A stretch of 64,000 nt of DNA. Source: an uncultured Gemmatimonas sp. GTDB lineage: Bacteria > Gemmatimonadota > Gemmatimonadetes > Gemmatimonadales > Gemmatimonadaceae. Of the stretch, positions 1 to 64,000 are shown piece by piece (the stretch's first letter is position 1; each line of letters opens with the position of its first letter). Where the stretch lies: contig CAYQCP010000006.1 of the NCBI GenBank assembly GCA_964416005.1, forward strand, positions 20,082 through 84,081, in the 5' to 3' direction. The notes under the pieces were generated by a model that was not told the origin of the DNA, searched no databases, and saw only the letters and a list, made by a program, of their open reading frames with translations. The translations under genes were made by a program, and so were the position numbers.

Positions 1-917
1 CTCATGCCACCGCGCTGTCCGTACTGCACGCCGATCTGCAGGTCCGGCCAGATTTCGCGGGTGGCCAGCCGAGCATCTGCCTCCGCCGCGCGCAGATCGG
101 CCTCGCCGGCTTGCACCATCGGGCGCACCGTCGCGGCTTGCCCGATCAGGCTATCGAGCGGGGGCAGGCGATCCGGATACGCCGGCAACACCGCCGTCGC
201 CGTGGAATCGACCGGCTGGTTGAGCAACCCACCGAGCCGCGCAAGATTGACGGCCCGCATGGCCCGCATGGCCGTGATGTCCTCGGTCATGCGACTGACT
301 TCTACTCGCGCCTTCAGGACATCAGCCTGCGCTGTCTCACCAACGCGGTACATCGCTTCCGACGTCGAGGCCACGTCTTCCATGAGGCGGCGCGTGCCGA
401 GCGCGATCTCGATGCTCCGTTCGGTGCGATACACCTCATAGAAGGCGGCTGCGACCTGGCTGCGCACCTCCCACCGGAGATCCAGCGCGCGCGCGCGCGT
501 TCCGCCGACTCGCGCCTCGGCCGCCGCACCCGCCAATCCGAGCTTTCCCGCCGTCGGCACCATTTGCATGACCTGCAGTTGTGTCATGCCGAGCGGATCC
601 ATGGGTCCGAGGCCTGGCAGCGCGCGGTTCATGAAGCCTAGCTGCACCTGCGGATCGGGGGGCCGTCGGGTGCCGGGCACCCGCGCCTCGGCGGCAGTGA
701 CCAGAGCTGTCGCCGCCGTGAGCCGCGGATTCAGGCGATTCGCCGCCGCATACAGGGTGCCGAGCGTGAGCTCGCGCGCCGGCGACGAAGTCTTCTGCGC
801 TCCCGAGGGAACGCCGAGCGTACTGACGCCGGCGCACGCGAAGAGCCACGGTCGGAGCCAACGGAATCGCGCACGACGAGACGGCGCGGCGGACGAAGAT
901 GCGGAGGAACGCGCCAT
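1..917 (-). CDS. Outer-membrane efflux protein, CzcC/TolC family (N-terminal part; 3' end runs off left window edge)
   Basis: Own translation of a minus frame that is absent from the ORF track because it has no stop in the window. ATG at 917-915. N-terminus is signal-like: MARSSASSS...WLFACAGVSTLG. Continues ...LDLRWEVRSQVAAAFYEVYR... and ...ATREIWPDLQIGVQYGQRGGM at position 1. These are typical OEP/CzcC heptad-like segments. Confidence 0.8.
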   Translation of the reverse strand, partial: MARSSASSSAAPSRRARFRWLRPWLFACAGVSTLGVPSGAQKTSSPARELTLGTLYAAANRLNPRLTAATALVTAAEARVPGTRRPPDPQVQLGFMNRALPGLGPMDPLGMTQLQVMQMVPTAGKLGLAGAAAEARVGGTRARALDLRWEVRSQVAAAFYEVYRTERSIEIALGTRRLMEDVASTSEAMYRVGETAQADVLKARVEVSRMTEDITAMRAMRAVNLARLGGLLNQPVDSTATAVLPAYPDRLPPLDSLIGQAATVRPMVQAGEADLRAAEADARLATREIWPDLQIGVQYGQRGGM

Positions 918-1053
918 GCCGGCGCCCGGCATGGGCAAAGTCTGTGGGAACACGAGCAACCTCGAGAGACGGAGAGGGAGCCACGCGGCGAACGACTCGC
1001 CGACGGGCAGACCGCACGGTCAGGGATCGACGTCGAGCGTCGATCTACGAGAC

Positions 1054-1551
1054 TCAGGCTCTCGGAGGGGGTGTGTCAAGCGGACGCGACCACTCGGCAG
1101 GCGGCGCAACGCTCCCGCGCGGGGTCAATGACGCGAACGCGTCCGGCGCTAGGGCGCTTACGGGAGGCGCGACGACAGCCGGAGGAGCCGACGTCGTGCA
1201 ACCCATACCCGTCGGACAGGACGGGCAGGAGGGTAGCGTGCCATCGGGGGCCGTGCAGCAATCGACGCCACTGATCGTCGTCGATCGTGCCGCAATTGTC
1301 CGCGCCTGCATCGGCGCGGGTGCGGCGGCGTGGTGACCGCCGGCCATCGCGTGATGACGCATGGACGCCGCGTCGGAGGTCGCGGTACGGACCGCCGTGC
1401 CCACCAACGCGCGGGGAGCCGTGGACGCGCGCTGGGCCGAGGCGGCAGCGTGCTCGCATGACTGGGCGTCGAGCGACAGCGCCGACGCCGTGATGGCCAG
1501 GACGGCAGCGGCGACGGAGCGCCAACCCGAGACCAGCCAGCGCGGGGTCAA
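1054..1551 (-). CDS. Hypothetical exported Cys/His/Met-containing protein (weak call)
   Basis: Same frame as track ORF 1054..1662. A TTG at 1551 overlaps the upstream stop (TTGA). It gives a signal-like start TPRWLVSGWRSVAAAVLAITASALSLDA-QS, then MRHHAMAGGHHAAAPAPM and DCC...SCPSCP...GC clusters. Ala-rich high-GC composition makes coding status uncertain. Confidence 0.3.
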   Translation of the reverse strand: MTPRWLVSGWRSVAAAVLAITASALSLDAQSCEHAAASAQRASTAPRALVGTAVRTATSDAASMRHHAMAGGHHAAAPAPMQARTIAARSTTISGVDCCTAPDGTLPSCPSCPTGMGCTTSAPPAVVAPPVSALAPDAFASLTPRGSVAPPAEWSRPLDTPPPRA

Positions 1552-2402
1552 CGCAGCCCCCACTGCCACGTGGCGGAGAGCGACACCGCAGGGGCCGTTG
1601 GCGTAAGACCCGCGCCTGCCGTTACCGCGAAGGTGCGCCGATCCGCTCCGCGATGACTCCATCCGGCAACCAGTTGCATCGGCGCGGCCGCGCCGCTCGC
1701 GAAGGGGGTCGTCGCGATCAACGAGCCGTAGAGATGCTGCCCCGTGGTCCCGAGGGCTCGTGCCACGGTCAACGTGCCCGTCGAAACATCGCGAATGGGA
1801 TCGCCCGTCACCCGCCCCAAATGCCAGTACGACAAATCAGCCAGCAAGGAGAATGACCTCTCAAGCCGCGCAAACGTGCCGCCGATCGCCTCGTCCCAGC
1901 GGCCCGTGCCGAACCCACTGGAAGCCCGGGCGAGCGGCACCTTCACCGCCGAGTACATCCCAACGCGATAGGACGAGCCGGTTGACTCCCAGATGGTGGC
2001 GTCCGCTCGCAGCAACGGATCACCGGGACCCGAGTGACCGGTCATGCCCGATCCGCCGGCGTCCAGACCGCCCATGCCGCCGCTCCCCATCATCCCGCCG
2101 GATGTGCCGCTCAACGTGCCGTTCATCCCGGAGTGCGTCGCGCCGCCGACCGGTAGCATGCCGGCCCCCACCGTGCGAACCGTTGCCGCATCCTGAAACA
2201 GATACGGCAGCGCCGCCCAGAGTCGCCACCGGCCGCGCGTGGCCATCGTGCCCAACGAGAGGCCCACCGTGCTGACGGCACGATCGCCGCCGTAGCGTCC
2301 CGCGGTCACCTGCGCCCCGCCGAACACGGACACGGCATCCTGCGCCGAGCCCGTGGTCGCAAGACCACCAGCGAACAGCAGGAGGAGCGGGACGCGTTGC
2401 AT
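1548..2402 (-). CDS. Putative outer-membrane beta-barrel protein with internal Met/Gly-rich loop
   Basis: Signal peptide MQRVPLLLLFAGGLATTGSAQD. Alternating beta-strand-like segments. Loop GMNGTLSGTSGGMMGSGGMGGLDAGGSGMTGHSG. C-terminal aromatic-rich end ...SATWQWGLR. Confidence 0.65.
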   Translation of the reverse strand: MQRVPLLLLFAGGLATTGSAQDAVSVFGGAQVTAGRYGGDRAVSTVGLSLGTMATRGRWRLWAALPYLFQDAATVRTVGAGMLPVGGATHSGMNGTLSGTSGGMMGSGGMGGLDAGGSGMTGHSGPGDPLLRADATIWESTGSSYRVGMYSAVKVPLARASSGFGTGRWDEAIGGTFARLERSFSLLADLSYWHLGRVTGDPIRDVSTGTLTVARALGTTGQHLYGSLIATTPFASGAAAPMQLVAGWSHRGADRRTFAVTAGAGLTPTAPAVSLSATWQWGLR

Positions 2403-2414
2403 GGGCGGCGGCGG

Positions 2415-2912
2415 TTACGGCTTGCCCGCGGCCGGAACGCTCTGCTGCATCTTCTCCATCGATTTCAGCATGCGGTCCATGGTACCAAGCATCTCGTGCA
2501 TTGACTTCTGCATCGTACCCAGCTCGGTGTGCATCGTTCCGCCGGCCATCGCGGTCTTATCGCCCATCAGATCGTGCATTTGCGTGGTGAGTCCCTTCAT
2601 CTGCACCGACATGGCCGAGAGATTCTCGGTCATCAGATGCATCGTGTGCGCGCCGGGGGCGCCCATCGGCATGCCCTGCGCGACCTGCGTCAACTGCTGC
2701 GTGCGCTGGACCATCACGTCCGTCCGCTGCATCATCGACTGCATCTGGGCCATCATGGCGGCCGACATGCCCTGCTGCGCCATGCCCTGATGCGACATGC
2801 CCTGGTGCCCGGCCATGCCGCCCATCTGGCCCTGGGCCGCAGCGCGTCCAGCGGTCAACGCGAGCGCGAGGACGCCGACTGTCGTGCACCGTGCCAACAG
2901 GAGTCTTTTCAT
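2415..2912 (-). CDS. Met/His-rich periplasmic protein (probable Cu(I)/Ag(I)-binding type)
   Basis: Internal ATG at 2912 of track ORF 2415..3008 gives MKRLLLARCTTVGVLALALTAGRAAAQ (signal peptide). It is followed by GQMGGMAGHQGMSHQGMAQQGMSAAMMAQMQSMMQ and many further M/H residues. Confidence 0.75.
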   Translation of the reverse strand: MKRLLLARCTTVGVLALALTAGRAAAQGQMGGMAGHQGMSHQGMAQQGMSAAMMAQMQSMMQRTDVMVQRTQQLTQVAQGMPMGAPGAHTMHLMTENLSAMSVQMKGLTTQMHDLMGDKTAMAGGTMHTELGTMQKSMHEMLGTMDRMLKSMEKMQQSVPAAGKP

Positions 2913-3361
2913 CGGGATCCGTCCCTTCGTTCGAGTGATGATCGGGTCACCGCCTGGAGGTGACCGTCGGTGTTTTCGGAAGGTCGTTGCGACGACATCA
3001 CCCACCAAGTCCGCGTTCCCTTGATTTTATGTAGGATAAAACCTGAACGGTTGACGACCGTTTGTCCAGTCGTACCGGGTAAGGAAAGGCAGAGAGGAGT
3101 GCGGCGACAAGCCTAGGAGAGATCGCGATTTGCGACTTGATCGCCGTCGACTCGTCGTGGCAACCGGACCGCCTCGGGCCTTCACCGAGGACGAGGCGCG
3201 TCGCGCGCACCCCGGTGGGGCCGATCGTCTGTGCTCGCCTCGCTCGCCTTTATTCGGTAGATGGGCACGCCCGCACGCGTACGCGCAGCTACTCGCGTGC
3301 TCAGCCGTGGTCAGTCAATCTCCGCCTCCCCGTCTGCCCCAGGCGCTCTTCGCCACACACG

Positions 3362-4384
3362 CTACGTCGTCGAGCGTGGTGCCGTTGCGGCAAAATGCGC
3401 GGCGAGAGAGAGCAAGGACTCAGTCACTCGGATGATGAACTGCGCTTCCGCTCGAGAGTACGTCATCGGCGCACCGAAGTCGTGATGAGCATCAACTGCA
3501 AGCTGTTTCAGTTTGGTGACAATACCGGCGTACTCTCCGCCGCGCCTTCCGCTCGCCGACCGTTCGAACAACGCTTTGAGGGCATCAATGCCCTTTCCGG
3601 CTTCATGCTCATGACCCGCGGCCTCCAGAACCTTGCGGCACTGTCCGACCGCATCATCGTACTCTCCGGCCCGTACCTTCTCTCTGGCCTCGCGGACGAA
3701 CGCGAGCCCACGTTTGAAGTATTCGCGCTCGCCCGGTCCGTACTGAATCTCCAGGACCTCGAACTCACTGCTGCCGGCCGCTCGGAGAAAATCAAGCCAC
3801 GTTTCTCGCGGAACCAGCAACTCAATGTTCGGGACCTGGCAGTGCAGCCGCCCCTCGGCGGCCACGAGCACTGGCCACAGCGTCACAAGGAACCGAGGGG
3901 CAGCTCCGTTTCTGCGGCGTTCAATCTGTTCCAGTCTCCCGGCATCGAGATCGCAGCAGCACGCCACGACAGTTTCAGCGCCGGTACTCGACGATTGGAC
4001 GGCACGTCGATCACCGCACCATGAAAGGGGCCCAACCGCATCCTGTTCTGGACCGAGACGCAATTCCCCATAAAGATCAGTCATCGCGTAATTCTGAAGC
4101 TGCTGGACACCCTGCATAGCGCTCGGTGCGACGTCGCGAAGTCCGACGCTGACCTTCAGAACAAGCCGAGGGTACAGTGCCGGGTCCGCGTGGAGCGCGT
4201 TGACTCTGATCCGTCCGACAATTGTCGAGTTGACCACTACCTCTGCTTCACCGAAGCTTGGCATTCTCAGTCCGAGAGAGCGAGTCAGTTGTGATAGAAC
4301 ACCCAGCTGAAGCTGATCGACGGAGGTCCGCGGCCACGACTTCTGCCATAGCCGGCGCGACGCCCGAGTTGCCGTGGGCGGCAC
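3362..4384 (-). CDS. Hypothetical 340-aa protein; N-terminal ~200 aa unrecognised, C-terminal helices DUF4145-like
   Basis: Long ORF starting 6 nt downstream of the preceding gene. I recognise no catalytic motif. C-terminal helices FVREAREKVRAGEYDDAVGQCRKVLEA and LKQLAVDAHHDFGAPMTYSRAEAQFIIRVTESLL resemble the DUF4145 pattern found in RM/Abi proteins (by memory only). Confidence 0.6.
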   Translation of the reverse strand: MPPTATRASRRLWQKSWPRTSVDQLQLGVLSQLTRSLGLRMPSFGEAEVVVNSTIVGRIRVNALHADPALYPRLVLKVSVGLRDVAPSAMQGVQQLQNYAMTDLYGELRLGPEQDAVGPLSWCGDRRAVQSSSTGAETVVACCCDLDAGRLEQIERRRNGAAPRFLVTLWPVLVAAEGRLHCQVPNIELLVPRETWLDFLRAAGSSEFEVLEIQYGPGEREYFKRGLAFVREAREKVRAGEYDDAVGQCRKVLEAAGHEHEAGKGIDALKALFERSASGRRGGEYAGIVTKLKQLAVDAHHDFGAPMTYSRAEAQFIIRVTESLLSLAAHFAATAPRSTT

Positions 4385-4390
4385 CGCTTC

Positions 4391-5032
4391 TTACCCGGGT
4401 CGCGCGCGCCATCGTCTGATCGCCTCGATGTACTCGATCACCGGCATAAAATTCAACTCCTCATCACTAAAACCGGCGTCCTTCCGTTCATCGTAGAAGG
4501 CAGACGCAAAGTCCGTGAACCGATACCAGAGGACCGTAGGGCTTGGGGCGTCTTTCACCCCTGCGGTCTCTAGAAACCAATCTCGCACCACACGAACGAG
4601 CAGTGTGGGAGAGGACCGGTGATGCTTGATGTCCACGCCCGAGATGTCCGAGAGTGCGCGCCGATAGTCATACGGTTCCGTATCGAGAATGAGTACCCGC
4701 TTCGTCCGGAATCGTGTGCCGCCGAACAGCTGGGCGCCATGATCGACGCCAAGTTCAAATGGAAGATTGAATCGCGCAAACTCCCCAGCCGCCGTTGCGG
4801 TCGGTCGCGAGATGTCATGAATGCTGTTACGTGACGCCCGGATGAGCGCAGCTATCTTATCGAGGCGATTCTCACTACTATCGGAGCGCTCCGTGGCAAT
4901 GCGGGGAGTGAATCCGAGGTCTAGGATCGTGAACAGGAGGGGCCGAAGCAGCGGAACGTACTCGTGATCGAAAGGACAGTTGATGAAAACGTTCCTTTCG
5001 AAGTCTTGCATCCTCGTCGAAACGTGCTTCAC
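4391..5032 (-). CDS. Nucleoside 2-deoxyribosyltransferase/TIR-like (flavodoxin-fold) protein
   Basis: NVFINCPFDHEY (beta1-type start), RLDKIAALIRASRNSIHDIS, and FNLPFELGVDHGA...KRVLILDTE, which resembles the D.G..FE.G catalytic-Glu motif of the NDT/DrHyd/TIR-like superfamily. The ATG overlaps the upstream stop (ATGA at 5029-5032). Confidence 0.6.
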   Translation of the reverse strand: MKHVSTRMQDFERNVFINCPFDHEYVPLLRPLLFTILDLGFTPRIATERSDSSENRLDKIAALIRASRNSIHDISRPTATAAGEFARFNLPFELGVDHGAQLFGGTRFRTKRVLILDTEPYDYRRALSDISGVDIKHHRSSPTLLVRVVRDWFLETAGVKDAPSPTVLWYRFTDFASAFYDERKDAGFSDEELNFMPVIEYIEAIRRWRARPG

Positions 5033-5262
5033 CTCTTGTCGCGAGGCGGCAAGGGATCATGTCCATGCGAGTCCTTGTCGCGAATCGTTCCGTCGCGGCG
5101 ATGGATCACGAGTTCGCTCTTCTCGTTCCTGCTGACTGAGCGAGCCCAGTCGACGGCCTTTCCCTGCGTCGAGAAGTGCTTCGAGGCCCGTTCAGCGCCA
5201 GCCTTCTTGACGTTCCATCCGCCATCAGGCGCCGGAACCACGTGCTGCGACTTCTTCGTCAT
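5029..5262 (-). CDS. DUF2188-family small protein
   Basis: MTKKSQHVVPAPDGGWNVKKAGAERASKHFSTQGKAVDWARSVSRNEKSELVIHRRDGTIRDKDSHGHDPLPPRD matches the DUF2188 pattern (hvvp..dgW.vk..g..ra...f.tq..A...Ar......el.iH..dG.i...dsyg.DP.pp.D). Confidence 0.75.
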   Translation of the reverse strand: MTKKSQHVVPAPDGGWNVKKAGAERASKHFSTQGKAVDWARSVSRNEKSELVIHRRDGTIRDKDSHGHDPLPPRDKR

Positions 5263-5608
5263 GATACGATACCGGAGGAATGGAGGCGAGTTCGTTCGCG
5301 CGTTTCGCTAGGCAGGGGAAAGATAGCCGATTCTCGTTCCGCAGTCTAACGGTGCGACAGGACATGACTAGAGACAGAACGGCACGTTTGCAGCCGCCCG
5401 GTTCGAGCAGGCGCGGACGATGAAGCGCTCGGAGTTCGCTGTAGCGGAGACGGCAAAGAAGAAGCGCACCGAGACTAGCGAAACGCCGCCACGCGACCGA
5501 CACGTGGTGGCGTTCGACATCGCGCAGCGCCTCACTGATCGTCCCTCGCCGTCCGTCGAAGCCGACGGCGACCCCGGCGATGTGAAGAGGCGGGCGCGGT
5601 TTGGTCAT
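5225..5608 (-). CDS. Hypothetical protein (weak call)
   Basis: The ATG shares one nucleotide with the stop of the XRE-ImmA gene (TGATG at 5606-5610). The first ~70 codons look high in third-position GC; the tail overlaps the DUF2188 gene by 38 nt. No motif recognised. Confidence 0.25.
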   Translation of the reverse strand: MTKPRPPLHIAGVAVGFDGRRGTISEALRDVERHHVSVAWRRFASLGALLLCRLRYSELRALHRPRLLEPGGCKRAVLSLVMSCRTVRLRNENRLSFPCLAKRANELASIPPVSYHDEEVAARGSGA

Positions 5609-6687
5609 CAGGGGACTAGCTGGAGGTTCGGCGGTGGCGTCGGAGGGCGAACGGAGGAAGTCGCGCCTCCATGGATCGGTGTCAGGGCCAGGCCGAATGT
5701 CATCTCATCGAAGTCCTGCATCCTGATCCCTAGATCACGCGCCATTTCCTTCCGCGAGGCGCCATTGGCCAGCACCTTTGCCAATACCTGAGAATGCTCG
5801 CGCGGCCGTTCAGGGCCCGGTTCAGCCCGCGGAAACTTCGACTTGATCTCAATGCACAGATTCCGGTACTGCCAGTCAGTCATGTGACGCAGAGTGTACA
5901 GTCGGTGCGCGTAGGCGAGCGCGGAGACGCCCCACTCTTGTTTGGCCTCAATAATCGCACCGAGCGAGATACGCGCCGGCCGCGATGCGAGGAATGGAAC
6001 GGCTGGCATCAGGAGACTGCCCGCAAAGGTCTGTGCTTCGCGTTCTTCTGCTGAGCCATTGGTGTGCGCGTGCATCGTGAGATGGCAGAGCTCGTGACAG
6101 GCGTCCATCCGCCCGCGCTCCGTCGACTTCACCGTGTTGAGGAATACGAAGGGCACGGCCCCTTGCCAGACCGAGAACGCGTCGATCTCGTCTCCCAGGT
6201 GAACCAAGGAGTAGACCCGCACGCCGTTTCGTTCGAGAAGGTGCACGATATTGGGAAGCGGCTTGTTGCCCAGTGCCCAGACTGCCCGCAGTTTCTCCGC
6301 TGCTTCCTCCGGCGTGCAGTCTCGAAGGTCGGGGACGTTGGGCTCGGGCCGCGTAAACCGCTGGCTAATCCACCGATCGAGCGCGACCGCTTGCGCCCCG
6401 GCGGCCCGCGCCAAGTTCTGGTCCCGCCGGGTGAGGCGTGCGAGCGCCCGGAACTTCTCTGCCGCAAGGCGTTCGGGGGCGTCGCCGAAGAAGTAGTTCG
6501 GCGGAAAGTCGAGCAGTGCCGAGAGCGCAAGCACGTTCTTCTCCTCCGGCGCCTTCTCGCTCCGCTCCCAGCGACCGACCGTCTTGACGCTCACACCGAC
6601 GCGCGCGGCGAGCTCCTGGGCAAAGAGGCCACGCCGCTGACGCGCGAGCACCAAACGTTCGCCCGAGAACAGGCCACGGTCAGCCAT
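5608..6687 (-). CDS. XRE-family HTH fused to ImmA/IrrE (COG2856) zinc metallopeptidase
   Basis: N-terminus: GERLVLARQRRGLFAQELAARVGVSVKTVGRWERSE (HTH_XRE). Centre: MDACHELCHLTMH (HExxH) followed by EREAQTFAGSLLMP. Start chosen at MADRGLF (6687); the track start is 6732. Confidence 0.85.
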   Translation of the reverse strand: MADRGLFSGERLVLARQRRGLFAQELAARVGVSVKTVGRWERSEKAPEEKNVLALSALLDFPPNYFFGDAPERLAAEKFRALARLTRRDQNLARAAGAQAVALDRWISQRFTRPEPNVPDLRDCTPEEAAEKLRAVWALGNKPLPNIVHLLERNGVRVYSLVHLGDEIDAFSVWQGAVPFVFLNTVKSTERGRMDACHELCHLTMHAHTNGSAEEREAQTFAGSLLMPAVPFLASRPARISLGAIIEAKQEWGVSALAYAHRLYTLRHMTDWQYRNLCIEIKSKFPRAEPGPERPREHSQVLAKVLANGASRKEMARDLGIRMQDFDEMTFGLALTPIHGGATSSVRPPTPPPNLQLVP

Positions 6688-7372
6688 GGGCCCTGGGGTG
6701 CACCGGAACGTCAACGTCTGGGGCTCCGCCATCGTCGCGACGCCCGTCCGGCGTTGGCGGGTCCAGAAGGTTGATCTCTGGAAGCACGAGGCGAACGCGC
6801 CAGCCGATCAAGGCTCCATCCTCAGACACGCTGTCTGCCAACGACAGTTCAGTGCGCACGAGGTCTCGGTCACGATGAAAGAGGAAGTACCAGAGCGGTC
6901 CGGCAACGGCTGCTTCCTCATGGTCGCCGCGCAACACCGCGAACTCGGGACTGAGCACGAGTTGGTTGCGCCGAATCTCCGCGACGCCGGCACGGCCTCG
7001 ACGGCGCTTCGTCTGGGCATGGACGGGTGAGTTTCGCACGCCGGTGTTCAGGTCCCCCGATGCGGCGACGATGACCACCTCGCCATCCTCACGGACGATG
7101 TGGGCGATGTTCTTCGAGTCGTTCGCGGTCCAGCGCAGGGCGATGAGACGACCTCGAAGTTCGCCCGCGACTTCGGCCGTTGCACGCAACGCGGGATACC
7201 ACACCGGATGCGCAGCCGTGCAGAAATCACGCGCGGCGGCTCCGGCTCGCGCGGAGTCCTGGAGCACTTCGAGGGGCACGCCGAGGTGCGGCAGCCAGGT
7301 GGAAAGGACCTGATCCTCGGTCGGCACGTCCGTCGTGCCGTCGTCGGACTCGTAGCCAGCTGGAAAATGCAT
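6680..7372 (-). CDS. Hypothetical 230-aa protein upstream of XRE-ImmA
   Basis: Internal ATG (MHFPAGYESDDG...) of track ORF 6680..7615. Overlaps the ImmA gene start by 8 nt. No recognised motif. Confidence 0.55.
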   Translation of the reverse strand: MHFPAGYESDDGTTDVPTEDQVLSTWLPHLGVPLEVLQDSARAGAAARDFCTAAHPVWYPALRATAEVAGELRGRLIALRWTANDSKNIAHIVREDGEVVIVAASGDLNTGVRNSPVHAQTKRRRGRAGVAEIRRNQLVLSPEFAVLRGDHEEAAVAGPLWYFLFHRDRDLVRTELSLADSVSEDGALIGWRVRLVLPEINLLDPPTPDGRRDDGGAPDVDVPVHPRAHG

Positions 7373-7421
7373 GTCTACCCCTGCAGAATGAGCGTTCGAG
7401 ACAACATCGGGTCCTCCAAAT

Positions 7422-7637
7422 CTATAAAACTGGAGGACCCTTTGCAAGTCTCGCTTCGGATTCCGTTTGGGGCACCCTCCGCGGTCTGTCCCAGTAGGGG
7501 GACTTGCATTTCGGGCAGACGAGCGGGGCCGCGTTCTTCTCTCGTGGTCGCCATTCGTGGCTACACCGCTCGCACCGCAAACCCTCGAGCCATGCTTTGG
7601 GCATGGGTGAAACATATACCCATAGATCAGTCTTCAC
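7422..7637 (-). CDS. Small zinc-ribbon protein (CxxC...CxxC)
   Basis: LRCERCSHEWRPREKNAAPLVCPKCKSPYWDRP. Two CxxC pairs, typical of small MGE-borne zinc ribbons. First gene after an AT-rich promoter region. Confidence 0.6.
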   Translation of the reverse strand: MKTDLWVYVSPMPKAWLEGLRCERCSHEWRPREKNAAPLVCPKCKSPYWDRPRRVPQTESEARLAKGPPVL

Positions 7638-7639
7638 AA

Positions 7640-7867
7640 GTATCTTGTTTATTAACTTAGATTATATAGTATACGCGTTGAAGGTATAGTATCTGGCTCT
7701 CTGCAAGAGTGCGGAATCACCCCATATCCGTTACAGAGTAGGGCGGTCGCTCATGTGTCTACGACTTCCCTTTATGTTGCTTTGTGGCGGTTTGTCTTGT
7801 ATGTTACCTAAAGGGAATGAAACAGCAAACAAGGCCAGAACTGACGTAAAGGGACATAGGAAAGCCA
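7640..7867. promoter_or_regulatory. AT-rich divergent promoter/operator region (zinc-ribbon operon vs hipBA)
   Basis: Local GC drop. TATAGTAT occurs twice 20 bp apart (7665-7672 and 7685-7692), and GTATAC is a palindrome. It lies between divergently oriented genes. Confidence 0.4.
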
Positions 7868-8122
7868 ATGCGCCGACTTGAAACCATCGATAGCCCGGAG
7901 GCCTTTGGGGAGGCGTTGCGCCAGCGGCGGAAGGCGCGGCACCTGACGCAGACGCGCGCGGCCGCGCTATGCGGCGTCTCACCCCGACTCTGGAACCAGA
8001 CCGAGACCGGGAAGCGGCCGCAGCTTGGCTTCGCCACGGCGCTGCGCATGTGCCAGGTGCTCGGCCTCGACCTGCAGTTGATGCCGCGGAGCGACCCGAC
8101 CGGACGGGGGCCCAACACGTGA
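7868..8122 (+). CDS. hipB: HipB-like XRE antitoxin
   Basis: FGEALRQRRKARHLTQTRAAALCGVSPRLWNQTETGKR (HTH_XRE). The stop overlaps the hipA ATG (TGATG). Confidence 0.85.
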   Translation: MRRLETIDSPEAFGEALRQRRKARHLTQTRAAALCGVSPRLWNQTETGKRPQLGFATALRMCQVLGLDLQLMPRSDPTGRGPNT

Positions 8123-9459
8123 TGATGAACCCAAAGCGGGCGGCGCGGTACGATACGAGCGTGCCGAAGCTCGACGTGGAGCTGCGCGATCGGCTCGTGG
8201 GAGCGATCGGCGAGTCGGGGGAGACCGACGTCTGGTTCAAGTACCGCCCTGAGATCGTCCAGGCCTCCACCGGCAAGAAGTTCGACCCGCTGGCGATCTC
8301 GGTGCAGCTCCCGGTGTCCGACGAGCCCTACGGACACGGGGCGACGCTGGCGTTCTTCGACAACCTGCTCCTGGAGTCGGACACCCGCGCCGAACTGGCG
8401 AGGCTCGAGCGCCGGGACACGAGCGATGTGGCGGGCCTGCTCGGACGCGTGGGGGCCGAGTGCGCCGGCGCGGTGTCGCTCTTCCCGGTTGGCGAGCCGC
8501 GCCAGACTCCATCGTACCGGCTACTGACGATCGATGAGGTGGACGCGCTGTTCGACGAGCGATTCGCGCACCGGCTGACCGACGCGATGATCGAGGGCCA
8601 ACAGGTCCTGAGCGGTGCCCAACGCAAGCTCGTGCTGCGCCGGACCCCGGATGGGTGGGCGTTGCCACGGCACGGCGCCCCGAGCACCCACCTCATCAAG
8701 CGATCCAGCGGTCGTTACGATGGGCTGGTGGCCAACGAGCTGGCGTGCCTCCGCCTGCTGGCGGCACTGGACCTGCCCGTGCCGGAGGTGTGGGCCGTGG
8801 GATCCCTGGGTCCGTGGCCGGACGGCACGCAGGAGCCGCGACTTCTCGCCATCGCCCGCTATGATCGCGTCGTGACCGGCGATCCGGCGATCCTCACCGC
8901 ACCGGTGACGCGCGTCCATCAGGAAGATCTCTGCCAGATCACCGGTCGCCGCCCGGTCAACAAGTACCAGGTGACGCAGGGGCCAACGCTCCGGGAACTC
9001 GCCGCCGTCATCCGCCGCGACAGTGCCGATGCCGTGGAGGACTTGGCGCGTGCGCTCACCCTGGCGGTGGCGAACGTCGCCCTTGGGAACGGCGATGCGC
9101 ACGGGAAGAACGTGGCCATGCTCGTGGAGGCGACCGGCCAGCGGCGGCTCGCGCCGTGCTATGACGTGGTGTCTACAGACATCTACGAGGCGTTTGCCCC
9201 GTGGCCGTTTGCGATGAAGTTCGGTCACGCGGATCGGGCGACGGCGTTGCAGCCGACCGACCTCAAACGCCTTGCGGCCGACTTCTCGGTGAGCGGCGCG
9301 CTGGTGCGTGAGACGGTGGCGACGGTGACCGATACCCTGGATACGCGGGTGGATGAGATCTGTGCGGCGGTGGAGGTGGAGGTCGGCGTGCCGACGCCCG
9401 CGCTCACGCGACTCCGCGCCTTGGTGCATGCGCGTTGCGCACGGCTACGCGCGCTGTAG
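8122..9459 (+). CDS. hipA: HipA-family serine/threonine kinase toxin
   Basis: Start at MMNPKRAARY (codon 52 of track ORF 7969..9459). N-terminal HipA coupling domains. Kinase motifs HQEDLCQITG, ALGNGDAHGKNVAML and LAPCYDVVST. Confidence 0.9.
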   Translation: MMNPKRAARYDTSVPKLDVELRDRLVGAIGESGETDVWFKYRPEIVQASTGKKFDPLAISVQLPVSDEPYGHGATLAFFDNLLLESDTRAELARLERRDTSDVAGLLGRVGAECAGAVSLFPVGEPRQTPSYRLLTIDEVDALFDERFAHRLTDAMIEGQQVLSGAQRKLVLRRTPDGWALPRHGAPSTHLIKRSSGRYDGLVANELACLRLLAALDLPVPEVWAVGSLGPWPDGTQEPRLLAIARYDRVVTGDPAILTAPVTRVHQEDLCQITGRRPVNKYQVTQGPTLRELAAVIRRDSADAVEDLARALTLAVANVALGNGDAHGKNVAMLVEATGQRRLAPCYDVVSTDIYEAFAPWPFAMKFGHADRATALQPTDLKRLAADFSVSGALVRETVATVTDTLDTRVDEICAAVEVEVGVPTPALTRLRALVHARCARLRAL

Positions 9460-9707
9460 GAGCGTTCGGGTGGGCTACACCGTGGGTGGGATGGCGCGAC
9501 GTGTCGTCGTTCTGTCTCAGGCAACGAAGTTCACCCAGCACCGTTTCCTTTCCGCAGAGCCAATACTTTCGATTCTCGCCTCGAATCGCGTGCCCAGTGA
9601 AGCCCGCGCCGTCCTCATTCGCTGACGAGCCCAGCTGGCGCACAGCTCCCACCTCCGGCTACGGGGTCCTCGCCGTCGCGTGGCCCCGGCTTCTTGAGGC
9701 GCAGGGC

Positions 9708-11636
9708 TCACACGCGCGCGCGCCTGGTCGCTGGAGCCGGGCCCCCCTCCGAGCTGCGCGTCCCTGGTGGCTCCGGAATCGGATACTCCCCCCGCATCCA
9801 CGATCTCACCACCGACACATCGACCGAGGAGAAGACCTCCGGCGGACAGTAGATCAGCTGGTGTGTGGCGCGACCGTGCCGCGAAAGTCGAGGCGCTCGG
9901 CACGGGATGATCAGCAGCCGGCGATCGGTGGCGGATCGCTGCATCAGTGGACCCCGCAACGTTGGGGTCTGCTTCCGGAAGTGCTCCACCAAGTCTCGCG
10001 CCGAGTGGAAGTGAGGAATCCACGTTGCGGGGAATCCCGCGGCAAGCACGGCATTGGCGAACGCGCGATCCTGTGCCTCCTGCCGTGACGACTGTGTAAC
10101 GGGCACACCCGCCCGTTCCATCTCCTGCGCGACCGTGGGCCAGTTGAGATAGCGGCGCCCGACAAGATCGTAAGCTACGATGGGTGTCCGCTGTCGAATC
10201 AACCGTTCAATCACGCGCGTTTGCGACGTGCTGAGTACCGGCTGCTGCTCGGCCGCCCGGGTATCCTCATACGCCCATCCCGCACGTCGCGCCGTCTGCT
10301 GTCGCGCATAGTCCGGGAACGCCTTCTCGAGACACGCCTCGTCCGGCGCCACGACCAGCGCACCGTCCGCGTCGACTCGGGCCGGTCCGAGGACACCCTG
10401 CATCACCCGGTGCCACAGGTCCCGCTCGTCAGCGCCCGTGCGATGAGCCAACACACTGATCGTTTCGCCTTGACCGCTGACGATCGCTGGCACCTCTTCG
10501 AAGTACCTGTGCAAGAGGGCCACCGAGTCGACCTCATCCGGCGTGAACTCGCGGGAACCGATGATCTTGAGTCGGCCCGCCGCCAACTCTCGGGCGATTG
10601 CCTTCCGTTCGCGACCACGTTGCCGCTGCGTGTACGCCCACAAGCGTTGCGGCTGCGTGGTCCAGACGGGTCCCGTGAGGATCAGCAGTTCCGTCGTAAC
10701 GCCGTGCGGGAACGTGATCTCCGCCAAGGCCAATTTCGGCGCGATGCGCCGGAGCGCGATCGTGGTCGTCAACAAGCGGACGAGTCGGCGCGTGGCACCA
10801 GGCACCGGGGCGGCGAGGACGAAGAGCTGCTCCACACGACCGGCCAAGGAACGTAGAGCGTTGAGCACGCGTCGCCGCAACACGGGATCGCCTGTCGACA
10901 GCTGCGCCTCACGCGCCTCCACGAGTGCCGCACGAAGGGCTTCGCGTTCGCTGAGATCATGTTCCATCGTCAGGAGAAGCGCCTCCCGCAGCCTGTCGCG
11001 CGTTTCGAGATTCGCGTGCACCATCAGTCGAATACGTTGCTCCACGTCGGCGAGTTTGTCCTGCAGTCCCGCCAGCTGGCGGATCTTCTCACGTTCGAGA
11101 CCCTCGACCAGGTGTCCGAGTTCTTCGAGGGGCACCGCGCGATAGGCCGTGGCGATGGCCGACAGGATCGGTCCTTCGACAACGGGAGCGAACCGCGCCG
11201 CATGCGGCTCCAGACTCTCAATGCAATGTGTGGACCGATACTCATACGTCGTTCCGGCACGGCGTCGCGCGCGCACCGTGATCCCGCAACGATGGTGCGA
11301 CGCGTCCAGCCAGCCACACCGCATGGCCGGCAGTTTCGGATCCAATGGCGCTCTCGCGCGACGCGCGCCGCGGCGCGTCCCCTGGCTCAGCAGACGCCGC
11401 ATGAGTTCGTATGACGAGGAAGGCGCAAATGACGGAAAGGCGTCCATCTTCCACACGAGCGCGCGCGGATCCGCCACGCCGTGCCGGTGCGGATCGCGAT
11501 CGCGACGACCCAATGGTGTCAGAACGTCAACGGACGTGCCCACGACGCCGCCGTCCCCAGCGCCCGTCTCAGGTTCCTCGTCCATCTTCGGATCGCCGAG
11601 ATCCTCCTCGCGCCCGTCAACTCGCACGATGCGCAT
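9708..11636 (-). CDS. Large serine recombinase, C-terminal portion (zinc-ribbon + coiled-coil + long tail) as a separate ORF
   Basis: MRCGWLDASHHRCGITVRARRRAGTTYEYRSTHC (recombinase zinc-beta-ribbon), then the coiled coil LEELGHLVEGLEREKIRQLAGLQDKLADVEQRIRLM. The ATG shares one nucleotide with the upstream TAA (TAATG at 11634-11638). Confidence 0.75.
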   Translation of the reverse strand: MRIVRVDGREEDLGDPKMDEEPETGAGDGGVVGTSVDVLTPLGRRDRDPHRHGVADPRALVWKMDAFPSFAPSSSYELMRRLLSQGTRRGARRARAPLDPKLPAMRCGWLDASHHRCGITVRARRRAGTTYEYRSTHCIESLEPHAARFAPVVEGPILSAIATAYRAVPLEELGHLVEGLEREKIRQLAGLQDKLADVEQRIRLMVHANLETRDRLREALLLTMEHDLSEREALRAALVEAREAQLSTGDPVLRRRVLNALRSLAGRVEQLFVLAAPVPGATRRLVRLLTTTIALRRIAPKLALAEITFPHGVTTELLILTGPVWTTQPQRLWAYTQRQRGRERKAIARELAAGRLKIIGSREFTPDEVDSVALLHRYFEEVPAIVSGQGETISVLAHRTGADERDLWHRVMQGVLGPARVDADGALVVAPDEACLEKAFPDYARQQTARRAGWAYEDTRAAEQQPVLSTSQTRVIERLIRQRTPIVAYDLVGRRYLNWPTVAQEMERAGVPVTQSSRQEAQDRAFANAVLAAGFPATWIPHFHSARDLVEHFRKQTPTLRGPLMQRSATDRRLLIIPCRAPRLSRHGRATHQLIYCPPEVFSSVDVSVVRSWMRGEYPIPEPPGTRSSEGGPAPATRRARV

Positions 11637-12769
11637 TACATCATCTCCCCAGCAAGCAGATCATCGACTCCCGGCAGAGCGGGCCTTCCCTGCTCCAGCG
11701 CGCGGTTGAGGTGCGCGCCCTTGTGCTGCTCGGCGCGATCGGCGCGTAGAGTCTCGTGCACCAGGCCTTCCGCATAGAAGGCGTAGATGCCGTACAGGGC
11801 GGGCAGCATGAACCAGCGACGAAGGGCCTGCCGGTTGACCTTCCGCCACTGCATCCGCTGACCTGGACGCCAGCGCGCTCCCGTTGTGCATGGCACAAGT
11901 CCTCTCCGTGCCTTCGGCCACCCCAGCTCGCCCGCTCGAATGCGCGCGACGACCGCTTGGACATCCTGAAGCTCCAGGAGCCACTTCATCCGCAACTCAA
12001 CGGTCGCACTCACCTCAGCGTCCGGAAACGGCAAGATCCGCAGGGTTCGCGCGTCGAGCACGCTGCCTTCGCGATGCCGGGACAAGTCCCGTACCCAGTC
12101 GCGGAGTCCGTGCTTCTCCAATGCATGGAGATACTCGCGATTATGAGGATCGGCCCAGACCAGTCCCGACGGAAGCGGAATGCGGGCAGCCAAATTCCGG
12201 GCGAGGCTGCGCCGGGACTTCATGCGCCACGACACGGCCACCCGCAGTTCCCGCCGGGCCTCCGCACTACCAGTCGTCAGTTCGTACTCATGATCGGGAT
12301 TGGCCGGATCCAACAGCCGAGTGCCCATCATGAAGATGACGCCGTGACGCTTGGCCAGGCGAAGGAGCTCTTCCATGTCGCCAACGTGCCGAGAGAGGCG
12401 ATGCGTGGCCGACGTCACGATCAGTCCGACCTTGTTGGCCTGGATCTGCTGTAGCAGATAGGTGAAGAGTCGACGTCCGGCGCTGGCGGAGGCTTGCTCG
12501 CCCAACGCTTCGAGCAGCGTCACCACTTCGTGAGAGACACCGAGCTCCAACACTTGGCCGACGCACTGCGATCGTTGCATCTCCGGACTACCCTTCGACT
12601 CGCGAGCTTGCGTCAGGCTGCTCTGGCGGATGACCACGAACGCGCCGCGCTCTGCCGCCGCCCTCAAGCGCACGCGATCATCCACGACCGTGGGCTGCGC
12701 CCAGTTCATCGATGCACGAGCGGCCTGGAACGGATTGACAGACTGCGACAGGTAGGGATCGAACGTCAT
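11636..12769 (-). CDS. Large serine recombinase, N-terminal portion (resolvase catalytic + recombinase domain)
   Basis: AFVVIRQSSLTQARESKGSPEMQRSQC (catalytic Ser region), GLIVTSATHRLSRHVGDMEELLRLAKRHGVIF (DRLSR-like), and RRELRVAVSWRMKSRRSLARNL. Confidence 0.85.
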   Translation of the reverse strand: MTFDPYLSQSVNPFQAARASMNWAQPTVVDDRVRLRAAAERGAFVVIRQSSLTQARESKGSPEMQRSQCVGQVLELGVSHEVVTLLEALGEQASASAGRRLFTYLLQQIQANKVGLIVTSATHRLSRHVGDMEELLRLAKRHGVIFMMGTRLLDPANPDHEYELTTGSAEARRELRVAVSWRMKSRRSLARNLAARIPLPSGLVWADPHNREYLHALEKHGLRDWVRDLSRHREGSVLDARTLRILPFPDAEVSATVELRMKWLLELQDVQAVVARIRAGELGWPKARRGLVPCTTGARWRPGQRMQWRKVNRQALRRWFMLPALYGIYAFYAEGLVHETLRADRAEQHKGAHLNRALEQGRPALPGVDDLLAGEMM

Positions 12770-12928
12770 TGACCGGTGCTCTCCTCCGGCTCAAGTGAAC
12801 TTGACTCGTCTCTGCTTGCGAACAGGGACAACGCACCCCGGAGCGCGGCGGACTGCGTGCGGACGAGAAGACAGTCTGCGAGAATCGCAATCATCGGAGC
12901 CGCTACGCCGTGCGGGACCGGGAGCGTG

Positions 12929-13300
12929 TCACGGGGACCGCCTAGGTACCGAAATGACCCCGGACGATGGGGATTGAGCGGTGGGTGTCGCAGACACAGA
13001 TGCATCGGACTCAGTCTCAAGAGCCGGTGGAGTCGTTTCTCCAGTCGTCTGCTTGACACCCTTGGCCTTTGCTTCGAGTTCGTCCTCCCAGCTCTTGAGC
13101 GATCTGCTGAGATCCCGAAACGCACTGAGGTTCCAGGGCGGCGTGATCATCACCTCCTCGGGTTTGATTGAACCACATACCCGGTACGTCCCGGCCTTGA
13201 ACTCGGCGCCGAATGCGCTGTGGTCCTTCGGAAAGAGCGTCACGCGGCGACTCCGGCGCCGCTGACCCTTCGAAGGTTGGGATGAGCCCTCTTCAGGCAT
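12929..13300 (-). CDS. Hypothetical protein (weak call)
   Basis: Internal ATG (MPEEGSSQ...) of track ORF 12929..13327. The segment EVMITPPWNLSAFRDLSRSLKSWEDELEAKAKG looks protein-like. No motif recognised. Confidence 0.35.
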   Translation of the reverse strand: MPEEGSSQPSKGQRRRSRRVTLFPKDHSAFGAEFKAGTYRVCGSIKPEEVMITPPWNLSAFRDLSRSLKSWEDELEAKAKGVKQTTGETTPPALETESDASVSATPTAQSPSSGVISVPRRSP

Positions 13301-14169
13301 TCGGAATCTCCGAAATAGTTGGTGCACCTAGAGACATGCTTCTTCAAACGCGTGTTTCTTGGTGAGTCGTCGACGTGACTCCGGTCGACGTGATGCGGAG
13401 TTCGTCGAGATCGCCGTTCCTGTTGATAGAGTAGCGTGCCGGAGTTGCGTTTGGTTAACCTCCTGTGCCCTCATCACTTACGCGTTGAGACGCTGCTCCG
13501 AGACTTGCCTCCGCGCGCAGAGCGGGCATGAAGCGACGCGGTGCGCGTCGATACGATTGCCGGCGGCCGTCGAGGCTCGGTTGTCGTTGCGGGACGGCCC
13601 CGACGCGACGATCCGCCGAAGCATCGCAGCAGCCTGCGATGCCTCGGCGGATTGTGGTCGCGACTCAGCGGCGGGCTGGAGTCACCGAGTTGTGTGCATG
13701 GGTGCGCGAACATTCTCTCGTCGTATCGAGGCGGACGAGCGTGCGTTTCTTGCTCTGGCGCGCGGCAGCAGACGGGCTCACGATACGAAGGACCGCTGGC
13801 GCGCATCCTTCCGTGCGCTCACTCTTCGCCCAGGAACAGACCGATATCCGTTAGCCCCAGTCAGGATGACCGTGCAACCGATCTTCGATCAGATAGCGGC
13901 CGCGATGTACGACCCAATCCTGTAGCACCTTAATGAACACCTAATATCATTGTTACATAGCGTGATAGCGCCACCCATCAGAAGGAGACAATCTTGGTTT
14001 CGGGAACTTGATAGAAAACGCCCCGCAAGAGTGCCGTTGCAGGCCTTAGCAGCTGCCGCAAGGTGGGCAGGTACAGCGCACGCCAATCGGAGTCGAGCAG
14101 ATCCAGGAGACTTCAGGTGCGACGCGACCGAGTACCAAGCGGTTTGGACTTACAAGGGCTCCAGAGGTA

Positions 14170-16041
14170 TTGAGAATGCGACTGGGAGAGTTCAGAGCGC
14201 GGGGTGCGGGTGTCGCCGGCATAGCCGGGGTCGCGGCGGTTCTTGTCGCCGTGGTCAGTTGTAAGGAGCGCACCTTCACTCAGCCGTCGGATTCCTTTGA
14301 GCGAGGGGTAGCCGTTGCGCGCACAGGCAGCGGAGCGGATGTTGCGCTCGCGTCCTGCTCGCCCGTCTGCGAACTCTGGAACTCGGCCATACCCCTAAGG
14401 CTGGCGGCCGCGCCGGCTGACAGCGCGGGTCTGCCCATCCCCGTTGCGTGGGTGACAGTCGCTCCCGGCGAAGCAAGTACGCTGACCTTGCATCTGACCT
14501 TGGCGGATGGCGTTGACGCGGGCCTGGAGCCTGAGAGTCTGATCGTTGCGGGGTCGACGTGGAACCGTCGGGTCGCGCTCCGGCGCGCGCCCGAGGTCAT
14601 GACGGTCCCCCTTCCGGCCGATTCAACGGAGATGCCTCTCGTCGTCAGTCTGGCGCGAAGGCTTCCGGCACCGCGGCCCGACGTGACGCGATTAGCCCTC
14701 GAAGCCTCCCTGGCTCGACCGGTACGCCGTTCGTTCGCGCCCTTCTTGGACGCCGTTGACGCCTCGACCGCGATCAGAGCGGGTCTCGTGGCAGCGGTAA
14801 GCCCCTCGTGTCTCGTTTTGCATCCGAGTCCGCCACCGTGCCTTGGCGTCGGAATCACGCTCGATCCGAACGAAGACGATGGCCCTTTTGGCGGCTTTCA
14901 GTGGGCGCCGGGGACGGGCATCATGCAGCCGGTCAGCGTGACGTTCAGCCGCCCGGTGGGCAGCGTGCTGGTGGTGGTTCTTGATCCGACGTACAGCGGG
15001 AATACGGTAACGGCCTTCGACTCTGCCGGTGGCGTGATCAGCACGCAGACTGTGCCATTTAGCGGCGTGCCGGGCGTGTTCACAATTCGAGCCGTCGAGT
15101 TCACTGGTCGCATCAAACGACTCCTTCTCGTACCTGCTCCATTGGAATACGTCGCGTATCGACTGCTCGTGACGCCGGACGCGGCGCCCTCGGCCGACGT
15201 GATCTCGCTGGTGCCGATCGGAGGAGATTCCCTGCCACCGTCGGGAACACGGGTCACGGCATTTGGGGAATCACGTCGCCAGATCGAGGTTCAGGTGCGG
15301 ACGACAGCGGGGGCGCCGGTTGGGGGGCGCACCGTCAACATCGCCGTCGTAATTGATTCCATATCCGGCGGACATACCCACGACCATCCTAACCCGCCAA
15401 CGGCGCGCGGCGCGCGACCGAAAGGCCATTTTGCCGGAGCCGGTCCGGTCGTCTCCCTCGTGACCGGCGCGGATGGGAATGCGCGGGCGACGTACGTCGC
15501 CTCCATCGTCGGTGGGACGGAACGCATCCGCGCCAATGCCCAGGGCGCTGATTCAACCGACCTTCGCTTGGTTCTCGCCGTGCCAGGAATCGTGCCCGTC
15601 CGACGCAGCGGGAGCAACTACCTGATCGTTCCGACTAGCAACCATTTCCCCGCGGACAGTTTCGCTCAAGCTGGCGTGATCGAGGCAACGGTGGATCTAT
15701 TCACGCGGTACATGGATCTCAACCGGCAGTTCGCCACTCAGTATCCCTTCATCGGCGACCGGGGAAGGTTCCTCTTGACTGCGCTCGGATTGCCGCGAGG
15801 CGGTCTGTACGACTACAAGGCGACCTGGGCGCCGCCGCATGTGAGTCATCGCGAGGGTCTCGATGTAGACTTCAATGACGTCGCCGATGGCGGCGCGGAA
15901 TCAGGGCCCACTGCGGAGCGGCGCATGAAGCGTCTGTGCGAGCAGGTCCGATACAACGGCCGCGCCCTGAGTTGCGTGCTCGAACTTCCAAGGCAACAGG
16001 GGCAGCATTTTCATATCGACTTCGAACGGAGTTTTCAATGA
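14170..16041 (+). CDS. Lipoprotein with Ig-like repeat region and C-terminal MepA-like (peptidase M74/LAS-fold) domain
   Basis: Lipobox AVLVAVVSC. Big-like segment QVRTTAGAPVGGRTVNIAVV...TGADGNARATYVASIVGGTERIRANAQG. C-terminal PPHVSHREGLDVDF and GQHFHIDFE match the H.SH..GLDVD / HFH zinc-ligand motifs of MepA-type murein endopeptidases. Confidence 0.8.
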   Translation: MRMRLGEFRARGAGVAGIAGVAAVLVAVVSCKERTFTQPSDSFERGVAVARTGSGADVALASCSPVCELWNSAIPLRLAAAPADSAGLPIPVAWVTVAPGEASTLTLHLTLADGVDAGLEPESLIVAGSTWNRRVALRRAPEVMTVPLPADSTEMPLVVSLARRLPAPRPDVTRLALEASLARPVRRSFAPFLDAVDASTAIRAGLVAAVSPSCLVLHPSPPPCLGVGITLDPNEDDGPFGGFQWAPGTGIMQPVSVTFSRPVGSVLVVVLDPTYSGNTVTAFDSAGGVISTQTVPFSGVPGVFTIRAVEFTGRIKRLLLVPAPLEYVAYRLLVTPDAAPSADVISLVPIGGDSLPPSGTRVTAFGESRRQIEVQVRTTAGAPVGGRTVNIAVVIDSISGGHTHDHPNPPTARGARPKGHFAGAGPVVSLVTGADGNARATYVASIVGGTERIRANAQGADSTDLRLVLAVPGIVPVRRSGSNYLIVPTSNHFPADSFAQAGVIEATVDLFTRYMDLNRQFATQYPFIGDRGRFLLTALGLPRGGLYDYKATWAPPHVSHREGLDVDFNDVADGGAESGPTAERRMKRLCEQVRYNGRALSCVLELPRQQGQHFHIDFERSFQ

Positions 16042-16973
16042 CGCTCGCCAAGCTCATCGGAGGTGCGACGGGGACGGTCCTTGTCGGGCTCTTGATGCCT
16101 GCGCTACTGGCTGCCCAGGTCGGATCTCAGCGTCGGGACCCTGTCGACGGCATCGTCTACGTGCGCGTGCTGCTCGACGATGGCTCGTTTGGCGAAGTGC
16201 GGGTCACGCCCGCGGATCGCGTCGATGCAGACGTCATCCCTGAGGTGACGAAGCTTGGCGGAGGTACGTGGAGGTACCGGTTTCTGGTGCGGGTACGCGC
16301 CGGCAGCACGCAGCGTCTGATGTTCTTCGAGGTGCCGTGTCCGGAAAACGCTGTCATCCACAACATCCAGGGTCTTGGGTTCAGCGCGCGCGAAGGCACC
16401 TGGAACGCGGTGGCGCGGCAGCAGCTCACGGGTGACCGATCGATCTGCGAGGCCACCGGACCGGAACTATCGCCCGGGGATTCGCTCGTGGTGACGTTTG
16501 AGAGTGCGAACCTGCCGGGCTTTGATGAGCTACACGCCATCGGCGATGCCCCCGATGCGGTGTGGCCTTGCGGCGAATGTGCGAGTGACCCCAGGAACAG
16601 GCCGGCGCGCGCGGTCATCGATTCACTCGACGGTACCCGTGGCGGCTGGGCCGTGGTCCAGAGTCTGAGCCCGCGGCGGCCGCCCAGTGCAGCGTCGACG
16701 CCGATCGAGACCCTGCATCTCCTGAACGGAGATCTCGCCTCCGCCTGTGGGCCGCTCGCTGCCATCGGACCGTCCGGCATCTGTCAGAGTCTCCAGGCTA
16801 AACTCAACGCGATAGACGCCTCCCTCACACGCGGACAGAAATCGGCGACGGCCGGTGCGTTGGACGCATTCGCGGCCGAACTCGACGCGCTTCGAGGAGA
16901 GCATATCACGGCGTCGGCGTACGCCGTGCTGTCGGTGCTGACCACGCATCTGCGCGACCAGCTGTCGCCGTAG
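16038..16973 (+). CDS. Secreted hypothetical protein, translationally coupled to the lipoprotein
   Basis: Internal ATG at 16038 overlaps the upstream stop (ATGA). Signal peptide MTLAKLIGGATGTVLVGLLMPALLAAQ. C-terminal helical LQAKLNAIDASLTRGQKSATAGALDAFAAELDAL (FIMAH-like pattern, by memory only). Confidence 0.65.
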   Translation: MTLAKLIGGATGTVLVGLLMPALLAAQVGSQRRDPVDGIVYVRVLLDDGSFGEVRVTPADRVDADVIPEVTKLGGGTWRYRFLVRVRAGSTQRLMFFEVPCPENAVIHNIQGLGFSAREGTWNAVARQQLTGDRSICEATGPELSPGDSLVVTFESANLPGFDELHAIGDAPDAVWPCGECASDPRNRPARAVIDSLDGTRGGWAVVQSLSPRRPPSAASTPIETLHLLNGDLASACGPLAAIGPSGICQSLQAKLNAIDASLTRGQKSATAGALDAFAAELDALRGEHITASAYAVLSVLTTHLRDQLSP

Positions 16974-17453
16974 CGTAGTGCTCGAGAGGCGATGGCGACA
17001 GGAAGGCCACTCGTTCGATACCTGGGCGGCTGTGCGCGACGGCAGCAGCCACGATGACGCAGCCGGCTTCGTGTGCCCCGGCGCACGTCGTCCAACAGGC
17101 GTCTCCGTCAGGTATCAACGGCGAGCTCGTCGTTCGGTAGCGATTCAAAGTCCTCCTGCCCAGCACCGACCTCGCCGTGCAGCGCGCCGAACGGACGGCG
17201 CTTCGTACTACAGTTTCAGGTCTGACAAGCGGGCGCGCGCGGCAGACGCCGCGACAAAGGGGGCTCCGCCCGGCACTACGCACGTCGACCTGAGCGTGCC
17301 AGCGATTCAGCACCTCTTGGCCCGCCTCGTCTTCCAGCAACGCCCGCCGGATTCCCAGCGCGTCATCGCGTGCTCCCGCTGGCAACGCCGCCACCAAGAA
17401 GCCGCCCGTCGGGCGCACTTCCGCCCGCACAGACATGACCCGCAACTGCAGTA

Positions 17454-18200
17454 CTAGATGACCGCGAGTTCACGCGGGTATTCGTCCCACGTGCGGCCAT
17501 CGAGTTCACGGCCACCGGCCTTCGGGGTAAAACCGCCCCATTGCTTCCAGAAGAAGCGGATCCTCCGTCGGCGACACAGCGCGCGCAACCCACGCGCCCA
17601 TCGGATGTCGACCGGGCGATACCCTGGTCCGCTCTCCCCGCCGCCGATGATCCAGTCGATCCCGCTGACGTCGAGGTCATCGAGCGGTCCGAGCAGCGGC
17701 TCCGCGGAGATGAACCGCACCGCGGCAGGGATCGCGCGCAACGCGTTGGCGCGGTGCGCCACGTCCATGTTCTCAATCGACGTCCCCATCCAGATATTCG
17801 GGCTCCAGTTCAGCCTGTCGGCAAGGCGCACCGCGCGCTCCGGTCGCTTCGTCAGGAGTTGGAACTGATGCTGGCCACACTCGTTCATCACCGCGAAGAC
17901 CCGCTGGATGTGCTCCAGGGAGAAGTGCGCGTGAAAGACGTCGCTCATCGAGTTGACGAAGACGCGACGAGGCTCCCTCCACTTCCGCGGCAATTCGATG
18001 CGATCGATCCAGAAGCGTGGAGCGAACGGATCGTCGCGATTCGCGGAGGACTCCCGCACGGGCGGCTGCTGTAGGTAGATCTGCCGTGTGCGTCGATAGG
18101 CCACGACCTGAGCGTAACAGTGATCGCAACCGGCGGAGATCTTCGTACACCCCGTCATCGGGTTCCACGTTTCGTCGGTCCACTCGATCTTGGTCGGCAT
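17454..18200 (-). CDS. DUF5131 / phage Gp37-Gp68 family protein
   Basis: MPTKIEWTDETWNPMTGCTKISAGCDHCYA (family-typical start and C-x6-C-x2-C), FVNSMSDVFH, FISAEPLLGP, and IIGGGESGPGYRP. Conservative start at 18200; an in-frame upstream extension exists (see findings). Confidence 0.85.
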   Translation of the reverse strand: MPTKIEWTDETWNPMTGCTKISAGCDHCYAQVVAYRRTRQIYLQQPPVRESSANRDDPFAPRFWIDRIELPRKWREPRRVFVNSMSDVFHAHFSLEHIQRVFAVMNECGQHQFQLLTKRPERAVRLADRLNWSPNIWMGTSIENMDVAHRANALRAIPAAVRFISAEPLLGPLDDLDVSGIDWIIGGGESGPGYRPVDIRWARGLRALCRRRRIRFFWKQWGGFTPKAGGRELDGRTWDEYPRELAVI

Positions 18201-18559
18201 CGAGCGCTCCGGCTCCGGGTGATAGTGCCAAGAATGGCAGCACGGTTCGACCGCCGCAACCGCAACGCGGAGCAGAGTTCGGAGGTCGACGAGGGGAGGA
18301 CACAGGTGTATCGACTGCTGGGCCATATCGAGCGACCCATCGGGACGGATGGCGCCGACGAGCGGCTGCAGCGCGCAGCGCGAGACCGACACGCGCTCGC
18401 AGCGTGTGCCCGTCCGCAGACGCACGTCGTCGACGACCTGGAACAGGTCCCGAATGCCCCGGCCTACGAGACAACGCGGGTTCCCTGCGGGATGCCGGTC
18501 CGTCGCTCGCAAAGCCACCACGACTCTGGATGTGTGCTGTACCACCGCGACCGCCAGCG

Positions 18560-19963
18560 CTAACCCCAGAGTGACCGATTCACCTGCTGCATGCTGGCGC
18601 TGCTGCAGAATACGCAATTTGCGTCTGTCATTCGTCGCCGACGGCGAGACGCGAGAGGCGGCCGCCAGGCGCTGACGCTCCAGTAGTTGTCGCTTAATGG
18701 AGGACCACTCGTCAGTCGCCGGGCCAACTCCAGGGCGAGCAATGTGCCGGCGAGCGCACTGATGAAGGCGAAGGGCGCCAAGACGCGTTCGTCCGCCGTC
18801 GCCGCCAGCGCTCCCGATGCGCACAGCTGCTTGAACAGCGTGTCGTAGGCCGTTCCCTCGATATCGGTGCTGACAAGGTGCGGGTGACGTTTCGCAATCC
18901 GAGCGGCGGCCCGCGGACTGATTCGTGATTCGCGAACATCCGTCACAGTGACATCGAGATGGTCCGCGATATGTTGTTCAAGCGAATACTCCGCTTCGTC
19001 GGCGCGGTAGATACACGCCAAGCAGGCGGCCGTCGTCGGTTGGCGGTGATGGTGGATGACGACCTCGTGAATGCCGGTGGTCGAGGCATCGAACACCTCG
19101 CCTGGACACTCATTCTGCAGCTCGCGTCGCGCGCGACGACTATCAACCGCCACGATGAGACGAGGTAACCATGCGCCATGCGTCTTCATTGGAAGGTTCT
19201 GGAGCCGCGCCCTGTAGCCCCGAAGCGTCAATTGCGCGAAGTCCGCGCGCGCCTTCTCGGCGAGACACAGAGCCTTCGCTTGGCCGATATCGGGCGGATT
19301 GAAGTAGAGCTGTCGATTCAGATTACCTGACGCCACGACATCGTCGTCCGCGATGACCAACTCTCCGGACACCGGGAGATGCCGAAGCGCCCAGAGAAAT
19401 CCGTTTCCGATGGCGCCCGCGCCTGCCAGATACGCGGTCCCCACATCAAACGGGGTGGCAAGTTGCGCGTCGTCGAGCCCTACCACGGCGAACGACAGAC
19501 GAAACGGCAGGCGCAGCGGCACCGGACCCGATTGCGGCACGGTTTCGGGCAGAAGCGCGCGGAAGGCGGCCGCCGCGATGTAACACGCCGCGAGCGCGAC
19601 GTAGGGTCGCGACACGGGAACGTCGAGAGCCGCGGGGAGCTTCGCGCCGTCGATCGTGAGGCCCGCACGATCGAGGACCGCGAATCGGCGTGGTGCCGTG
19701 CTCCTCGGTGTGGTCGCTCCCACAACGACCTCAAGATCCGGCACGAAGCCCTCAGACGTCATGCTGACCTGGGTCACGGAACGAGCCAACAACTCGATCA
19801 CGTCCTGCGCGAGGGCGACGGCGGTCGCATCGCTCGCGGGAGCGGTGACCAGCACATTGCGGTCCAGCGTGCGCTCGGCCTCATCGACGCTGAGTCCGGC
19901 AGCGCGGGCGAGCGTGCGGGCATTCTCTGATCGGGCCTCCTGCGTCAGGAGAGATCCAGGCAT
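18560..19963 (-). CDS. E1-like ThiF/MoeB-family adenylating enzyme (BilD-like)
   Basis: YLAGAGAIGNGFLWAL (Rossmann GxGxxG), NLNRQ, DSRRAR, and the CxxC pairs CLACIY and CVFCSS. About 190 aa of N-terminal extra domain. Start at MPGSLLT (19963). Confidence 0.85.
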   Translation of the reverse strand: MPGSLLTQEARSENARTLARAAGLSVDEAERTLDRNVLVTAPASDATAVALAQDVIELLARSVTQVSMTSEGFVPDLEVVVGATTPRSTAPRRFAVLDRAGLTIDGAKLPAALDVPVSRPYVALAACYIAAAAFRALLPETVPQSGPVPLRLPFRLSFAVVGLDDAQLATPFDVGTAYLAGAGAIGNGFLWALRHLPVSGELVIADDDVVASGNLNRQLYFNPPDIGQAKALCLAEKARADFAQLTLRGYRARLQNLPMKTHGAWLPRLIVAVDSRRARRELQNECPGEVFDASTTGIHEVVIHHHRQPTTAACLACIYRADEAEYSLEQHIADHLDVTVTDVRESRISPRAAARIAKRHPHLVSTDIEGTAYDTLFKQLCASGALAATADERVLAPFAFISALAGTLLALELARRLTSGPPLSDNYWSVSAWRPPLASRRRRRMTDANCVFCSSASMQQVNRSLWG

Positions 19964-20406
19964 GTGTCCACCTCCCGTGCGGGCACCGCACACCACACAT
20001 TGCGGGCGTTCAGGCGGAAGACCTTCACGTCGTCCGCGAAGGTCCGGTCATCCGTGTTGACCGCGAACTGGGGCAGGACCAGCGAGAGCGCCCCTTCATG
20101 GCGAATGATGGCCCATGTATCATCCGCGACTGAATGGAACGCGTCGCGCGGATGCGTGTGCACCTGGGCTGCCACCATCAATCGTTCACGTCGAAGGTGC
20201 GCCGTGAGCTCGCGCATGCTCGCTGGCGGAATCCGGAAGAGATCCGCGCGCGCTTCCTGCATTGGCCGATAGCATTCGGTGACCACGATGGAGTCTCCCG
20301 CTCGTCGACCAAGCCAAAGCACCACGCACTCCACGCGCGTGCGTCCCGTCTCCTGAAGTACTGCGAGCGTTATCGCGCGCAGCGACGCGTTCACCCGGAC
20401 TCGCAT
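19945..20406 (-). CDS. JAB/MPN (JAMM) metalloprotease (BilC-like)
   Basis: ECVVLWLGRR (conserved Glu) and QVHTHPRDAFHSVADD (HxH...S..D). The ATG at 20406 shares one nucleotide with the E2 stop. Confidence 0.85.
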   Translation of the reverse strand: MRVRVNASLRAITLAVLQETGRTRVECVVLWLGRRAGDSIVVTECYRPMQEARADLFRIPPASMRELTAHLRRERLMVAAQVHTHPRDAFHSVADDTWAIIRHEGALSLVLPQFAVNTDDRTFADDVKVFRLNARNVWCAVPAREVDTCLDLS

Positions 20407-20843
20407 CAGCCGGCTCCTTTTCGCCAGGCGCGCCAAAGCTGTGTCAGTAATCCGCCAAGCGAGTATTCGTCCAGTGTCTTCAACGGTTCCCACGGATCAT
20501 TCAAATGGCTCGGATGGCAGTGGTACTCGCGCGACCCGCGCATGCAAACGAAGGGTCGACCCGTCGTGGGATGTGGACTGTTGTTGAACACGCCGGTGGG
20601 GTTCGGCAGGAGTTGCGATAGCGCCGTCCCCGTCGCGTCGAGGAGTGCGATGGACGCGGGCGTGTCATTCCAATCGTCGCACGTCAATCGCACGCGGAGC
20701 GTCGTGCGCCCGGCGGCCGCAAAGGAACAATCAAGATCGGGGAACTCCTGGGTATGCAAGATCCAGCCGCGCTGCGCGAGGAGCGACGCTGGAATGCGCG
20801 CGACCTCCTCGCGAAAGCGGGCTTTGGCAGCTTCGGGGTGCAC
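20406..20843 (-). CDS. E2-like ubiquitin-conjugating protein (BilB-like)
   Basis: SPHPTTGRPFVCMRG resembles the E2 HPN-x(n)-G-x-x-C active-site loop. GTG start at 20843 lies 2 nt after the Ubl stop and is preceded by GGGGGAGGG. The track uses a TTG at 20876. Confidence 0.7.
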   Translation of the reverse strand: MHPEAAKARFREEVARIPASLLAQRGWILHTQEFPDLDCSFAAAGRTTLRVRLTCDDWNDTPASIALLDATGTALSQLLPNPTGVFNNSPHPTTGRPFVCMRGSREYHCHPSHLNDPWEPLKTLDEYSLGGLLTQLWRAWRKGAG

Positions 20844-20845
20844 GG

Positions 20846-21157
20846 CTACCCTCCCCCGCCTTCCGGGGGGCCCCAATCCAGCTCCACCCGTCCCTGGAGG
20901 TGGTTCTCGAGGTAACTCCTCGCGGGATCCACCTGACGCAGGCCGCCATCATCGGAGACCGTGACAAGCCACCCGTCGGTGCTCGTGAGGTGCAGGGCGA
21001 GCGCCGCTGCCTTGAGCACGACCGACACTTTCTGGTGCGGCGGAATCTCCTGGTACCCTTCCTCGGGATAGAGTCCGGCGGTCGTGGAAACCGAGACCTG
21101 TACCTTCTCGGCCCGCTCGACAGCCGCGTTCAGTTGGGACTGCGCAAGATCGCTCAC
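20846..21157 (-). CDS. Ubiquitin-like beta-grasp protein ending in Gly-Gly (BilA-like)
   Basis: 103 aa, beta-rich (VQVSVSTTAGLY...WLVTVSDDGGLRQV...RVELDW). The C-terminus ...PPEGGGG is immediately followed by the stop. First gene of the operon. Confidence 0.7.
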   Translation of the reverse strand: MSDLAQSQLNAAVERAEKVQVSVSTTAGLYPEEGYQEIPPHQKVSVVLKAAALALHLTSTDGWLVTVSDDGGLRQVDPARSYLENHLQGRVELDWGPPEGGGG

Positions 21158-21192
21158 GGAACCTCCGACGCTGAATGATGGTACTGTAGTTT

Positions 21193-21256
21193 ATGGCCAG
21201 TTTATACATATGTCAATGGCCAGATTTCACACTATTTATCTTGCGTTATGGGCCAA
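21193..21256. promoter_or_regulatory. Three ATGGCCA-type repeats in a divergent promoter (candidate RHH operator)
   Basis: TTATGGCCAGTTTA (21191-), CAATGGCCAGATTT (21214-) and TTATGGGCCAATTG (21246-) lie in the low-GC gap between the Bil operon and the RHH gene. Confidence 0.4.
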
Positions 21257-21294
21257 TTGTTGTTACCTTTCAGGTCGCTCACAGGGGGGGACGT

Positions 21295-21504
21295 ATGGAT
21301 CGCCGACAGATGACGCTGATGCTAAGCGACCGCGAAATGACGGTGCTCGACGAGCTCTCTGCGCGCCGTGGGATGTCGAAGACCGCGCTCGTTCGTCAGG
21401 CGCTGAGGCTCTATCAGTCGATCACTGAGCGCATTGCCTCCGGCGACAAGCTCTTCATGGAACACCCGCACACGAAGGAGAAGGCAGAGCTCGTCGTGCT
21501 ATGA
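21295..21504 (+). CDS. Ribbon-helix-helix (CopG/Arc-type) protein
   Basis: MDRRQMTLMLSDREMTVLDELSARRGMSKTALVRQALRLY. ATG preceded by GGGGGGGA. Confidence 0.8.
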   Translation: MDRRQMTLMLSDREMTVLDELSARRGMSKTALVRQALRLYQSITERIASGDKLFMEHPHTKEKAELVVL

Positions 21505-22142
21505 CGGAGTTGATCAGCGTCGTCCCGCTCTACAATCGACTGACGGGCGCGTTTGAGGAAGCTCGACTCTACCAGCCGGTCGATCGCTCACATCTCGATG
21601 ACTTCGATGCCCGCTGGATGCCAGAGTTCGATCGGCGATTCGAAGCTCACGCGGCCCGCGGCGGCCGCGGCATCCCCGAGCAACTCCAGGATTGTCGCTG
21701 GGACTGGCGCGACTTGGTCGAGAAGTACGCCCGACGGCTTGATTACGAGTCGTTTGCCCTTGAGTGCGCAGGAAGCACCCAAGGGCTGCTCCTGGTGGCC
21801 ACGGCGGCGTTTGGTCGCGCCCCCGGGAACATGGGCCTTGAGATCGTCTATGTTGATCGCCTCGCGACGGCGCCGTGGAACCGGCTCGGTGGCGCACGAC
21901 CGCCGGTGTACAAGGGAGTCGGTCGCATCTTGTTGATCGCCGCCATGAGCTTGAGCGATGAATTGGGATTCCACCGACGTCTGGGATTGCACGCCTTGCC
22001 GCAGGCGGAGTCGTGGTACCGAGAGGTGTGCGGCATGGAAGATCTCGGTCCGGATCGCGCCTATGCGAACCTCTGCTACTTCGAAATGACGGAAACCCAA
22101 GCCGCGGCCTTCGTGGCCGAGGACGAGGAAGGCACCGCATGA
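21501..22142 (+). CDS. GNAT-family acetyltransferase-like protein
   Basis: LEIVYVDRLATAPWNR...YKGVGRILLIAAMSLSDELGFHRRLGLHALPQAESWY (acetyl-CoA-binding-type segment). ATGA overlap with the RHH stop. Confidence 0.7.
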   Translation: MTELISVVPLYNRLTGAFEEARLYQPVDRSHLDDFDARWMPEFDRRFEAHAARGGRGIPEQLQDCRWDWRDLVEKYARRLDYESFALECAGSTQGLLLVATAAFGRAPGNMGLEIVYVDRLATAPWNRLGGARPPVYKGVGRILLIAAMSLSDELGFHRRLGLHALPQAESWYREVCGMEDLGPDRAYANLCYFEMTETQAAAFVAEDEEGTA

Positions 22143-22660
22143 GACTGATTGTGTCGAAGGAGTGGCTGCGTCGACGCATCGCGTCGGATCCTGACATGGA
22201 AACCGACGCGGGGCTTTCCGTGGCCCGTCTCGACGGCCTGATCGCCGATGCCGTCGCTCCGCACGGAGTGCCGGGCGTACGCTCCGGGTCCACGGAGGAC
22301 CCACGGGCCCTTCGCCTTGCGCTCGCTCGTGTGGTGAAAGCGCTGCGCGTCCAATCTCACGCAACCGTGCAGGCCCTGGCCGAGCGCCTCGATGTGGAAC
22401 CTGCGGACCTGAAGGGACTCGAGGAGGACCCGGCGTTTATCGTTCCGCCCCGCACGCTCTCGTTGGTGGCAAAGCACTTTCAACTCCCAGTGAGCGAGGT
22501 TGCGATGCTCGCAGGTGCGACGCGGGTGACGGATCGCACCCTGGCTGACAATGCGCTAAAGTTCGCGGCGCGATCCGCCACGCTCAGCGACGTCGACGAC
22601 GAGGGTCGCGAAGCGCTCTTCGCCTTCGTCCGGTTTCTCACCGAACGTACCCACCGATGA
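22139..22660 (+). CDS. HTH (XRE-like) DNA-binding protein
   Basis: Internal ATG at 22139 (ATGA overlap). LARVVKALRVQSHATVQALAERLDVEPADLKGLEED. Confidence 0.7.
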   Translation: MRLIVSKEWLRRRIASDPDMETDAGLSVARLDGLIADAVAPHGVPGVRSGSTEDPRALRLALARVVKALRVQSHATVQALAERLDVEPADLKGLEEDPAFIVPPRTLSLVAKHFQLPVSEVAMLAGATRVTDRTLADNALKFAARSATLSDVDDEGREALFAFVRFLTERTHR

Positions 22661-23589
22661 GCCTCGACGCGCCCGTGGTTGGTGTGCGCGAGCGCCGGTC
22701 CATTGCAGATGCCGTGGCGCGCGTCCTTCAGGATCTGGGAACGCCGGAGCCGCCGCTCAAGCTCGAAGACGTGCGGCAGCTGCTGGCGCTCGACCTGCAG
22801 TACTATGACGGTTCCGACCGGAGCGTCATCAAGGCGTTTACGCACCAGTACCGGCTGTTCGCCAAGAAACGGCTTCCGGCCCTCGGCGCCAAACTGCAGC
22901 AGACGCTACGACAGTCGAAGCTGTTAGCGTTCTGGGTGCCGGACGGTAAGCGCGTTTTGATCGACGAGAGCGCGCCGAAGCCGAAGCATCGATGGATCGA
23001 AGGGCACGAGATCGCGCACAGCCTGACGGACTGGCATCGTGATTTCCTATTGGGCGACATCGCCGCGACACTCGATCCGCAGTGCCATGCGACCATCGAA
23101 GCAGAAGCGAACTATGGTGCGGGACAGCTCCTCTTCTTGCATGATCGCTTCGGCCGTGAAGCACGAGACCTGCCCGCGACGTTCTCCTCCGTCCAGCTGT
23201 TGGCCGGCCGCTACGCCAACTCCATCACCTCCACCCTGTGGCGCTTCGTGGAGCAGCGGAATCCCAGTGGGGCGTCGTTCGGCATGATCAGTGTGCACCC
23301 GAACGTCCCCACGATCGGCGCGCACGATGGCCCTGACCCGTGGCGCTATTTCATCCGGTCGGCTGCCTTCCAAACTCAGTTCTCTCATGTCACGGCGCAC
23401 GACGCGTATCGCATTCTCTCGACGCACGCGACCTATCAGCGCCGCGGCCCGATTCTCGAGATCGAGACGCGACTGCGTGACGTGAACGGGGTTGGGTGGC
23501 ACTTCAGCGTTGAGTCGTTCTGCAACTCGCATGCGGTGCTGACGCTGGGAGTCGCTGTTGCTCCCGTCGCGTCACGCGTCGCGGGATAA
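22657..23589 (+). CDS. ImmA/IrrE-like zinc metallopeptidase
   Basis: WIEGHEIAHSLTDWH (HExxH) and IEAEANYGAGQLLF. ATGA overlap with the upstream HTH gene. Confidence 0.8.
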   Translation: MSLDAPVVGVRERRSIADAVARVLQDLGTPEPPLKLEDVRQLLALDLQYYDGSDRSVIKAFTHQYRLFAKKRLPALGAKLQQTLRQSKLLAFWVPDGKRVLIDESAPKPKHRWIEGHEIAHSLTDWHRDFLLGDIAATLDPQCHATIEAEANYGAGQLLFLHDRFGREARDLPATFSSVQLLAGRYANSITSTLWRFVEQRNPSGASFGMISVHPNVPTIGAHDGPDPWRYFIRSAAFQTQFSHVTAHDAYRILSTHATYQRRGPILEIETRLRDVNGVGWHFSVESFCNSHAVLTLGVAVAPVASRVAG

Positions 23590-23733
23590 GGTCACCTCGT
23601 CAGCACTGGCGAACGCCGTGCACCGGTGAGCCGTAGCGGGCAAGGCGTACAGCACCCAGCACTCCTTCGCCACTTCCTTCGGCGAAGCGGCGGCGCGCCG
23701 GCATCCCGCGCCGACACGACCGGAGGGTGCCGC

Positions 23734-24195
23734 TCAACGGAGCGGTTCCCTCAGGCATGCCAGTACGGCGTCGTAGAGCGGCTGATGTAGAACCGTCCAC
23801 CGATAGGGCCAGCCGAATGCCTCGCAGATGGCGGCGGCAACGGACCTGCTTCGGCTCACTCCAGCGTGGCAGTGGAGGAGCATCTGAGGCGCACGTCGGT
23901 GTGTTCGCACAAAGGCGGCGATGGCCGCGGCTGGCAGGCGCACATCTACGCCTGGCTCCAAGTTGCCGTGGAGGTCGACATCTTCGATCTCCAGCGACAG
24001 TATCGACTTCCAACCAGACCGAAACGTCGTCCGTTCCATGCCTGGCGCTCGGATCGAGATCACCACGCCGCGATGCACCGGCCTCGCATGCGCGGCCTCA
24101 TCTCTTGAGAGCACGCGGACCAACGGCACGCCTCGAGGGCGACGTCCGTGCCAGAGCGGTCCATCTTCGCTCAACATCCGTTCGAGTGACGTCAT
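23734..24195 (-). CDS. Cys-based protein phosphatase (dual-specificity/PTP-like)
   Basis: P-loop LLHCHAGVSRSRSVAAAI (HCxxGxxRS). Confidence 0.65.
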   Translation of the reverse strand: MTSLERMLSEDGPLWHGRRPRGVPLVRVLSRDEAAHARPVHRGVVISIRAPGMERTTFRSGWKSILSLEIEDVDLHGNLEPGVDVRLPAAAIAAFVRTHRRAPQMLLHCHAGVSRSRSVAAAICEAFGWPYRWTVLHQPLYDAVLACLREPLR

Positions 24196-24431
24196 CGGCG
24201 AGAAGAAGAGTGGCGAAGTAGTGCGAGGCGATCAGGGTGACTCCGGCCAGGGGCGGAGACTCCGCAGCGGCGACTCAGGCAAGGCAAGTCATGCCGATCG
24301 GTGCGGACTTGTGGCGCACACCAACCATCGGCGCCGGGCTCGCCGAGCCGTGGTCGCGAGTCGCTCAGGACGAACCATGCTATCGGGGGCGCCGATGAAG
24401 GTGCTGGCGTCGGCGTCCGGCAAAGGGGCGT

Positions 24432-25895
24432 TCATTTCGTTCCGGCGCGGTCTGGCCAACGCTTCGGCACGGATGCCACAACCGGTTCCGAAGTCCTCAC
24501 ATCACTCATCTTCGTCCGCACCGCATTCCGTGCCTCCTTCGCTCGCCCGAGAAGTTCCCGATTCTCGCGGTCTCTATAGACGCGATTACGTGTCTCGCGG
24601 CTGTTCGCCCCGATCTTCTCGAGGAGCAGGTCATCCTCGTAGTGAAGGGCTGCGACGTCTATCATCGTGCGGCGCACACCGTACCAACCGCGGCCCGGCA
24701 CTGGAGTGATTCCCACGTGCTTCTCGAGCTCGTGAAAGGCGTCAAGTGCGGACCGCCGATTCCAGCGCGACAATCGCTTTCGCGGGGTGATGATGCCCCC
24801 GCGCAGCTTTCCACCGGGAAAGAGCGGGTAGTCCTGCCGGGCTGCCATCTGGAACTCTCGTTCCAGCTTGCACAGATACCCCGACGCGAGAATCGCGCGT
24901 ATCCGCTCTCCCTGGGCGTCGTCGAGCTCGATGTCCGTGCCCGGTTTGCTGCCTTGCTGCGGAATGTGCAGCGTGAATCGGAAACTCGCACCCCGCCGCT
25001 CGGTGTTGAGGTCGGTTCGATTGCACGCCAGCAGCTGCCCCAGGCGAAGTTCAGCACCAACGTCGAACAACAACTTGAAGCGTGGGTCGCCGTATTCGTC
25101 CGCGGCGCGAAGGAGTTTCGCAATATCGGCAGCTTCGTGACGAGGTCGACGGGGAGTATGCTTCTGTTTGAATTGCTTTTCCCACGCGCGGCCGAGCTGG
25201 GCATGCCAGTCCTTAGGCACGAGCACATGGTCTCTGGACACGCGACCGCTTTCCACGAGCCACCGCGCGATCTTCGTCAGCGCGGCCACTGCGATTTCCA
25301 GCGACCGTGGGCTCGGTGTCGGAGACGGGACGGACGAGGGTGCCGCGTCAGCGGTCAACCGCGCCAGGTGCTGTCTGGCGCTCGCTGCAATCCAAGCAGT
25401 GACGCCTGCCATCACATCGTCGGAACGTACAGCGTCCCAAAGGGAATCGCCGGGCAGGAAGTCCTTGGCGAGGCGGCGCACGAGGCGCGCAGCGTCTGCA
25501 TGCTGTCGCGCAGCGCCGAGGTAGACACCGCCTGGGTCCGTAGCGAGTGCAATCTCGACACCTTCGCGGAGCGTGAGTGCCGCGAAGACCTGCCCCCTCC
25601 AAGTCCCCGCCCGAACCGCCGCCAATCGCGCGGACTGTGCGTTCGCGATTTCCCGTGCTCGCTCGATCTTCGCTTCCACCAGTTCACCCTTGGCGTCGCG
25701 GATCGTGAGCGCCACTCGGACCTTCACCCGCCGATCTCGACCGCTGCGACGCGGATCGGAGTAGCGAAGCTGTAGTCTCCCGGATCGATCGGCACGCTCC
25801 TCAATGATGACACGCGCGCCGTGCGCACCGCAGGAATAGCGGAACGGGGCGGCGCGCGCGGCGCGGCGCGCGCGAACGCCCAAGCGTCGCGTCAC
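24432..25895 (-). CDS. Tyrosine recombinase / phage-type integrase
   Basis: C-terminal catalytic region GRGWYGVRRTMIDVA...NRVYRD. N-terminal arm-type segment RLQLRYSDPRRSGRDRRVKV. GTG start at 25895 overlaps the upstream stop (GTGA). The track ORF extends to 26369. Confidence 0.85.
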   Translation of the reverse strand: MTRRLGVRARRAARAAPFRYSCGAHGARVIIEERADRSGRLQLRYSDPRRSGRDRRVKVRVALTIRDAKGELVEAKIERAREIANAQSARLAAVRAGTWRGQVFAALTLREGVEIALATDPGGVYLGAARQHADAARLVRRLAKDFLPGDSLWDAVRSDDVMAGVTAWIAASARQHLARLTADAAPSSVPSPTPSPRSLEIAVAALTKIARWLVESGRVSRDHVLVPKDWHAQLGRAWEKQFKQKHTPRRPRHEAADIAKLLRAADEYGDPRFKLLFDVGAELRLGQLLACNRTDLNTERRGASFRFTLHIPQQGSKPGTDIELDDAQGERIRAILASGYLCKLEREFQMAARQDYPLFPGGKLRGGIITPRKRLSRWNRRSALDAFHELEKHVGITPVPGRGWYGVRRTMIDVAALHYEDDLLLEKIGANSRETRNRVYRDRENRELLGRAKEARNAVRTKMSDVRTSEPVVASVPKRWPDRAGTK

Positions 25896-26290
25896 GAGGT
25901 CCTTCCGCGCTGGGATCGGCTGCTCGTGAGGAAAGCCTGAAGCGCCGGCATGCTGACGCGATATTGCTTCCCGGCGCGCTCGGCCTCGAGATTCTTCTGG
26001 CGAATCTGCCAGCGCACGGCCTCGTCCGATACACCGAGCCTCGCGGCCACCTCCGCGACCGTCAGCCAGGCCTCTTCGGCGGCTGCCTGCTGGAAGGCGC
26101 GGTCCATTTCGCGGCAAACTCCCTGCAGCGTCTCTACCATCGGGTTGCTCGGGTTTAGCTCGTGCGCCGCCTCGGCCAGTTGACGAAGTCGGTTTGCGAG
26201 ATCGCGCATGGGTGCGGCGGCAATGACGGAGGGCCCTGGCGGGCGCGATTGTTTCATTGGTCTTTCCCCTGACACCTGGACGCGGTGCAC
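25892..26290 (-). CDS. Excisionase/MerR-like HTH protein (start uncertain)
   Basis: WLTVAEVAARLGVSDEAVRWQIRQKNLEAERAGKQYRVSMPALQAFL. Immediately upstream of the integrase and coupled to it. Confidence 0.6.
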   Translation of the reverse strand: MHRVQVSGERPMKQSRPPGPSVIAAAPMRDLANRLRQLAEAAHELNPSNPMVETLQGVCREMDRAFQQAAAEEAWLTVAEVAARLGVSDEAVRWQIRQKNLEAERAGKQYRVSMPALQAFLTSSRSQRGRTS

Positions 26291-26547
26291 TGGCCGCAGC
26301 CTCGATGGATTGGGAAAGAGCGTCCGGGCTCGCGCGTCCGCACCGGCGACATCCGCCGCGTACGGTCACCGCATTTCTCCCGCCGCCTTACTGAGTGGTC
26401 ACAACGGACCCGCACGCCGACATGAAGACGGTCCATGTCAATGTTGTAGCGTGCTGACGTGCCGAGTGTCAGCCAGCCGTAGCCTGGTCGGCGGCGCCTC
26501 TGCGGCCGCAGCTTGGGTCGATCTTGCGTTCCCGTCGACGGGCGATG

Positions 26548-27084
26548 TTATCCCGCCTCAGGCCTCGAACGACGTAACAGTGCACGAAGGGGCGCTGATC
26601 GAAGCTGCTGTCTGATGCCTGGCAGCAGCATCTCGTGTCCCATGAAGAAGTCGGCCCACCTTTCGGCATCGACGCCGCATTGGAGACCGTGCACCCACAG
26701 GCCACCGACTTGTTGTTGGATCCGATCGGGATTGTACGGGGACCTCAGTCGACGCGTGTGTAGGTCCCAAGCGATTCTCCCGTGCCAGGCGACGGAACCG
26801 TCCTCTTCGAAGATCGTCAGGACGTCGCCCTCCTCCAGGACGTACAGGTTGTCGTACGAGCGTTCCGTAGCGCTCCAGTCGGTCACCAACGACCAGTAGA
26901 CGCCCTCCGTTCCGGTCTCCCACCAAGCATAGAGATGGCCGTCGAGGCGCTCGGCGTCGCGGTGGTCCGTGGTAGCCTCCTTCGGATTGCGCCCGCTTGC
27001 CAGGCGAGGCGGGCGGACCTGCTGATCAATCTGGGCTCTCCGTAAAAGACTGTGGAATTGGCACGCGCCGGTAGGATGGTAGTA
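26548..27084 (-). pseudogene. Trp-rich ORF without a canonical start (possible 5'-truncated gene at island border)
   Basis: Open frame from the stop at 27085-27087 down to 26548. It reads ...EATTDHRDAERLDGHLYAWWETGTEGVYWSLVTDWSATERSYDNLYVLEEGDVLTIFEEDGSVAWHGRI.... The frame has no ATG or GTG, only a TTG at 26889 (the track start). Confidence 0.4.
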
Positions 27085-27246
27085 TCATTGTGAAATCGTA
27101 AAATAGTGTGTATGCCGTTCTTCTGGAGGTGCCGTGGTGGCATGAACTGGCGAAAAGAGTGCCAGCGCCAACCCCACCGTCTGGCAACGACGGATCGATC
27201 CCCGCGGCACCAAGGACTGGCGCCGCCCTGGTGACTGCAATACCAT

Positions 27247-27858
27247 TTGCGTACAATGAGTTCTGTCAATCATCGCGAAGCCATCCTTTCCGCCGCCGCG
27301 CAGCTGTTCGCTCGTTTCGGCTACCGGAAGACGTCCATCGAGGACGTCGCGAAGCGTGCGCGTATCGGAAAGGGAACGATCTATCTCTACTTCGCGACCA
27401 AGGAAGATCTCTTCGGCGCAATCGCGCACCAGATCTGGGGAAATGTGCTGCTCGAACTCGCGGCAGCGGTGAAGCGGGCTCGGACGCCGGAGGCCAAACT
27501 CCGCGCGTACGTGCAGGGGCGTGCCCACCAGCTGATCCGTGTGACCAAGGACTTGAAGGTCCAGCACGACCTCGCCCTTGAGTTGCAGGAGGCTGCCGCC
27601 CCGTTTCTCAAGGAGCTCTGGGAGGCGGAGCGAGGGTTGCTGGAGGGCATCCTCGTCGAGGGCAACGCGGCCAACGCCTTCGTTGTGCGGCATCCTCACG
27701 CCCTGGCACTCGCCATGCAAACCGTGGTGCGTGGGCTGGAGCGGTCGATGATCGACCCGCAGAATGGCCCTGAGCTTCGTCGAGCCATCGACGATCTCCT
27801 GGACGTGCTGGTCCGCGGCATTACCTCGACTGCAGGTCCGGTTCCCGACCAGGCATGA
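27247..27858 (+). CDS. TetR-family transcriptional regulator
   Basis: AAAQLFARFGYRKTSIEDVAKRARIGKGTIYLYFATKEDLF. Confidence 0.9.
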   Translation: MRTMSSVNHREAILSAAAQLFARFGYRKTSIEDVAKRARIGKGTIYLYFATKEDLFGAIAHQIWGNVLLELAAAVKRARTPEAKLRAYVQGRAHQLIRVTKDLKVQHDLALELQEAAAPFLKELWEAERGLLEGILVEGNAANAFVVRHPHALALAMQTVVRGLERSMIDPQNGPELRRAIDDLLDVLVRGITSTAGPVPDQA

Positions 27859-28054
27859 GGTAGATGACATACAGATTGCACAACGACCAACGTTGCGCGT
27901 GCTAATGACCAGAGAACCTGTTCAGACCATTCAGTCACCACGGAACCTCATCCCCCGCTCCGCATCCCGGGAAGCTGCCCAAGGACGAATGATGAAATCC
28001 AGAGACGCAAGGAAGACAATGCCCGCATGTATCGGCGAGACGAGAATCCCCGGC

Positions 28055-29107
28055 ATGCGGCGTTTTATGCCGCGACCGGTCTTCCTCACCATACTCGTCG
28101 CCAGCTTGGCCGCCTGCCGCGGCGAGCAATCCGCTGCACCGCCGCCGCCGCTCGTTGAGTTGGCAACTGCGGTCGTCGACGGTTCCGGCGAAGACATCAG
28201 CTTGAGCGGCACGATCGAGGCCGAACGGACGACACCGCTCGATTTTCCGGTCGTCGGGACGATCGAGGAACTCTCTGTTCACGAAGGACAGGTCGTCCAA
28301 CGCGGTCAGGTGCTGGGGCGGCTCAAGACGCGCTCCTACGAGGATGCCCTCGCAATCGCCGTCGCCAAGTCGGATCAGGCAGAGGATGCGCTGCGGCGGC
28401 TGGAACCCATGCACCGCAATCGCACGATCGCCGACGTGAAGTGGGTCGAGGTGCAGACGGGTGTGCAGCAGGCAAGGCACGCACGCTCGCTGGCCCAGAA
28501 AAACCTGGATGACTGCGTCTTGCGCGCACCGGTCGATGGCACGGTCACTAGCCGGAGCGCGGAGCCCGGCATGTCGGCCATGCCCGGGCGACCGGTGCTC
28601 GTCCTCGTCTCCACGCGGGTCGTTCGTGCGACCGCCCCAGTGCCATCAGGACAGGTCTCGCGCCTGCGGGTAGGTCAGGCAGTCTCTGTTCGCGTGGACG
28701 CGGTCGGAACGGGCCGATCCGGGGAGATCGTCGAGATCGGAGTGGCCGCCGATCCCTTGACTCGAACCTACCCGGTGAAGGTGCGCCTCGCCAACGCCGA
28801 CGGCGCACTGCGCATCGGCATGGTGGCCGAGCTCCGCGTGCGGGTGGCGGGAGCCGCGAGCGCGGTGGTGGTGCCGCGCGAGGCGGTGCGGATGGACGAC
28901 AGCGGGAAGCCCGTCGTCTATGTCGTCCGTGGCGACGTGGTACGGTACCAGACGGTCGACGTCGCTGGCTACCGCGGCGAGTACATCGCCATCTCGCGGG
29001 GGCTCTCCGCTGGCGATCGCGTGGTCACGTCGGGCACGCCGATGCTGGCGGACGGCATCAAGATTCGCGTGGCTAGTTCTCCAGTCAGCGGAGCGCGCGC
29101 CCGATGA
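28055..29107 (+). CDS. RND efflux membrane fusion (periplasmic adaptor) lipoprotein
   Basis: Internal ATG gives MRRFMPRPVFLTILVASLAAC (lipobox). HlyD-like segments VHEGQVVQRGQVLGRL and CVLRAPVDGTV. Confidence 0.85.
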   Translation: MRRFMPRPVFLTILVASLAACRGEQSAAPPPPLVELATAVVDGSGEDISLSGTIEAERTTPLDFPVVGTIEELSVHEGQVVQRGQVLGRLKTRSYEDALAIAVAKSDQAEDALRRLEPMHRNRTIADVKWVEVQTGVQQARHARSLAQKNLDDCVLRAPVDGTVTSRSAEPGMSAMPGRPVLVLVSTRVVRATAPVPSGQVSRLRVGQAVSVRVDAVGTGRSGEIVEIGVAADPLTRTYPVKVRLANADGALRIGMVAELRVRVAGAASAVVVPREAVRMDDSGKPVVYVVRGDVVRYQTVDVAGYRGEYIAISRGLSAGDRVVTSGTPMLADGIKIRVASSPVSGARAR

Positions 29108-32100
29108 AGGCCCACAACCTCATCGAGCGCGCCATGATCGAATGGCGCATCGTGGTCACGCTCGTCGCCGGCCTGGCGATTTTCGGTACCGTCTCGTTCC
29201 TGACCATGCCGCGGCAGGAGTTTCCGGCGTTCACCGTCCGACAGGGACTCGTGGTCGGGATCATGCCGGGTGCCACCTCCGCCGAGGTCGAGGAGCGCCT
29301 CGCCAAGCCGGTGGAGGACTTCCTCTTCAGCTTCGAAGAGGTCAACAAGCTGAAGACCTACTCGCTGTCCAAGGAAGGGCAGCTCATTGTCTTCGTCGAG
29401 CTGAATGACCGGGTGGCTGGGCTGGCTGCGGACGCGTTTTGGGCGAAGCTGCGACTCGGCCTCACCGAACTGCGGGAGCAGAGCCTGCCGCCGCAGGTGG
29501 TGGCACTCGTGGGTAACAACGACTTCGGCGATACGAGCGCGCTCCTGCTCACGCTGACGGCGGAGGGACACAGCGCACGCGACCTGCAGTCCCAGTTGGA
29601 GGTCGTCGAGGCGCAGTTGCGTCGGCTCCCCGGAACGTCCAGGCTCCGACGCTTCGGCATGCAGCGCGAGGTGATCCGCGTCACCCTCTCCAGCGAACGC
29701 CTTTCACACTACGGCGTACGCCCGGCGACGGTCTGGCTGGCGCTGCAGGGGACGGCGGGCCAGCCGGCGCCAGCCCGCCTCGACACCAAGACGCTCGAAC
29801 TGCCCGTGCATGTGGGCGCGGTGCTTCGATCCGAGGACAAGCTCGCGCAGACCATCGTGTTCTCTTCGCCAACGGGATCGCACGTTCGGCTGACGGACGT
29901 GGCGAACATTCGGCGTGAATACGGGCACGACGACGCGTTCGTCCGCTTTGACGGAAAGCAGGCGGTGGTCTTGTCGGTCGAGATGCAGAAGGGGCACAAC
30001 ATCACGACCTTCGGCCGGGAGGTGGACGTGGCGTTGACCGAAGCGCGCCGTGAGCTTCCGCCGACGGTCAGGATCGCCCGTGTGGTCGATCAGCCACAGG
30101 TCGTGGCGGTCGCGGTGGGCCACTTCTTGCGTGACTTTGGGCTGGCAATTGCGGCGGTGATCGCCATGACCATGCTGCTCTTGCCCCTGCGCGTCGCGAT
30201 GGTGGCGGCGGTCTCGATCCCGATCTCCATCCTGATCACCCTGGGCGTGCTCAATGCCCTCGACATACAGCTGCAGACGGTGTCCCTGGCCGGCCTCATC
30301 GTCGTCCTCGGCATGGTGGTGGACAACGCGATCGTCATCATCGACGATCATGTCGAACGGCTCGATCATGGCGTCGACGTGTGGACTGCGGCGAGGGAAA
30401 GCGCGACCAGCCTGGCCGGCCCTGTCTTCAGTGCCACGCTAGCCATCGTCATGGCGTACGTGCCGCTGGCGTGGTTTCTGAAGGGAATGGGCGGCGAGTT
30501 CATCGGGAGCCTGCCCGTCACCATCGCCGTGGCACTCGGCGCCAGTCTTCTGGTCGCCGTCTTCCTCCTGCCCATCCTCAACGTCCGGTTCATTCGTCAC
30601 GGACTCCACCGGCCGGATGGCGATGAGCGCGCGACCGTCCTCGATCACGTGCGGGCCCTCTACAGCCGGAGCCTCGAACGGGCCTTCCAGTGGCCGCTGC
30701 TCGCGATCGGGGCCGGCGTTGGCTCGGTGGTGGCGGCGGCGGTGCTCGGCTTCTTCATGCCGCAGCAGCTCTTCCCGAAGGTCGACCGCAACCAGTTCGC
30801 GGTCGAGATCTATCTGCCCAGTGGCCGTCCGCTGGCCCTGACGGATGGCGTCGCCCGCCGCGTGGAGCGCGAGTTGCTCCGAGACCCGCGCGTGACGCAC
30901 GTGACGTCGTTCATCGGCACGAGTTCGCCGCGCTTCCACACCACGTACATGCCGAATATGCCGTCGCGGCAGTTCGCCCAGCTCCTGGTGAGCACGGTGA
31001 GCGACGAAGCAACGGTCGAGGTGCTGCACGAATACGAACAGCGCCACCGGAATGGTTTTCCGGAAGGCTGGGTGCGCTGGAAACAGCTCGACCTCCAGGC
31101 CACGAGTGCGCCGATCGAAGTCCGCCTTTCCGGAAGTGACATTCCGCCGCTGCGGCAGCTGGCCGTGCGGCTTGAAGCCGCGGCGCGCGCGATCCCCGGC
31201 GTTACGTGGATCCGCAACGATTTCGGCGAGCCGGTGCAGGGAGTGAGCGTTCTGCCAGACGCGGACAACGCCGCGCGCCTCGGCGTGTCGTCCGCCAGCC
31301 TCCAGGCCTCGCTCACTGTCGGAAGCAGCCTTGGCTTGCCAATCGCCACCCTCTGGGAACAGGCCGACCCCATTCGGGTCATGCTCGGCGAGGATCCGCG
31401 CGAGTCGCAGACCATGCAGGGCTTCCGCCGGCAGTACGTCTCGTCGATGCTGGCCGGCGCCGCCGTGCCAATCGAAGAGGTGGCTCGAGTTCGGCCAGAT
31501 TGGAACGAGGAGGCGATCGTGCACCGTAACGGGGTGCGCACGCTGACCGTGCGTGTCGATGTCGGACCCGGGACCCTGGCGTCAGACGTCGAACGCAAGC
31601 TGGACCGTGCCATCAAGGCGATGGGGCCGACGCCCGGCATCCGGATCGGCTGGGGCGGCGAACGGGAGGGCACCGTGGAGAACTACACACCCATGTCGGT
31701 CTCAATGGCCGCGAGCGTGGCCATCATCTACCTCATCCTGCTCTTCGAGTTTGGACGGCATCGGCTGGTCCTGCTCGTGATGGTCACGATGCCGCTCGCG
31801 CTGTTCGGTGCCGTGCTTGGACTGAGGCTCACGGGAAACGCCTTCGGATTCACGTCCTTCCTGGGCGTCATCAGCCTCATGGGCATCGTTGTCCGCAACG
31901 GAATCATCCTCGTGGGATACGCCGAAGAGCTTCGCGCGCAGGGAATGTCCAGTCGGGACGCTGCCTTGGCCGCGGGGATGCGTCGCATGCGGCCCATCGT
32001 GCTCACGTCGGCGGCGGCGGCCGTCGGCGTGGTGCCGATGATCCTGAGTGGTTCCACGCTGTGGGGTCCGCTCGGCGCCGTGACCTTCTTTGGCCTGATC

Positions 32101-33561
32101 TTCTCGACGCTGCTGACCTTGATCGTGCTGCCGGTCGCCTACTGGTTGATGGTGCGGAGCGCCCCGGTCCGCCAGTCGGTGGTGGCAGCCGTGACAGGCG
32201 TCCTGTTGGTCGTCTCGCTGGGCGCACTTCCCTCCGCGGTCGGCGCCCAATCTGGACCGCTGACGCTCGAACAGGTGCGACGCTTGGCCGCGCGCAGTGC
32301 GCCAAAGGTTCGGCAGGCACAGGAAGAAGCGACGGCGGCCGAGCAGACGCGCCGTGCCGCGTTTACGAGTTTCTTCCCGACGGTGTCATCAGCCGCGGTG
32401 GCCGTGGCGGCACGCACGCCACTCGTGAACGTGAACCTACCTGGCGGTGACCTGGCCGTGAACGACGCGAGTGGCGCGTCCACCGGGAACGTCACCAACT
32501 TTCCCGGCGTCAGCATGGCGCTGGCTGACCGCGTTCGCGTCCTGACGTTGACTGCCGTGCAACCACTCTTCGTTGGGGGGCGCGTCGTCAACGGCAATCG
32601 GCTGGCCGCGCTGGGTGTGGCCGTGGCCGAGGACAAGGCCGCCCTCGCCCGGCGCGACGCGGTCGCCCAGGCCGAGGAGAAATACTGGCGGTTGGTGACG
32701 CTGGGCCAGAAGGACCAGACGCTGCGTTCTTACCAGGCGCTGCTCGCCGACTTGGAACGCCAGGCGCGCGATGCGGTGGCAGCTGGACTGGTGACGTCCA
32801 ACGACCTCCTCAAGGTGCGACTGAAGCTGCAGGAAGCCGAGGTCGATCAGTTGCGCCTGGAAAGCGGCCGACGGCTGGCCACTCGCGATCTGAGGCTGCA
32901 CCTGGGCTTGCAGGATGCGTCGCCGGTGGTCGTGACTGATACCGTGCCGGAGCCGCCCGCAGACGACGCGCCGCCGGTCGAGGAGCGACCGGCGGTGGTG
33001 GCGCAACGCCCAGAGCTTCGATTGCTCGGACTGGCGGTTCGCGCCGAGGCCCTGCAGACCGCGCTGGCGATTGGGAGCGCGTTGCCCGCGGTGTCGGTGG
33101 GCGCACAGTTGTTGCGCTACGACCTTGGCGGGCTCGGTACGCGCGGGGATGCCCTGGTCTTTGCCACCGTCAGCGTGCCGCTCACGGGCGTGTGGAAAAC
33201 CGCGCACGAGGTGCGTGGTGGCCAGGCGCGCGAGCGTCTGGCCGCGATGCAGTTGACCGAAGCGCGCGATCTTGTGGCGCTGGAAATCGCGAAGCGAAAG
33301 GACGACCTCAAGGCCGCCTGGCAAGCCGCGCGGGTGGCAGATTTCGGCGTGCAGCAGGCCACGGTGAACTTGCGGGAAGCCTCCGACCGCTCGGCTGGCG
33401 GGCTGGCGACGCTGTCCGACCTTCTTGAAGCCCAAGTCCTTCATCGCCAGGCGACTGACCGGCGGACTGACGCGCGGGTTGAGTACTGGCTGGCCTTGTC
33501 CGCCTTCCGGCGCGCCGTGGGGGCGGAGGAACTGCCGTTGACCGAGGCGCGGGTACCCTGA
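29104..33561 (+). CDS. RND (AcrB-type) inner-membrane pump fused in frame to a TolC-like outer-membrane factor
   Basis: One uninterrupted 1485-codon ORF. Residues 1 to ~1015 are AcrB-like (MKAHNLIERAMIEWRIVVTL...TLIVLPVAYWL). From ATG 32149: MVRSAPVRQSVVAAVTGVLLVVSLGALPSAVGA-QSGPLTLEQVRRLA..., i.e. a signal peptide plus OEP repeats running to the stop. Confidence 0.85.
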   Translation: MKAHNLIERAMIEWRIVVTLVAGLAIFGTVSFLTMPRQEFPAFTVRQGLVVGIMPGATSAEVEERLAKPVEDFLFSFEEVNKLKTYSLSKEGQLIVFVELNDRVAGLAADAFWAKLRLGLTELREQSLPPQVVALVGNNDFGDTSALLLTLTAEGHSARDLQSQLEVVEAQLRRLPGTSRLRRFGMQREVIRVTLSSERLSHYGVRPATVWLALQGTAGQPAPARLDTKTLELPVHVGAVLRSEDKLAQTIVFSSPTGSHVRLTDVANIRREYGHDDAFVRFDGKQAVVLSVEMQKGHNITTFGREVDVALTEARRELPPTVRIARVVDQPQVVAVAVGHFLRDFGLAIAAVIAMTMLLLPLRVAMVAAVSIPISILITLGVLNALDIQLQTVSLAGLIVVLGMVVDNAIVIIDDHVERLDHGVDVWTAARESATSLAGPVFSATLAIVMAYVPLAWFLKGMGGEFIGSLPVTIAVALGASLLVAVFLLPILNVRFIRHGLHRPDGDERATVLDHVRALYSRSLERAFQWPLLAIGAGVGSVVAAAVLGFFMPQQLFPKVDRNQFAVEIYLPSGRPLALTDGVARRVERELLRDPRVTHVTSFIGTSSPRFHTTYMPNMPSRQFAQLLVSTVSDEATVEVLHEYEQRHRNGFPEGWVRWKQLDLQATSAPIEVRLSGSDIPPLRQLAVRLEAAARAIPGVTWIRNDFGEPVQGVSVLPDADNAARLGVSSASLQASLTVGSSLGLPIATLWEQADPIRVMLGEDPRESQTMQGFRRQYVSSMLAGAAVPIEEVARVRPDWNEEAIVHRNGVRTLTVRVDVGPGTLASDVERKLDRAIKAMGPTPGIRIGWGGEREGTVENYTPMSVSMAASVAIIYLILLFEFGRHRLVLLVMVTMPLALFGAVLGLRLTGNAFGFTSFLGVISLMGIVVRNGIILVGYAEELRAQGMSSRDAALAAGMRRMRPIVLTSAAAAVGVVPMILSGSTLWGPLGAVTFFGLIFSTLLTLIVLPVAYWLMVRSAPVRQSVVAAVTGVLLVVSLGALPSAVGAQSGPLTLEQVRRLAARSAPKVRQAQEEATAAEQTRRAAFTSFFPTVSSAAVAVAARTPLVNVNLPGGDLAVNDASGASTGNVTNFPGVSMALADRVRVLTLTAVQPLFVGGRVVNGNRLAALGVAVAEDKAALARRDAVAQAEEKYWRLVTLGQKDQTLRSYQALLADLERQARDAVAAGLVTSNDLLKVRLKLQEAEVDQLRLESGRRLATRDLRLHLGLQDASPVVVTDTVPEPPADDAPPVEERPAVVAQRPELRLLGLAVRAEALQTALAIGSALPAVSVGAQLLRYDLGGLGTRGDALVFATVSVPLTGVWKTAHEVRGGQARERLAAMQLTEARDLVALEIAKRKDDLKAAWQAARVADFGVQQATVNLREASDRSAGGLATLSDLLEAQVLHRQATDRRTDARVEYWLALSAFRRAVGAEELPLTEARVP

Positions 33562-33638
33562 GTCCGTGGGCTTGTCCGTTTGCGCCTGCTCGACAGCGTG
33601 GGCGCTTCCATTCTGCTGCCGGGGCCCTCGCGGTTGTT

Positions 33639-35462
33639 CTACTGCTTGCCCAACATCCTCAGCACGCCCAGCGACATCCACGGCATGTAGGTGATCAGCA
33701 GGACGCCCACGCCCGTGATGATCAGGAACGGCAGGATGTGCCGGTACAGGCTCGTCAGCGGCTTGTTGAACCGCGACGATGACAGGAAGAGGTTCAGACC
33801 GACAGGCGGCATGAGGAACCCCAGCTCGAGATTGGCGAGGAAGATCACGCCGAGGTGGATGGGGTTCACCCCGAACGCCGCGCCCATCGGGGCGATCAGC
33901 GGCGCGAGGATGATGATCGCCGAGTAGATCTCGAGCACGCTGCCGAGCACGAGCAGCAGCCCGTTGAGCGCCAGCAGGAAAACCACCTGCGAGTGGATGT
34001 GCACCTGCACCCACGCGAGGATGGCGTCGGGGATCATGGCGTCGACCAGGTAGTTGGTCAGCCCCATGGCGACCGACAGGAGGATCAGCACCGCGCCCAT
34101 CAGCGCCGCCGCCTTGAGCAGCACGTCGGGCAGCCCGGAGAACGGCTTGATGTCTCTGGTGATGAAGCACTCCACGATGACCGTGTACGCCAGCGCCGCC
34201 GCCGCGGTCTCGATCATCGTCGCCGAGCCGGTAAGGAAGAGCGCGACGATCATCACGGGGAGCATCACTTCCCACTTGGCGAGCCAGGCCGAGGCCGCCA
34301 CCTCGCGCCACGAGAACGGGATCTTCTCGCGCTGCACGTGCCGTCCGACGAGGATGCCGTAGCCGGCGGTGAGGACCACTAGCAGCAGGCCGGGCAGCAG
34401 GCCGGCAAGGAAGAGCTGGTCGGCCGGCACCGTCGCATCGCGCGAACTGGCCACCACGCTGTACAGGATCACCGGCAGGCTGGGCGGGAAGAGCAGGCCC
34501 AGCGAGCCCGATGCCGTCACGAGGCCGAGCGAGAAGCCCTCGGAGTATCCGTCCTTCCGCAAGATGGGGTACACCAGCCCGCCGAGGGCGATGATGGTGA
34601 TGCCCGACCCGCCGGTGAACGTCGTGAACAGCGCGCACACCATCACCACCATGATGGCGATACCGCCGGGCATCCAGCCGAACAACGCGCGGAAGAACCG
34701 GACGAGCCGCTCGGCCGCGGCGCTCTCCGCCAGCACGTACCCCGCGGCCGTCAGCAGGGGGATGGCCGGCAGTGTCGGCGATGCGATCAGCCGGTAGACT
34801 TCGGCCGACACGGCTGCCACCGGGGTGCTCTCGCTGAAGAACATCACGATCGCAATGCCGCCCATGGCGACGAACACTGGCGCACCGAGCAGGGCGGCGC
34901 CAAGCACCACCAGGGCCAGCGGCCAGAGATGGGTCGCCACGTCCGGCGGCACCAGGCCGATGGCGAAAGCGCCTCCGACGGCCGCGAGCGCGACGCCGCG
35001 GCCCCACCACTGGTCCGACGCATTCCACACGAACTGCAGCGCCATGATGCCCATCGACACGGGCATGATGATCTCGCTCACCCATTCGGGGATGCCGATG
35101 GGCAGCATCTTGGGCTCGAGCCGATTGGCCAGCACCACCTGCGCGCTGGCGTAGGCGAGGATGCCGACGACCGCAGCGGCCACCGAGTAGGCCGTCAGCC
35201 GGGACATGCGCCGCAGCAGGCCCTCGTCGAAGAACTCCGATGTCGAGAGCGTCAGGTGCTTGGCCTGGCTCGTCGCCGCCATGCCGCCGACGAACGCGAG
35301 CCAGAGCGTCAGCTGCTGCAGGTACGCCGCCGAGCCGTAAAGGTGGAATCCGCCCAGCGGCCGGCCAATCGCGTCGATCAACGGAAGGAGGGTGGCCAGG
35401 CCGAGCGTGGCCACCAAGATTCCTTTTTCCGTGCGCCTGAATAGCGCGGACAGGATCTTCAC
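33639..35462 (-). CDS. TRAP transporter fused small/large permease (DctQM-type)
   Basis: 607-aa polytopic membrane protein. Overlaps the DctP stop by 4 nt. Typical DctM segments: [17 protein letters not shown] and [25 protein letters not shown]. Confidence 0.9.
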
Positions 35463-36487
35463 TTCTTGACCGCGCCGCGCTGCCGCCGATACTCGTCGCG
35501 GAACCGCAGCGCATCATCGAAGGCGTCGGCGGGTATCACGTTGCCACGAATGAGCGGATAGGACGATTCGGCCAAGCGGCGCCAGATCTCCCGGGCCCGC
35601 GCATCCACCGACACCACCGTGAGCCCGGCCTTCTTCATGGTGTCGATATCGCGCGGGCCACCGGTGCGGACCACTTGCTGGAGCTTCGTCCCCGCCTCCC
35701 GGGCAGCCTGCAGCAACTGCGGCCGGAACTCTTCGGGAATGCGCTCCCACGTCTGCTTCTTGATGACCGTGGCCCCGAGCAGCAACTGCCATTGCATGTC
35801 GGTCATGAACTTCGCGTGTTCGTAGTACCGCGTGATCACCGCCACCTGCGGGGGCGCGAGGAACACTTCGAAGAGCCCCGTCTGGAGCCCCGTAGTGAGT
35901 TCCGTCGATGGTGCAGGCCTGGGATCGAAGCCGAGCTTCTTCCAGACGTCCGTGGTTTGCGGATCACCGGCCCAACTGAACATCTTCAGCCTCTTCATGT
36001 CGTCGGGCACCGCGATCGGCGCTTTCGCAAAGACTTGGTTCCATCCGCCGTCGGCCCAGTTGAGAACCACGTACCCCTTGGCTTCCATCCGCGACTCGAG
36101 CTTGGGCCGCATCTTCTCAAGCACTGCATAGACCTCGTCGTAGTCACCGAACGCCATCGGGATACCCAAGGCGTACACACTCCGGTCGATCTCGGCGATG
36201 CCCACCGAGGTCAAGACGCCCGCGTTGAGTGTGCCCAGGTGCATCTTGCGCACCACATCGGGATCGTCACCCTGCCGGCCGCCGGGGTACAGGAGCACAC
36301 GGACCTTGCCGCCTGAGATCCTGTTCCACTTGTCGGCGACTTCCTTCAGCACTAGGAACCACGAGGAGTTCTCCGGTACCAGCGTGGCCATCTTGACCGT
36401 GATCGGCGCCTGGGCCTGCGCGGGCGCCACGATCCCCACCGCGAGAGCGAGGGTGAAACCGAACGGCAGCAAAAGTCTGCGTGTCAT
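35459..36487 (-). CDS. TRAP transporter substrate-binding protein (DctP family)
   Basis: Signal peptide MTRRLLLPFGFTLALAVGIVAPAQA. DctP-like body. Confidence 0.9.
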   Translation of the reverse strand: MTRRLLLPFGFTLALAVGIVAPAQAQAPITVKMATLVPENSSWFLVLKEVADKWNRISGGKVRVLLYPGGRQGDDPDVVRKMHLGTLNAGVLTSVGIAEIDRSVYALGIPMAFGDYDEVYAVLEKMRPKLESRMEAKGYVVLNWADGGWNQVFAKAPIAVPDDMKRLKMFSWAGDPQTTDVWKKLGFDPRPAPSTELTTGLQTGLFEVFLAPPQVAVITRYYEHAKFMTDMQWQLLLGATVIKKQTWERIPEEFRPQLLQAAREAGTKLQQVVRTGGPRDIDTMKKAGLTVVSVDARAREIWRRLAESSYPLIRGNVIPADAFDDALRFRDEYRRQRGAVKK

Positions 36488-36502
36488 GGGTAGCTCAGCA
36501 CT

Positions 36503-37426
36503 CTAGTTGACGAACAAATCGTCAATTCGGGCCAGGAGCCAGCGCGCGCGCCGCTGGCTGATGACGTTGGCCAGTTTCTGGTCGGGAGCCTTGTTGATGT
36601 CGATGGCCAGCGCCTGGTTGAGGAGCGTCTCGAATTCCTTGCGGTTGTTCTCCTGGATGCACACCGACTCGGCCAGCGAGACGTAGGGCGCAAGGCGCGT
36701 GCCGTTCGCCAGGCGCGTGGCCTGTGCGAAGTGCTCGCGAGCGGCGGCCATCGACCCTCCGGTCGATGCGTGGGCGGCATCCCACGCAATGAAGAAGTCG
36801 TGCAGTGAACCCTGCTCCCAGGTTTCGTCCAGGGCGAGCGCCCGCCGCATCATCTTTTCGATGACGGTCTGCCGCACGGACAGCTCGGCGTCGTTCACGT
36901 CCACCGCCAGCGCCGACGCCCAGGCCGCGGCGGTCCAGTACAGCAGCGGAACGTGCTTCCGCGTGGCCTTGGCCAGGACGGCGTCGGGGTCCGCGATGAG
37001 GCGGTCGCGGAAGCCCGGAATGTCGACGTCGAGCCCCCGCAGTCCGTAGTCCACCGCCCGCAGGTAGAGCTGCTTGGCGCGCGCGCGCAACCGCGTGGCC
37101 CGGTCCAGGTCCTGCGTCTCGATGAAGTCGGATTCCTGCTGTACGAATGCGTACCCGTACTGCGTGAACCCGCTGGCGGCCGTCGTCAGCAGGGGCTGGT
37201 GCCTGGGCGACTGCTGGATGAGGCTCTCGATGGTCTTGAGCGCGAAGGGCAGCGCGTCGCGGACGAGTTCCGGGTCGTCGTCCCTGGCGAACGTCGAGGT
37301 GCTGCCCGCGGCCATGGCATTGCCCAGCGAGTTAATGGCGATCCTCTTGAGGGAGCACCCCGCCAATGGCAGCATCAGCGCACCCAGCACGACTGCGCGC
37401 AGGGTGGAACGGAGCGATGCAGTCAT
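36503..37426 (-). CDS. TRAP-T-associated TatT-family TPR lipoprotein
   Basis: Internal ATG gives MTASLRSTLRAVVLGALMLPLAGC (lipobox). DPELVRDALPFALKTIESL and LLYWTAAAWASALAV are typical of TatT components. Confidence 0.8.
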   Translation of the reverse strand: MTASLRSTLRAVVLGALMLPLAGCSLKRIAINSLGNAMAAGSTSTFARDDDPELVRDALPFALKTIESLIQQSPRHQPLLTTAASGFTQYGYAFVQQESDFIETQDLDRATRLRARAKQLYLRAVDYGLRGLDVDIPGFRDRLIADPDAVLAKATRKHVPLLYWTAAAWASALAVDVNDAELSVRQTVIEKMMRRALALDETWEQGSLHDFFIAWDAAHASTGGSMAAAREHFAQATRLANGTRLAPYVSLAESVCIQENNRKEFETLLNQALAIDINKAPDQKLANVISQRRARWLLARIDDLFVN

Positions 37427-37608
37427 GGGCCTCAAGGGGTTCAACCGCCGCCCTGAGTTCGGCGTCGGTATCACGCGATGCGTAATCCATGCATCGCCTG
37501 CACCTCGGACGCGAACGCGAAGAGCGCGTCGGAGATCGTCATGACTCCAACCCGCGCTGCAGGTGGAGGCGACGCGTGCAGGCCCATCCGGAGCGCACAC
37601 CGGAACGG

Positions 37609-38238
37609 TCAAAAGCGGTATCCCACGCCCGCGAACATCGCGAGGTCGGCGCGCGCGGTCTCCGGGATTGTTCCAGCCACACCACGGTACGACGACTGGT
37701 AGTCGCGCACCTCGGTCCGGAGCGTGAACCTGCTCGACTCCCGACTCAGGTCAGCGCCGAGCGACAGATACGCGTCGAACTGCGTGTCCGAACCTCCCCC
37801 CTGCCGGACCCGGTAGGTGCGTGCGCCAAGTCCGCTGCCGAGAAAGACGGCGAGCTTGGAGATTCCCATCTGAACGAGATCCGGGAGCCGACCTTCCAGT
37901 CCGACATCATTCTGGATCACGTCAACCCGGCGATTCGTGACGAACGCCCGCGCGCCCGCAGGCGCCCAGCCAAATGTGCCAGTCACGATCCAGTGACGCT
38001 CAACGTGCCAGCCGAGCTGACCGCCAAACCACCCAGCGTCGCTGATGTCGTCACGCAGGTCTCCCCGCGCGACGAATCCGCCGGTGATCACGCGGATCTC
38101 GAATGCGCGGTCGTCGGAGGCTCGTCGCGTTGCCGACTGCGCGACGGCTGGCGCCGCGAGCGCCAATAGCGTGACAACGAGCGCAATCACGTACTTGCGG
38201 GCGTGGGCCGCCTCCGACGCCAACGCCACTGTCGTCAT
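37609..38238 (-). CDS. Small outer-membrane beta-barrel protein
   Basis: Internal ATG MTTVALASE...LALAAPAVAQS (signal peptide). The C-terminus ...MFAGVGYRF ends in Phe. ATGA overlap with the upstream regulator gene. Confidence 0.7.
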   Translation of the reverse strand: MTTVALASEAAHARKYVIALVVTLLALAAPAVAQSATRRASDDRAFEIRVITGGFVARGDLRDDISDAGWFGGQLGWHVERHWIVTGTFGWAPAGARAFVTNRRVDVIQNDVGLEGRLPDLVQMGISKLAVFLGSGLGARTYRVRQGGGSDTQFDAYLSLGADLSRESSRFTLRTEVRDYQSSYRGVAGTIPETARADLAMFAGVGYRF

Positions 38239-38801
38239 CTCGCCGGTGCTCGAAGGCCGCGTCGGGTCGTCTTGGTGGCGACGGCGGGCGTGGAGCGAGG
38301 CGTGCGCGAGCGAGGCTTCGTCGCGTTCCTCTGCGTCGCGACACGTGCGCTGCGCGGCATGCTCCGCCAGTGTGCAAGGGCCGAAGCCATCGAGTCGAGC
38401 GTGAACCGATGCGCCGCTTCCAGTTCCTCGAGTCGCGCCTTGATGACCTCGCCCTGGCCACCGACGGCCGCCCGCGTTGCCCCAATGACGTCGAGCAAGC
38501 GCTGCCACCGCGCGAGCCGTTGTTCGACTGTCCGCGCCAAGATGTCAGGCGAGATAATGTAGTAGTCCTGTCGGTCGCCTGAGCGACCGACGCGTTCGAC
38601 AATGCCCAGATGCTCAAGCAACCGCGCGTTGGTGCTGACGCTCGCCTTGGTCACGGCGAGTTCGTCTGCCAGTTCGCCGAGCGCGCGGGGATGCTCGCTC
38701 AGCAGAAGCAGGCCGAACAGGCGACCGGCGACGCGCGAATATCCCTCGTTTCGGAGGATGACACCGAACTGTTCGATCAGGCGACTGGTGACGGCGTTCA
38801 T
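38235..38801 (-). CDS. GbsR/MarR-family transcriptional regulator
   Basis: MNAVTSRLIEQFGVILRNEGYSRVAGRLFGLLLLSEHPRALGELADELAVTKASVSTNARLLEHLGIVERV. Confidence 0.7.
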   Translation of the reverse strand: MNAVTSRLIEQFGVILRNEGYSRVAGRLFGLLLLSEHPRALGELADELAVTKASVSTNARLLEHLGIVERVGRSGDRQDYYIISPDILARTVEQRLARWQRLLDVIGATRAAVGGQGEVIKARLEELEAAHRFTLDSMASALAHWRSMPRSARVATQRNATKPRSRTPRSTPAVATKTTRRGLRAPAR

Positions 38802-39086
38802 CGCACGAGCTCCGGTTGACTGGTGCTTGCTATCGTTTAGAAGTATCTTAACGATATTGAATCGCCCCGGCAAGGCGCTCCTGCTCGCGCGTGGCGGTCG
38901 CCCGGTTTCGCCGTCGCAGAGAACATCATCGCCCGCAGCAATCGCCGAGAATCCAACCCGAGTCACCATGCGGCTTTCCTGCAGTGCCTCACCCATCGAC
39001 CTCGGCGGCATCCCCGGTGGTCGTCCAACCGAACGGTCCGCGTGCTTGTCCTGGAACCCGTGACCAAGGCTCCGTCGGCGCGGCGC

Positions 39087-39701
39087 ATGAGCCCGCATCT
39101 CATCGCCAACGTCCGCACCGTCGGCTCATGCGCGGCGGGCGTGTTGTTCGCCGCCGGCAGCATCCGCACCGCCGCATGGCTGCTCGGGTGTTCGGCATGC
39201 CTCGGCCTGATACGTCGCCTCGATTCGCGCGGCATCGCCCCTTCACCCACCCGTGGCGTCCCCCGCATGCCTGCGCTGGATTGCATCGCCGACGGGTTCC
39301 TCTTCGGTGGCATCACGTTCTTCTTCGCCACCGACGCCTGGCACCGCTTTCTCCCGATGGTCGCGGTCGGGATCACGGGGATGCTCGCGACGATGATGTC
39401 GATCTATGCTGAAGCGCGCGCCGAGATGCGCGGCGTCGCCGTGGAGCGCTCCGCCATCATGGTGCGCCCCGAGCGCTTCGTCCTGCTCGCGGTGCCACAG
39501 GCGTTTCTCGGACTGGCGCTTGATGGAATGCTGTTGCGGTCCGTCTTTGTTCTGTTTGGAGTCTCCGCCATCGTCCGAGCCGTAAACCGCATGGCGGTCG
39601 ATTACCTGGCGACGCAAGGTCTGGCGCCATCCCGCGCGCAAACGGTCGACTATACCCTTCTCGGCCCGTCCCTCTTCTCACGTTCCGATTCCTCGGAGTG
39701 A
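39087..39701 (+). CDS. Polytopic membrane protein, CDP-alcohol phosphatidyltransferase-like with a degenerate motif
   Basis: Hydrophobic helices. Only a partial motif is present (LDCIAD = D-x3-D); the DG-x2-AR part is not recognisable (RLDSRGIA). It ends 4 nt before the inositol-1-P synthase gene. Confidence 0.4.
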   Translation: MSPHLIANVRTVGSCAAGVLFAAGSIRTAAWLLGCSACLGLIRRLDSRGIAPSPTRGVPRMPALDCIADGFLFGGITFFFATDAWHRFLPMVAVGITGMLATMMSIYAEARAEMRGVAVERSAIMVRPERFVLLAVPQAFLGLALDGMLLRSVFVLFGVSAIVRAVNRMAVDYLATQGLAPSRAQTVDYTLLGPSLFSRSDSSE

Positions 39702-39705
39702 CCCC

Positions 39706-41025
39706 TTGAGTCAGCCGCCTATCGACGGCATTCGCCGCGCCCACGGAAGGCTGGGCATCCTGACGCCCGGGCTGGGTGCCGTCGCGACCACCTTCATCGC
39801 CGGTGTGGAAAGCGTGCGCCGGGGGCTCACCAAGCCCATCGGGTCACTGACGCAAATGTCGACCATTCGACTCGGCAAGCGCAGCGACCATCGGGCGCCC
39901 TTGATTCGCGACTTTGTGCCGCTCGCCGGGCTCGAGGACATTGTATTCGGCGCCTGGGACCCGATTCCGGACGACGCCTACACGGCGGCGAAAAAGGCGG
40001 GTGTGCTGGATGACAAGCACCTGGATCCGCTCAAGGATTTCCTGTCCGCTATCGAGCCTATGCCGGCGGTCTTCGACCAGCACTATGTGACCCGCCTGCA
40101 TGGCACGAACGTGAAGCGCGGCCGGACCAAGCGTGAGCTCGCAGTGCAGCTCCGCCACGACATTCGCAACTTCAAGTGGTCGAACGGCTGCGATCGCCTG
40201 GTCATCGTGTGGTGTGGCTCCACGGAGATCTTCATCAAACCGTCGGCGGTGCACCAGACCATTGAGGCGTTCGAGCAGGGCATGGCCGACAACCATCCGG
40301 ACATCGCACCGTCCATGCTCTACGCGTGGGCGAGCATCATGGAGGGAGTGCCGTACAACAATGGCGCTCCCAACTTGGCGGTGGACACCCCGGCACTCGT
40401 CGCCCTGGCCAATCGCGAAGGCGTGCCGATCTCCGGCAAGGACTTCAAGACCGGCCAGACGTGGCTGAAGACGGTCATTGCGCCCGGACTGAAGGCGCGC
40501 ATGCTTGGCCTCGCGGGATGGTACTCGACGAACATTCTCGGCAACCGCGACGGCGAGGTGCTCGATGACCCGGCTTCGTTCAAAACGAAAGAGGAGTCCA
40601 AGCTGAGCGTGCTGCACGACATCCTCCAACCGGAGAGCTACCCGGACCTGTACAAGGACTTCGCGCACGTCGTTCGCATCAACTACTACCCCCCGCGCGG
40701 AGACAACAAGGAGGGGTGGGACAACATCGACATCGTCGGGTGGATGGGCTACCCGATGCAGATCAAGGTGAACTTCCTCTGTCGCGACTCGATCCTCGCG
40801 GCCCCCATCGTGCTCGACCTCGCGCTGTTCAGCGATTTCGCCCAGCGTGCCGGGCTGAAGGGGATTCAGGAATGGCTCAGTTTCTATTACAAGTCACCGA
40901 TGGCCGCCGCGGGATTGCGCCCCGAGCACGATCTGTTCATCCAACAGACCAAGCTGAAGAACACGCTCCGCTTCCTCATGGGCGAAGAACAGATCACGCA
41001 TCTCGGCGTGGAATACTATCCATGA
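39706..41025 (+). CDS. ino1: myo-Inositol-1-phosphate (inositol-3-phosphate) synthase
   Basis: 439 aa. GILTPGLGAVATTFIAG, VIVWCGSTE, NGAPNLAV, SGKDFKTGQT and NILGNRDG are family-typical segments. Confidence 0.9.
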   Translation: MSQPPIDGIRRAHGRLGILTPGLGAVATTFIAGVESVRRGLTKPIGSLTQMSTIRLGKRSDHRAPLIRDFVPLAGLEDIVFGAWDPIPDDAYTAAKKAGVLDDKHLDPLKDFLSAIEPMPAVFDQHYVTRLHGTNVKRGRTKRELAVQLRHDIRNFKWSNGCDRLVIVWCGSTEIFIKPSAVHQTIEAFEQGMADNHPDIAPSMLYAWASIMEGVPYNNGAPNLAVDTPALVALANREGVPISGKDFKTGQTWLKTVIAPGLKARMLGLAGWYSTNILGNRDGEVLDDPASFKTKEESKLSVLHDILQPESYPDLYKDFAHVVRINYYPPRGDNKEGWDNIDIVGWMGYPMQIKVNFLCRDSILAAPIVLDLALFSDFAQRAGLKGIQEWLSFYYKSPMAAAGLRPEHDLFIQQTKLKNTLRFLMGEEQITHLGVEYYP

Positions 41026-41109
41026 GGTACTGACGATCGATTGGAGAGTTCCAATCGACCAGCTGACCACCAGCGCATTTGGCTGCGCCTCCACCGGAAC
41101 TGACGCATC

Positions 41110-41601
41110 GTGAACGACCCGGAACAGAGTCCCATTTCAGTCGAGGATCTGGCCCAGCTGTTCAGCCAGCACATGCCGCACGGCCGTGATATCGGCATGG
41201 CCCTGGATGAGCGGACATCTGATGGCCAGACCCGGATGCGCCTGCCCGCCCAGCCATTTCTGTCCGACGACACGAACGGCGAGTGTTTCTTTCCTGGCGT
41301 GCTGTTCAGCTTGGCCGACTCGGCCTGTGGCCTGGCGGTGCTTCGCGCGCTGGGACGAGTTGTTCCGATCGCCACGCTGGATATGCGCATCGACCACCTG
41401 GCATCCGCCAGCATGGATGCCGACCTTGTGGCCGTGGCGGAGTGTTACCGCATGACGTCGTCCATCGCCTTCGCCCGCTGCGAGCTGCACAGCGGACCGC
41501 AGTCCGAGGTGTGCGCGATCGCCGTGGGCACGTTCATGTTGTCATCAAGCTCGGCACTGGTTCCCGACATCAGCCGGTTCGCAGGAGTTGAACCGAGATG
41601 A
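41110..41601 (+). CDS. PaaI-type hotdog-fold thioesterase
   Basis: GVLFSLADSACGLAVL and the overall ~160-aa hotdog pattern. Confidence 0.75.
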   Translation: MNDPEQSPISVEDLAQLFSQHMPHGRDIGMALDERTSDGQTRMRLPAQPFLSDDTNGECFFPGVLFSLADSACGLAVLRALGRVVPIATLDMRIDHLASASMDADLVAVAECYRMTSSIAFARCELHSGPQSEVCAIAVGTFMLSSSSALVPDISRFAGVEPR

Positions 41602-42053
41602 GCGCCAGCAACGACCATGAAAGGAGCGCGCTGCAGCTACCGCGTGTTCGGATACAGGCCGCGTTGGAGGCGATGCCTTATGCACGCCACCTGGGCATTC
41701 GCCTCGCCGGGGCCGTACCGGGCGATGGCGCGCTGTTTCACCTGCCCTTCGACGCGCGCCTGATCGGCAACGTCACGCTGCCAGCCCTGCACGGCGGCGT
41801 GGTCGCGTCCTTCATGCAGATTGCTGCGATAGCGGCGACCTGGGCGCTCACGCGCGCAGATGTGCAACCGAAGCTGGTGGACTTTTCGCTCGACTTCCTG
41901 AGTTCGGCCGGTCCGTCGGACATCTTTGCCCAGTGCGAGTTTCATCGCGTCGGCAAGCGCATCGCCGCGGTCGGGGTCCGTTGCTGGCAGCGGAGCTCGA
42001 TCGAGCCCGTCGCGCTGGGCCGAGCGCATCTGTTCGTCGCGCCATCAGCGTAG
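41598..42053 (+). CDS. PaaI-type hotdog-fold thioesterase (second copy)
   Basis: LHGGVVASFMQIAAIAATW. ATGA overlap with the preceding thioesterase gene. Confidence 0.75.
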   Translation: MSASNDHERSALQLPRVRIQAALEAMPYARHLGIRLAGAVPGDGALFHLPFDARLIGNVTLPALHGGVVASFMQIAAIAATWALTRADVQPKLVDFSLDFLSSAGPSDIFAQCEFHRVGKRIAAVGVRCWQRSSIEPVALGRAHLFVAPSA

Positions 42054-42063
42054 GAGGAAAACC

Positions 42064-42786
42064 ATGACAGACGACGTAACACACGACGTAACACCCTTGC
42101 CGCCGACCGCAGGTCCATCGCAGGCTTCGCTCTTGCCCACGGCGATCGTGGATTGCGACCATCCGGCAGTGCGGGCTTTTGCACGTGAGCATGCTCGAGG
42201 GGTGGATGAGCGCGCATGCGCGGTGTCGCTGTTCTATGCGGTGCGAGACGGTTTTCGATATGACCCGTACCGCGCTGCCGACCTGACCCTGACGGGCGTC
42301 CGCGCCAGCTCCGTGCTCGAGGTGAAGGCAGGGTGGTGCGTCACCAAGGCTACCCTCCTGACAGCCGCCTGCCGAGCCGCGGGCATCCCCGCCCGGATGG
42401 GCTTTGCCGACGTTTTTAACCACCTGTCCACCGAACGCATGCGCCAGGCCATGCAAACGGAAGTGTTCGTGTGGCACGGCTTTTCGGAAATCTGGCTCGA
42501 CGGTGCCTGGCGCAAGGCCACCCCCGCATTCAACATCGACCTGTGCGAGAAGTTCGGCTTGCTGCCGCTGGAGTTCGACGGGGTGGACGACTCGCTGTAT
42601 CAGCCGTTCGACCGCAGCGGCCATCGTCACATGGAGTACCTGCGCTATCACGGTAGTTTCGACGACGTGCCGCTGAAACGCATCCTGGCCGATTTTGTTC
42701 GTGTCTATCCCGGCTGGCGTGCAGCTGCGGAGCAGCTCACGACGCCGAACTTCGACCGCGACGTCTCCCGGGAAACGCAGACCTGA
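42064..42786 (+). CDS. Transglutaminase-like cysteine peptidase-fold protein
   Basis: GWCVTKATLLTAACRAAGIPARMGF (Cys), VWHGFSEIWL (His), and a downstream Asp. The 12-nt motif acgacgtaacac is tandemly duplicated at the 5' end. Confidence 0.8.
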   Translation: MTDDVTHDVTPLPPTAGPSQASLLPTAIVDCDHPAVRAFAREHARGVDERACAVSLFYAVRDGFRYDPYRAADLTLTGVRASSVLEVKAGWCVTKATLLTAACRAAGIPARMGFADVFNHLSTERMRQAMQTEVFVWHGFSEIWLDGAWRKATPAFNIDLCEKFGLLPLEFDGVDDSLYQPFDRSGHRHMEYLRYHGSFDDVPLKRILADFVRVYPGWRAAAEQLTTPNFDRDVSRETQT

Positions 42787-42948
42787 CGATCAGGGCGTTT
42801 GCGCTGCCGGCGCTCGCATCCACCTCGCGGGAGCATGGGGCGTTCACGCCGTGAGCGATGGACGTGTGGGTTCCCCCACCCGTTGGGTATCGATCCACGG
42901 GGCCCGATCGCACGCCCGGCACGCGGCAGCACTTGACAGGGAACATCG

Positions 42949-43275
42949 ATGTTCGTAGATATGTCGAATGCCAGCCGCAACGCCCTCATGAAGGAATCCG
43001 AGTTCAGTCGGATCGCCAAGGCCCTGGCGGATCCGCGGCGGTTTGAGATTCTCAAGGTCATAATTGACGCCGGCGAGATCTCGTGTGGTGAGGTGGCCGC
43101 TCGGTTTCCGGTCAGCCAGTCGACGATATCGCACCATCTCCGCCTGTTGACGGAGGCAGGGCTGGTGCGCGTGCGGCGTGAGGGGCAGTTCGGGTATTTC
43201 TCGCCCAAGCCGGCAACATTCGAGAAGTACATCGAGGCGCTCGGCAGCAATCTGAGAGAAAGAGTCCCGATGTAG
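42949..43275 (+). CDS. ArsR/SmtB-family transcriptional regulator
   Basis: LADPRRFEILKVIIDAGEISCGEVAARFPVSQSTISHHLRLLTEAGLV. Confidence 0.85.
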   Translation: MFVDMSNASRNALMKESEFSRIAKALADPRRFEILKVIIDAGEISCGEVAARFPVSQSTISHHLRLLTEAGLVRVRREGQFGYFSPKPATFEKYIEALGSNLRERVPM

Positions 43276-43407
43276 GGTCACTGCGCACCGGGGCGTGGCA
43301 TAGCGGCCAAGGGGCTTGGCAGAATGCATCGATATATGGATGATGTTCGATGAATAGTACGACCGCAGGCGTTGTTCGCACCGAACCCTGATTCGTGAGG
43401 TACGGCA

Positions 43408-44319
43408 GTGAGTCAAGACCCAAGCTCCACGCTGCTCGTGACCGGCGGATCCGGCCGCCTCGGCCGCCGCGTGCTCGAGCTTTTGCTTGCGCACGGCGAT
43501 CACGCGATCATCGCCACAACGCGCAGGCCTGACACGCTGGCCGGTCTTCCCGATGATCGGGTAGAGGTCCGACAGGCCGACTTTGAGCAGGCGCCGAGCC
43601 AGTTGGCCACCGCCTTCCGGGGCGCCGATCGAATGCTGCTGATCAGCACCGATGCGGTGGATCGGCCCGGTCGAAGGTTCGAGCAAGCCAGTCGGGCCGT
43701 CGAGGCCGCCGCCCTGGGGGGCGTGCGGCACATCGTGTACACCTCGCTGGCGCACCCGGTGGAGGACTCGCCTGTTCTTATCGCGCGGGATCACGCGAAG
43801 ACGGAGCAGGCGCTGGCGGCGAGCGGCGTGGGGTACACCGCCCTGCGCAACAACCTGTATACCGACTTTCTGCCCATGAACCTGTCGGCGGCAATTGCGT
43901 CGGGGCGGCTGGTTGCCGCGGCAGGTGACGGCCGTGCGGCCTATGTCACCCGTGAGGATTGCGCACAGGCTGCGGCGGCGGCGCTCCGCTCGGACTTCGA
44001 TGGCACGCGCTACTTCGAGATCACCGGCCCCGCGGCCGTGAGTTACGCCGAACTGGCGGCGCTTGCCAGCGAGTTGTCGGGCACGGACGTCGCCTTCGTG
44101 CCCGTCGACACCGACGCGCTCATTGCCGACATGATCGGGAGCGGGCTGCCGGAACCCGTGGCTCGCCTGATGGCCTCTTTCGACGCCGGCATGCAGGGCG
44201 GTTACTTCGCGCCGGTCACGAGTGCGGTGCAGGAGCTGACTGGCCGGCCGCCAATGAGCGTGCGGTCGTTCCTTGAGTCGCACCGCGACGCGCTCGAACG
44301 ACGATCGGTGACACCGTAG
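43408..44319 (+). CDS. NmrA-like / SDR-family NAD(P)-binding oxidoreductase
   Basis: LLVTGGSGRLGRRVLELLL. GTG start. Confidence 0.8.
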   Translation: MSQDPSSTLLVTGGSGRLGRRVLELLLAHGDHAIIATTRRPDTLAGLPDDRVEVRQADFEQAPSQLATAFRGADRMLLISTDAVDRPGRRFEQASRAVEAAALGGVRHIVYTSLAHPVEDSPVLIARDHAKTEQALAASGVGYTALRNNLYTDFLPMNLSAAIASGRLVAAAGDGRAAYVTREDCAQAAAAALRSDFDGTRYFEITGPAAVSYAELAALASELSGTDVAFVPVDTDALIADMIGSGLPEPVARLMASFDAGMQGGYFAPVTSAVQELTGRPPMSVRSFLESHRDALERRSVTP

Positions 44320-44383
44320 TTGGTGGCGTGACGCCCCGGGCACCGTCACGACATCGGTGTATTCCCCCCACAAGGAGCTGAAA

Positions 44384-44728
44384 ATGGACACGCTCGCAAT
44401 GGATCAGCAGTTGAACGCGATGATCATCGATGGAAAGTCCGTGGACGCATTCCATCGGTTTTACGCCGAGGACGTTGTCGCGCAGGAGAACGACGAGCCC
44501 GAACGTGTCGGCCGCGATGCATGGCTGCGGGCCCGCCAGGAAATGGAGAAGAACATCACTTCCTTCGACGCACGTGTCCTCGCGCACGCGGCACATGGCG
44601 ACACGTCCTTCTCCGAGTGGGAGTTCAAGATGGTGATCGAAGGCATGGGCGCACTGACGATCGCCCAGGTCGCGGTCCGCCGCTGGAAGGACGGGCGGGT
44701 CATTCGCGAACGCTTCTATCACAAGTAG
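44384..44728 (+). CDS. SnoaL/NTF2-like small protein
   Basis: Internal ATG preceded by AAGGAG. About 114 aa of alpha+beta pattern, ending RRWKDGRVIRERFYHK. Confidence 0.6.
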   Translation: MDTLAMDQQLNAMIIDGKSVDAFHRFYAEDVVAQENDEPERVGRDAWLRARQEMEKNITSFDARVLAHAAHGDTSFSEWEFKMVIEGMGALTIAQVAVRRWKDGRVIRERFYHK

Positions 44729-44829
44729 GCTGGCGACAGCTGCACCGCGCTGGGCATCGCCGGGCCACGAGTGTTCGTGGCCCGGTGCGCATGCGCCAGC
44801 CCTGGCTGCGCCCCCCCCCCGCCGCGCCC

Positions 44830-45456
44830 TCACCCCGCGACGCTGCCCAGCACCGCGCGCACGATCGTTACCGCGTCGGGCATGGCGATCTCGCCGGTGT
44901 TGATCTGCAGCGTGTACAGCAGCGGGTCCGTCACATCGCGCCCGTGGAACTCCTTGACGTAATGCGCGCGGTCGCGGTCGAAGTGGTGCGCCATGGCCAC
45001 CGCTTCCTTTTCGGTGCACCCGCGGCGCGTCGCGATGCGGCGGCTGCGATCGGCGATCGGCGCAACCAGCCGGACCCGCAGCGTGCGGGGGCGCTCGGCG
45101 AAGATGGCCTGCGCACCGTGGCCGACGATGATCGCGGGCGACGAGGCAGCCGCCTCGACGAGGAAGTCGCGGGTCGCCGCGGCCACATCTCCCGCCTGCG
45201 GAAGACTGGCCACCTCCACGGCGACAGGAACCTCGGGCGTGCCGATCATGAGCGCGCCGCCGATGCGTTCGAAGAACCCGGGCGCGTGCTCGTCCCATTG
45301 CGCCAGCGAGGCGCGGCTGAGGCCCAGGCGACCAGCCACGGTGAGCGCGATGTCCGCGTCGAGCACGCGCCATCCGAGGGCGGTCCTGAGCAGGGCGGCA
45401 AGTTCGCTGGCGCCGGCGCCGTACTCGCGGGAGAGGGTGATGAGGTCGAACCGCAT
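44830..45456 (-). CDS. Cytidylate kinase-like family protein
   Basis: ITLSREYGAGASELAALLRTALGWRVLDADI. Confidence 0.7.
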   Translation of the reverse strand: MRFDLITLSREYGAGASELAALLRTALGWRVLDADIALTVAGRLGLSRASLAQWDEHAPGFFERIGGALMIGTPEVPVAVEVASLPQAGDVAAATRDFLVEAAASSPAIIVGHGAQAIFAERPRTLRVRLVAPIADRSRRIATRRGCTEKEAVAMAHHFDRDRAHYVKEFHGRDVTDPLLYTLQINTGEIAMPDAVTIVRAVLGSVAG

Positions 45457-45473
45457 GGCAGTATGGAAGAGGG

Positions 45474-46133
45474 TTAGTCGTGCCGGCTGCGCGCGGCGTA
45501 CACGGGACGGAGTGCAGCGAGAAAGAGTTCGGTGCTGGAGTCGAGGAGCCGGTCATCGTCGATGACGAGCCCCGGCACGGCGGCGGCATGCTGCTGCCAC
45601 ATGAACTGGAGCATCAGGCCGGAGATGAGCACCCGTGCTCCCACCTCGTCGTCGGCATCGGAGCGGAACTCGCCGTGCTGCTTGCCCTCGGTGACGAGGG
45701 TGCCCAGCAGTTTCCAGAACCGCACGGGTCCGTCCCGCAGCCACCGCTCATGCGCGCGAGGCACTTCGGTGGCGACGTCGCGAAGCAACAGCGTAAGCAT
45801 GCGGTCGCCGGTGGTGGTCTCGCGCCGAGAGAAGACCTTGCGGATGACCATCCGGATGCGCGTCGCTGCGGAAAGCGCGGGGTCGCGCAGTGCATCCTCG
45901 GCGCGTCCGAAGGCCGCCGCCTGAAAGTGATTGATGACGCCGAGGAGGAGCGCTTCCTTGGTGTCGAAGTAGTAGTAGATGGCGCCCTTCGTCACGCCCG
46001 CAGCCTCGGCGACGTCATCGACGCGTGCGTGGCGATACCCCTGCGTGGCAAAGACCTGAAGCGCGGCGTCGAGCAGTTCGTGCATCCGCAGAGCCTGGCC
46101 GCGCTCGGGGGGCGTCGGCTTGCTGGTCTTCAT
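45474..46133 (-). CDS. TetR-family transcriptional regulator
   Basis: Internal ATG MKTSKP.... VDDVAEAAGVTKGAIYYYFDTKEALL. Confidence 0.85.
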   Translation of the reverse strand: MKTSKPTPPERGQALRMHELLDAALQVFATQGYRHARVDDVAEAAGVTKGAIYYYFDTKEALLLGVINHFQAAAFGRAEDALRDPALSAATRIRMVIRKVFSRRETTTGDRMLTLLLRDVATEVPRAHERWLRDGPVRFWKLLGTLVTEGKQHGEFRSDADDEVGARVLISGLMLQFMWQQHAAAVPGLVIDDDRLLDSSTELFLAALRPVYAARSRHD

Positions 46134-46170
46134 GACGATTGGGCCTCGGCGTGCCGAGCGGTTGCAATAT

Positions 46171-46191
46171 GACATACGCACAAGTATGTTA
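46171..46191. promoter_or_regulatory. Imperfect inverted repeat (candidate TetR operator)
   Basis: TGACATAC-gcaca-AGTATGTTA lies between the divergent TetR and MFS genes. Confidence 0.35.
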
Positions 46192-46299
46192 CGCGCCGTT
46201 GATCCCGCCGTCAAGGAGCAAGGCCGTGCATCCAGTGCTCTCCATTTGCCCGTGCATCCACGCCTGCGCCGCCGCCGCGACCTCGGCTGGCATCGCGCG

Positions 46300-47934
46300 A
46301 TGAGCAGCGAGCCGATAGCGCAGTCCGAGCTTCCGGTACGAGCGGGTGCCGTGCCGGCAGATGCCGCGCCACCGGTAGCCGCTCCCAGAGCAGAGCCTCA
46401 CAAGTACCTCATCGCCGCGGCCGTCGTGCTCGCGGCGCTGATGCAGGTCATCGACTCCTCGATTGTCAACGTCGCCCTCCCCGACATGATGGGGAACCTC
46501 GGCGCGAGCCTCGACGAGATCGCCTGGGTGTCGACCGGGTACATACTCGCGAGTGTCATCGTGATGCCGATGACGGGATTCCTTGGGGACCTGTTCGGCC
46601 GCAAGCGCTATTTCGTCGGCTCGATCATCCTGTTCACGATCGCGAGCTTCTTCTGCGGCGCGGCGCATTCGCTGGGGATGCTCATTTTCTGGCGCATCGT
46701 GCAGGGACTTGGCGGCGGAGCCCTGATGACCGTCTCGCAGGCCGTCCTGCTGGAGTCCTTCCCGCCCGAGGAGGCGGGGACGGCGATGGCGCTCTTCGGG
46801 CTCGGCGTCATGGTGGGACCGACCATCGGACCGACGCTCGGCGGCTACATCGTGGACCACGCCGGCTGGCCGTGGATCTTCTACATCAACATCCCGCTGG
46901 GGATCCTCGCGGCGTCCATGATCACCGCGTACGTGCATGACTCGGCGCACCAGGAGAAGCCGAGCCACATCGACTATACGGGCATCATCCTCCTCGCCCT
47001 GAGCGTATCGGCGATGCAGTACGTGCTCGAGCACGGCGAGCGGGAAGACTGGTTCGAGTCGCGGCGCATCATCGAGCTCTCCGTCATCGCCGCCGTAGGA
47101 TGGGGTGCCCTCATGTGGCGGGAGTTCACAACGGCGCATCCCGTGATCGACTTCCGCGTGCTCCGCCACCGCCAGGTGTGGGTGGGGACGCTGCTCGGCG
47201 TGGTGATGGGCATTGGACTGTACGCGATGTCGTTCACGCTGCCGGTCTTCCTGCAAAACAACCTGCGGATGACCGCGCAGCAGACGGGACTTGTGCTCCT
47301 TCCCGGCGCCCTCGCGACGGCGGTGTCTATGGGCGTCGTGGGCAAGCTGACGAACCGCTACGACGCGCGCTGGCTGATCACCATCGGCGCGGCGCTGTTC
47401 GCGACGGCGGCGTGGAACCTCTCGCAAATCACCAGCGAGAGCGGCACGCACGACTTCTTCTGGCCACTCATCGGGCGCGGGCTTGGGCTCGGCATGATGT
47501 TTGTGCCGCTGACCACGCTCACGCTTACGGGGCTTGCACCGAGAGACCTGCCGCAGGCGGTGGGGCTCTACAGCTTCTTCCGGCAGATCGGCGGTTCATT
47601 CGGCATTGCGGGGATCGCCACGCTCGTTGCGCGCCATACCGCGGAGTATCGCTCCGTGCTCGGCGAGCACCTCACCAGCTCGGACCCGCAGGTGCTCGCG
47701 CGCGTGGAGTTGCTGACACGCGCGATGATTGCGCGCGGCGCCGACGCGGGGACTGCGCACCAGCGCGCGCTGGCGATGCTGGACCGCATGGTGCTCGGCC
47801 AGGCCAGCGTGCTCGCCTATGCCCGCATCTACCTGCTGGCGGCGGGGCTCATGCTAGTCCTTGTGCCGCTCCTGTTGCTCGTGCGCCGTCCACGAGCGTC
47901 CAAGGCAGGCGCCGAGCACGCCATCATGGAGTGA
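46300..47934 (+). CDS. MFS drug:H+ antiporter, EmrB/QacA (DHA2) type
   Basis: Internal ATG MSSEPIAQ.... VIDSSIVNVALPDMMGNLGASLDEIAWVSTGYILA and GDLFGRKRYF. About 14 hydrophobic segments. Confidence 0.9.
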   Translation: MSSEPIAQSELPVRAGAVPADAAPPVAAPRAEPHKYLIAAAVVLAALMQVIDSSIVNVALPDMMGNLGASLDEIAWVSTGYILASVIVMPMTGFLGDLFGRKRYFVGSIILFTIASFFCGAAHSLGMLIFWRIVQGLGGGALMTVSQAVLLESFPPEEAGTAMALFGLGVMVGPTIGPTLGGYIVDHAGWPWIFYINIPLGILAASMITAYVHDSAHQEKPSHIDYTGIILLALSVSAMQYVLEHGEREDWFESRRIIELSVIAAVGWGALMWREFTTAHPVIDFRVLRHRQVWVGTLLGVVMGIGLYAMSFTLPVFLQNNLRMTAQQTGLVLLPGALATAVSMGVVGKLTNRYDARWLITIGAALFATAAWNLSQITSESGTHDFFWPLIGRGLGLGMMFVPLTTLTLTGLAPRDLPQAVGLYSFFRQIGGSFGIAGIATLVARHTAEYRSVLGEHLTSSDPQVLARVELLTRAMIARGADAGTAHQRALAMLDRMVLGQASVLAYARIYLLAAGLMLVLVPLLLLVRRPRASKAGAEHAIME

Positions 47935-48192
47935 GTCGCATACGCGGCGTGTGCGGAGAGCCGTGCGCAGAGAGGCAGCCCGGGAGTATCGCCAGGACAG
48001 ACGGGGTACGAGAGCCGGGATCCACGAAGGTAGGATACGCTACGAGGCATGTCACCTCTCGCGCTGGCCGAACTCGTGCGGCGCCAGGAGTGTTCTCGCG
48101 CCGTCGCCGCGACGGGCCCGGCGGAACTTGCCATCATCCGGATCTTTCTATGCCGAGAAGGCCTAGGAGCCGGGGACTGGTGAAATCTACCG

Positions 48193-48238
48193 ACGGTCGT
48201 GTCGCACGGTCGTGTCGCACGGTCGTGTCGCACGGTCG
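48193..48238. repeat. 13-nt tandem repeat, about 3.5 copies
   Basis: acggtcgtgtcgc occurs 3 times, followed by acggtcgaggc. Confidence 0.8.
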
Positions 48239-48399
48239 AGGCTGCGGCGGGCTGCTGCGTACCGGCGCCTCGCACCCCCTCGGTGGCATCGAGGGCCGCC
48301 GCCAGCATGGCTGGCCCCACGCCGTATACAACACTATGAGGGCTTCCCGACGCCCGGATTCGGCATAGCTTGTTTGGCGTGGCTCGGGCGGGTTCCTTG

Positions 48400-49515
48400 C
48401 ACCATTCCTAGGGAAGCTCTGAACAGGTGATCGTGCAGGCCGATGTGGATAACAAAGAGGAGTGTACTGCTCGGCGCGTGCGTATGGGTGGTCAGAAGTC
48501 GACGAGATTTGGACTCGGGGCCCCTGTTGTGGGGCCCTTCGGCCGCCCCCGCGGCCCGCATGGGGACACTACGTGCCCTGGGGCATCAACTGGTGCCGCA
48601 CGAGATAGAGGTTGGCCAGCGTGCAGGCCGCATACGCGCGGGTGGTGTTTTTGACGAGCCCGCGATAGCGGACCTTCGCGAAGCCCCAGAGCCGCTTTAC
48701 CACGTGGAAGACGTGCTCGCCCCGCGCCCGCGTCCGGGAGCGCGTCGCGTTGATCGCGTCCCAGTATTTCGTTCGCTTCCCGTTCTTGTTCACCCGATAG
48801 CGTCCGCCGCCGAGCTCCCAGTTGATCTTGTCGTCGCGCTTGTAGTACGCCTTGTCGCCCCACAGGGTCGATTCCTGCCCGTGGATCAAATACGGCAGCT
48901 GTGTGATGTCCGCTTGGGCGGCGTTGGTGGTCGTGAGGGAATGGACGAGGCCGCGCCGATCCGTGCCCACATGGAGCTTCATCCCGAAGTACCACTGCTT
49001 GCCCTGGCGCGTCTGTTTCATCTCCGGATCCCGGGCCTTGCTCGCGTTCTTCGTCGAACTCGGCGCCGCAATGATCGTCGCGTCCACGATGGTCCCCGCC
49101 TTGAGCAGCAGGTGTCGGTCCTCAAGCAGCGTCTTGACCGCCGCGAACATCGCCGCCGTCAACTGGTGTTCCTCCAGCAGATGCCGGAAGCGCAGGATCG
49201 TCGACTCGTCGGGGACGGTATCCTCCCCCAAGTCCACTCGCGCAAAGCGGCGCATGGCTTCCGAGTCGTACAGCATGTCCTCGGCCTGCGGGTCCGACAG
49301 ATCGAACCACTGCTGCAGGAAGTACACGCGGAGCATCGTCTCCAGTGGCAGCGGCCGGCGGCCCCGCCCCGGTGTCGCGTAGTGCGGCGCAACCAGGGCG
49401 CGCAGCGGGGCCCAAGGAATCACGGCGTCCATCTCGCGGAGGAAGCGCTCGCGGCGCGTCACCTTGCCCTTCGTCTCGTACCTGCAGACAACTGAAAGCC
49501 AATTGAGCTGGCCGA
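48400..49515 (-). mobile_element. IS5-family insertion sequence (ends approximate)
   Basis: Transposase gene. GGAAGCTCTGAAC... after CTAG at about 48412 resembles an IS5-type terminus. The opposite terminus and the target duplication were not confidently found. Confidence 0.45.
48569..49462 (-). CDS. IS5-family DDE transposase
   Basis: TRRERFLREMDAVIPW..., GRRPLPLETMLRVYFLQQWFDLSD, ILRFRHLLEEHQL, GTIVDATIIAAPSSTKN, DPEMKQTRQGKQWYFGMKLH and RARGEHVFHVVKRLWGF are close to the E. coli IS5 transposase as I remember it. GTG start. Confidence 0.9.
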   Translation of the reverse strand: MTRRERFLREMDAVIPWAPLRALVAPHYATPGRGRRPLPLETMLRVYFLQQWFDLSDPQAEDMLYDSEAMRRFARVDLGEDTVPDESTILRFRHLLEEHQLTAAMFAAVKTLLEDRHLLLKAGTIVDATIIAAPSSTKNASKARDPEMKQTRQGKQWYFGMKLHVGTDRRGLVHSLTTTNAAQADITQLPYLIHGQESTLWGDKAYYKRDDKINWELGGGRYRVNKNGKRTKYWDAINATRSRTRARGEHVFHVVKRLWGFAKVRYRGLVKNTTRAYAACTLANLYLVRHQLMPQGT

Positions 49516-50908
49516 ACGGATCACGTCACCGTCGACGCTGTAGCTTTCCCGCATGACCGACTTCCTGCGATTGCCGCACTGGGATGTCCAAGCCGTCCAT
49601 GAGCACGCGAGCGGCTACCGCGTGGACGCCACCTACGCCAGGCAGCCCGCGTGCTGCTCCAAATGCGGTGTTGTCGACGAGTTGTACCGGCACGGCACGC
49701 TCGCCCAGGCGTTGAACGACACCACCCACAGCGGCAAACCGGTCGTCATCGACTGGCAGCGCCAGCGGTACCGGTGTCGGGCCTGCGAGGCGACGTTTCT
49801 CCAAGCCGCTCTCGACGTCGATGACAAGCACCTGATGACGCGGCGGCTCGTGCAGCACATCGAGAAGGCCACTCTGCGGCGGACGTACGTGGCCGTGGCC
49901 GAGGAAGTGGGGGTGTCTGAGGGCACCATCCGCAGTGTCTTCAGGGCCTACGCTGACCGCTTGGAGGCCGACCACGTCTTTTCGGCCCCCGGCGTCCTCG
50001 GCATCGACGAGTTGCATCTCCGAGGCAAGGCCCGGTGCATCTTGACGAACATCAGCGACCGGCAAATCCTCGACTTCTTGGAGGACCGCACCAAGGACGT
50101 CGTTTATCGCGCCCTATTGCGGCTGGAACACCGCGAGCGGGTGCAGATCGTGACGATGGACATGTACCGGCCCTACCTGACCGTGACGAAGCTCGTCTTC
50201 CCGAAGGCCGTCGCCGTGGTCGACAAGTTCCACATCCAGCGCATGGCGTCGCAGTCTCTCGACGCGATGCGGAAACTGGTCGGGAAGCGCGTCAGTAGGC
50301 GCCGGGGCACGTTCATCAAGCGCCACCGCCACGTCTTGCTGGCCCGCCCGGCGAACCTGACCGACGAGCAGCGCCTGCTCCTGTCCGAGTGGCTGGGCGA
50401 GATCCCCGAACTGCGCGCTGCCTACGACCTCAAGGAGCAGTTCTACGACATCTGGGAAGAGAAGGGCGTTACGGCAGCTAGGCGATCCCTGCACGCGTGG
50501 CGGGCGGCCGTGCCCGTGAACCTGACGCACCTGTTCAAGCCGCTCATCACGGCATCGACCAACTGGGAGGCTGAGATCCTCAATTTCTTCGCCACGGAGG
50601 GCGTGACCAACGCCTTCACCGAGGCCATGAATCGCACGCTCCGGGACATCGACCGCGCAGGTCGGGGCTACTCCTTCGAGGCCCTGCGGGTCAGGGCGCT
50701 GTTCGCTCATGGCGTCGTCACCAAGCGACGTCCAGCCCGCCTCGGCCTTGAGCGCCGAGACGTCATGGGATACCGCCCCAACCTGATGGGCTGGCAGCTC
50801 CCGTCCGTGGACATGTCGGAGGCCATCGGCATCCCACTTTCCACATTCGCCAAGGCGCTGAAGGAGCGGTTCACCTAACACTGTTTCCACACTCTTTTAC
50901 GCAGAGCC
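49516..50908 (+). mobile_element. ISL3-family insertion sequence (left end unresolved)
   Basis: Transposase gene. The right terminus reads GGCTCTGCGTAAAAGAGTG on the complement and ends at 50908. No matching left inverted repeat was recognised next to the IS5 element. Confidence 0.45.
49553..50878 (+). CDS. ISL3-family transposase
   Basis: N-terminal zinc finger CCSKCGVV...YRCRACEATF. DDE_Tnp_ISL3 body (GIDELHLRGKARCILTNI, VTMDMYRPY, VDKFHI). Confidence 0.9.
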   Translation: MTDFLRLPHWDVQAVHEHASGYRVDATYARQPACCSKCGVVDELYRHGTLAQALNDTTHSGKPVVIDWQRQRYRCRACEATFLQAALDVDDKHLMTRRLVQHIEKATLRRTYVAVAEEVGVSEGTIRSVFRAYADRLEADHVFSAPGVLGIDELHLRGKARCILTNISDRQILDFLEDRTKDVVYRALLRLEHRERVQIVTMDMYRPYLTVTKLVFPKAVAVVDKFHIQRMASQSLDAMRKLVGKRVSRRRGTFIKRHRHVLLARPANLTDEQRLLLSEWLGEIPELRAAYDLKEQFYDIWEEKGVTAARRSLHAWRAAVPVNLTHLFKPLITASTNWEAEILNFFATEGVTNAFTEAMNRTLRDIDRAGRGYSFEALRVRALFAHGVVTKRRPARLGLERRDVMGYRPNLMGWQLPSVDMSEAIGIPLSTFAKALKERFT

Positions 50909-51577
50909 TCAATCTGCCTGCTCGTCCGGCCAGGCTTTCATCGAACCGGCAAACCGGCGCCGGACCTCCGGATCGAGGACGGCGAGGGCGCGAAGGCGCA
51001 AGATGGCCCGCTGATATCGCCGTCGCGCCGCGGTCCACGAAATGCCGAGACTCGCACCGACGTCGCACCACTCTTGGTTGAGCACCAGACGGTGCCACAG
51101 GACTGCGGAGTCTTGTTCGCGCAGCGTCCAAGACAGCCACGCGATGCGACCCGCCAGCCCTGGGTCGTCATCCTCCGCACCCGCCGACGAGCGCAACGCG
51201 CTCTCGATTTCGACGGAGATGGTTGGCATTCGCCACTCTGGGCGCAGCACGTCTGCCGCCGTGCAGCGCGCGATTGCCGTGACCCAGCCCACAGCCTCGG
51301 CATCGGACTGTGCTCGACACTTCGCCCGGTTGACCCACAGACGCAGGAGGGCCTCCTGCACAACATCATCCATGAGGCCCCGGCGGAGCAGTACGCCATC
51401 GATCCAGCGCCGCAGCGTGCGTCTGACGATGACTTCGGCAGCCACGATCAACGCACGCGGCGCGAACGCCGATGCTTCCGCGTCGATTGCTGCCGACGCT
51501 CGCAGCAACGCGAGAAACGACTCGTCGCTCACGGGACCTCCCTCGGCGGAAGGTGTCAGACAAGGGACAGACAGCAA
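50909..51577 (-). CDS. Sigma-70 family (ECF-like) factor
   Basis: Region-2-like DDVVQEALLRLWVN and region-4 HTH DVGASLGISWTAARRRYQRAILRLR. The stop codon abuts the ISL3 terminus. Confidence 0.55.
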   Translation of the reverse strand: MLSVPCLTPSAEGGPVSDESFLALLRASAAIDAEASAFAPRALIVAAEVIVRRTLRRWIDGVLLRRGLMDDVVQEALLRLWVNRAKCRAQSDAEAVGWVTAIARCTAADVLRPEWRMPTISVEIESALRSSAGAEDDDPGLAGRIAWLSWTLREQDSAVLWHRLVLNQEWCDVGASLGISWTAARRRYQRAILRLRALAVLDPEVRRRFAGSMKAWPDEQAD

Positions 51578-51657
51578 CGAGACAAGCCGAATTGCTGTGT
51601 TTTGTCTGTCGTTCTTTTGTCTGTAGACGAATTCGCGACACCGTGAGATACATCGGC

Positions 51658-51906
51658 ATGACCAGTCGGCGTCCGAGTCGCCTACCCATCGGCCCCTGCC
51701 TCCGAGCGCTCCGCGTGGAAGCGGGCCTTTCGCAAGAGGCGTTGGCGGATCTCGCCGGGGTCCATCGGACTTTCGTGGGTCTCGTCGAACAGAACCGGCG
51801 GCATCCTCGTGTGGACTCCGTCGATCGGGTGCTCAGGGCACTCGGGGTCGATTGGACGGAGTTCGGTCGACGACTTGACGCCGCTCGAAGAGGACCCGGC
51901 GGCTGA
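51658..51906 (+). CDS. XRE-family HTH protein
   Basis: Internal ATG. LRALRVEAGLSQEALADLAGVHRTFVGLVEQNRRHP. Confidence 0.7.
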   Translation: MTSRRPSRLPIGPCLRALRVEAGLSQEALADLAGVHRTFVGLVEQNRRHPRVDSVDRVLRALGVDWTEFGRRLDAARRGPGG

Positions 51907-51924
51907 CCTGCGGTCGAGCGATGT

Positions 51925-52809
51925 GTGATGACTCCCCGCAGTCTGTCGGGTGCTATTCTGGCGCTCGATGTCAGACTCGCCAGCACGACCACGACGCTTC
52001 CATTCAATCCCCTGCATATGCTACCGCGAGCAATCGCAGAGACGACGCAGCCCGAACGCCGGTCCAACTCCACGCGATCGCGCCGTCCGATTGGCTCTCA
52101 CTTGAGCCGAAGTGTCACGACTCTCGGGGGATCTCTTCTAAAGACGAGTATTCCCGTCGCCGTGCTCTATTTCTGGGGTGCGGCATACTACGACAGCTAT
52201 CTCACCGGACTTGGGTTCCGGGAGGGCGCGCCGCGACTAGACACGGCCGCTTACCTTATTGCCTCATGGCGAGCGCTTGCGAGCGCGAGCCTCACAGGCC
52301 TCCAGGGGATGCTCATTGTCGTCTTCGCCGCATTCATCACAAACGTATGGTCGGCCCTAGATGGCTTCCGTGTCGCCTCGCGCTCACGCAAGGCAGAAAC
52401 ACCGGCGGCAGACCACGGGAAGCCTTCGTTCGCACTTACGGTTCTTGGCATGAGGGTGGAGCGCGCGGGCACGCACGCCTTGCGGCAACTGGCGGCTTTT
52501 GCTGGCGTGGCGGTGGCGCTTCTCGTGGCCCTTCATGAGACTGCCGCGATGACGAAGTATGGCCACGAAGCCGCCGTCGCCACGCTTGAGACTTGCCGTG
52601 ACGCCAGCATCACGTTTGAGGGCAGCATTCCCGAACAGTTGAAATACTGCACGCGGCTTGGAGACCAGATTGTGTTGAGGGACGACACGGTGTCGATTCT
52701 TGTCGACGCGAGCAAGGTCGTGCGGATCGCTCTCCGCGCGAGGACTCAGGCTGGGCAGGTCGGCGGCGGTAGACACACCATCGTCGACCGAGAGAAGCGC
52801 AGGCCGTAG
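51925..52809 (+). CDS. Hypothetical membrane protein
   Basis: Hydrophobic segments IPVAVLYFWGAAYY, GMLIVVFAAFITNVW and LAAFAGVAVALLVAL. Start uncertain. Confidence 0.45.
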   Translation: MMTPRSLSGAILALDVRLASTTTTLPFNPLHMLPRAIAETTQPERRSNSTRSRRPIGSHLSRSVTTLGGSLLKTSIPVAVLYFWGAAYYDSYLTGLGFREGAPRLDTAAYLIASWRALASASLTGLQGMLIVVFAAFITNVWSALDGFRVASRSRKAETPAADHGKPSFALTVLGMRVERAGTHALRQLAAFAGVAVALLVALHETAAMTKYGHEAAVATLETCRDASITFEGSIPEQLKYCTRLGDQIVLRDDTVSILVDASKVVRIALRARTQAGQVGGGRHTIVDREKRRP

Positions 52810-53049
52810 CGGTTTCCGCCGGGCGTCGCGCGGAGCGTGGGTCGACGAGCAAGGCGATTCGATGTCCCGGATTCCCTTTGCTCGCGGCGGCATAGAAACT
52901 CGGCGCGGGCAGGCGCGAGCGTGTAAGACCGGGGCCACACGGCGCCCACACGCGCGACAGATTGCACTCGGTCCCTCTGGGCAATCTGCGGAAGAAACTG
53001 ACCGGCCTGCGAGTAACTTACGAGGTTACCGGCACTTGCGTACGCATCC

Positions 53050-53098
<49 letters not shown>

Positions 53099-53107
53099 GA
53101 GTCAGCG

Positions 53108-53148
53108 AAGGCCCGCCACGCGGTTGCGTGGCGGGCCTTTTCGTTTTC
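53108..53148 (+). terminator. Rho-independent terminator
   Basis: AAGGCCCGCCACGC-ggtt-GCGTGGCGGGCCTT, followed by TTCGTTTTC. Confidence 0.75.
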
Positions 53149-53272
53149 GTGAGGGCGGCGCGGATGCGGGTTTCGCTGACATCGCCGCACGGCAACGCCC
53201 TATTATATACCGATATAGGAATATATACAATTCAACAGCGCATCACAACAGCCTCACACGCACGGAGTCACC

Positions 53273-53716
53273 ATGTCGGCCCCAAAGCAGCGTGATCCGA
53301 TGGTCATCACCCACGTCGGCGGTGTGCAATTCGCCGCGCAGGTACGCTCGCACCGCCTCCTCGTCGACCAGCCGGAACGCGGCGGCGGCGCGGACGCCGG
53401 TCCCTCTCCAATCGAACTCCTTGGCGTCTCGCTTGGCACCTGCGTGGCGCTGTATGTCCAGCAGTTCTGCCACTCGCGCGGCCTATCCCACGACGGCATG
53501 CGCGTGGAGCTGCAGCAGCGCGGCGCGCAGAACCCGAACCGCATCGGCGAGTTCGCCGTGAAGGTGGTGCTGCCCGCCGGCATCCCGGCGGAACACGTGG
53601 AGATGCTCGAGCGGGTGGCACGCAGCTGCCCGGCGCACAACACGCTGACGCACGGCGCCGAGGTGGCCATGGAGTTCGAGGTGGGCGCCCCGCAGGCGCC
53701 GGTCGTCACCGCCTGA
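53273..53716 (+). CDS. OsmC/Ohr-family peroxiredoxin-like protein
   Basis: PSPIELLGVSLGTCVALYV and ARSCPAHNTLTHG. Confidence 0.9.
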   Translation: MSAPKQRDPMVITHVGGVQFAAQVRSHRLLVDQPERGGGADAGPSPIELLGVSLGTCVALYVQQFCHSRGLSHDGMRVELQQRGAQNPNRIGEFAVKVVLPAGIPAEHVEMLERVARSCPAHNTLTHGAEVAMEFEVGAPQAPVVTA

Positions 53717-53776
53717 TCGTGCCGTGCTTCCGGGTCCGGCGCGCCGGACGCGGATGCCGCACCTGCCGAGGAGTAC

Positions 53777-54268
53777 ATGTCCAAGTCGTCGAGGACGCGC
53801 GCACGATCGCGCCAACCGTCCGCCGTGCCGAAGATCATCACCACCGTCGGCATCGTGGCCATCATCGTGGCGGCGGTCGTCGCGGCGAACACGCTCAGCC
53901 GCCCGTCGAGTGCGCCGGCGGCGGACAACGCCCTGGCAGCGCAGCCCGTCCCCCGTGCGAACACCGTGGCGCAGGCCACGGCGAGCGCGGAGGCCTCTGG
54001 CCGACTGCTGCTCTTCTTCATGAATCCGGACGGCTACCCCTGCCAGGAGCAGCAACAGATCCTGAACGGCGTTGCCGATTCGCTGTCGAAGGTGGCGCAG
54101 GTGGTCTACATCAAGACCACCGTGCCCGCGGACATGCAGAAGTTCGCGGCGTACGGCATTCGCGCGCTGCCCAGTCTCGTCATCGCGGACCGGAACGGCG
54201 CGGAACTGACGCGGTTCGCGCCGGGCATCCAGAGCGCCGATGTGGTGCTCGCCGCGCTGACGAAGTAA
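53777..54268 (+). CDS. Membrane-anchored thioredoxin-fold protein (single Cys in the motif position)
   Basis: N-terminal anchor IITTVGIVAIIVAAVVAA. LLLFFMNPDGYPCQEQ and YGIRALPSLVIADRNG. Confidence 0.65.
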   Translation: MSKSSRTRARSRQPSAVPKIITTVGIVAIIVAAVVAANTLSRPSSAPAADNALAAQPVPRANTVAQATASAEASGRLLLFFMNPDGYPCQEQQQILNGVADSLSKVAQVVYIKTTVPADMQKFAAYGIRALPSLVIADRNGAELTRFAPGIQSADVVLAALTK

Positions 54269-54272
54269 TCGC

Positions 54273-54926
54273 ATGGTCGGCGAGCTGAACGCACTGCTGG
54301 TCCTCGGCGCCGGCGTGGCGAGCGTACTCTCGCCGTGCGTGATTCCCGTGGTGCCGCTGATCGTGACTGGCACCGCCACCGATCACAAACTGCGACCCGT
54401 GCTCATCGTGAGCGGACTGGCGCTGGCCTTCATCGCGATGGGCGTCGTCTCCTCGCTGTCTGGCGCGATCATCGGCCCGTGGATGTACAAGGCGGAAAAG
54501 GTGGTCGGCGCCATCATCGTGCTGTTCGGCCTGCTGCTGCTGCTCGACGTCAACCTGTTCAGGCACCTCGGCGGACTCTCCCGCCTCGCCGAACGTGCCG
54601 GTGGCCGGAGCAACGGGTTCGTCCTCGGCCTGCTGCTCGGCGTCATCTGGATCCCCTGCGTGGGGCCGATGCTCTCGGGAGTGCTGGCGTTGGTCGCAAC
54701 AGGGCAGCGGGTCATGAGTGGCATCGCGTACCTGCTCATCTACTCCGTCGGGTTCGCCATTCCGATGCTGCTCGTCGCGTACGCCTCGCAGGCCGTGCGC
54801 GGTCGGTTTCGCGCGATGGCCGGTGGACAGCGGGTGGTCAACGCCGCGAGCGGCGCATTGTTGATCGTCCTCGGGCTGTTCATCGTGTTCAGGGGCGTGG
54901 CCGCCTTCGGGTCGCTGCTGGCGTAA
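54273..54926 (+). CDS. Cytochrome c biogenesis CcdA/DsbD-type thiol-disulfide transporter
   Basis: VLSPCVIPVVPLIV and IWIPCVGPMLSGVLAL. Six hydrophobic segments. Confidence 0.85.
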   Translation: MVGELNALLVLGAGVASVLSPCVIPVVPLIVTGTATDHKLRPVLIVSGLALAFIAMGVVSSLSGAIIGPWMYKAEKVVGAIIVLFGLLLLLDVNLFRHLGGLSRLAERAGGRSNGFVLGLLLGVIWIPCVGPMLSGVLALVATGQRVMSGIAYLLIYSVGFAIPMLLVAYASQAVRGRFRAMAGGQRVVNAASGALLIVLGLFIVFRGVAAFGSLLA

Positions 54927-54977
54927 CGGGTGGGCGGGGCTGAAATCCCCGGATTTCCCGTTAGGTTTCCGTACGTG

Positions 54978-55505
54978 ATGCTCCGCCCGCTTCGTCGACT
55001 CCGCTACGCGCTGCTGCCGCTCTACGCGGCTACACTGTTGGCGTTCGTCGCTCGACTCGGCTGGGCGCACGACCCCACGTGCCCGCACCATAGAGGGCAC
55101 GCGGGTTCCAGCGCGGCGGACGCTGCGGCCTACGCGCCCGCGTCGCGCGCATCGCACGCGGCGCAACTCTCACACGCAGGACACACTTCGCATGCCGCGC
55201 ACGCAACGCACGGCGCGGAGGCGCCGGTCGCGGAAGCACCGCCGGCACCTCCGAACGCGAAGGCACCGGCCGATTCCAGCAAGCACTCCGGCGACGGCGA
55301 CTGCCGCTGCCTGGATCCGGCCTGCTGCCTCTCGGGCGTCGTGGCCGTGCTGGATGCCGACACCGGCGACCCGCTCACCGCGGAAGTGCCGGCGTTCGAC
55401 GCCGCAGCGCGCCCGATGCCGGTGTCGGTCGTACGCCCCGGAGCGTACAGCACCCACCGCCTGCCCTTTCCGCACGCACCACCCGGCATCGACGGCCTGA
55501 CGTGA
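54978..55505 (+). CDS. His-rich hypothetical exported or membrane protein
   Basis: MLRPLRRLRYALLPLYAATLLAFVARLGWAHDPTCPHHRGHAG..., SHAAQLSHAGHTSHAAHATHG and CRCLDPACC. Ala-rich, so coding confidence is moderate. Confidence 0.45.
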   Translation: MLRPLRRLRYALLPLYAATLLAFVARLGWAHDPTCPHHRGHAGSSAADAAAYAPASRASHAAQLSHAGHTSHAAHATHGAEAPVAEAPPAPPNAKAPADSSKHSGDGDCRCLDPACCLSGVVAVLDADTGDPLTAEVPAFDAAARPMPVSVVRPGAYSTHRLPFPHAPPGIDGLT

Positions 55506-55559
55506 TCCCGCGCGCCTGTGGGCGCGCGCCTCCACTTCCCCGATTGCCGGAGCCTCCCG

Positions 55560-57797
55560 ATGACAGTCGTACCCACGGGAGCACGCTTGGTGCGCCTCGG
55601 CGCGCTCATGCTGTGCTTCCCGCTTTCAGCCGTCGCGCAGCGCGCGACGCTTCGCGCGGTCGTCACCGACGGCCGCACCCACCTGCCACTCGCCGGTGTC
55701 GCCGTCACCGGCCCTTCGCTCGCGGTCTTCACGGACGCGAAGGGTCGCCTGACGATCGATGTCAGCGCCGACACCATCACCCTCACACTGCGCCGAGCCG
55801 GATACCGCACACTGCGGGTGCGCGCCGCATCGGCGGGCACCTCCATCGCGCTCGACCCGGATCCTACGCTCCTCTCCGCCGTCATGGTGGAAGCGATCGC
55901 CTCGAACATGCTGGCGGCCGGCACCGTGCTTCCCGTCGGCTCGGTATCACGCAGCCAGATTGACGTGAGCGCGTCGCCGTCGCTCGCCGAGGCCATGAAG
56001 GGCATTGAAGGCATCAACGTGCAACGGCCCGGCGCGTGGGGGGGCAAGGCCTTCGTGCGCGGCCTCGGCGGCGAGCGCGTCGCGGTCCTGATCGACGGCC
56101 AGCGCGTCAACCGTGCGTGCACCTTTGGCATGGATCAGGGCCTTGCCGCCATCGATCCCGCGGCGGTCGAGCGCATCGAGGTCCTGAGCGGCCCCGGTTC
56201 GACACTGTACGGGTCGGGCAACGTGGGCGGCGTCATCAACGTGGTCACACGCCGGGCGCCGGTGGACCGGCGACAGGGGAGCGAGGTACGCGCCGCCACG
56301 TCGGCGGCCGTGCCAGGAGGCAGCCTGGGCGCCTCGTACTTCGCCCGGGCGCGCGCTGCCGACCTTTCGCTCACGGCCGATGCCGCCTCGTTCGGCGACT
56401 ACCGCGCCCCCACCGGCACCGTGGGAGAGTCCGGACTTCGCACGCTCTCGCTCGACGGGAAGCTCGGCTGGCAACCGGCGGCCACCCAGCGCGTCTCGGC
56501 GCAGGGCACCGTGTACGAGGGGCGCGACATCGGGTACCCCGGCTCATCAGGGGCGACGATTCCGCGCGAAAGCCGCTACGATGGCGCGCTCGAATGGGGG
56601 GCGCAGCTCTCGCGGGGACGGTTCGACGCCGTGTCGGCCCGTGTCTTCGCGCAGCGCCTCGAGCATGACATGTCGGTCCGCATGCAGACGAAGGTGAACG
56701 GCCTCCCGGCCACGCAGGTTACTGATGCACGGTCGCACTCTCTCACGTCAGGCGCGCGAGCGCAGGTTCGATTGCTGCCCGCGTCCACGATGAGCATTGA
56801 CGCAGGTGCCGAAGCCGTCGAATGGCGTGCCGAGGCGACGCGCGTCACGCAGCGCGTGGACGTGCCCAACGCCGTGCCCACCGTCCTGCACACCTGGCCG
56901 AACGCGCGCATTCTCGACGCCGGCGTCTTTTCGCAGGGCGAGTGGCGCGCGCACCGCCGGTTGACCCTCGCCGCCGGCGGTCGCGCGGACCGCATCACCA
57001 AGCACGCGGAGGGATGGTCGAGCCACGCCGAGTGGATCGGGACCGGCAACCTCGGCGCCGTGGTGGTGCTGGGCGGCGGGTTCCGCACGCGCGCGAGCTA
57101 CGGGGTGGGCTATCGGGTTCCGGATCCCACGGAGTCGTTCGGCGTTGCGCTTCGTCCTGACGGGTACGTGTACAAGGGCACGCCGGAGTTGCGCACCGAG
57201 AAGGGGCGCAACGGCGAGATCGGGCTGCTTCTCGACCGTCAGGTGGGATCGCGAATGCTGTCGGTCTCGCTCACGGCATTCCAGAACGCGCTGGGCGACC
57301 TCATTGCCCCGGTGCTCGTCCCCGGCGAACTCATCAGTGGGCGTCCCGTCCGCGTCTACGCCAATGTGTCGCGCGCACGGATGCAGGGCCTGACCGGCGC
57401 CGCGTCCATCGCGACTCGCACCGGCCAGCGCCTCTCCATCACGGGACAGCGCCTCAGCGGGACGAATCGGGTGAACGACACGCCACTCGCGCTCGTCCCT
57501 CCTTCCGAAGCGACGCTGACGGCCCACCTGACGCGGGGATGGAGATCGTTCCATCCCTGGGTGGAAGGCAGCTGGCGCGTCGTGGCCGGGCAGGACCGTA
57601 TCGCCGCGGCCGCGGGCGAACTGGCGACGCCCGGGTTTGGCACGCTGGATCTGCGGAGCGGATTCACCGTGGCGGGCGTGCGCACCACGATCGGGGTGGA
57701 GAACGTGTTCGACCGTGCGTTCCGCGAACATGTGGACCCGGGTGTGATCCTGCGTCCCGGGCGCAATGCGTTCCTGCGGGTGGTGCGGTCCTTCTAG
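55560..57797 (+). CDS. TonB-dependent receptor with N-terminal carboxypeptidase-regulatory-like domain
   Basis: Signal peptide MTVVPTGARLVRLGALMLCFPLSAVAQ. Plug motifs RGLGGERVAVLIDGQR and GPGSTLYGSGNVGGVINVVT. Terminal ...FLRVVRSF. Confidence 0.9.
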   Translation: MTVVPTGARLVRLGALMLCFPLSAVAQRATLRAVVTDGRTHLPLAGVAVTGPSLAVFTDAKGRLTIDVSADTITLTLRRAGYRTLRVRAASAGTSIALDPDPTLLSAVMVEAIASNMLAAGTVLPVGSVSRSQIDVSASPSLAEAMKGIEGINVQRPGAWGGKAFVRGLGGERVAVLIDGQRVNRACTFGMDQGLAAIDPAAVERIEVLSGPGSTLYGSGNVGGVINVVTRRAPVDRRQGSEVRAATSAAVPGGSLGASYFARARAADLSLTADAASFGDYRAPTGTVGESGLRTLSLDGKLGWQPAATQRVSAQGTVYEGRDIGYPGSSGATIPRESRYDGALEWGAQLSRGRFDAVSARVFAQRLEHDMSVRMQTKVNGLPATQVTDARSHSLTSGARAQVRLLPASTMSIDAGAEAVEWRAEATRVTQRVDVPNAVPTVLHTWPNARILDAGVFSQGEWRAHRRLTLAAGGRADRITKHAEGWSSHAEWIGTGNLGAVVVLGGGFRTRASYGVGYRVPDPTESFGVALRPDGYVYKGTPELRTEKGRNGEIGLLLDRQVGSRMLSVSLTAFQNALGDLIAPVLVPGELISGRPVRVYANVSRARMQGLTGAASIATRTGQRLSITGQRLSGTNRVNDTPLALVPPSEATLTAHLTRGWRSFHPWVEGSWRVVAGQDRIAAAAGELATPGFGTLDLRSGFTVAGVRTTIGVENVFDRAFREHVDPGVILRPGRNAFLRVVRSF

Positions 57798-57820
57798 CTC
57801 GTGGCACCGACGTCGTGGGG

Positions 57821-58489
57821 CTACTTCCCGTGGCCCCACGGCGCCGGCGGCACCGGCACGGCGCTGGTGAGGTCGAACTGCACCCGGAACAGCCGGCCAG
57901 GGCGCGCGAGTTCGTAGACGAACCGCCGGCCGGGCTCGATCTCCATCGCCCACACGTTCGGCAGTGACACGGTGAGCTTCAGGCGCGTGAACAGGTCCCG
58001 CGACTCCGCGTCGGCCGGGAATTCCTGCCGCACCGCGGTGCCCGCCGTGCGCGTGACGCCGCCGTACATCGTGAGGCTGTCGGCCGATCCGTCGCGATGG
58101 CGGTGGTCGTGCTTCAGCGTGATGGCGCCGCCCTTCCGCGTGAGCACCCAGGTGCGCGACCGGTCGTCGCCCACATGGAACGGCAGCTCGAGCCGGTCCT
58201 TCTCGCAGCGCCGCACGTGGACGATCAGCGGCTTCCCCTCGAACGGATCGGCGGCGGTGGGCGCCGGGCTGTTGGCCTCGACGCGCCCCGCGAACGCCTT
58301 GCCGCAGAGGGCCGCGACGTTCGCGAAGAACCGGTCGGCGTCGCGCGCCGACGGCGCCTGGGCTCGCGCGGTGGATGCGAGCACTACGGACGCGAGGGCC
58401 AGGCACGCGAGCGTGATGGGCGCGACGGCCGCAGATGCGCGCGTCACGCCAGGACGAGCAGCGACGCGGCCGACGAGGCGCCTTGTCAC
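57821..58489 (-). CDS. Secreted hypothetical protein
   Basis: Signal-like ITLACLALASVVLASTARAQA. No motif recognised. Confidence 0.6.
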   Translation of the reverse strand: MTRRLVGRVAARPGVTRASAAVAPITLACLALASVVLASTARAQAPSARDADRFFANVAALCGKAFAGRVEANSPAPTAADPFEGKPLIVHVRRCEKDRLELPFHVGDDRSRTWVLTRKGGAITLKHDHRHRDGSADSLTMYGGVTRTAGTAVRQEFPADAESRDLFTRLKLTVSLPNVWAMEIEPGRRFVYELARPGRLFRVQFDLTSAVPVPPAPWGHGK

Positions 58490-59145
58490 GGCGCCTTCTG
58501 CGTCGCCTTCAGTGCGTCATCCACCAGCTGCTTGAGCTGTTCATACCCGAAGCTCGGCAGCGGCTTGCCGTTGACGAAGAACTCGGGTGTCATCGTCACG
58601 TTCAGCGACGCGGCGTCGGCAAGGTCCTGCGCGATCAACCCCGTGATCTCCGGCGAGGCCATGTCGGCGATCATCTTCTCGCGGTCCAGGCCAAGTCCCT
58701 CGAGCTGCTTCCAGGCCGCCGCCGCCTGCGGCGTGTGCCCCGGCGACCACTGGGCCTGCGTCGCGAGCAGCGCCTCGAGGGCCGGGAAGAGCTTGTCCTG
58801 CTTGCGCGCGGCCTCGAGCATTGCCACGACATCCTGCGACCCATTGTGGAACGGCGCCCAGCGGTAGACGACGCGAATGCGGCCAGGATTGGCCGCCATC
58901 ATGTCCTTGACCATGGGATAGAACGTGGCGCACGTCTCACAGGCGGGATCGAGGAACTCGACGATGGTGACCGGCGCGTCGGCCGGGCCGACCGTCGGCG
59001 CGTGCGCCCGGACGAGCGCGGCCTGGTTGGCCGCGGGGACGGCCGCCGGCGCCGCGGGCTTGGACGACGTGTACAGCGTCGACGCCGCGGCAAAGATCAC
59101 CACCAGCACCACCGCGGCGCCGATGAACAGGTTCTTCTGCTTCAC
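58486..59145 (-). CDS. DsbA-family thiol:disulfide oxidoreductase
   Basis: GTG start at 59145 overlaps the DsbB-like stop (GTGA). Anchor NLFIGAAVVLVVIFAAA. Active site FLDPACETCATFYP. Confidence 0.8.
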   Translation of the reverse strand: MKQKNLFIGAAVVLVVIFAAASTLYTSSKPAAPAAVPAANQAALVRAHAPTVGPADAPVTIVEFLDPACETCATFYPMVKDMMAANPGRIRVVYRWAPFHNGSQDVVAMLEAARKQDKLFPALEALLATQAQWSPGHTPQAAAAWKQLEGLGLDREKMIADMASPEITGLIAQDLADAASLNVTMTPEFFVNGKPLPSFGYEQLKQLVDDALKATQKAP

Positions 59146-59609
59146 TTGGGACTCCGGTAGTAGGCAAAGGTCAGCAAGGCAGCGATGGCCGCGAAGGCCA
59201 CGAACGACAGCAGGGGAATCGTCACGAACCCGAACCACTCGATTACCGTTTCCGAGCAGGGCACGCCCTGCTTGCACGGCTCCAGCCGTTCGGGGATGAT
59301 CCCCGCCACCAGCAGCACGTGGAACGCCGCGATCAGCGCGCCGAATCCGGCGAGCGGCAGCGCCGCCCGGACCACGCTGCGATCGAGCGGGAACAGGGCG
59401 AACGGCAGGATCACCGCCATGGGGAACATGAAGATGCGCTGGTACCAGCACAGCGAGCACGGCGGGAGCTGCATGACTTCGCCGAAGAAGAGCGCGCCGA
59501 GGGTGGACGCGCTGGCGATCAACCAAGCGAAAAAGACCAGCGTCCACGCGTGGGGGGCATAGGCCTGGCGGTTCAGGCCGGCGCGACGATCCGCGTCCGA
59601 TACGGGCAT
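59142..59609 (-). CDS. DsbB/BdbC-family disulfide bond formation protein
   Basis: QLPPCSLCWYQRIFMFP and a second Cys pair (EPCKQGVPCSE). Four hydrophobic segments. Confidence 0.8.
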   Translation of the reverse strand: MPVSDADRRAGLNRQAYAPHAWTLVFFAWLIASASTLGALFFGEVMQLPPCSLCWYQRIFMFPMAVILPFALFPLDRSVVRAALPLAGFGALIAAFHVLLVAGIIPERLEPCKQGVPCSETVIEWFGFVTIPLLSFVAFAAIAALLTFAYYRSPK

Positions 59610-59693
59610 GCAGTGAAGAATAGCCAGTCGGCCACTCGGCAGGTAGCGCGCCGGTGCGGACGCGCGCCTGCTCCCGAGCCGCGGCCCGCCCGT

Positions 59694-61103
59694 CTATGGC
59701 TTGCGCGTCGGCGCCGTGAGCGAGGTGTCGATCTGGAACAGGTCCGGCCGGACGAACGGCAGGTCCACGTCGGGCGTCCAGATGCGCGGCGTGAGGAAGA
59801 TCACGACCTCCTCATTGGACCGCGAGATGCTCGACTTGCCGAAGAAGAGGTTGAGCAGCGGCACGCGCCCGAGGAACGGCACGCCGGCGCTTGATCGCGT
59901 CTGGCGGTCCAGCGCGAGCCCGCCGATGATGATCGTCTGCCCGGTGGGCACCTGCATGCTCGACGTGACGACGTTCTTGGCCGTGGCCGCCGACGCGTTG
60001 TCCACGGTGGGGATGAACTGCGATTCCTCGATCTTGAGTTCCACGCGCACGCGTTCGTCGTTCATGGCCGTGGGCGTGATGCTGAGCAGCACGCCGGTGG
60101 TCACGCTCTGCTGCGTGGCACTGAGCACCCCGGCGTTGAGCACCTGCTGGAAGTAGTAGCGCGTGTTGCCGATGTCGACCGTGGCCGCCTCGCCGCTGCG
60201 GGCGGTGATGAACGGGCGCGCGACGATACGCGCCTTGTCGGCCCCGGCAAGGGCCTGCACCATCGCGACGAACTGCGTGGGCGACGTGACGTTGGAGTTG
60301 GTGAACTGCAGGGTGGACGAGCTGGCGCTGCCCGGCGAGAAGGTGATGCCGGCGAAGTTGCCGGTCTGGCCGTTCGACCAGTTGATGCCGAGGTTCGACA
60401 GCGTCATCTCGTCGAACTGGACGACGAGGGCCTCGATGAGCACGTGCCGCACGGCGCGGTCGGCGCGGTGCAGCATCGCAGTGGCGTCATACACCTCCTT
60501 GCGCGGCCCGGCCAGGAGGACGCGCCCCCGCGACGGATCGAACTGGGACTTGAGCTGTCCGCTGGCGAAGAACTGCTGCACGATCCCTGTCGTCGCCTTC
60601 TCATCAAGGTGGTCGAGGCGCACCTCGCGCTGGATCACCTCGTCGGGGAGGTACGACGAGTCGGGCATGGCGACGGCCGCCGGACGCACGACCACCACGC
60701 CGTCTCGCATGCCGACACGGTACCCTTCGCGTCCGAGGAGGATGTTGAGCCCGTCAAGGAGCGGCTTGTTCCGGAAGCGGGCCGAGGTGCGCCCGGCCGG
60801 TCCGTGATCCTCGATCACATAGGGCAGCTTGCTGGCGATGAGGGCCCGCTGCAGCACCGGCGCCAGCTCCGCCTGAGAAAGGTCCACGGTAAGGGTGAGC
60901 GCGTCGGACGGGCCGGAGACCTCGACGACGCCGGCCTTGGCGCGGGCCGTGCTGTCACGCTGCGCCGCGGCGACGGCGTTTTCGCTGCGGATTGCCGACA
61001 TCAACTGCGCGAGGTCCTGCTCGTATCGCAGGTTCTGCTTGCAGGCGGCGGTGGCCACGAGGAGCCCGGCCAGGGACCAATACAGCAGCGCCTTGCGCGT
61101 CAT
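59694..61103 (-). CDS. Secretin-family outer-membrane protein (lipoprotein-type signal)
   Basis: LAGLLVATAAC lipobox. C-terminal secretin domain TIIIGGLALDRQTRSSAGVPFLGRVPLLNLFFGKSSISRSNEEVVIFLTPRIW. Confidence 0.85.
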   Translation of the reverse strand: MTRKALLYWSLAGLLVATAACKQNLRYEQDLAQLMSAIRSENAVAAAQRDSTARAKAGVVEVSGPSDALTLTVDLSQAELAPVLQRALIASKLPYVIEDHGPAGRTSARFRNKPLLDGLNILLGREGYRVGMRDGVVVVRPAAVAMPDSSYLPDEVIQREVRLDHLDEKATTGIVQQFFASGQLKSQFDPSRGRVLLAGPRKEVYDATAMLHRADRAVRHVLIEALVVQFDEMTLSNLGINWSNGQTGNFAGITFSPGSASSSTLQFTNSNVTSPTQFVAMVQALAGADKARIVARPFITARSGEAATVDIGNTRYYFQQVLNAGVLSATQQSVTTGVLLSITPTAMNDERVRVELKIEESQFIPTVDNASAATAKNVVTSSMQVPTGQTIIIGGLALDRQTRSSAGVPFLGRVPLLNLFFGKSSISRSNEEVVIFLTPRIWTPDVDLPFVRPDLFQIDTSLTAPTRKP

Positions 61104-61239
61104 CGAATACCCACCAGTCGTGGAGAGTCCAGGCTCGTCCAGGCTCGCACCGAGAACGGTGCGATGGGGGCCGACGACGTCAGATCAGTGGGAGAGAAAA
61201 TGCGCCGCGGCCGGCGCCGTGGGAAGGTGGGCCGCGCTC

Positions 61240-61278
61240 CCGTGGAAACGAAGAAGGCCGCCCCGAGCGGGCGGCCTT
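61240..61278 (-). terminator. Rho-independent terminator downstream of the small ORF
   Basis: 10-bp stem AAGGCCGCCC/GGGCGGCCTT with a 5-nt loop. On the minus strand it is followed by CTTCGTTTCC. Confidence 0.55.
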
Positions 61279-61305
61279 GAAGGGGAACGTGCGGGCGTGC
61301 CTGCC

Positions 61306-61512
61306 CTACCGCAGTGCAGGCGTCGCCACCTCCATCGAGAGATCTTCGAATAGGCGCTCGGCGAGATCGAGCCGCTGCACCAGGAGATGACGGAAGGCCT
61401 TGGAGTCCGTGCGCGCGACCTCGCGCCGCAGGGTAGGCAGGTAGTCGTGAAGCAAGTCGTGCAGGTCGCGGGCCTCTTGGTCCGTGAGCTGGATCTGCAT
61501 GGAACCCTCCAT
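61306..61512 (-). CDS. Small hypothetical helical protein
   Basis: MEGSMQIQLTDQEARDLHDLLHDYLPTLRREVARTDSKAFRHLLVQRLDLAERLFEDL. Followed by a terminator. Confidence 0.45.
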   Translation of the reverse strand: MEGSMQIQLTDQEARDLHDLLHDYLPTLRREVARTDSKAFRHLLVQRLDLAERLFEDLSMEVATPALR

Positions 61513-61545
61513 GGGTCTCGCGGTGATGGGCTCACCACCGCGGTA

Positions 61546-62235
61546 CTACGAAATGCTCTTCTTGACCCTTTGAATCTTGAACGAAAAAGTCTGTTCGACA
61601 AGGAGGCGTACAGGGTGCCCGGCGATGCTCGCCGGACGGAACTTCATCCGCGGCATCGCCTCGAGGACGGCCCGCGCGAAGGCCGAATGGGTGGCGGACA
61701 TCACGCGCACCGTGGCCATGTCGATGAGGCCGGTCGAGTCGATCACGAAGCGGAGCACCGCCGCGCCTTCCACCCGGCGCAGCGCCATCGTCTCCGGATA
61801 CTCGGGCGCAGCGCTGGTCGCATCGAACACGGCGATGGAATCGACTTCGACCGTGCTCATTGCGTTGTCGCCGATGCCCGGCTCGATCGTCTCGGCGCTC
61901 GAGGGATTCGGCGTGAAGATGGCGCCGTCGTGCGCACCGAGGCCGACGCCGTCGGCGCCGCTCACGCCCTCGCGCCAGGGTGGCGTCACGGAACCGAAGA
62001 CGCGGAGATCGGCGGGGGCGGGTGCGCTTTCCATGCCCGGCCGCAGCGTCCCGATGTCGCGCGGGACCGGATACAGGTACTGCACCGTTTCCTCGACGAA
62101 GACGCGCACGGCGTCCACGACCTGCTGTCCCTTCAGGGCCAGGAGGATGATCACGCCGGCATGCAACGTGATGCTCACGATCGTTGCACCCAACGACCGC
62201 GGCGGCTTCTGTTGCTCAGCGAGAAGAAGATGCAT
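61546..62235 (-). CDS. TonB-family energy transducer
   Basis: N-terminal anchor GATIVSITLHAGVIILLAL. C-terminal TonB_C segment EYPETMALRRVEGAAVLRFVIDSTGLID...MKFRPASIAGHPVR. Confidence 0.8.
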   Translation of the reverse strand: MHLLLAEQQKPPRSLGATIVSITLHAGVIILLALKGQQVVDAVRVFVEETVQYLYPVPRDIGTLRPGMESAPAPADLRVFGSVTPPWREGVSGADGVGLGAHDGAIFTPNPSSAETIEPGIGDNAMSTVEVDSIAVFDATSAAPEYPETMALRRVEGAAVLRFVIDSTGLIDMATVRVMSATHSAFARAVLEAMPRMKFRPASIAGHPVRLLVEQTFSFKIQRVKKSIS

Positions 62236-62432
62236 ACCACGTACCTGAGAAGGGGGCCCACTCTCTCACAGGCTGCGGAGCGCCGGGGCCGCCCAGAAGG
62301 CGGCCCCTATTCACAGTCTAGGCCTCCCGTGGCCGGTGCGCAACGCGCGCGCCGCGAGCCGGGCGTGCAATCCGGTGCGCACGTTATCTTTACGTCATAT
62401 CGGAACCAGAGTTTCCCCACCCCCGCGACGCG

Positions 62433-63752
62433 ATGCCCCGAGCTGATATCGACCTGAGCGCGATCGCCGGTCCCGAAGGAACTGGCGGTGCGACGCGGGT
62501 TTCCGCGATGGCCGCCGGGCTCACGGGGTCGGAGATCCTCAAGATCGCCGCCGAAATCCGCGCGATGGTTCGCAGCGGCGAGCGCATCTGCAACCTCACC
62601 GTCGGCGACTTCGATCCGGCGCAATTCCCGATACCCGTCGCGTTGCGGGACGGGATCGCGAAGGCGCTGGCGCATGGCGAGACGAACTACCCGCCCGCCG
62701 ACGGCGTGCCCGAACTCCGGCACGCGGTGCAGGCATACTACGGTCGCGAGCTCGGCCTGTCCTATCCGATCGAGTGCATCCAGATCACCGGCGGCGCGCG
62801 TCCGGTGATCTACAGCATCTATCGGAGCCTCGTGGATCCCGGCGACCGCGTGGTCTATCCGCTGCCCTCGTGGAACAACAACCACTACGTGCACCAACTG
62901 GGGGCGGTGGGCGTCCCGGTGCCGTGCTCGAGCGCCAACCACTTTCTCCCCACGGCCGCTGAGCTCGCGCCCGCGCTGCGCGGAGCGCGGCTCGTCTGCC
63001 TGAACTCGCCGCTCAATCCGTCGGGCACCGCCATCACGCCCGAGTCGCTCACCGCGATCTGCCACGCCATTGTCGATGAGAACAAGCGGCGCGACGGCAC
63101 GCCCGAGCGGCCGCTCTTCCTGATGTACGACCACATCTACTGGCCGCTCTGCGTCGGCGCCACGCGGCACGTGACGCCGCCGGAGCTGGTCCCCGAGATG
63201 GCGAAGTACACGATTCTCGTGGACGGCATCTCCAAGGCGTTCGCCGCCACCGGACTTCGCGTGGGATGGGCCGTGGGTCCGGCGGACGTGATTGCCCGGA
63301 TGGGCACGGTCATCGGACACCTCGGTGCGTGGGCGCCGCGCGCCGAGCAGGTGGCGACGGCGGCCTTCCTCGGCGACGTGGCGGCGCAGGCGGCGTTCCG
63401 CGCGACGTTCGTGCCCGGCATCCAGCGTCGGCTCGATGCCTTGTACCGCGGGCTCGAGCGGATGCGGGCGCAGGAGCTGCCGGTGGAAGCGCTGCCGCCG
63501 ATGGGCGCCATCTACATGACCGCGCGCATTCACCCGTTCGGCAAGCGGACGGCGCGCGGTGACGTGCTCTCCACCAACGAGGAGATTCGCCGCTGGATAC
63601 TCGACGCGTCGCGGATCGGCGTCGTCCCGTTCCAGGCGTTCGGCGTGCCGGAGGAGAGCGGCTGGTTCCGCCTGAGCGTCGGGGCCGTGAGCGAGGCGGA
63701 CATTGCAGAGGCGATGCCGCGTTTGGAGCAGGCCCTGCAGGGCCTGCTGTAA
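62433..63752 (+). CDS. Class I/II PLP-dependent aminotransferase
   Basis: NLTVGDFD, YPPADGVPELR, VCLNSPLNPSG and DGISKAFAATGLRVGW (PLP-binding Lys). Confidence 0.9.
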   Translation: MPRADIDLSAIAGPEGTGGATRVSAMAAGLTGSEILKIAAEIRAMVRSGERICNLTVGDFDPAQFPIPVALRDGIAKALAHGETNYPPADGVPELRHAVQAYYGRELGLSYPIECIQITGGARPVIYSIYRSLVDPGDRVVYPLPSWNNNHYVHQLGAVGVPVPCSSANHFLPTAAELAPALRGARLVCLNSPLNPSGTAITPESLTAICHAIVDENKRRDGTPERPLFLMYDHIYWPLCVGATRHVTPPELVPEMAKYTILVDGISKAFAATGLRVGWAVGPADVIARMGTVIGHLGAWAPRAEQVATAAFLGDVAAQAAFRATFVPGIQRRLDALYRGLERMRAQELPVEALPPMGAIYMTARIHPFGKRTARGDVLSTNEEIRRWILDASRIGVVPFQAFGVPEESGWFRLSVGAVSEADIAEAMPRLEQALQGLL

Positions 63753-63902
63753 GCGCAGAGTTCGACAGAAGACGTTAGAGTCCGGCGGGCAATGGCAACG
63801 GACTACGCAGGGCGCGGCGGGGTACGACAGGGTGATGTGTATCACTTGCCCCTCGCGCGACCCGGCGGAATCATACCTTTGTACTCGCCTTTCGCCTCCG
63901 GC

Positions 63903-64000
63903 ATGAGCCTTTCACAGCGCCCGAACTCCGTCGTCTCTCGCGAAACCGCGCCGCGCCCGGCGCGGCGCATGCGGCACGCGGCGGTGCTGCTCCTCCTCGG
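63903..64000 (+). CDS. 5' end of an ORF running off the right edge (weak)
   Basis: The ATG at 63903 gives MSLSQRPNSVVSRETAPRPARRMRHAAVLLLL (signal/anchor-like). Too short to judge. Confidence 0.25.
   Translation, partial: MSLSQRPNSVVSRETAPRPARRMRHAAVLLLL

Follow-up and report, generated by a model that had tools for sequence, protein, structure and literature searches.

A conserved DUF2188 gene and TIR/NDT-like-fold gene form a two-gene cassette, putatively toxin-antitoxin-like, in an uncultured Gemmatimonas sp.

Introduction

In the immunity of bacteria, plants and animals, enzymes of the TIR and NDT folds have a central place, both as effectors and as producers of signals. TIR NADase effectors, among them those of Cap12/Pycsar (PF10137) and SPARTA TIR-APAZ, have a five-stranded flavodoxin-like beta-alpha fold and a catalytic glutamate, and occur with SAVED, STING, APAZ or cNMP sensor domains. 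In DNPH1, which is grouped with the NDT enzymes (PF05014), the nucleophile lies in a GYELG motif. A precedent for the NDT fold in a defence effector is ThsI, the 'CMP hydrolase' of type VIII Thoeris, which has a TPR sensor and a ThsB TIR partner. Thoeris systems are recognised by a ThsB-type TIR together with an effector that carries a killing or sensor domain.

DUF2188 is a defence candidate that is common on plasmids and prophages. It has been assigned a HicB-N-like fold and proposed as a minimal antitoxin (PMC13621843). The domain has also been associated with CapH/CapP-type regulators and with operons for defence, one of which combines it with nucleotide cyclases and a cNMP-binding TIR protein (bioRxiv 10.1101/2022.04.27.489752). 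A recent survey treats 'TIR + DUF2188' as a putative Thoeris type (bioRxiv 10.64898/2025.12.03.692087). Among toxin-antitoxin (TA) systems, HicAB, with its HicB-type antitoxin, and RES-Xre/MbcTA, whose toxins target NAD+, have a small upstream gene whose translation is coupled to that of a larger gene for an enzyme. Type II modules spread horizontally as autonomous units, with variable flanks, plasmid copies and a swapped partner in divergent members.

Here we analyse three adjacent genes, A, B and C, in a 64,000-nt stretch of DNA from an uncultured Gemmatimonas sp. (the window). A first-pass annotation, made from the sequence alone, had read them as a single candidate defence-type module, in which a DUF2188 gene and a 340-aa sensor or regulator accompany a nucleotide-targeting enzyme. 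We found that the functional unit is a two-gene cassette, A-B, and not the three-gene set. The B family, which occurs in hundreds of species from many phyla, has no entry in Pfam, NCBIfam or PADLOC.

Results and discussion

Layout of the locus

Three co-directional ORFs lie on the minus strand at 5029-5262, 4391-5032 and 3362-4384, as originally reported. Gene A (5029..5262) encodes a 77-aa DUF2188 protein and is the small conserved partner upstream of B. Gene B (4391..5032) encodes an unannotated protein of 213 aa, with a predicted TIR/NDT-like flavodoxin-fold domain at the N-terminus (residues ~14-140) and a conserved helical domain at the C-terminus (~142-210). Together the pair measures ~870 bp. 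The two genes overlap by 4 nt at 5029-5032, where ATGA had been read; the overlap is at that place, but its letters on the coding strand are GTGA, and the start codon of B is GTG.

The third ORF, which belongs to gene C, spans 3362-4384 at its maximal length (340 aa), and the 6-nt gap to B that had been described presupposes a start of C at its first GTG (4384). All 35 C homologs retrieved by a word-based search begin at a conserved MPSFGE methionine, corresponding to window position 4264, and the gene calls of relatives give a protein of 303 aa that starts ~120 nt after B. Compared with relatives, the DNA between B and this ATG has indels of 5 nt and 2 nt and low identity, and from the ATG onward the sequences are nearly identical. 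Because of the two indels the intervening DNA cannot be coding; taken together with the MPSFGE start and the relatives' gene calls, they give a non-coding spacer of 126 nt (4265..4390, minus strand) and a 300-aa gene C (3362..4264, minus strand). The spacer holds a weak terminator-like hairpin at 4316-4303, from a promoter/terminator scan that did no better than on shuffled sequence.

Conservation and genomic context of A and B

Co-occurrence across genomes had been proposed as a check, and it holds for A and B: a DUF2188 gene adjoins B in all 80 other species-level genome loci, which represent many phyla. The A homolog lies immediately upstream in 79 of the 80 and downstream in one (L013), with spacers that are mostly -4 to +15 nt. 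At one further locus the start of B is overlapped by a DUF2188 ORF that had not been called as a gene. The distance matrices of A and B correlate (r = 0.43, Mantel p = 0.001), and an all-against-all BLAST of 531 neighbour ORFs gave no conserved third gene around the pair.

The distribution of B is sporadic: of 185,579 species genomes a few hundred have it, these belong to unrelated phyla and the flanks differ, a pattern that fits horizontal transfer and not a core function. The family comprises 4834 homolog clusters at 90% identity, and 17 plasmids carry B. In divergent homologs from plasmids of alphaproteobacteria, the place immediately upstream is taken by another small gene, which is unannotated and not of the DUF2188 family. 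In its organisation A-B is like a type II TA module: a small and a larger gene, adjacent, co-oriented, near or overlapping each other, and conserved as a pair among variable flanks.

The defence label originally given to the locus has weaker grounds than first claimed. The window has an island rich in defence and TA genes around the pair, but in the 80 other genomes A-B is flanked mainly by housekeeping genes (tRNA synthetases, PGI, catalase, NDK). Only a handful of defence-like matches were seen among the sampled neighbours, and the capP model was matched by one of 150. With flanks that are mostly housekeeping and so few defence-like matches, the data do not amount to an enrichment of A-B in defence islands.

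The assignment of the first ORF to DUF2188 is borne out by Pfam (1.2e-25, residues 6-66 of 77). A further matches PHROG 3220 (3.3e-28) and, end to end, the PADLOC candidate PDC-S16 (1.6e-36; models PDLC04942 and PDLC04941, 1-74 of 75 positions), which is a single-gene candidate without B. Given this match of A, the earlier statement that the locus matches no named system holds only in part. The fold of this domain is HicB-N-like according to the literature (PMC13621843), but A is without the DNA-binding domain of HicB, as no HTH, RHH or AbrB match was obtained besides DUF2188; in this it departs from typical type II antitoxins. A-like DUF2188 genes (55-59% identical) are frequent on plasmids and prophages without B, and A is therefore not a dedicated partner of B. 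A mycobacterial prophage encodes, next to BrnT, a fusion of a DUF2188 domain with an annotated antitoxin.

Predicted fold and conserved residues of B

The motifs VFINCPFD, IHDIS, FNLPFELG and KRVLILD are all in B, and the TIR/NDT-like flavodoxin-type fold that had been read from them agrees with structure prediction and with Foldseek searches of PDB and BFVD. The AlphaFold model (pLDDT 75.8, pTM 0.79) has a strand/helix order of five successive beta-alpha units. Foldseek against PDB matched it to SPARTA TIR-APAZ, the TIR of IL-1RAcP and SARM1, and likewise to T. brucei and Leishmania NDT and to DNPH1, with E-values of 6e-3 to 0.1 and probabilities mostly of 0.85-1.0 over these TIR and NDT/DNPH1 matches. 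For the TIR structures 8spo, 8qlp, 7fcc, 7djt and 4c6s, the probability was 0.94-1.0, E was 6e-3 to 4e-2, and the target-normalised TM reached 0.56; the NDT/DNPH1 structures matched were 2a0k, 4p5e, 4kxm, 6qai and 8rh3. In BFVD, a TIR protein and many viral NDT proteins were found (best E 5.7e-4). B would thus share the five-stranded fold of the TIR NADase effectors, which are its best Foldseek matches, and its modelled fold also matches that of the NDT/DNPH1 enzymes.

Links from sequence profiles to the TIR and NDT families are non-significant. B has no match at threshold in Pfam, NCBIfam, PADLOC or PHROG, and a PDB search with the single sequence returned nothing. PF05014 was matched by none of 32 or 77 B members. 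The only recurrent weak Pfam match is PF10137 (Cap12/Pycsar TIR), which was sub-threshold in 9 of 77 members (best E 0.012); the next family appeared in 3 of 77. With B alignments of both 32 and 77 sequences, hhalign was non-significant against canonical and DUF1863-type TIRs and gave a probability below 1% against a DNPH1 alignment; the alignments are low in diversity (Neff 2-3.5), which limits what these comparisons can say for or against homology. An OTU-domain match of the B profile against PDB (E 0.03) was set aside as spurious. We describe B, on the evidence of its model, as a predicted TIR/NDT-like-fold protein.

An acidic-nucleophile signature had been noted in B, and the glutamate of its ELG motif, Glu93 (PFELG), is invariant in 77 B sequences. 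N18, C19, P20, D22, R56, H72, D73, R87, N89, S128, D129, D134 and H138 are also invariant. In the model, helix 92-102, which comes after strand 69-73, has Glu93 at its start (residues 81-98 have pLDDT <50). This would be the place of the TIR catalytic glutamate, where the helix that follows the third strand begins. By eye, without statistics, the motif PFELG...K111-x-x-L-x-L also resembles GYELG...NKRILCLF of DNPH1, in which E-L-G is likewise followed by a lysine and a hydrophobic strand; unlike DNPH1 and NDT, B has NCPFD after the first strand in place of GSIRGG or AGP. Mean pairwise identity of B across phyla is ~47%, which is unusually high for a toxin or defence gene.

B differs from the TIR effectors in having no SAVED, STING, APAZ or cNMP sensor domain, in addition to the lack of a curated-threshold match or a significant profile-profile comparison. 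It has instead the conserved C-terminal helical domain of ~70 aa and an obligatory small upstream partner. The TPR sensor and ThsB TIR partner of ThsI are both missing from A-B.

Gene C is an independent neighbour

Gene C is a separate, HEPN-type gene that lies next to A-B by chance. Its model (pLDDT 87) has an N-terminal beta-sandwich (residues ~1-165) and a C-terminal HEPN/DUF4145-like helical domain (~177-294). Foldseek matched the former to 3but, 1yyc and 8b7d, and the latter to the HEPN structures 1ufb, 2hsb, 1wol and 4nqf (probability 1.0, target-normalised TM 0.52-0.66), so that model and matches together give the four-helix HEPN fold. Pfam matches among 36 C members were sub-threshold: HEPN in 12 (best 0.0022) and DUF4145 in 7 (best 3.8e-4). 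These results agree with the DUF4145-like tail first proposed for C. The CCC triplet noted at the same time is present, and only its last cysteine is invariant among homologs.

C resembles the HEPN/DUF4145 proteins of Abi and R-M systems in its C-terminal bundle and in its stand-alone, variable and often conflict-related contexts. It differs from them in having no above-threshold match and in its motif: His261 is invariant and the basic residue eight positions upstream is mostly lysine, giving [K/R]-x7-H where R-x4-6-H is canonical. In the passages of the 2013 HEPN survey consulted, an N-terminal beta-sandwich like that of C (LEA14/WHy-like, AF_0446-like) is not among the fusion partners (PMC3710099).

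An exhaustive search gave 1988 representatives of the C family, mostly stand-alone proteins of ~295 aa; the 35 homologs of the word-based search understate its size. Elsewhere, C homologs adjoin transposases, NucS_C, Ro60/RtcB, a TIR gene or a Shedu fragment. The absence of conserved neighbourhood for the gene pair had been named beforehand as evidence against a joint module, and no C homolog was found at any of the 80 B loci. Conversely, neither A nor B is near C in the nine C loci with at least 1.5 kb of upstream sequence (L001, L003, L092, L093, L097 and L099-L102). The conserved companion of B, at all 80 loci, is a DUF2188 gene, and not the long third protein that had been cast as its sensor or regulator.

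A single A-B-C defence operon, with the 340-aa protein sensing for or regulating the nucleotide-targeting enzyme, is therefore very improbable and is largely refuted by the missing B-C co-occurrence. The three genes do lie side by side in one direction, both in the window and in close Gemmatimonadaceae relatives (B 83-86% identical), to which the adjacency is confined, and there is a more distant case with B 75% and C 69% identical, where the longest contig is given as 1941 nt for both. HEPN and NDT/TIR domains are also both described as effectors in Abi-type proteins (PMC3710099). Weighed against this, besides the empty B loci, are the C homologs that stand beside other genes without A or B, the large stand-alone family and the non-coding, indel-bearing spacer of 126 nt. 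C would rather be a separately mobile single-gene element, a beta-sandwich joined to a HEPN-like putative RNase, which may have come to lie beside A-B in no lineage but this one of the Gemmatimonadaceae, where the island also has RosmerTA and HipBA. As a separate and sizeable beta-sandwich + HEPN-like family, C should be kept apart from A-B in annotation.

Proposed function of the pair and alternatives

We consider it a nearly even prospect that A-B is a toxin-antitoxin-like or abortive cassette, in which B is a putative N-glycosidase gated by a HicB-N-like A. A would be translated from the same transcript as B and just ahead of it, and would bind B, keeping it inactive or gated until a trigger. 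B would split the N-glycosidic bond in NAD+ or in a nucleotide, with the invariant Glu93, placed where the third helix begins, as its catalytic residue. The trigger, infection or stress, would remove or titrate A and release B, as in type II TA or abortive-infection systems. The data show the linkage of the genes, the similarity of fold, the conservation of residues and that C is independent; from them we infer, in this scheme, an enzymatic activity and toxicity of B, neutralisation by A and a role in phage defence. The cassette would be self-contained and move horizontally, and the more divergent B homologs would rely on another small upstream partner. A-B is like HicAB and RES-Xre/MbcTA in the coupling of a small upstream gene to a larger putative enzyme gene, and like type II modules in its autonomy, horizontal spread, variable flanks, plasmid copies and partner exchange. 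B itself is unrelated to HicA and RES, and is more conserved than typical toxins. It is possible, if somewhat doubtful, that the B family is a new clade of TIR-like NAD+/nucleotide glycosidases under the direct control of a bare HicB-N-like DUF2188 protein or, in divergent members, of a second, unannotated family of small proteins.

A role outside conflict would make B a DNPH1/NDT-like hydrolase of damaged or modified nucleotides, or an enzyme of base salvage, with A as an accessory or regulatory subunit and the island as an incidental setting. Such nucleotide metabolism or sanitation would suit flanks that elsewhere are overwhelmingly housekeeping, with few defence-like matches, and the strong conservation of B across phyla; the Foldseek matches to DNPH1/NDT are as good as those to TIRs, and ELG...K-x-x-L-x-L and a later serine align topologically, though non-significantly, with DNPH1. 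We nevertheless regard it as unlikely, since B has a scattered distribution (a few hundred among 185,579 species genomes, from phyla that are unrelated) and is carried on plasmids, its DUF2188 partner has links with antitoxins and conflict systems, divergent homologs have another gene in the upstream partner's place, and hhalign gave DNPH1 a probability below 1%. Less probable still is a minimal Thoeris-like signalling system, with B making an NAD+-derived signal on infection and the DUF2188 protein acting as sensor or effector. A is a bare 77-aa DUF2188 protein in which no killing domain can be recognised, A-like proteins that have no TIR neighbour are abundant, and divergent B homologs have a non-DUF2188 partner. 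The composition of A-B parallels that of the canonical-TIR + DUF2188 operons classed as a putative Thoeris type (bioRxiv 10.64898/2025.12.03.692087), but the TIRs of that survey are TIR_2-like and of the ThsB type, and B is unrelated to them in sequence. A-B thus differs from Thoeris, having no PADLOC ThsB match and no combination of a ThsB-type TIR with an effector bearing a killing or sensor domain. What speaks for signalling is the predicted TIR-like fold of B with its invariant glutamate, and the operon in which DUF2188 accompanies nucleotide cyclases and a cNMP-binding TIR protein (bioRxiv 10.1101/2022.04.27.489752).

Should the toxin-antitoxin-like or abortive reading of A-B be true, a large and strongly conserved branch of the TIR/NDT fold would have been left unannotated, and B would be controlled by a tiny partner protein instead of a fused sensor domain. 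DUF2188 would gain a function as the gatekeeper of an enzyme. On the more doubtful reading of B as a new clade of glycosidases, this would be the first concrete molecular role for DUF2188, and the pair would constitute a new and very widespread two-gene toxin-antitoxin or abortive-infection family. Being small, self-contained and provided with one obvious putative catalytic residue (Glu93), A-B is an easy experimental target.

The neighbouring island

A RosmerTA pair, overlooked in the first-pass annotation, lies directly upstream of A-B on the same strand. Its RmrA-like gene (5608..6732, minus strand) encodes a CapH/CapP-like fusion of an XRE HTH and an M78 peptidase (Pfam HTH_3 and Peptidase_M78; PADLOC RmrA 3.7e-115, capP 4.6e-12). 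The gene for the RmrT-like Rosmer toxin (6680..7372, minus strand; PADLOC RmrT 2e-38) encodes ~230 aa, in keeping with the 230-aa gene call of relatives; its ORF extends to 7615, and the RmrT match spans residues 106-308 of this 311-aa ORF. The HTH-M78 regulator RmrA was considered as a general part of the cassette and rejected, as no RmrA or RmrT homolog is near A-B in the 80 other loci.

HipBA was found nearby, as had been stated. A Bil operon had also been placed in the neighbourhood; an E1-like gene is present at 18560-19996, but the BilD match is only weak. Rfam returned nothing over 2800-8000. The presumed promoter region of A-B (5263..5607, minus strand) gave no match to the sigma-70 consensus upstream of A, and has a 12-nt inverted repeat at 5482-5514. 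An ORF at 5225-5608, also upstream of A, has a counterpart that is called as a 70-aa gene in two relatives (L090 and L091).

Gene layout

Three ORFs lie side by side on the minus strand, and the motifs that a first-pass annotation had quoted from the middle protein are present. A (5029-5262) encodes a 77-aa DUF2188 protein, B (4391-5032) a 213-aa protein, and C was first read from its maximal ORF (3362-4384) as 340 aa. Two details of that initial layout did not hold. The A stop and B start codons overlap by 4 nt and the coding strand reads GTGA there, so B starts with GTG and not ATG. The 6-nt gap between B and C is rejected as an artefact of ORF extension, the real start of C being at 4264. 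In a word-based search, 35 of 35 C homologs start at a conserved Met-Pro/Ser-Ser-Phe/Leu-Gly-Glu, the Met of which corresponds to the ATG at 4264, and in three close Gemmatimonadaceae relatives C is called as 303 aa, starting ∼120 nt beyond B. DNA alignment with two relatives showed a 5-nt and a 2-nt indel at the B-C junction and low identity upstream of the C ATG, followed by near-perfect identity from the ATG onward. On the strength of these homolog starts, gene calls and indels, C is assigned 300 aa (3362-4264, minus strand), preceded by a 126-nt non-coding spacer.

A and B form the conserved unit

Homologs of B fall into 4834 clusters, none of which carries a precomputed Pfam domain. A scan of one genome per species confirmed at least 562 B loci, and the best 80 were examined. 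These 80 include Desulfobacterales, Latescibacterota, Acidobacteriota, Thermotogaceae, Gemmatimonadales, Caldithrix, Cyanobacteria, Armatimonadia, Anaerolineae, Atribacterota, Verrucomicrobiota, Alpha-, Beta- and Gammaproteobacteria, Bacteroidota, Chlorobaculum, Spirochaetota, Leucobacter and Lachnospiraceae. A DUF2188 ORF adjoins B on the same strand in all 80, and lies directly upstream in 79, most spacers being -4 to +15 nt. The sole reversed order is found in a Gemmatimonadales MAG (L013, 1383-2325), with DUF2188 ∼38 nt downstream of B. At one extra locus lacking a called upstream gene, a DUF2188 ORF was found overlapping the B start. All-against-all comparison of 531 neighbouring ORFs from the 80 loci yielded no other recurrent neighbour of A-B. 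Pairwise identities among the A proteins track those among the B proteins (matrix correlation r = 0.43, Mantel p = 0.001), as would be expected of a co-inherited unit.

The three genes had initially been proposed to form a single module, an architecture which proved wrong: C homologs are absent from all of the best 80 of at least 562 B loci and occur elsewhere without A or B. One follows a transposase and precedes a NucS_C gene, one lies between Ro60/TROVE and RtcB in an RNA-repair-type cluster (L003, 3666-8200), one ∼900 nt past a TIR-domain gene (L092, 3947-6984) and one after an rve transposase and an SduA_C (Shedu) fragment (L093, 1132-2379); five further metagenome loci with C likewise have neither A nor B. 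An exhaustive HMMER search for the C family gave 1988 representatives at E ≤ 1e-3, of which 135 reach E ≤ 1e-30; almost every full-length member has ∼295 aa and matches over its whole length. This large stand-alone family, together with the contexts without A or B, identifies C as an independent single-gene element. All three genes stand side by side only in relatives with B 83-86% identical, plus possibly one further case (B 75%, C 69% identical), in which both are listed with a longest contig of 1941 nt. The conserved unit is thus A-B, not B-C.

Genomic context

The A-B-C stretch is low in GC (58-62%, versus 66-71% on either side), in the relatives as well as in the window. HipBA lies in the same stretch, as does a minus-strand serine-recombinase pair (9708-12769), consisting of a 377-aa Resolvase-domain protein and an adjoining 642-aa protein without a Pfam match; both genes are kept at the same position in two relatives (L087, L090). 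Directly upstream of A, on the same strand, is a RosmerTA pair (5608-7615) that the first-pass annotation had not listed. It comprises RmrA (5608-6732; PADLOC 3.7e-115), a fused XRE-HTH/M78 peptidase, and RmrT (about 6680-7372, ORF to 7615; PADLOC 2e-38). The recombinase pair and the GC dip at ∼3-8 kb suggest a mobile island made up of the HipBA-Rosmer-A-B-C block. Further along, two adjacent minus-strand genes (17454-19996) encode a DUF5131 protein matching the PADLOC candidates PDC-M41B and PDC-M30B (4.5e-91) and an E1-N plus ThiF protein weakly matching BilD (9.3e-10); the two genes are probably what had been called a Bil operon.

With HipBA, RosmerTA and the weak BilD match nearby, the description of a defence island fits the window itself, but this context is not typical of A-B elsewhere. 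Among 150 randomly chosen ORFs around A-B in 80 genomes, Pfam matches were mostly to families with housekeeping functions (tRNA synthetases of class I and II, PGI, catalase, NDK, ribulose-phosphate epimerase, GCV_T, and MFS and ABC transporters). The strong PADLOC matches among those listed were few and not varied (GajA-type ATPases, DNA methyltransferases, and a single match each to ThsB and capP). No defence-island enrichment of A-B is therefore seen in these 150 ORFs.

Some minor features of the region were also recorded. RmrA additionally matches the capP model (4.6e-12), reminiscent of the DUF2188 operons under CapH/CapP control in the literature. A minus-strand ORF (5225-5608) begins at the RmrA stop codon and extends into the A start; at its position two relatives have a called 70-aa gene (L090, 6988-7200; L091, 1587-1799), which has no Pfam match. 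Within the window ORF lies a 12-nt inverted repeat (5482-5493/5503-5514).

Fold and conserved residues of B

B has no match in Pfam, NCBIfam, PADLOC or PHROGs. An AlphaFold model built from a 32-sequence alignment (pLDDT 75.8, pTM 0.79) has two parts, an N-terminal beta-alpha-beta domain (strands 14-18, 42-45, 69-73, 112-117 and 133-137, with helices between) and a confidently predicted helical C-terminal domain (142-210). Foldseek comparison with the PDB matched this model to TIR structures (SPARTA TIR-APAZ 8spo/8qlp, IL-1RAcPb 7fcc, SARM1 7djt/8d0g, RRS1 4c6s) and to nucleoside 2-deoxyribosyltransferases (NDTs) and DNPH1 (2a0k, 6qai, 8rh3, 4p5e, 4kxm), with E-values between 6e-3 and 0.1, probabilities of 0.85-1.0 in most cases and target-normalised TM scores of at most 0.58. 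An independent viral structure library returned the same two families (best E 5.7e-4), the named matches being TIR, many NDTs and one Cap12/Pycsar TIR protein. The sequence-level evidence is weak but coherent. PF10137, the Cap12/Pycsar effector TIR domain, is the commonest sub-threshold Pfam match (9 of 77 diverse members, best E 0.012; 3 of 77 for the runner-up). When the B profile was compared with profiles of canonical TIRs, of DUF1863-type TIRs and of DNPH1, no match was significant; the short local alignments obtained fall at topologically equivalent elements. The NDT/TIR-like fold originally proposed for B is thus supported by its predicted structure in both libraries, which does not establish B as a member of a named TIR or NDT family.

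All 77 B sequences share sixteen invariant residues: F16, N18, C19, P20, D22, F34, R56, H72, D73, R87, N89, E93, S128, D129, D134 and H138. Glu93 belongs to the PFELG motif and opens the helix that follows strand three, in a part of the model (residues 81-98) that is unreliable. Judging by the alignment and by established knowledge of these families, Glu93 presumably corresponds in position both to the catalytic Glu of TIR NADases and to the nucleophilic Glu of the DNPH1 motif GYELG.

DUF2188 and an alternative partner

A matches Pfam DUF2188 (1.2e-25), PHROG 3220 and, end to end, PADLOC PDC-S16 (1.6e-36), an unvalidated single-gene candidate. According to a 2026 analysis, DUF2188 proteins, including RPA3313 (structure 5JN6), have the three-strand-plus-helix core of the HicB antitoxin N-terminal domain, the toxin-neutralising part of HicB, and a DUF2188 protein standing alone could be a "minimal antitoxin module" (PMC13621843). 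CapH/CapP-type regulators govern DUF2188 operons according to Lau et al., who credit Burroughs & Aravind 2020 with predicting a defence role for the domain (bioRxiv 10.1101/2022.04.27.489752). Operons of canonical TIR and DUF2188 genes were described as a putative Thoeris type in a 2025 preprint (bioRxiv 10.64898/2025.12.03.692087).

Proteins resembling A (55-59% identical) were found on 492 plasmids and 26 phages, and B on 17 plasmids and no phages; the A-like genes inspected had no B nearby. Alphaproteobacterial plasmids carry more divergent B homologs (31-41% identical, tblastn), which have a different small gene, not DUF2188, directly upstream (L094, 6802-6972; L110, 2184-2480; L111, 2088-2474; L112, 2096-2488; L113, 2200-2490). 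No Pfam family matches this gene above threshold, although DUF7574 is weakly matched by one copy (E 0.025); three copies share the motif DGV(I/V)V-x4-6-KP(T/R)(H/A)F(T/S). Judged by these sequences, this looks like partner swapping, which is typical of toxin-antitoxin systems. Since A-like genes abound without B and B loci have a small upstream gene, the dependence is asymmetric: B nearly always has such a partner, and DUF2188 does not need B.

Two other DUF2188 settings were noted. In Mycobacterium phage prophiT48-1 (L108, 2638-3231) the domain is the C-terminal part of a 197-aa annotated antitoxin, whose gene directly follows that of a BrnT-like toxin. A gene ∼55% identical to A is a very common orphan on Klebsiella plasmids, K. 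pneumoniae pAZJ065-Hv (L106) and 341 others; the pAZJ065-Hv copy precedes an Xre/RES NAD+-phosphorylase TA pair by ∼700 nt and is accompanied by no B homolog.

Possible roles of the A-B cassette

Gene order, coupling, distribution, fold and the literature lead us to favour, tentatively and at somewhat less than even odds, a self-contained two-gene cassette. B would be a TIR/NDT-fold N-glycosidase that uses Glu93 to attack NAD+ or a nucleotide. A would be a HicB-N-like protein that binds B, is translated from their shared transcript immediately before it and restrains it until some trigger. Flanks rich in housekeeping genes and the strong conservation of B would also suit a nucleotide-sanitation enzyme with a small subunit and no part in conflict, which we consider unlikely. 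Less probable again is a minimal Thoeris-like signalling pair, which has the TIR plus DUF2188 precedent in its favour but would have to work with an A of only 77 aa. That all three genes form one system, as first proposed, seems very improbable.

A defence role of the A-B cassette is unproven. A alone as a PADLOC candidate is already known, as are TIR- and NDT-fold effectors and TA-like cassettes as kinds; in the libraries and literature searched we found no account of the B family, its strict DUF2188 coupling or the alternative upstream partner. The cassette is a good and cheap experimental lead.

Gene C

The model of C (pLDDT 87) consists of a beta-sandwich (1-165) and a helical bundle (177-294). 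In Foldseek searches the former resembles AF_0446 (3but), LEA14/WHy (1yyc) and the TMEM106B luminal domain, and the latter matches HEPN structures (1ufb, 2hsb, 1wol, 4nqf). Weak HEPN and DUF4145 matches recur in 12 and 7 of 36 family members, respectively. DUF4145 is counted among the HEPN families (PMC3710099), so the DUF4145-like tail noticed at the outset holds good. The putative active-site pattern is non-canonical, with an invariant His261 and, 8 positions upstream, a basic residue, in most members Lys; two arginines, Arg210 and Arg271, are likewise invariant. Most simply, C is a stand-alone HEPN-type gene inserted beside A-B, and it is probably RNA-targeting. The settings of its homologs, near Ro60/TROVE-RtcB, a TIR gene and SduA_C, offer hints of an RNA-related or conflict role.

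Follow-up and report, generated by a model that had tools for sequence, protein, structure and literature searches.

A putative Tle1-like hydrolase relic lies between a Type II Bil operon and an orphan DUF5131 gene in one Gemmatimonas lineage

Introduction

The CEHH/6C family of bacterial operons has been renamed Type II BilABCD (Chambers et al., bioRxiv 10.1101/2023.09.26.559546), and its published description comprises four genes, to which CapH/CapP regulators may be added (bioRxiv 10.1101/2023.09.26.559546). The family labeled 6E is the DUF6527-containing Bub family (PMC11601596). DUF5131 proteins have been classed as a subgroup of the radical-SAM superfamily, and no more than that (PMC9477430). 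In the literature that we searched, we found no experimental study of the pair that DUF5131 forms with TcmP (TIGR04474 and PF07505; PADLOC defence candidates PDC-M30 and PDC-M41). TIGR04474 is the NCBIfam model of TcmP, the three-Cys-motif partner protein, and PF07505 is the Pfam model of DUF5131, under the name phage Gp37/Gp68.

Here, we analyze a stretch of 64,000 nucleotides from an uncultured Gemmatimonas sp. (GCA_964416005.1, CAYQCP010000006.1:20082-84081), hereafter called the window, in which a DUF5131 gene follows a Bil operon on the same strand. An earlier note on this DNA had observed that the stretch separating the two is open in the frame of DUF5131 and rich in Cys and His, and had proposed either that DUF5131 carries a novel N-terminal Cys/His extension and is a fifth component of the Bil system, or that the stretch is an untranslated leader. 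We conclude that the locus very probably consists of three unrelated pieces set end to end, namely the Bil operon, the relic of a Tle1-like gene, and an orphan DUF5131 gene translated from position 18200.

Results

The Neighboring Operon Is of Type II Bil, and Its Distant Relatives Lack DUF5131

The operon displays the gene set and order that define Type II BilABCD (CEHH/6C), that is, a Ubl, a CEHH-type E2, a JAB deubiquitinase, and an E1 with an N-terminal domain, and its island also carries a serine recombinase. Its features, in window coordinates, are the following:

20846-21157, minus strand: Ubl ending in GGGG
20406-20843, minus strand: CEHH-type E2 (Pfam Metal_CEHH, E 2.8e-11)
19945-20406, minus strand: JAB deubiquitinase (Pfam Prok-JAB, E 1.6e-5; PADLOC BilC, E 3e-14)
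19945-21157, minus strand: the operon apart from its last gene (Pfam, PADLOC, gene boundaries)
18560-19963, minus strand: E1 (BilD-like: E1-N and ThiF), 467 aa, last gene of the operon (Pfam, PADLOC)

The E1 matches Pfam E1-N (E 6.6e-18) and ThiF (E 2.7e-16) as well as PADLOC BilD (E 9e-10), and its closest named homologue comes from a Gemmatimonadaceae MAG. The gene ends at 18560, in a frame other than that of DUF5131. Omega for the operon genes is 0.16-0.46. The hallmarks of Bub (6E), a DUF6527 protease (BubE) and fused Ubl-E2/E2-E1 proteins, were absent from Pfam scans of the operon, and the label "Bil/6E" previously given to it should thus read CEHH/6C, or Type II Bil.

The Type II Bil gene set does not include DUF5131. 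We collected relatives of the E1 through a homologous-protein search, followed by retrieval of the encoding contigs, a single-protein survey of genome contigs having returned none. This approach gave eight distant contexts, with E1 proteins 48-53% identical to that of the window. All eight keep the Ubl, CEHH, and E1 genes, most of them with a called JAB gene, and seven keep a divergent regulator cassette composed of an RHH gene, a gene for ~209 aa, an HTH gene, and a gene for ~310 aa. The content of the region 3′ of E1 varies each time (kinase, ATPase, Tn7-like genes, thioesterase, or nothing), and PF07505 occurs within 3.5-5 kb of E1 in none of the eight contexts. The survey of Bil operons for which the earlier note had called therefore revealed no recurrent linkage with DUF5131. 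Judging from these genomes, the linkage appears confined to one lineage, in which the two are apparently separated by a pseudogene fragment, as described below.

DUF5131 Is Predicted to Start at ATG 18200

The gene and the motif preceding it are as follows:

17454-18200, minus strand: DUF5131 (PF07505) gene, 248 aa (Pfam, PADLOC, and PHROG matches)
18207-18210, minus strand: GGAG, Shine-Dalgarno-like, 6 nt upstream of the ATG at 18200-18198 (read from the sequence and the alignment)

The protein matches PF07505 over its full length (E 5.1e-88, 295 bits vs. a cut-off of 28.9, profile positions 2-243 of 243), the PADLOC models PDC-M41B (E 8e-92) and PDC-M30B (E 7e-86), and PHROG 2045 (E 4e-86); a PDB sequence search with it gave nothing meaningful. 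The three-Cys motif that had been announced for the family is present at C18, C25, and C28, with the spacing CX6CX2C (read from the translation), and is identical in the two close relatives of the window analyzed below, G001 and L036. Against these two, DUF5131 shows an omega of 0.07-0.17 and no indels in 747 nt. The branch leading to the window carries four synonymous and three conservative nonsynonymous changes, which seem too few to tell whether selection on the gene persists.

DUF5131 corresponds to the last 248 codons of a stop-free minus-strand ORF spanning 17454-18824. Its canonical start at 18200, as read in the earlier note, is borne out by the PF07505 match, which opens at the P of MPTKIEWT (residue 2), and by the GGAG 6 nt upstream, which is invariant in three of three related genomes in a three-way alignment. 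Because the conserved GGAG and the start of the Pfam model fit this ATG, we favor it as the site from which DUF5131 would be translated.

Aligning DUF5131 homologues had been suggested as a check on the extension. A phmmer search with the 367-aa extended protein against 1.84 billion representatives retrieved 37,127 DUF5131 relatives. The best 150 of these 37,127 matches start at query residues 101-253, the Met being residue 120, and nearly all of those that form a single stretch start from residues 117-123. For most targets among the matches listed, the match opens near the N terminus of the target itself. The extension is absent from these homologues, its residues 1-100 being covered by none of the best 150 of the 37,127 relatives, and a word-seeded search with residues 1-119 against 5.8 billion proteins found nothing. 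Moreover, the equivalent Met is also the start of the nearest DUF5131 genes, those of the genomes G017, G040, and G021 (76-70% identity).

The Open Frame Upstream of DUF5131 Lies in a Stretch With Codon-Like Composition

The stretch in question is the following:

18201-18559: gap between the E1 stop and the DUF5131 start, 359 nt, predicted to be non-coding at present (neutral divergence, private deletions)

The stop-free stretch is real. Throughout its 359 nt, the frame of DUF5131 contains no stop, its translation is exactly the peptide quoted in the earlier note, and an in-frame GTG is found at 18545-18543, where a possible start had been placed. The remark that the other two minus frames are junk needs qualifying, as one of them is also open across the gap; in total, four of six frames are stop-free.

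At the 68% GC of this DNA, one open frame is not exceptional: it is obtained in 9% of composition-preserving shuffles of the gap, and 25% of all 119-codon windows in the 64 kb have no stop. A single open frame across the gap is within chance expectation. The openness of at least four of six frames has a probability of 3.5e-4, and the GC content by codon position is 0.76/0.51/0.78 (p = 3e-6), a codon-like periodicity implying that the stretch is, or recently was, coding. The register of this periodicity is common to the DUF5131 frame and its in-register antisense frame. GC3 gene calling along the island gave little contrast. A structured RNA or riboswitch was also considered and rejected, the gap having no match in Rfam and a fold energy equal to that of shuffles (z = -0.04).

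The Gap Appears to Decay Neutrally in Three Related Genomes

Our comparison of the gap covers three genomes of one lineage: the window, a same-genus genome with the whole layout and a DUF5131 98% identical (G001), and an NCBI MAG contig with the whole layout and an E1 86% identical (L036). By the pS of DUF5131, G001 is the closest relative (0.04) and L036 the more distant one (0.12). In the three-way alignment, the 359 nt of the gap contain four 1-nt deletions, each private to one genome, at 18498 (window), 18346 (G001), and 18363 and 18267 (L036), vs. no indels in the 3,345 nt of flanking coding sequence (2,598 nt for the four Bil genes and 747 nt for DUF5131). The deletion of the window is the following:

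18497-18498: window-specific 1-nt deletion, which shifts the tail of the putative relic; G001 and L036 have an extra A (alignment column 225)

Over the ~150 nt bounded by the two indels that distinguish it from the window, G001 encodes a different peptide in the DUF5131 frame. In L036, this frame is shifted twice, and a stop closes it 87 codons before the ATG. Divergence of the gap between pairs of genomes amounts to 8.9, 18.2, and 14.8%, vs. a pS of 0.04-0.27 for the flanking genes, and its variable sites are distributed over codon positions as 23/17/32 (not significant), compared with 8/4/21 for DUF5131. The local pN/pS of the gap in the DUF5131 register is 0.46-0.60, somewhat under 1, the best single comparison being marginal before correction for six frames and not significant after it; values below 1 may result from persistence of the in-register third-position composition of the relic. 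Taken together, these patterns argue that the gap evolves neutrally, at the synonymous rate and without coding constraint.

The Gap Matches the C Terminus of Tle1-Like/DUF2235 Hydrolases on the Opposite Strand

On the plus strand, the gap contains the following features:

18231-18574, plus strand: putative decayed 3′-terminal fragment (~110 codons) of a Tle1-like/DUF2235 alpha/beta-hydrolase gene (BLASTP against L059)
18234-18563, plus strand: 109-aa ORF from the gene caller (P0001), which opens at an internal ATG of the relic and has a tail shifted in frame

We built a majority consensus from the three genomes, thereby eliminating the private deletions, and used its plus frame for a six-frame search of 301 Gemmatimonadota genomes. 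The consensus matched the extreme C termini of 358-/359-aa proteins in G067 (E 1.9e-9) and G107 (E 3.3e-6), two genomes from the same bacterial family as the window, and the consensus alignments (E 1e-13 and 3e-8, respectively) run to the last residue of each homologue. Both proteins are Tle1-like/DUF2235 alpha/beta hydrolases, matching PF09994, the Pfam model T6SS_Tle1-like_cat, with E 1e-71 to 1e-78 over residues 2-265. A metagenome contig (L059) encodes a closer, intact member of 367 aa, which aligns with the G067 protein from end to end at 62% identity. BLASTP of the window plus frame 18231-18503 against residues 266-359 of this member gave 52% identity (E 2e-26), the window's own frame ending eight residues before the L059 end, and the consensus aligned with it to the last residue (E 2e-30). 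All in all, the plus strand of the gap is 52-54% identical to the last 95-102 residues of the 367-aa member.

The fragment is convergent with E1. Its segment 18231-18503 is still one frame, and the ancestral tail reads in another frame to a stop at 18572-18574. Searching the genome with a full-length Tle1-like member gave a match for residues 285-357 only, at window 18282-18497, and no piece of the catalytic domain (~265 aa) was found elsewhere in the genome; the same search of G001, in which the copy is frame-broken, gave no match. The locus thus differs from the known members of the family in that it retains only the C-terminal tail, outside the catalytic domain, with frameshifts in every genome having this tail. 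Pfam and PHROGs gave no matches for the peptides read from the gap on either strand, which for the relic is explained by the surviving tail falling outside the PF09994 model.

Based on these alignments, a Tle1-like/DUF2235 gene on the plus strand, once tail-to-tail with E1, very probably decayed and left its 3′ end as the gap, and the Cys/His-rich open frame would be the in-register antisense reading of this relic. Long antisense ORFs in high-GC coding DNA are a known annotation artefact, and similar ones overlie the DUF5131 gene itself. The gap differs from such cases in that its sense frame is dead, and therefore the cause of the open frame was hidden from a reader working without homology searches. 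All 12 Cys/His codons of the peptide are reverse complements of GTG, GCA, ATG, or ACA, suggesting that its Cys/His richness arises because Val, Ala, Met, and Thr codons of the relic are read backwards as His or Cys. The minus-frame peptide itself has no real similarity to the Tle1-like homologue (E 0.088). A relic origin would account at once for the periodicity of the gap, its neutral decay, its orphan status, the open antisense frame, and the Cys/His richness.

The called ORF, P0001, has no homologous cluster in 5.8 billion proteins, its frame is broken in both G001 and L036, and pN/pS in this frame is 0.7-1.5. A truncated protein made from the plus-strand ORF is formally possible in the window genome alone.

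Two other origins of the gap were tried and rejected. As a conserved 3′ element of the Bil cassette, it would be expected downstream of other E1 genes, and the DNA following seven distant ones could not be aligned with it (34% column identity). As the native upstream region of DUF5131, it would be expected before related genes, and the upstream DNA of G017, G040, G021, and G026 could not be aligned either. By eye, the DUF5131 upstream regions show a weak resemblance, in the last ~30 nt before the start alone.

The proposal of a novel N-terminal Cys/His extension is thus not upheld: its frame is not conserved, its sequence diverges in a neutral manner, it has no homologue, and it reads as the antisense of a relic. 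As for the alternative offered in the earlier note, a leader, the gap does appear untranslated, but not a dedicated leader, and is better described as a decayed gene fragment.

The TcmP Partner of DUF5131 Was Probably Deleted

In G001 and L036, a gene of 445-457 aa is convergent with DUF5131, and the two stop codons overlap. Its product is TcmP, as indicated by matches to TIGR04474 (E 1.1e-42) and PDC-M30A (E 1.4e-36). The same convergent pair with overlapping stops is present in three further Gemmatimonadota genomes, G017, G040, and G021, with unrelated surroundings, so that the pairing described as usual for DUF5131 is seen in all five. No TcmP was detected with TIGR04474 in the window, as the earlier note had remarked, nor in the whole genome (99.5% complete), the same search being positive in three control genomes. 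Comparison with G001 points to the following site:

17454-17457: CTAG junction, at which 1,428 bp are missing relative to G001 (sequence comparison)

The 1,428-bp stretch of G001 has CTAG at both ends and contains tcmP together with the final 26 codons of the 229-aa gene lying upstream, the one that precedes tcmP in L036. On the most parsimonious reading, tcmP would have been lost here through a 1,428-bp deletion between the two CTAGs; a single loss is favored because both the closest relative and the more distant one have the gene. An IS-mediated deletion was considered and rejected, as the DNA left of the junction is single-copy and has no terminal inverted repeats.

The DUF5131 of the window is a full-length match for PF07505 and fits PDC-M30B/M41B, as in known TcmP-DUF5131 pairs. 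What differs is that the A component of PDC-M30, TcmP, is gone from the whole genome and the system is incomplete, whereas A and B are adjacent in G001 and L036. DUF5131 would therefore represent the orphaned B half of a TcmP-DUF5131 module (PADLOC candidate PDC-M30). It would normally act together with TcmP; deprived of this conserved partner, it is most likely a remnant that has no function or will soon decay, and the lack of frameshifts in it so far probably reflects how recently tcmP was lost.

Transcription Signals Around DUF5131

A scan for transcription signals in 17000-21600 retained one site:

17403-17415, minus strand: terminator-like hairpin, with a stem starting ~40 nt downstream of the DUF5131 stop (consensus match alone)

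This hairpin is the sole terminator-like match in the interval, where matches are fewer than expected from shuffles. The earlier note had named a promoter or terminator in the gap as evidence that would count against its proposal. Neither was found by consensus scans, which detected no sigma-70-like pair with at least 8 of 12 matches on either strand of the gap and no terminator-like site between E1 and DUF5131. A LexA box in the gap was also rejected: the sole near-match to LexA-type patterns that was checked in relatives, GAACCCGCGTTG, has one mismatch and is not conserved in L036. Since DUF5131 retains ~30 nt of its own leader, with no promoter- or terminator-like site between E1 and the gene, any transcription of it would probably be due to transcripts that run on from the Bil operon or to a promoter that happens to lie in the relic. 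DUF5131 and the Bil operon may be co-transcribed.

Discussion

Our results suggest the following history for this locus. A Type II BilABCD operon ends with E1 at 18560, and the 359-nt gap would hold what is left of a dead Tle1-like gene on the plus strand, its 3′ end, placed tail-to-tail with E1. Upstream of ~18231, the rest of that gene, catalytic part included, would have been replaced by DUF5131 in the opposite orientation, such that the relic abuts DUF5131 with a DUF5131 leader of ~30 nt, GGAG included, in between. In the order of events that we reconstruct, tcmP would then have been removed by the 1,428-bp CTAG-CTAG deletion, leaving DUF5131 as an intact orphan. The open Cys/His frame would be the antisense of the relic, a frame that rarely has stops in coding DNA of 68% GC.

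Several other explanations have to be weighed against this history. Translation of DUF5131 from an upstream start, for instance the GTG at 18545, would yield a 363-aa protein with a novel Cys/His domain acting as a fifth Bil component. Such a reading draws on the frame being open from 18824 to 17454 with this GTG in it, on the position of DUF5131 on the E1 strand with no predicted terminator between them, and on the local pN/pS of 0.46-0.60, but we give it next to no chance: G001 reads a different frame over ~150 nt and L036 is shifted twice and stopped, the extension lacks homologues and its peptide corresponds to the antisense of a Tle1-like fragment, and the conserved GGAG and the Pfam model start agree with ATG 18200. 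Nor do the Bil operons argue for a fifth component, DUF5131 being absent from all eight distant ones and its usual partner TcmP apparently deleted here. It is likewise highly improbable that the 109-aa plus-strand ORF (18234-18563) is live and encodes a domesticated Tle1-like C-terminal domain, perhaps with an immunity-like or regulatory role. Although the ORF is intact from its ATG in the window, called as a gene, and still 52% identical to its parent family, it is frameshifted in both relatives with a pN/pS of 0.7-1.5, the 1-nt deletion private to the window shifts its tail, the sequence shows no Shine-Dalgarno motif before its ATG, and 5.8 billion proteins contain no homologous cluster for it.

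For the left end of the locus, a 4-bp repeat on both sides of an indel fits a gain as well as a loss, and tcmP could be an insertion in G001 and L036, with nothing deleted here, in which case the DUF5131 of the window was never partnered. The chance of this is very slim, given that both relatives (pS 0.04 and 0.12) have tcmP and a single loss is parsimonious, that the DUF5131 genes of G017, G040, and G021 all have a convergent TcmP with overlapping stops, and that the tail of the 229-aa neighbor gene found in L036 is likewise included in the 1,428 bp. The orphan could also have been captured functionally by Bil, being expressed by read-through from E1 and working with or on the Ubl machinery without TcmP. 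Its position on the E1 strand with ~30 nt of native leader left, the lack of a terminator-like site before it and the presence of the sole one of the region after it, the layout kept in three genomes, and an intact gene after the loss of tcmP (four synonymous and three nonsynonymous changes) are all compatible with capture. We nevertheless consider it very unlikely, as the layout is found in one lineage alone, two of whose three members still have tcmP, the eight other Bil operons lack DUF5131, and the spacer decays as neutral DNA does; consensus scans prove nothing on transcription, and the substitutions since the deletion are too few to show continued selection. A more specific version, in which this radical-SAM-type protein has been co-opted via read-through as a lineage-specific Bil accessory that modifies, for example, a Bil substrate or the Ubl, is slightly less likely still. 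If co-option by Bil were true, it would mean that DUF5131 is able to act without TcmP.

We therefore retain the history of three unrelated pieces, Bil operon, Tle1-like relic, and orphan DUF5131. The novel domain that was proposed does not exist, and the locus contains ordinary genes of known families; what had been taken for a "novel Cys/His domain" and a "fifth Bil component" would be, respectively, the antisense of a pseudogene and a neighbor placed there by chance on a defence island. Where genomic GC is high, the openness of a frame before a gene is weak evidence, and such cases are settled by combining six-frame homology searches with the distribution of indels among close relatives. Finally, the natural deletion of tcmP, beside two relatives with an intact pair, offers a comparison for the study of the still uncharacterised TcmP-DUF5131 system.

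A conserved regulator-like cassette beside the Bil operon

Upstream of the Type II Bil operon (Ubl, CEHH-type E2, JAB, E1), and divergent from it, lies a four-gene cassette, which also occurs in other contigs:

21193-23589, + strand: four-gene cassette divergent from the Type II Bil operon; also in contigs L037-L049, L051 and L052

The cassette encodes, in order, an RHH protein (Pfam E 7e-6), a protein of about 209-213 aa without a family, an HTH protein and a protein of about 310 aa with a weak Peptidase_M78 match. Gene sizes and order are unchanged beside seven of the eight distant E1 homologues whose neighborhoods were examined. We liken the HTH and M78-like pair to CapH/CapP, regulators reported with 15% of Type II Bil operons (bioRxiv 10.1101/2023.09.26.559546); that description of the operons makes no mention of the pair formed by the RHH and 209-aa proteins.

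Rearrangement and mobility of the region

In the source genome, tcmP, the partner of the DUF5131 gene, is deleted, with a CTAG at each of the two ends of the deletion. In L036, a MAG contig of a more distant relative, a further gene precedes tcmP:

17454-17457: CTAG bounding the tcmP deletion; the two copies in contig L020 are at 7758-7761 and 9186-9189
L036 7591-8280, - strand: gene for a 229-aa protein, immediately upstream of tcmP (26-nt overlap)

The 229-aa protein, which had no match in Pfam, PHROG or PADLOC, could be encoded by a third gene of the L036 version of the TcmP-DUF5131 module. In G001, the closest relative, this gene is reduced to its last 26 codons at the left CTAG, which is itself a junction, indicating that CTAG marks two successive rearrangements. 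A search for an IS element or inverted repeat accounting for the repeated CTAG junctions found none.

Synonymous divergence (pS) between the source genome and L036 is also uneven, being 0.12 for DUF5131 (17454-18200), 0.10 for CEHH and 0.11 for JAB, each less than half the 0.27 of E1 (18560-19963), which may reflect either a different history (recombination) or a different codon constraint.

About 5 kb from DUF5131 lie a recombinase gene and a further ORF:

9708-12769, - strand: serine recombinase (Resolvase domain, E 2.8e-7), then a 642-aa ORF

This proximity is consistent with the entire region being a mobile island. Elsewhere, in one metagenome contig set (L045-L047), TniQ, TniB and transposase genes directly adjoin Bil plus the regulator cassette, both of which may therefore be cargo of a Tn7-like transposon there.

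Follow-up and report, generated by a model that had tools for sequence, protein, structure and literature searches.

The minus strand between positions 18560 and 21157 of a 64,000-nt stretch of DNA from an uncultured Gemmatimonas sp. (the window) carries four intact, tightly coupled genes in the order Ubl-E2-JAB-E1, which very probably encode a Type II BilABCD (formerly CEHH or "6C") ubiquitin-like protein (Ubl) conjugation pathway in a Gemmatimonadaceae genome. We made this assignment because the E2 is of the CEHH type, because chains of the Ensifer aridi system were the best PDB matches for three of the proteins, and because of the folds of the E2 and Ubl models. The definition of Type II Bil systems, the bil gene order and the association of these operons with CapH/CapP were taken from an earlier study (PMC10557695). 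The ORFs and junctions were read directly. The Ubl gene starts at a GTG with GGAGG located 4 nt 5' of it and ends in codons for DWGPPEGGGG followed by TAG. The GTG of the E2 gene lies 2 nt past this stop and is preceded by GGGGGAGGG, which doubles as the Gly codons of the Ubl. The ATG of the JAB gene, with AAAGGAG upstream, overlaps the TGA of the E2 gene by 1 nt, and the ATG of the E1 gene, with GGGAGGTGG upstream, lies in a 19-nt overlap with the JAB gene. A reading made earlier from the sequence alone (the sequence-only reading) had noted these tight junctions and proposed a complete operon of the Bil kind. The four intact ORFs, the motifs and the domains that we found bear this out, the operon being complete and apparently functional, and every motif that the reading had named was recovered (HPTTGRPFVCM, ECVVLWLG, HTHPRDAFHSVADD, GAGAIGNGF, CLAC and CVFC). 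Matches of the E1, E2 and JAB sequences to Pfam and PDB entries were far beyond chance. The domain families expected for JAB (Prok-JAB) and E1 (ThiF) were indeed matched, while the E2 matched Metal_CEHH and the Ubl had no Pfam match. The features are listed in the table.

Features of the bil operon and the divergent regulator cassette (positions in the window)
Feature	Position	Strand	Evidence
bilD, E1, 467 aa	18560..19963	-	Pfam, PDB match, 20-sequence alignment
bilC, JAB/JAMM metallopeptidase, deubiquitinase-like, 153 aa	19945..20406	-	Pfam, PADLOC, PDB match
bilB, E2-like, CEHH family, 145 aa	20406..20843	-	Pfam, PDB match, alignment, AF2/Foldseek
bilA, ubiquitin-like protein, 103 aa	20846..21157	-	ORF, AF2 model, Foldseek, synteny
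Divergent promoter/operator region	21158..21294		Promoter scan, box counts
RHH (CopG-type) protein, 69 aa, first cassette gene	21295..21504	+	Pfam RHH_1 7.4e-6
GNAT-like protein, 213 aa	21501..22142	+	Weak orthologue matches; 4-nt overlap with RHH gene
XRE-type HTH protein, 173 aa, CapH-like position	22139..22660	+	PADLOC HTH_VI 3.1e-5; Pfam HTH_31 sub-threshold
ImmA/IrrE (M78) zinc metallopeptidase, HEIAH motif, 310 aa, CapP-like	22657..23589	+	PADLOC capP

The E2-like protein matched Pfam Metal_CEHH with an E-value of 2.8e-11, and its best PDB sequence match was E. aridi BilB (8tyz_C, 1e-6), the match spanning the CEHH motif. The GTG start was favored over a TTG at 20876, since 117 homologues group around a length of about 145 aa. 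The motif residues C100, E106, H108 and H113 were invariant in 42 homologues, and their spacing (+6/+8/+13) was identical to that of C138, E144, H146 and H151 in E. aridi. C100 is the cysteine of FVCM, and its invariance agrees with the earlier proposal that this residue would be the catalytic cysteine. An AF2 model of the protein (pLDDT 94.6) predicted a UBC-like fold. Foldseek placed E. aridi BilB first (8tz0_C and 8tyz_C, TM 0.73-0.79), followed by the UBC E2s Ubc6, Rad6 and E2-25K; in the structural alignment the modelled E2 and BilB shared about 24% identity.

The AF2 model of the Ubl (pLDDT 86) consisted of a disordered N-terminal tail of ~17 aa and a single domain with the order beta-beta-alpha-beta-beta-beta. 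The best PDB matches of this model in Foldseek were Ubl and SUMO domains and E. aridi BilA (8tyx_A, TMt 0.69), so the predicted structure bears out the suggestion that the protein is a beta-grasp. The window Ubl had no match in Pfam, NCBIfam or PADLOC; some members of its family matched TUG-UBL1, YukD and Ufm1 weakly. A word-indexed homologue search returned only the Ubl itself, and an exhaustive search found 112 representative homologues. When the PDB sequences, BilA included, were searched with either the single sequence or a 57-member profile, no meaningful match was obtained. The case for homology of the Ubl to BilA is therefore made from fold and synteny alone. A Ubl homologue lies directly 5' of the CEHH gene in 34 of 37 related loci, with DWGPxEGGGG as a conserved motif. 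No residue follows the Gly run in 16 of these 34 loci, and 1-4 residues follow it in the other 18. In Type II Ubls the reactive Gly is conserved and is followed by 0-9 further residues. Since the encoded C-terminus of the window Ubl is already the Gly run, it should need no trimming by JAB, and the finding that about half of the related Ubls stop exactly at this run supports the same view, which the sequence-only reading had put forward.

The JAB protein matched Pfam Prok-JAB (1.6e-5) and the chain 8tyx_B, DUB(BilC), in the PDB (2e-14). E26 fell at the position of E33 and the HxHx6SxxD segment was aligned, which gives E26, H83, H85, S92 and D95 as the predicted active-site residues. A JAB homologue was present in all 37 related loci. 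Since JAB is kept in every operon even though about half of them encode a ready Ubl, its conserved role would be deconjugation rather than maturation, to which the distribution points.

The E1 consists, by its sequence, of an N-terminal inactive adenylation-like domain (Pfam E1-N, 6.6e-18), an active-type ThiF adenylation domain (2.7e-16) and a helical insertion, and it matched E. aridi BilD (8tyz_A) over residues 25-440 with an E-value of 8.6e-20. The extra N-terminal domain had been noted before and is present, but it measures about 165-175 aa rather than ~190 aa, because the E1-N match spans residues 21-172 of the 478-aa ORF. The E1 has 842 homologues. In an alignment of 20 sequences, GAGAIGNG (G181-G188), R217 and D292 of the ThiF domain were invariant, as was C381 in the helical insertion, which lay one residue away from C417 when the E1 was aligned pairwise with that of E. 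aridi. C314, C317, C450 and C453, which form the CxxC...CxxC pairs, were also invariant (n=20) and match the Zn site described for BilD. Public annotation names the protein a ThiF family adenylyltransferase, and NCBIfam gave ThiF/MoeB-type matches that were weak and all far below the cut-offs. On these two grounds the operon could be read as a sulfur-carrier or cofactor-biosynthesis module (ThiS/MoaD-like, ThiF/MoeB-like and JAB) that does not conjugate proteins. We consider this highly improbable: a dedicated E2 with a predicted UBC fold and a catalytic cysteine is present, the E1 has two features typical of conjugating E1s, a CYS insertion and an additional, inactive adenylation domain, and no rhodanese, thiamine or molybdopterin genes were found beside the operon. 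The cassette that flanks the operon (see below) also flanks Bub-like and CBASS-like operons.

Assignment to Type II Bil was weighed against the two other classes of bacterial Ubl operon. In a Type I Bil system (Collimonas-type), the Ubl would be used to tag phage central tail fibres. The gene order is identical in the two types, and PADLOC BilC matched the JAB (3e-14) and PADLOC BilD the E1 (9.3e-10). On the other hand, the PADLOC BilA and BilB models gave no match to the Ubl or the E2 at E<=0.01. The E2 has the full CEHH motif, of which the Glu and the first His are reported to be non-conserved in Type I, and the AF2 model of the Ubl contains only one beta-grasp domain, whereas Type I Ubls overwhelmingly have two (PMC11601603). 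A Type I identity is therefore very unlikely. The sequence-only reading had also described the operon as "6E-type", and this label is the sole ground specific to a Bub operon. The 6E/DUF6527 name belongs to Bub systems, in which proteins are fused, conjugation runs through oxyesters on Tyr (E1) and Ser (E2), and the DUF6527 protein is a serine protease (PMC11601596). Bub operons too encode a Ubl, an E2-like and an E1-like protein and sometimes a JAB, and they are often linked to CapH/CapP. However, none of the four proteins matched DUF6527 and no DUF6527 gene was found; the four proteins are separate and not Ubl-E2, JAB-E1 or E2-E1 fusions; and C381 of the E1 and C100 of the E2 are present and invariant, whereas Bub E1 and E2 proteins are without catalytic cysteines. 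The gene content and the catalytic residues are thus enough to refute a Bub identity; "Bil" holds as a name, and with a CEHH E2 the appropriate class is 6C.

Operons of this family are widespread, the 37 related loci being drawn from about ten phyla. The gene order Ubl-E2-JAB-E1 was kept in 34 of these loci across many phyla. Published tallies of Type II operons stand at 162 and 134 (two Corbett-lab preprints). The operon had been called a divergent representative. This does not hold within its own clade, where relatives number in the hundreds at about 50% (E1) and 60% (E2) identity, but relative to E. aridi the operon is indeed distant. A DUF5131 gene 3' of the E1 gene was considered as a fifth component and ruled out, because it adjoins none of the 37 related operons. 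An ORF at 24432-26369, considered as an integrase at an island border, had no Pfam support, and no tRNA genes were found in the window. None of the neighbors in the window was recognized as a defence gene, with the exception of one PADLOC candidate.

We examined the region between the operon and the divergent genes for regulatory elements. The promoter scan returned two sites against 0.3 expected. A sigma-70-like bil promoter was located on the minus strand, with a -35 element TTGACA at 21216-21211 and a -10 element TAAACT at 21193-21188. Palindromic TGGCCA boxes lie at 21194-21199 and at 21217-21222; a third, imperfect one (TGGGCCA) spans 21249-21255. Across a set of 77 homologous intergenic regions, boxes of the pattern T[AG]GC[CT]A occurred at 1.88 per 150 bp as compared to 0.13 in shuffles, and were spaced 11, 22 and 33 bp apart. 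The TGGCCA boxes, which are phased at 11 bp, adjoin the -35 and -10 elements, and bil expression is probably repressed at this divergent promoter.

The divergent cassette of RHH, GNAT-like, HTH and M78 genes (21295-23589) recurs beside Bil II, Bub-like and CBASS-like operons. RHH orthologues of 65-70 aa were found at the same position in 11-12 of the 37 genome loci and in most of 80 metagenome loci. By direct inspection, residues of the RHH beta-strand co-vary with the box sequence. A mutual-information analysis of box type against alignment columns of the RHH and HTH proteins was dominated by variable columns and phylogeny, and gave no information on the HTH. The RHH protein is a candidate reader of the TGGCCA boxes. 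The window GNAT-like protein had no Pfam or NCBIfam match, and a 12-sequence profile gave no PDB match. It has at least 468 metagenome relatives; 4 of 12 orthologues matched Acetyltransf_10 weakly, and several plasmid homologues are named GNAT family N-acetyltransferase in RefSeq. The sequence evidence for a GNAT assignment of this 213-aa protein is weak. The HTH gene overlaps both of its neighbors and is conserved within the cassette. The M78 peptidase matched PADLOC capP (3.3e-11) over residues 101-200, which cover only the peptidase core, and matched Pfam Peptidase_M78 below threshold. NCBI lists one protein of its 90%-identity cluster as an ImmA/IrrE family metallo-endopeptidase. Among PDB sequences, no significant match to solved CapP, IrrE or CapH was obtained with the peptidase or the HTH protein, and the regulator does not look like a plain CapH/CapP pair. 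The same eight-gene block of bil operon and cassette was observed on the conjugative Bradyrhizobium barranii plasmid pBb1S5b.

By homology to E. aridi, the pathway would operate as follows. The Ubl, already ending in Gly, would require no trimming, and the E1 adenylation domain would adenylate its C-terminal Gly. The Ubl would then form a thioester on C381 in the mobile helical CYS insertion and be passed to C100 of the CEHH-type E2, beside which H113 is predicted to lie. From there it would go straight to lysines of target proteins with no E3, and the JAB peptidase would reverse or edit the conjugates. Among Type II Bil systems, E1- and E2-dependent conjugation of the Ubl to lysines has been demonstrated only in that of E. 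aridi, which was crystallized and biochemically tested. The neighboring HTH and M78 pair, in the CapH/CapP position, probably lifts the repression of the bil promoter when DNA is damaged or a phage infects. CapH/CapP is an HTH repressor with an ssDNA-activated M78 peptidase that responds to DNA damage and is encoded divergently from the cargo promoter (Lau et al.). Our analysis establishes the gene content, motifs, predicted folds, homology and conserved synteny of the operon, and from these we infer its enzymatic activity, its regulation and its role, whether antiphage defence or stress response.

The sequence-only reading had attributed phage tail-protein tagging to such operons. In the literature consulted, antiphage activity and targeting of tail fibres have been demonstrated for Type I Bil only, so that the statement stands for Type I and may not extend to Type II (PMC11601603). 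The same enzymology could also serve a non-antiviral purpose, namely DNA-damage- or stress-induced tagging on mobile elements that acts on host or plasmid proteins. The targets and biological consequence of Type II conjugation were called unknown in a study that raised a role in stress response (PMC11601603). Moreover, regulators of the CapH/CapP type respond to DNA damage, the eight-gene block sits on a conjugative plasmid, and the window holds only the single PADLOC defence candidate among its neighbors. Against this, published Type II operons were reported near CRISPR and other immune systems (PMC10557695), the antiphage action of Type I Bil is proven, and the other cargos of the cassette (CBASS-like and Bub-like) are associated with defence. 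We regard a non-antiviral role as possible but rather doubtful.

The conjugation operon itself is of an already characterized kind and is ordinary; as a Gemmatimonadota example of a pathway structurally solved in 2024, it changes little alone, since the structures are already available. It belongs to a large clade of compact systems (145-aa E2 and an E1 of about 465 aa) with members in about ten phyla. Because the E2 of this clade is without the disordered loop of E. aridi BilB, the loop-based target selection proposed there cannot be general. The regulator cassette may be the sole part that looks undescribed. Tentatively, it could be an undescribed portable control module for Ubl- and CBASS-type operons, in which the RHH rather than the CapH-like HTH protein reads the 11-bp-phased boxes overlapping the cargo promoter and the GNAT-like protein adds a second layer. 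That layer would be acetylation-based control or a toxin, placed atop a proteolytic switch in the style of CapH/CapP. The cassette and its operator boxes offer a testable handle on how these conjugation systems are switched on, and in B. barranii with pBb1S5b a cultured host of the same block exists.

Among known systems, the Type II operon of E. aridi TW10 (8TYX, 8TYY, 8TYZ and 8TZ0; Chambers et al., PMC10557695) has the same bilA-bilB-bilC-bilD order. Both systems have an E2 with CEHH spacing and a UBC-like fold (predicted here), a JAMM DUB, an E1 with inactive and active adenylation domains, a CYS insertion and a Cys4 Zn site, a single beta-grasp Ubl with a conserved C-terminal Gly, and a divergent HTH and M78 peptidase regulator on a shared promoter. 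They differ in host (Gemmatimonadota here, Rhizobiaceae for E. aridi) and in the size of the E1 (467 aa here as compared to 535 aa) and of the E2 (145 aa as compared to 204 aa). The E2 is short of BilB by about 50-60 residues, ~30 aa internal and ~21 aa C-terminal, and the missing stretch includes the disordered loop proposed in E. aridi for target choice; since this loop is absent, target selection may differ. The Ubl stops at its reactive Gly run; in E. aridi BilA, Ala98 has to be removed. The two are alike in fold with no sequence similarity. Relative to E. aridi, the regulator cassette is longer by two genes, RHH and GNAT-like, on the side of the promoter. The Type I BilABCD of Collimonas sp. 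OK412 (Hör, Wolf & Sorek) shares the four functions and their order with the window operon. Its JAB and E1 are recognizably homologous, and it uses thioester chemistry and no E3, as we propose here, but its Ubl has two beta-grasp domains (ISG15-like) rather than one. Bub operons of Types I and II likewise serve Ubl conjugation in bacteria; their Ubls are diverse and have 1-3 beta-grasp domains. Bub-like operons are flanked by the same four-gene cassette.

The CapH/CapP pair (Lau et al.) likewise consists of an XRE-type HTH gene followed by an M78 gene, divergent from a defence-type operon. The HTH protein of the window has a long N-terminal extension, unlike CapH, and, unlike in the CapH/CapP pair, the HTH and M78 genes do not adjoin the promoter, the RHH and GNAT-like genes of the same operon coming in between. 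In the literature searched, whose coverage cannot prove it undescribed, we did not find this RHH/GNAT extension of CapH/CapP. GNAT-RHH toxin-antitoxin systems pair a DUF1778 RHH antitoxin with a GNAT acetyltransferase toxin. In the type II modules TacAT, AtaRT and KacAT, a small RHH gene immediately precedes and overlaps a GNAT-like gene, as is the case here. Unlike in these modules, the RHH protein of the cassette matched Pfam RHH_1 only and not DUF1778, the GNAT-like protein is longer, at about 205 aa, and resembles GNAT enzymes only weakly in Pfam searches, and the RHH-GNAT pair is always joined to the HTH and M78 genes in a single operon.

We read the open reading frames of the minus strand between 18560 and 21157 and found four coupled genes, bilA (Ubl), bilB (E2), bilC (JAB) and bilD (E1), all of them intact. 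This bore out the complete Ubl-E2-JAB-E1 operon described in the sequence-only reading, and every motif quoted there was recovered from the ORFs; the locus is a genuine, intact ubiquitin-like conjugation operon. The extra N-terminal domain of E1 proved somewhat shorter than the ~190 aa claimed, at ~165-175 aa by a Pfam E1-N search. The C-terminal Gly codons of the Ubl, GGC GGG GGA GGG (20846-20860, minus strand), double as a Shine-Dalgarno-like string with the E2 start 5 nt downstream, and GGGGGAGGG, which precedes that start, likewise encodes Ubl glycines. In related loci, too, the stop codon of the Ubl gene either adjoins or overlaps the start of E2. A mechanical ORF list offered longer start options for E2, JAB and E1. 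The shorter starts each have an upstream Shine-Dalgarno string, and the homologues of E2 (n=117) and E1 cluster at ~145 and ~465 aa, respectively.

Features of the bil locus and its neighbors (window coordinates)
Feature	Coordinates	Strand	Remarks
DUF5131 (Gp37/Gp68-like) gene	17454-18200	minus	360 nt downstream of E1; PADLOC phage-defense candidates PDC-M41B, PDC-M30B ~1e-92
E1 (bilD)	19963-18560	minus	467 aa; ATG shares 19 nt with the JAB gene
JAB (bilC)	20406-19945	minus	153 aa; ATG shares 1 nt with the E2 TGA
E2 (bilB)	20843-20406	minus	145 aa; GTG start 2 nt past the Ubl stop
Ubl (bilA)	21157-20846	minus	103 aa; GTG start, 4 nt past GGAGG; C-terminus DWGPPEGGGG-TAG
Sigma-70-like bil promoter		minus	-10 TAAACT, -35 TTGACA
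TGGCCA boxes	21194-21199, 21217-21222		within intergenic region 21158-21294; abut the -10 and -35 hexamers
RHH protein	21295-21504	plus	upstream of bil, divergent
213-aa GNAT-like protein	21501-22142	plus	translationally coupled
XRE-type HTH protein, extended	22139-22660	plus	translationally coupled
M78/ImmA-IrrE peptidase	22657-23589	plus	HEIAH; PADLOC capP 3.3e-11
153-aa ORF	23734-24195	minus	convergent with the M78 gene; HCHAGVSRS, a CX5R cysteine-phosphatase signature; weak Pfam DSPc
Long ORF, Arg-rich N-terminus	24432-26369	minus	recombinase-like by eye

In Pfam, E1 matched E1-N (6.6e-18) and ThiF (2.7e-16), JAB matched Prok-JAB, and E2 matched Metal_CEHH (2.8e-11) with no Prok-E2 family assigned. 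PADLOC models for BilC and BilD recognized JAB (3e-14) and E1 (9.3e-10), while those for BilA and BilB matched none of the operon proteins. For three of the proteins, the best PDB sequence match was an Ensifer aridi Type II Bil chain: E1(BilD) for E1 (8tyz_A, 8.6e-20, residues 25-440), DUB(BilC) for JAB (8tyx_B, 2e-14) and E2(BilB) for E2 (8tyz_C, 1e-6, centered on the catalytic motif). Residues C100, E106, H108 and H113 of E2 were invariant in an alignment of 42 sequences, and their +6/+8/+13 spacing is that of C138/E144/H146/H151 in the E. aridi enzyme. An alignment of 20 E1 sequences showed as invariant the nucleotide loop G181-G188, R217, D292, C381 of the helical insertion and C314/C317/C450/C453, the counterparts of the zinc site described for BilD; when the two sequences are aligned pairwise, C381 is offset by one residue relative to E. 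aridi C417. JAB E26 aligned to the mutated E33 of the crystallized BilC, and the HxHx6SxxD strings of the two proteins also aligned. Sequence searches with the Ubl against Pfam, NCBIfam, PADLOC and the PDB gave no match, even with a 57-member profile.

The sequence-only reading had tied its case to a beta-grasp fold in the 103-aa protein and to a UBC fold with a reactive cysteine in E2, and the AlphaFold2 models predict both. The Ubl model (pLDDT 86) has the order beta-beta-alpha-beta-beta-beta, and its Foldseek matches at probability 1.0 were ubiquitin-like domains, SUMO and E. aridi BilA (8tyx_A, target-normalized TM 0.69). The E2 model, built from 42 sequences (pLDDT 94.6), appears UBC-like and carries C100. 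Chains of E. aridi BilB took the top three places among its Foldseek matches in the PDB (TM 0.73-0.79, 23-24% identity), and the eukaryotic UBC enzymes Ubc6, Rad6 and E2-25K came next.

Chambers et al. described operons arranged as Ubl-CEHH/E2-DUB-E1, in which a "CEHH" protein and a JAB peptidase are encoded with a multidomain E1 and, in most cases, a Ubl (PMC10557695). These had been named "6C" in an earlier bioinformatic analysis and were renamed Type II BilABCD by the same authors (PMC10557695). At the level of sequence and fold, the window operon agrees with Type II BilABCD in every one of its criteria. The "6E-type" label given to it earlier was a misnomer, since 6E denotes Bub/DUF6527, a system of fused proteins that has a serine protease of the DUF6527 family and works through Tyr/Ser oxyester intermediates where other systems use cysteines (PMC11601596); the window operon shares none of these traits, and a Bub identity was rejected. 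Type I Bil was also considered and rejected. Its Ubls have two beta-grasp domains (PMC11601603) and its E2 lacks the Glu and the first His of CEHH (PMC10557695), and the PADLOC result for BilA and BilB speaks against it as well. The correct family is Type II Bil (CEHH/6C).

The window derives from a Gemmatimonadaceae metagenome-assembled genome (MAG). When a single genome was scanned for each species, 37 related loci were identified in Pseudomonadota, Thermodesulfobacteriota, Acidobacteriota, Gemmatimonadota, Bacteroidota, Verrucomicrobiota, Ignavibacteriales, Marinimicrobia, Myxococcota and Binatia, with Dyella psychrodurans and two Bradyrhizobium species among the cultured hosts. Proteins nearly identical to those of the window, grouped with them at 90%, were deposited as Gemmatimonadaceae and carry no annotation beyond "ThiF family adenylyltransferase" or "hypothetical protein". 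A JAB gene was present at all 37 loci, a clear CEHH E2 at 35 and a Ubl homologue directly upstream of E2 at 34. Decay of the operon among relatives had been named as grounds for doubt; it was intact in most related genomes. E1 was split into two or three ORFs in L025 (7001-8403) and L067 (3060-4479), as was JAB in L052 (1706-2123) (L-numbers denote related loci from the genome and metagenome searches), reflecting either gene decay or assembly/indel errors in MAGs.

The Ubl C-terminus across loci is (I/L)DWGPxEGGGG. The Gly run is terminal in the window and in 16/34 loci, and is followed by 1-4 further residues in the other 18/34, which supports the earlier suggestion that this Ubl would need no maturation. 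Because the JAB gene is kept everywhere, even with Ubls that would need no processing, we take deconjugation to be the role for which it is conserved. Otherwise similar operons encode two tandem Ubl domains in D. psychrodurans (L008, 5563-6123) and three in a Nevskia MAG (L011, 5282-6121), fitting the published Ubl1/Ubl2/Ubl3 diversity (PMC11601603). An exhaustive Ubl search also returned proteins with eight (P0286, 925 aa) and four (P0320, 1471 aa) Ubl-like stretches.

All four genes of the divergent plus-strand cassette occur in the same order and orientation beside 11 of the 37 genome loci, and the RHH and 213-aa pair occurs beside a twelfth. The cassette forms one overlapping operon in the window and at L001, L002, L004, L006, L008, L010, L011, L013, L014, L017, L025 and L038-L117. 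Cultured Bradyrhizobium barranii 1S5 has the whole eight-gene block on its conjugative plasmid pBb1S5b (L118, NZ_CP096257.1 124522-129657), where RefSeq lists an ImmA/IrrE peptidase, HTH regulator, hypothetical, RHH, hypothetical, putative metal-binding protein, Mov34/MPN and ThiF; this copy is a tractable experimental source of the block. The 213-aa protein had no match among PDB sequences. It is probably a divergent GNAT, as weak Acetyltransf_10 matches in 4 of 12 orthologues and several RefSeq plasmid homologues named "GNAT family N-acetyltransferase" suggest, and its family has at least 468 metagenome relatives. Among 32 metagenome loci with enough upstream sequence, the divergent cargo was Bil II in 10 and something else in 22. 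Reading the clustered sequences by eye, we putatively assigned the other cargo to Bub-like sets (a ~250-aa Ubl-containing protein, a ~400-aa JAB-E1 fusion and a ~140-aa Zn-finger protein), a CBASS-like CD-NTase with patatin, and a kinase-JAB-E1 set. In published surveys, 15% of Type II Bil operons (PMC10557695) and 31% of Bub operons have CapH and CapP as neighbors. The CapH/CapP papers that we found describe the two-gene pair only and do not mention the RHH and GNAT-like genes, and the four-gene cassette is possibly undescribed.

The design of the intergenic region is conserved across loci. In 77 homologous regions, palindromic T[AG]GC[CT]A hexamers occurred 1.88 times per 150 bp as compared to 0.13 in shuffles (~14-fold), at spacings of 11, 22 and 33 bp. 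Whether the boxes read TGGCCA or TAGCTA co-varies with the identity of two positions, 5 and 9, in the N-terminal beta-strand of the RHH protein. Proteins of the ...QMTL(M/I/V)LS... type accompanied TGGCCA/TGGCTA in 27 of 27 loci, nearly all with Bil II, and those of the ...TMTLNL(T/S)... type mostly TAGCTA/TAGCCA, with five exceptions. This pattern is consistent with the RHH protein reading the boxes; the association is phylogenetically confounded because the two types form two clades.

The DUF5131 gene, for which no partner gene was recognized, was not counted as a bil component, since it did not turn up beside any of the 37 related operons. No counterpart of the 153-aa CX5R ORF turned up at the related genome loci, and the C-terminal 447 aa of the long ORF had no Pfam or PADLOC match. 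Ordinary transport genes, including an RND efflux system and a TRAP transporter, lie to the right of ~27 kb. No island border could be defined because the window contains no tRNA genes.

The analysis itself shows which genes are present and how they are coupled, their catalytic motifs and predicted folds, their homology with a biochemically characterized system, and a conserved synteny and operator design. By homology, E1 would adenylate the terminal Gly of the Ubl, form a Ubl thioester on C381 and hand the Ubl to C100 of E2; the Ubl would then be placed on lysines without an E3, and the JAB peptidase would remove the conjugates. From gene context and analogy with CapH/CapP, bil may be repressed at the divergent promoter until the M78 peptidase relieves repression on DNA damage or infection. 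The tagging of phage tail proteins, earlier attributed to Bil systems in general, has been demonstrated, for tail fibers, in a Type I system only (PMC10557695, PMC11601603).

The interest of the locus is modest and comes mostly from its compact E2, its apparently pre-matured Ubl and the possibly undescribed regulator cassette. Chambers et al. solved the E. aridi complexes and showed that the DUB processes the Ubl, that the architecture is of the thioester type and that lysines are conjugated in E. coli (PMC10557695). Relative to E. aridi BilB, which has 204 aa, the 145-aa window E2 corresponds to the ordered core. It lacks ~30 internal and ~21 C-terminal residues, as judged from alignment offsets (134-146 residues are resolved), and these include the disordered loop of BilB that Chambers et al. 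proposed as a possible target recognizer (PMC10557695).
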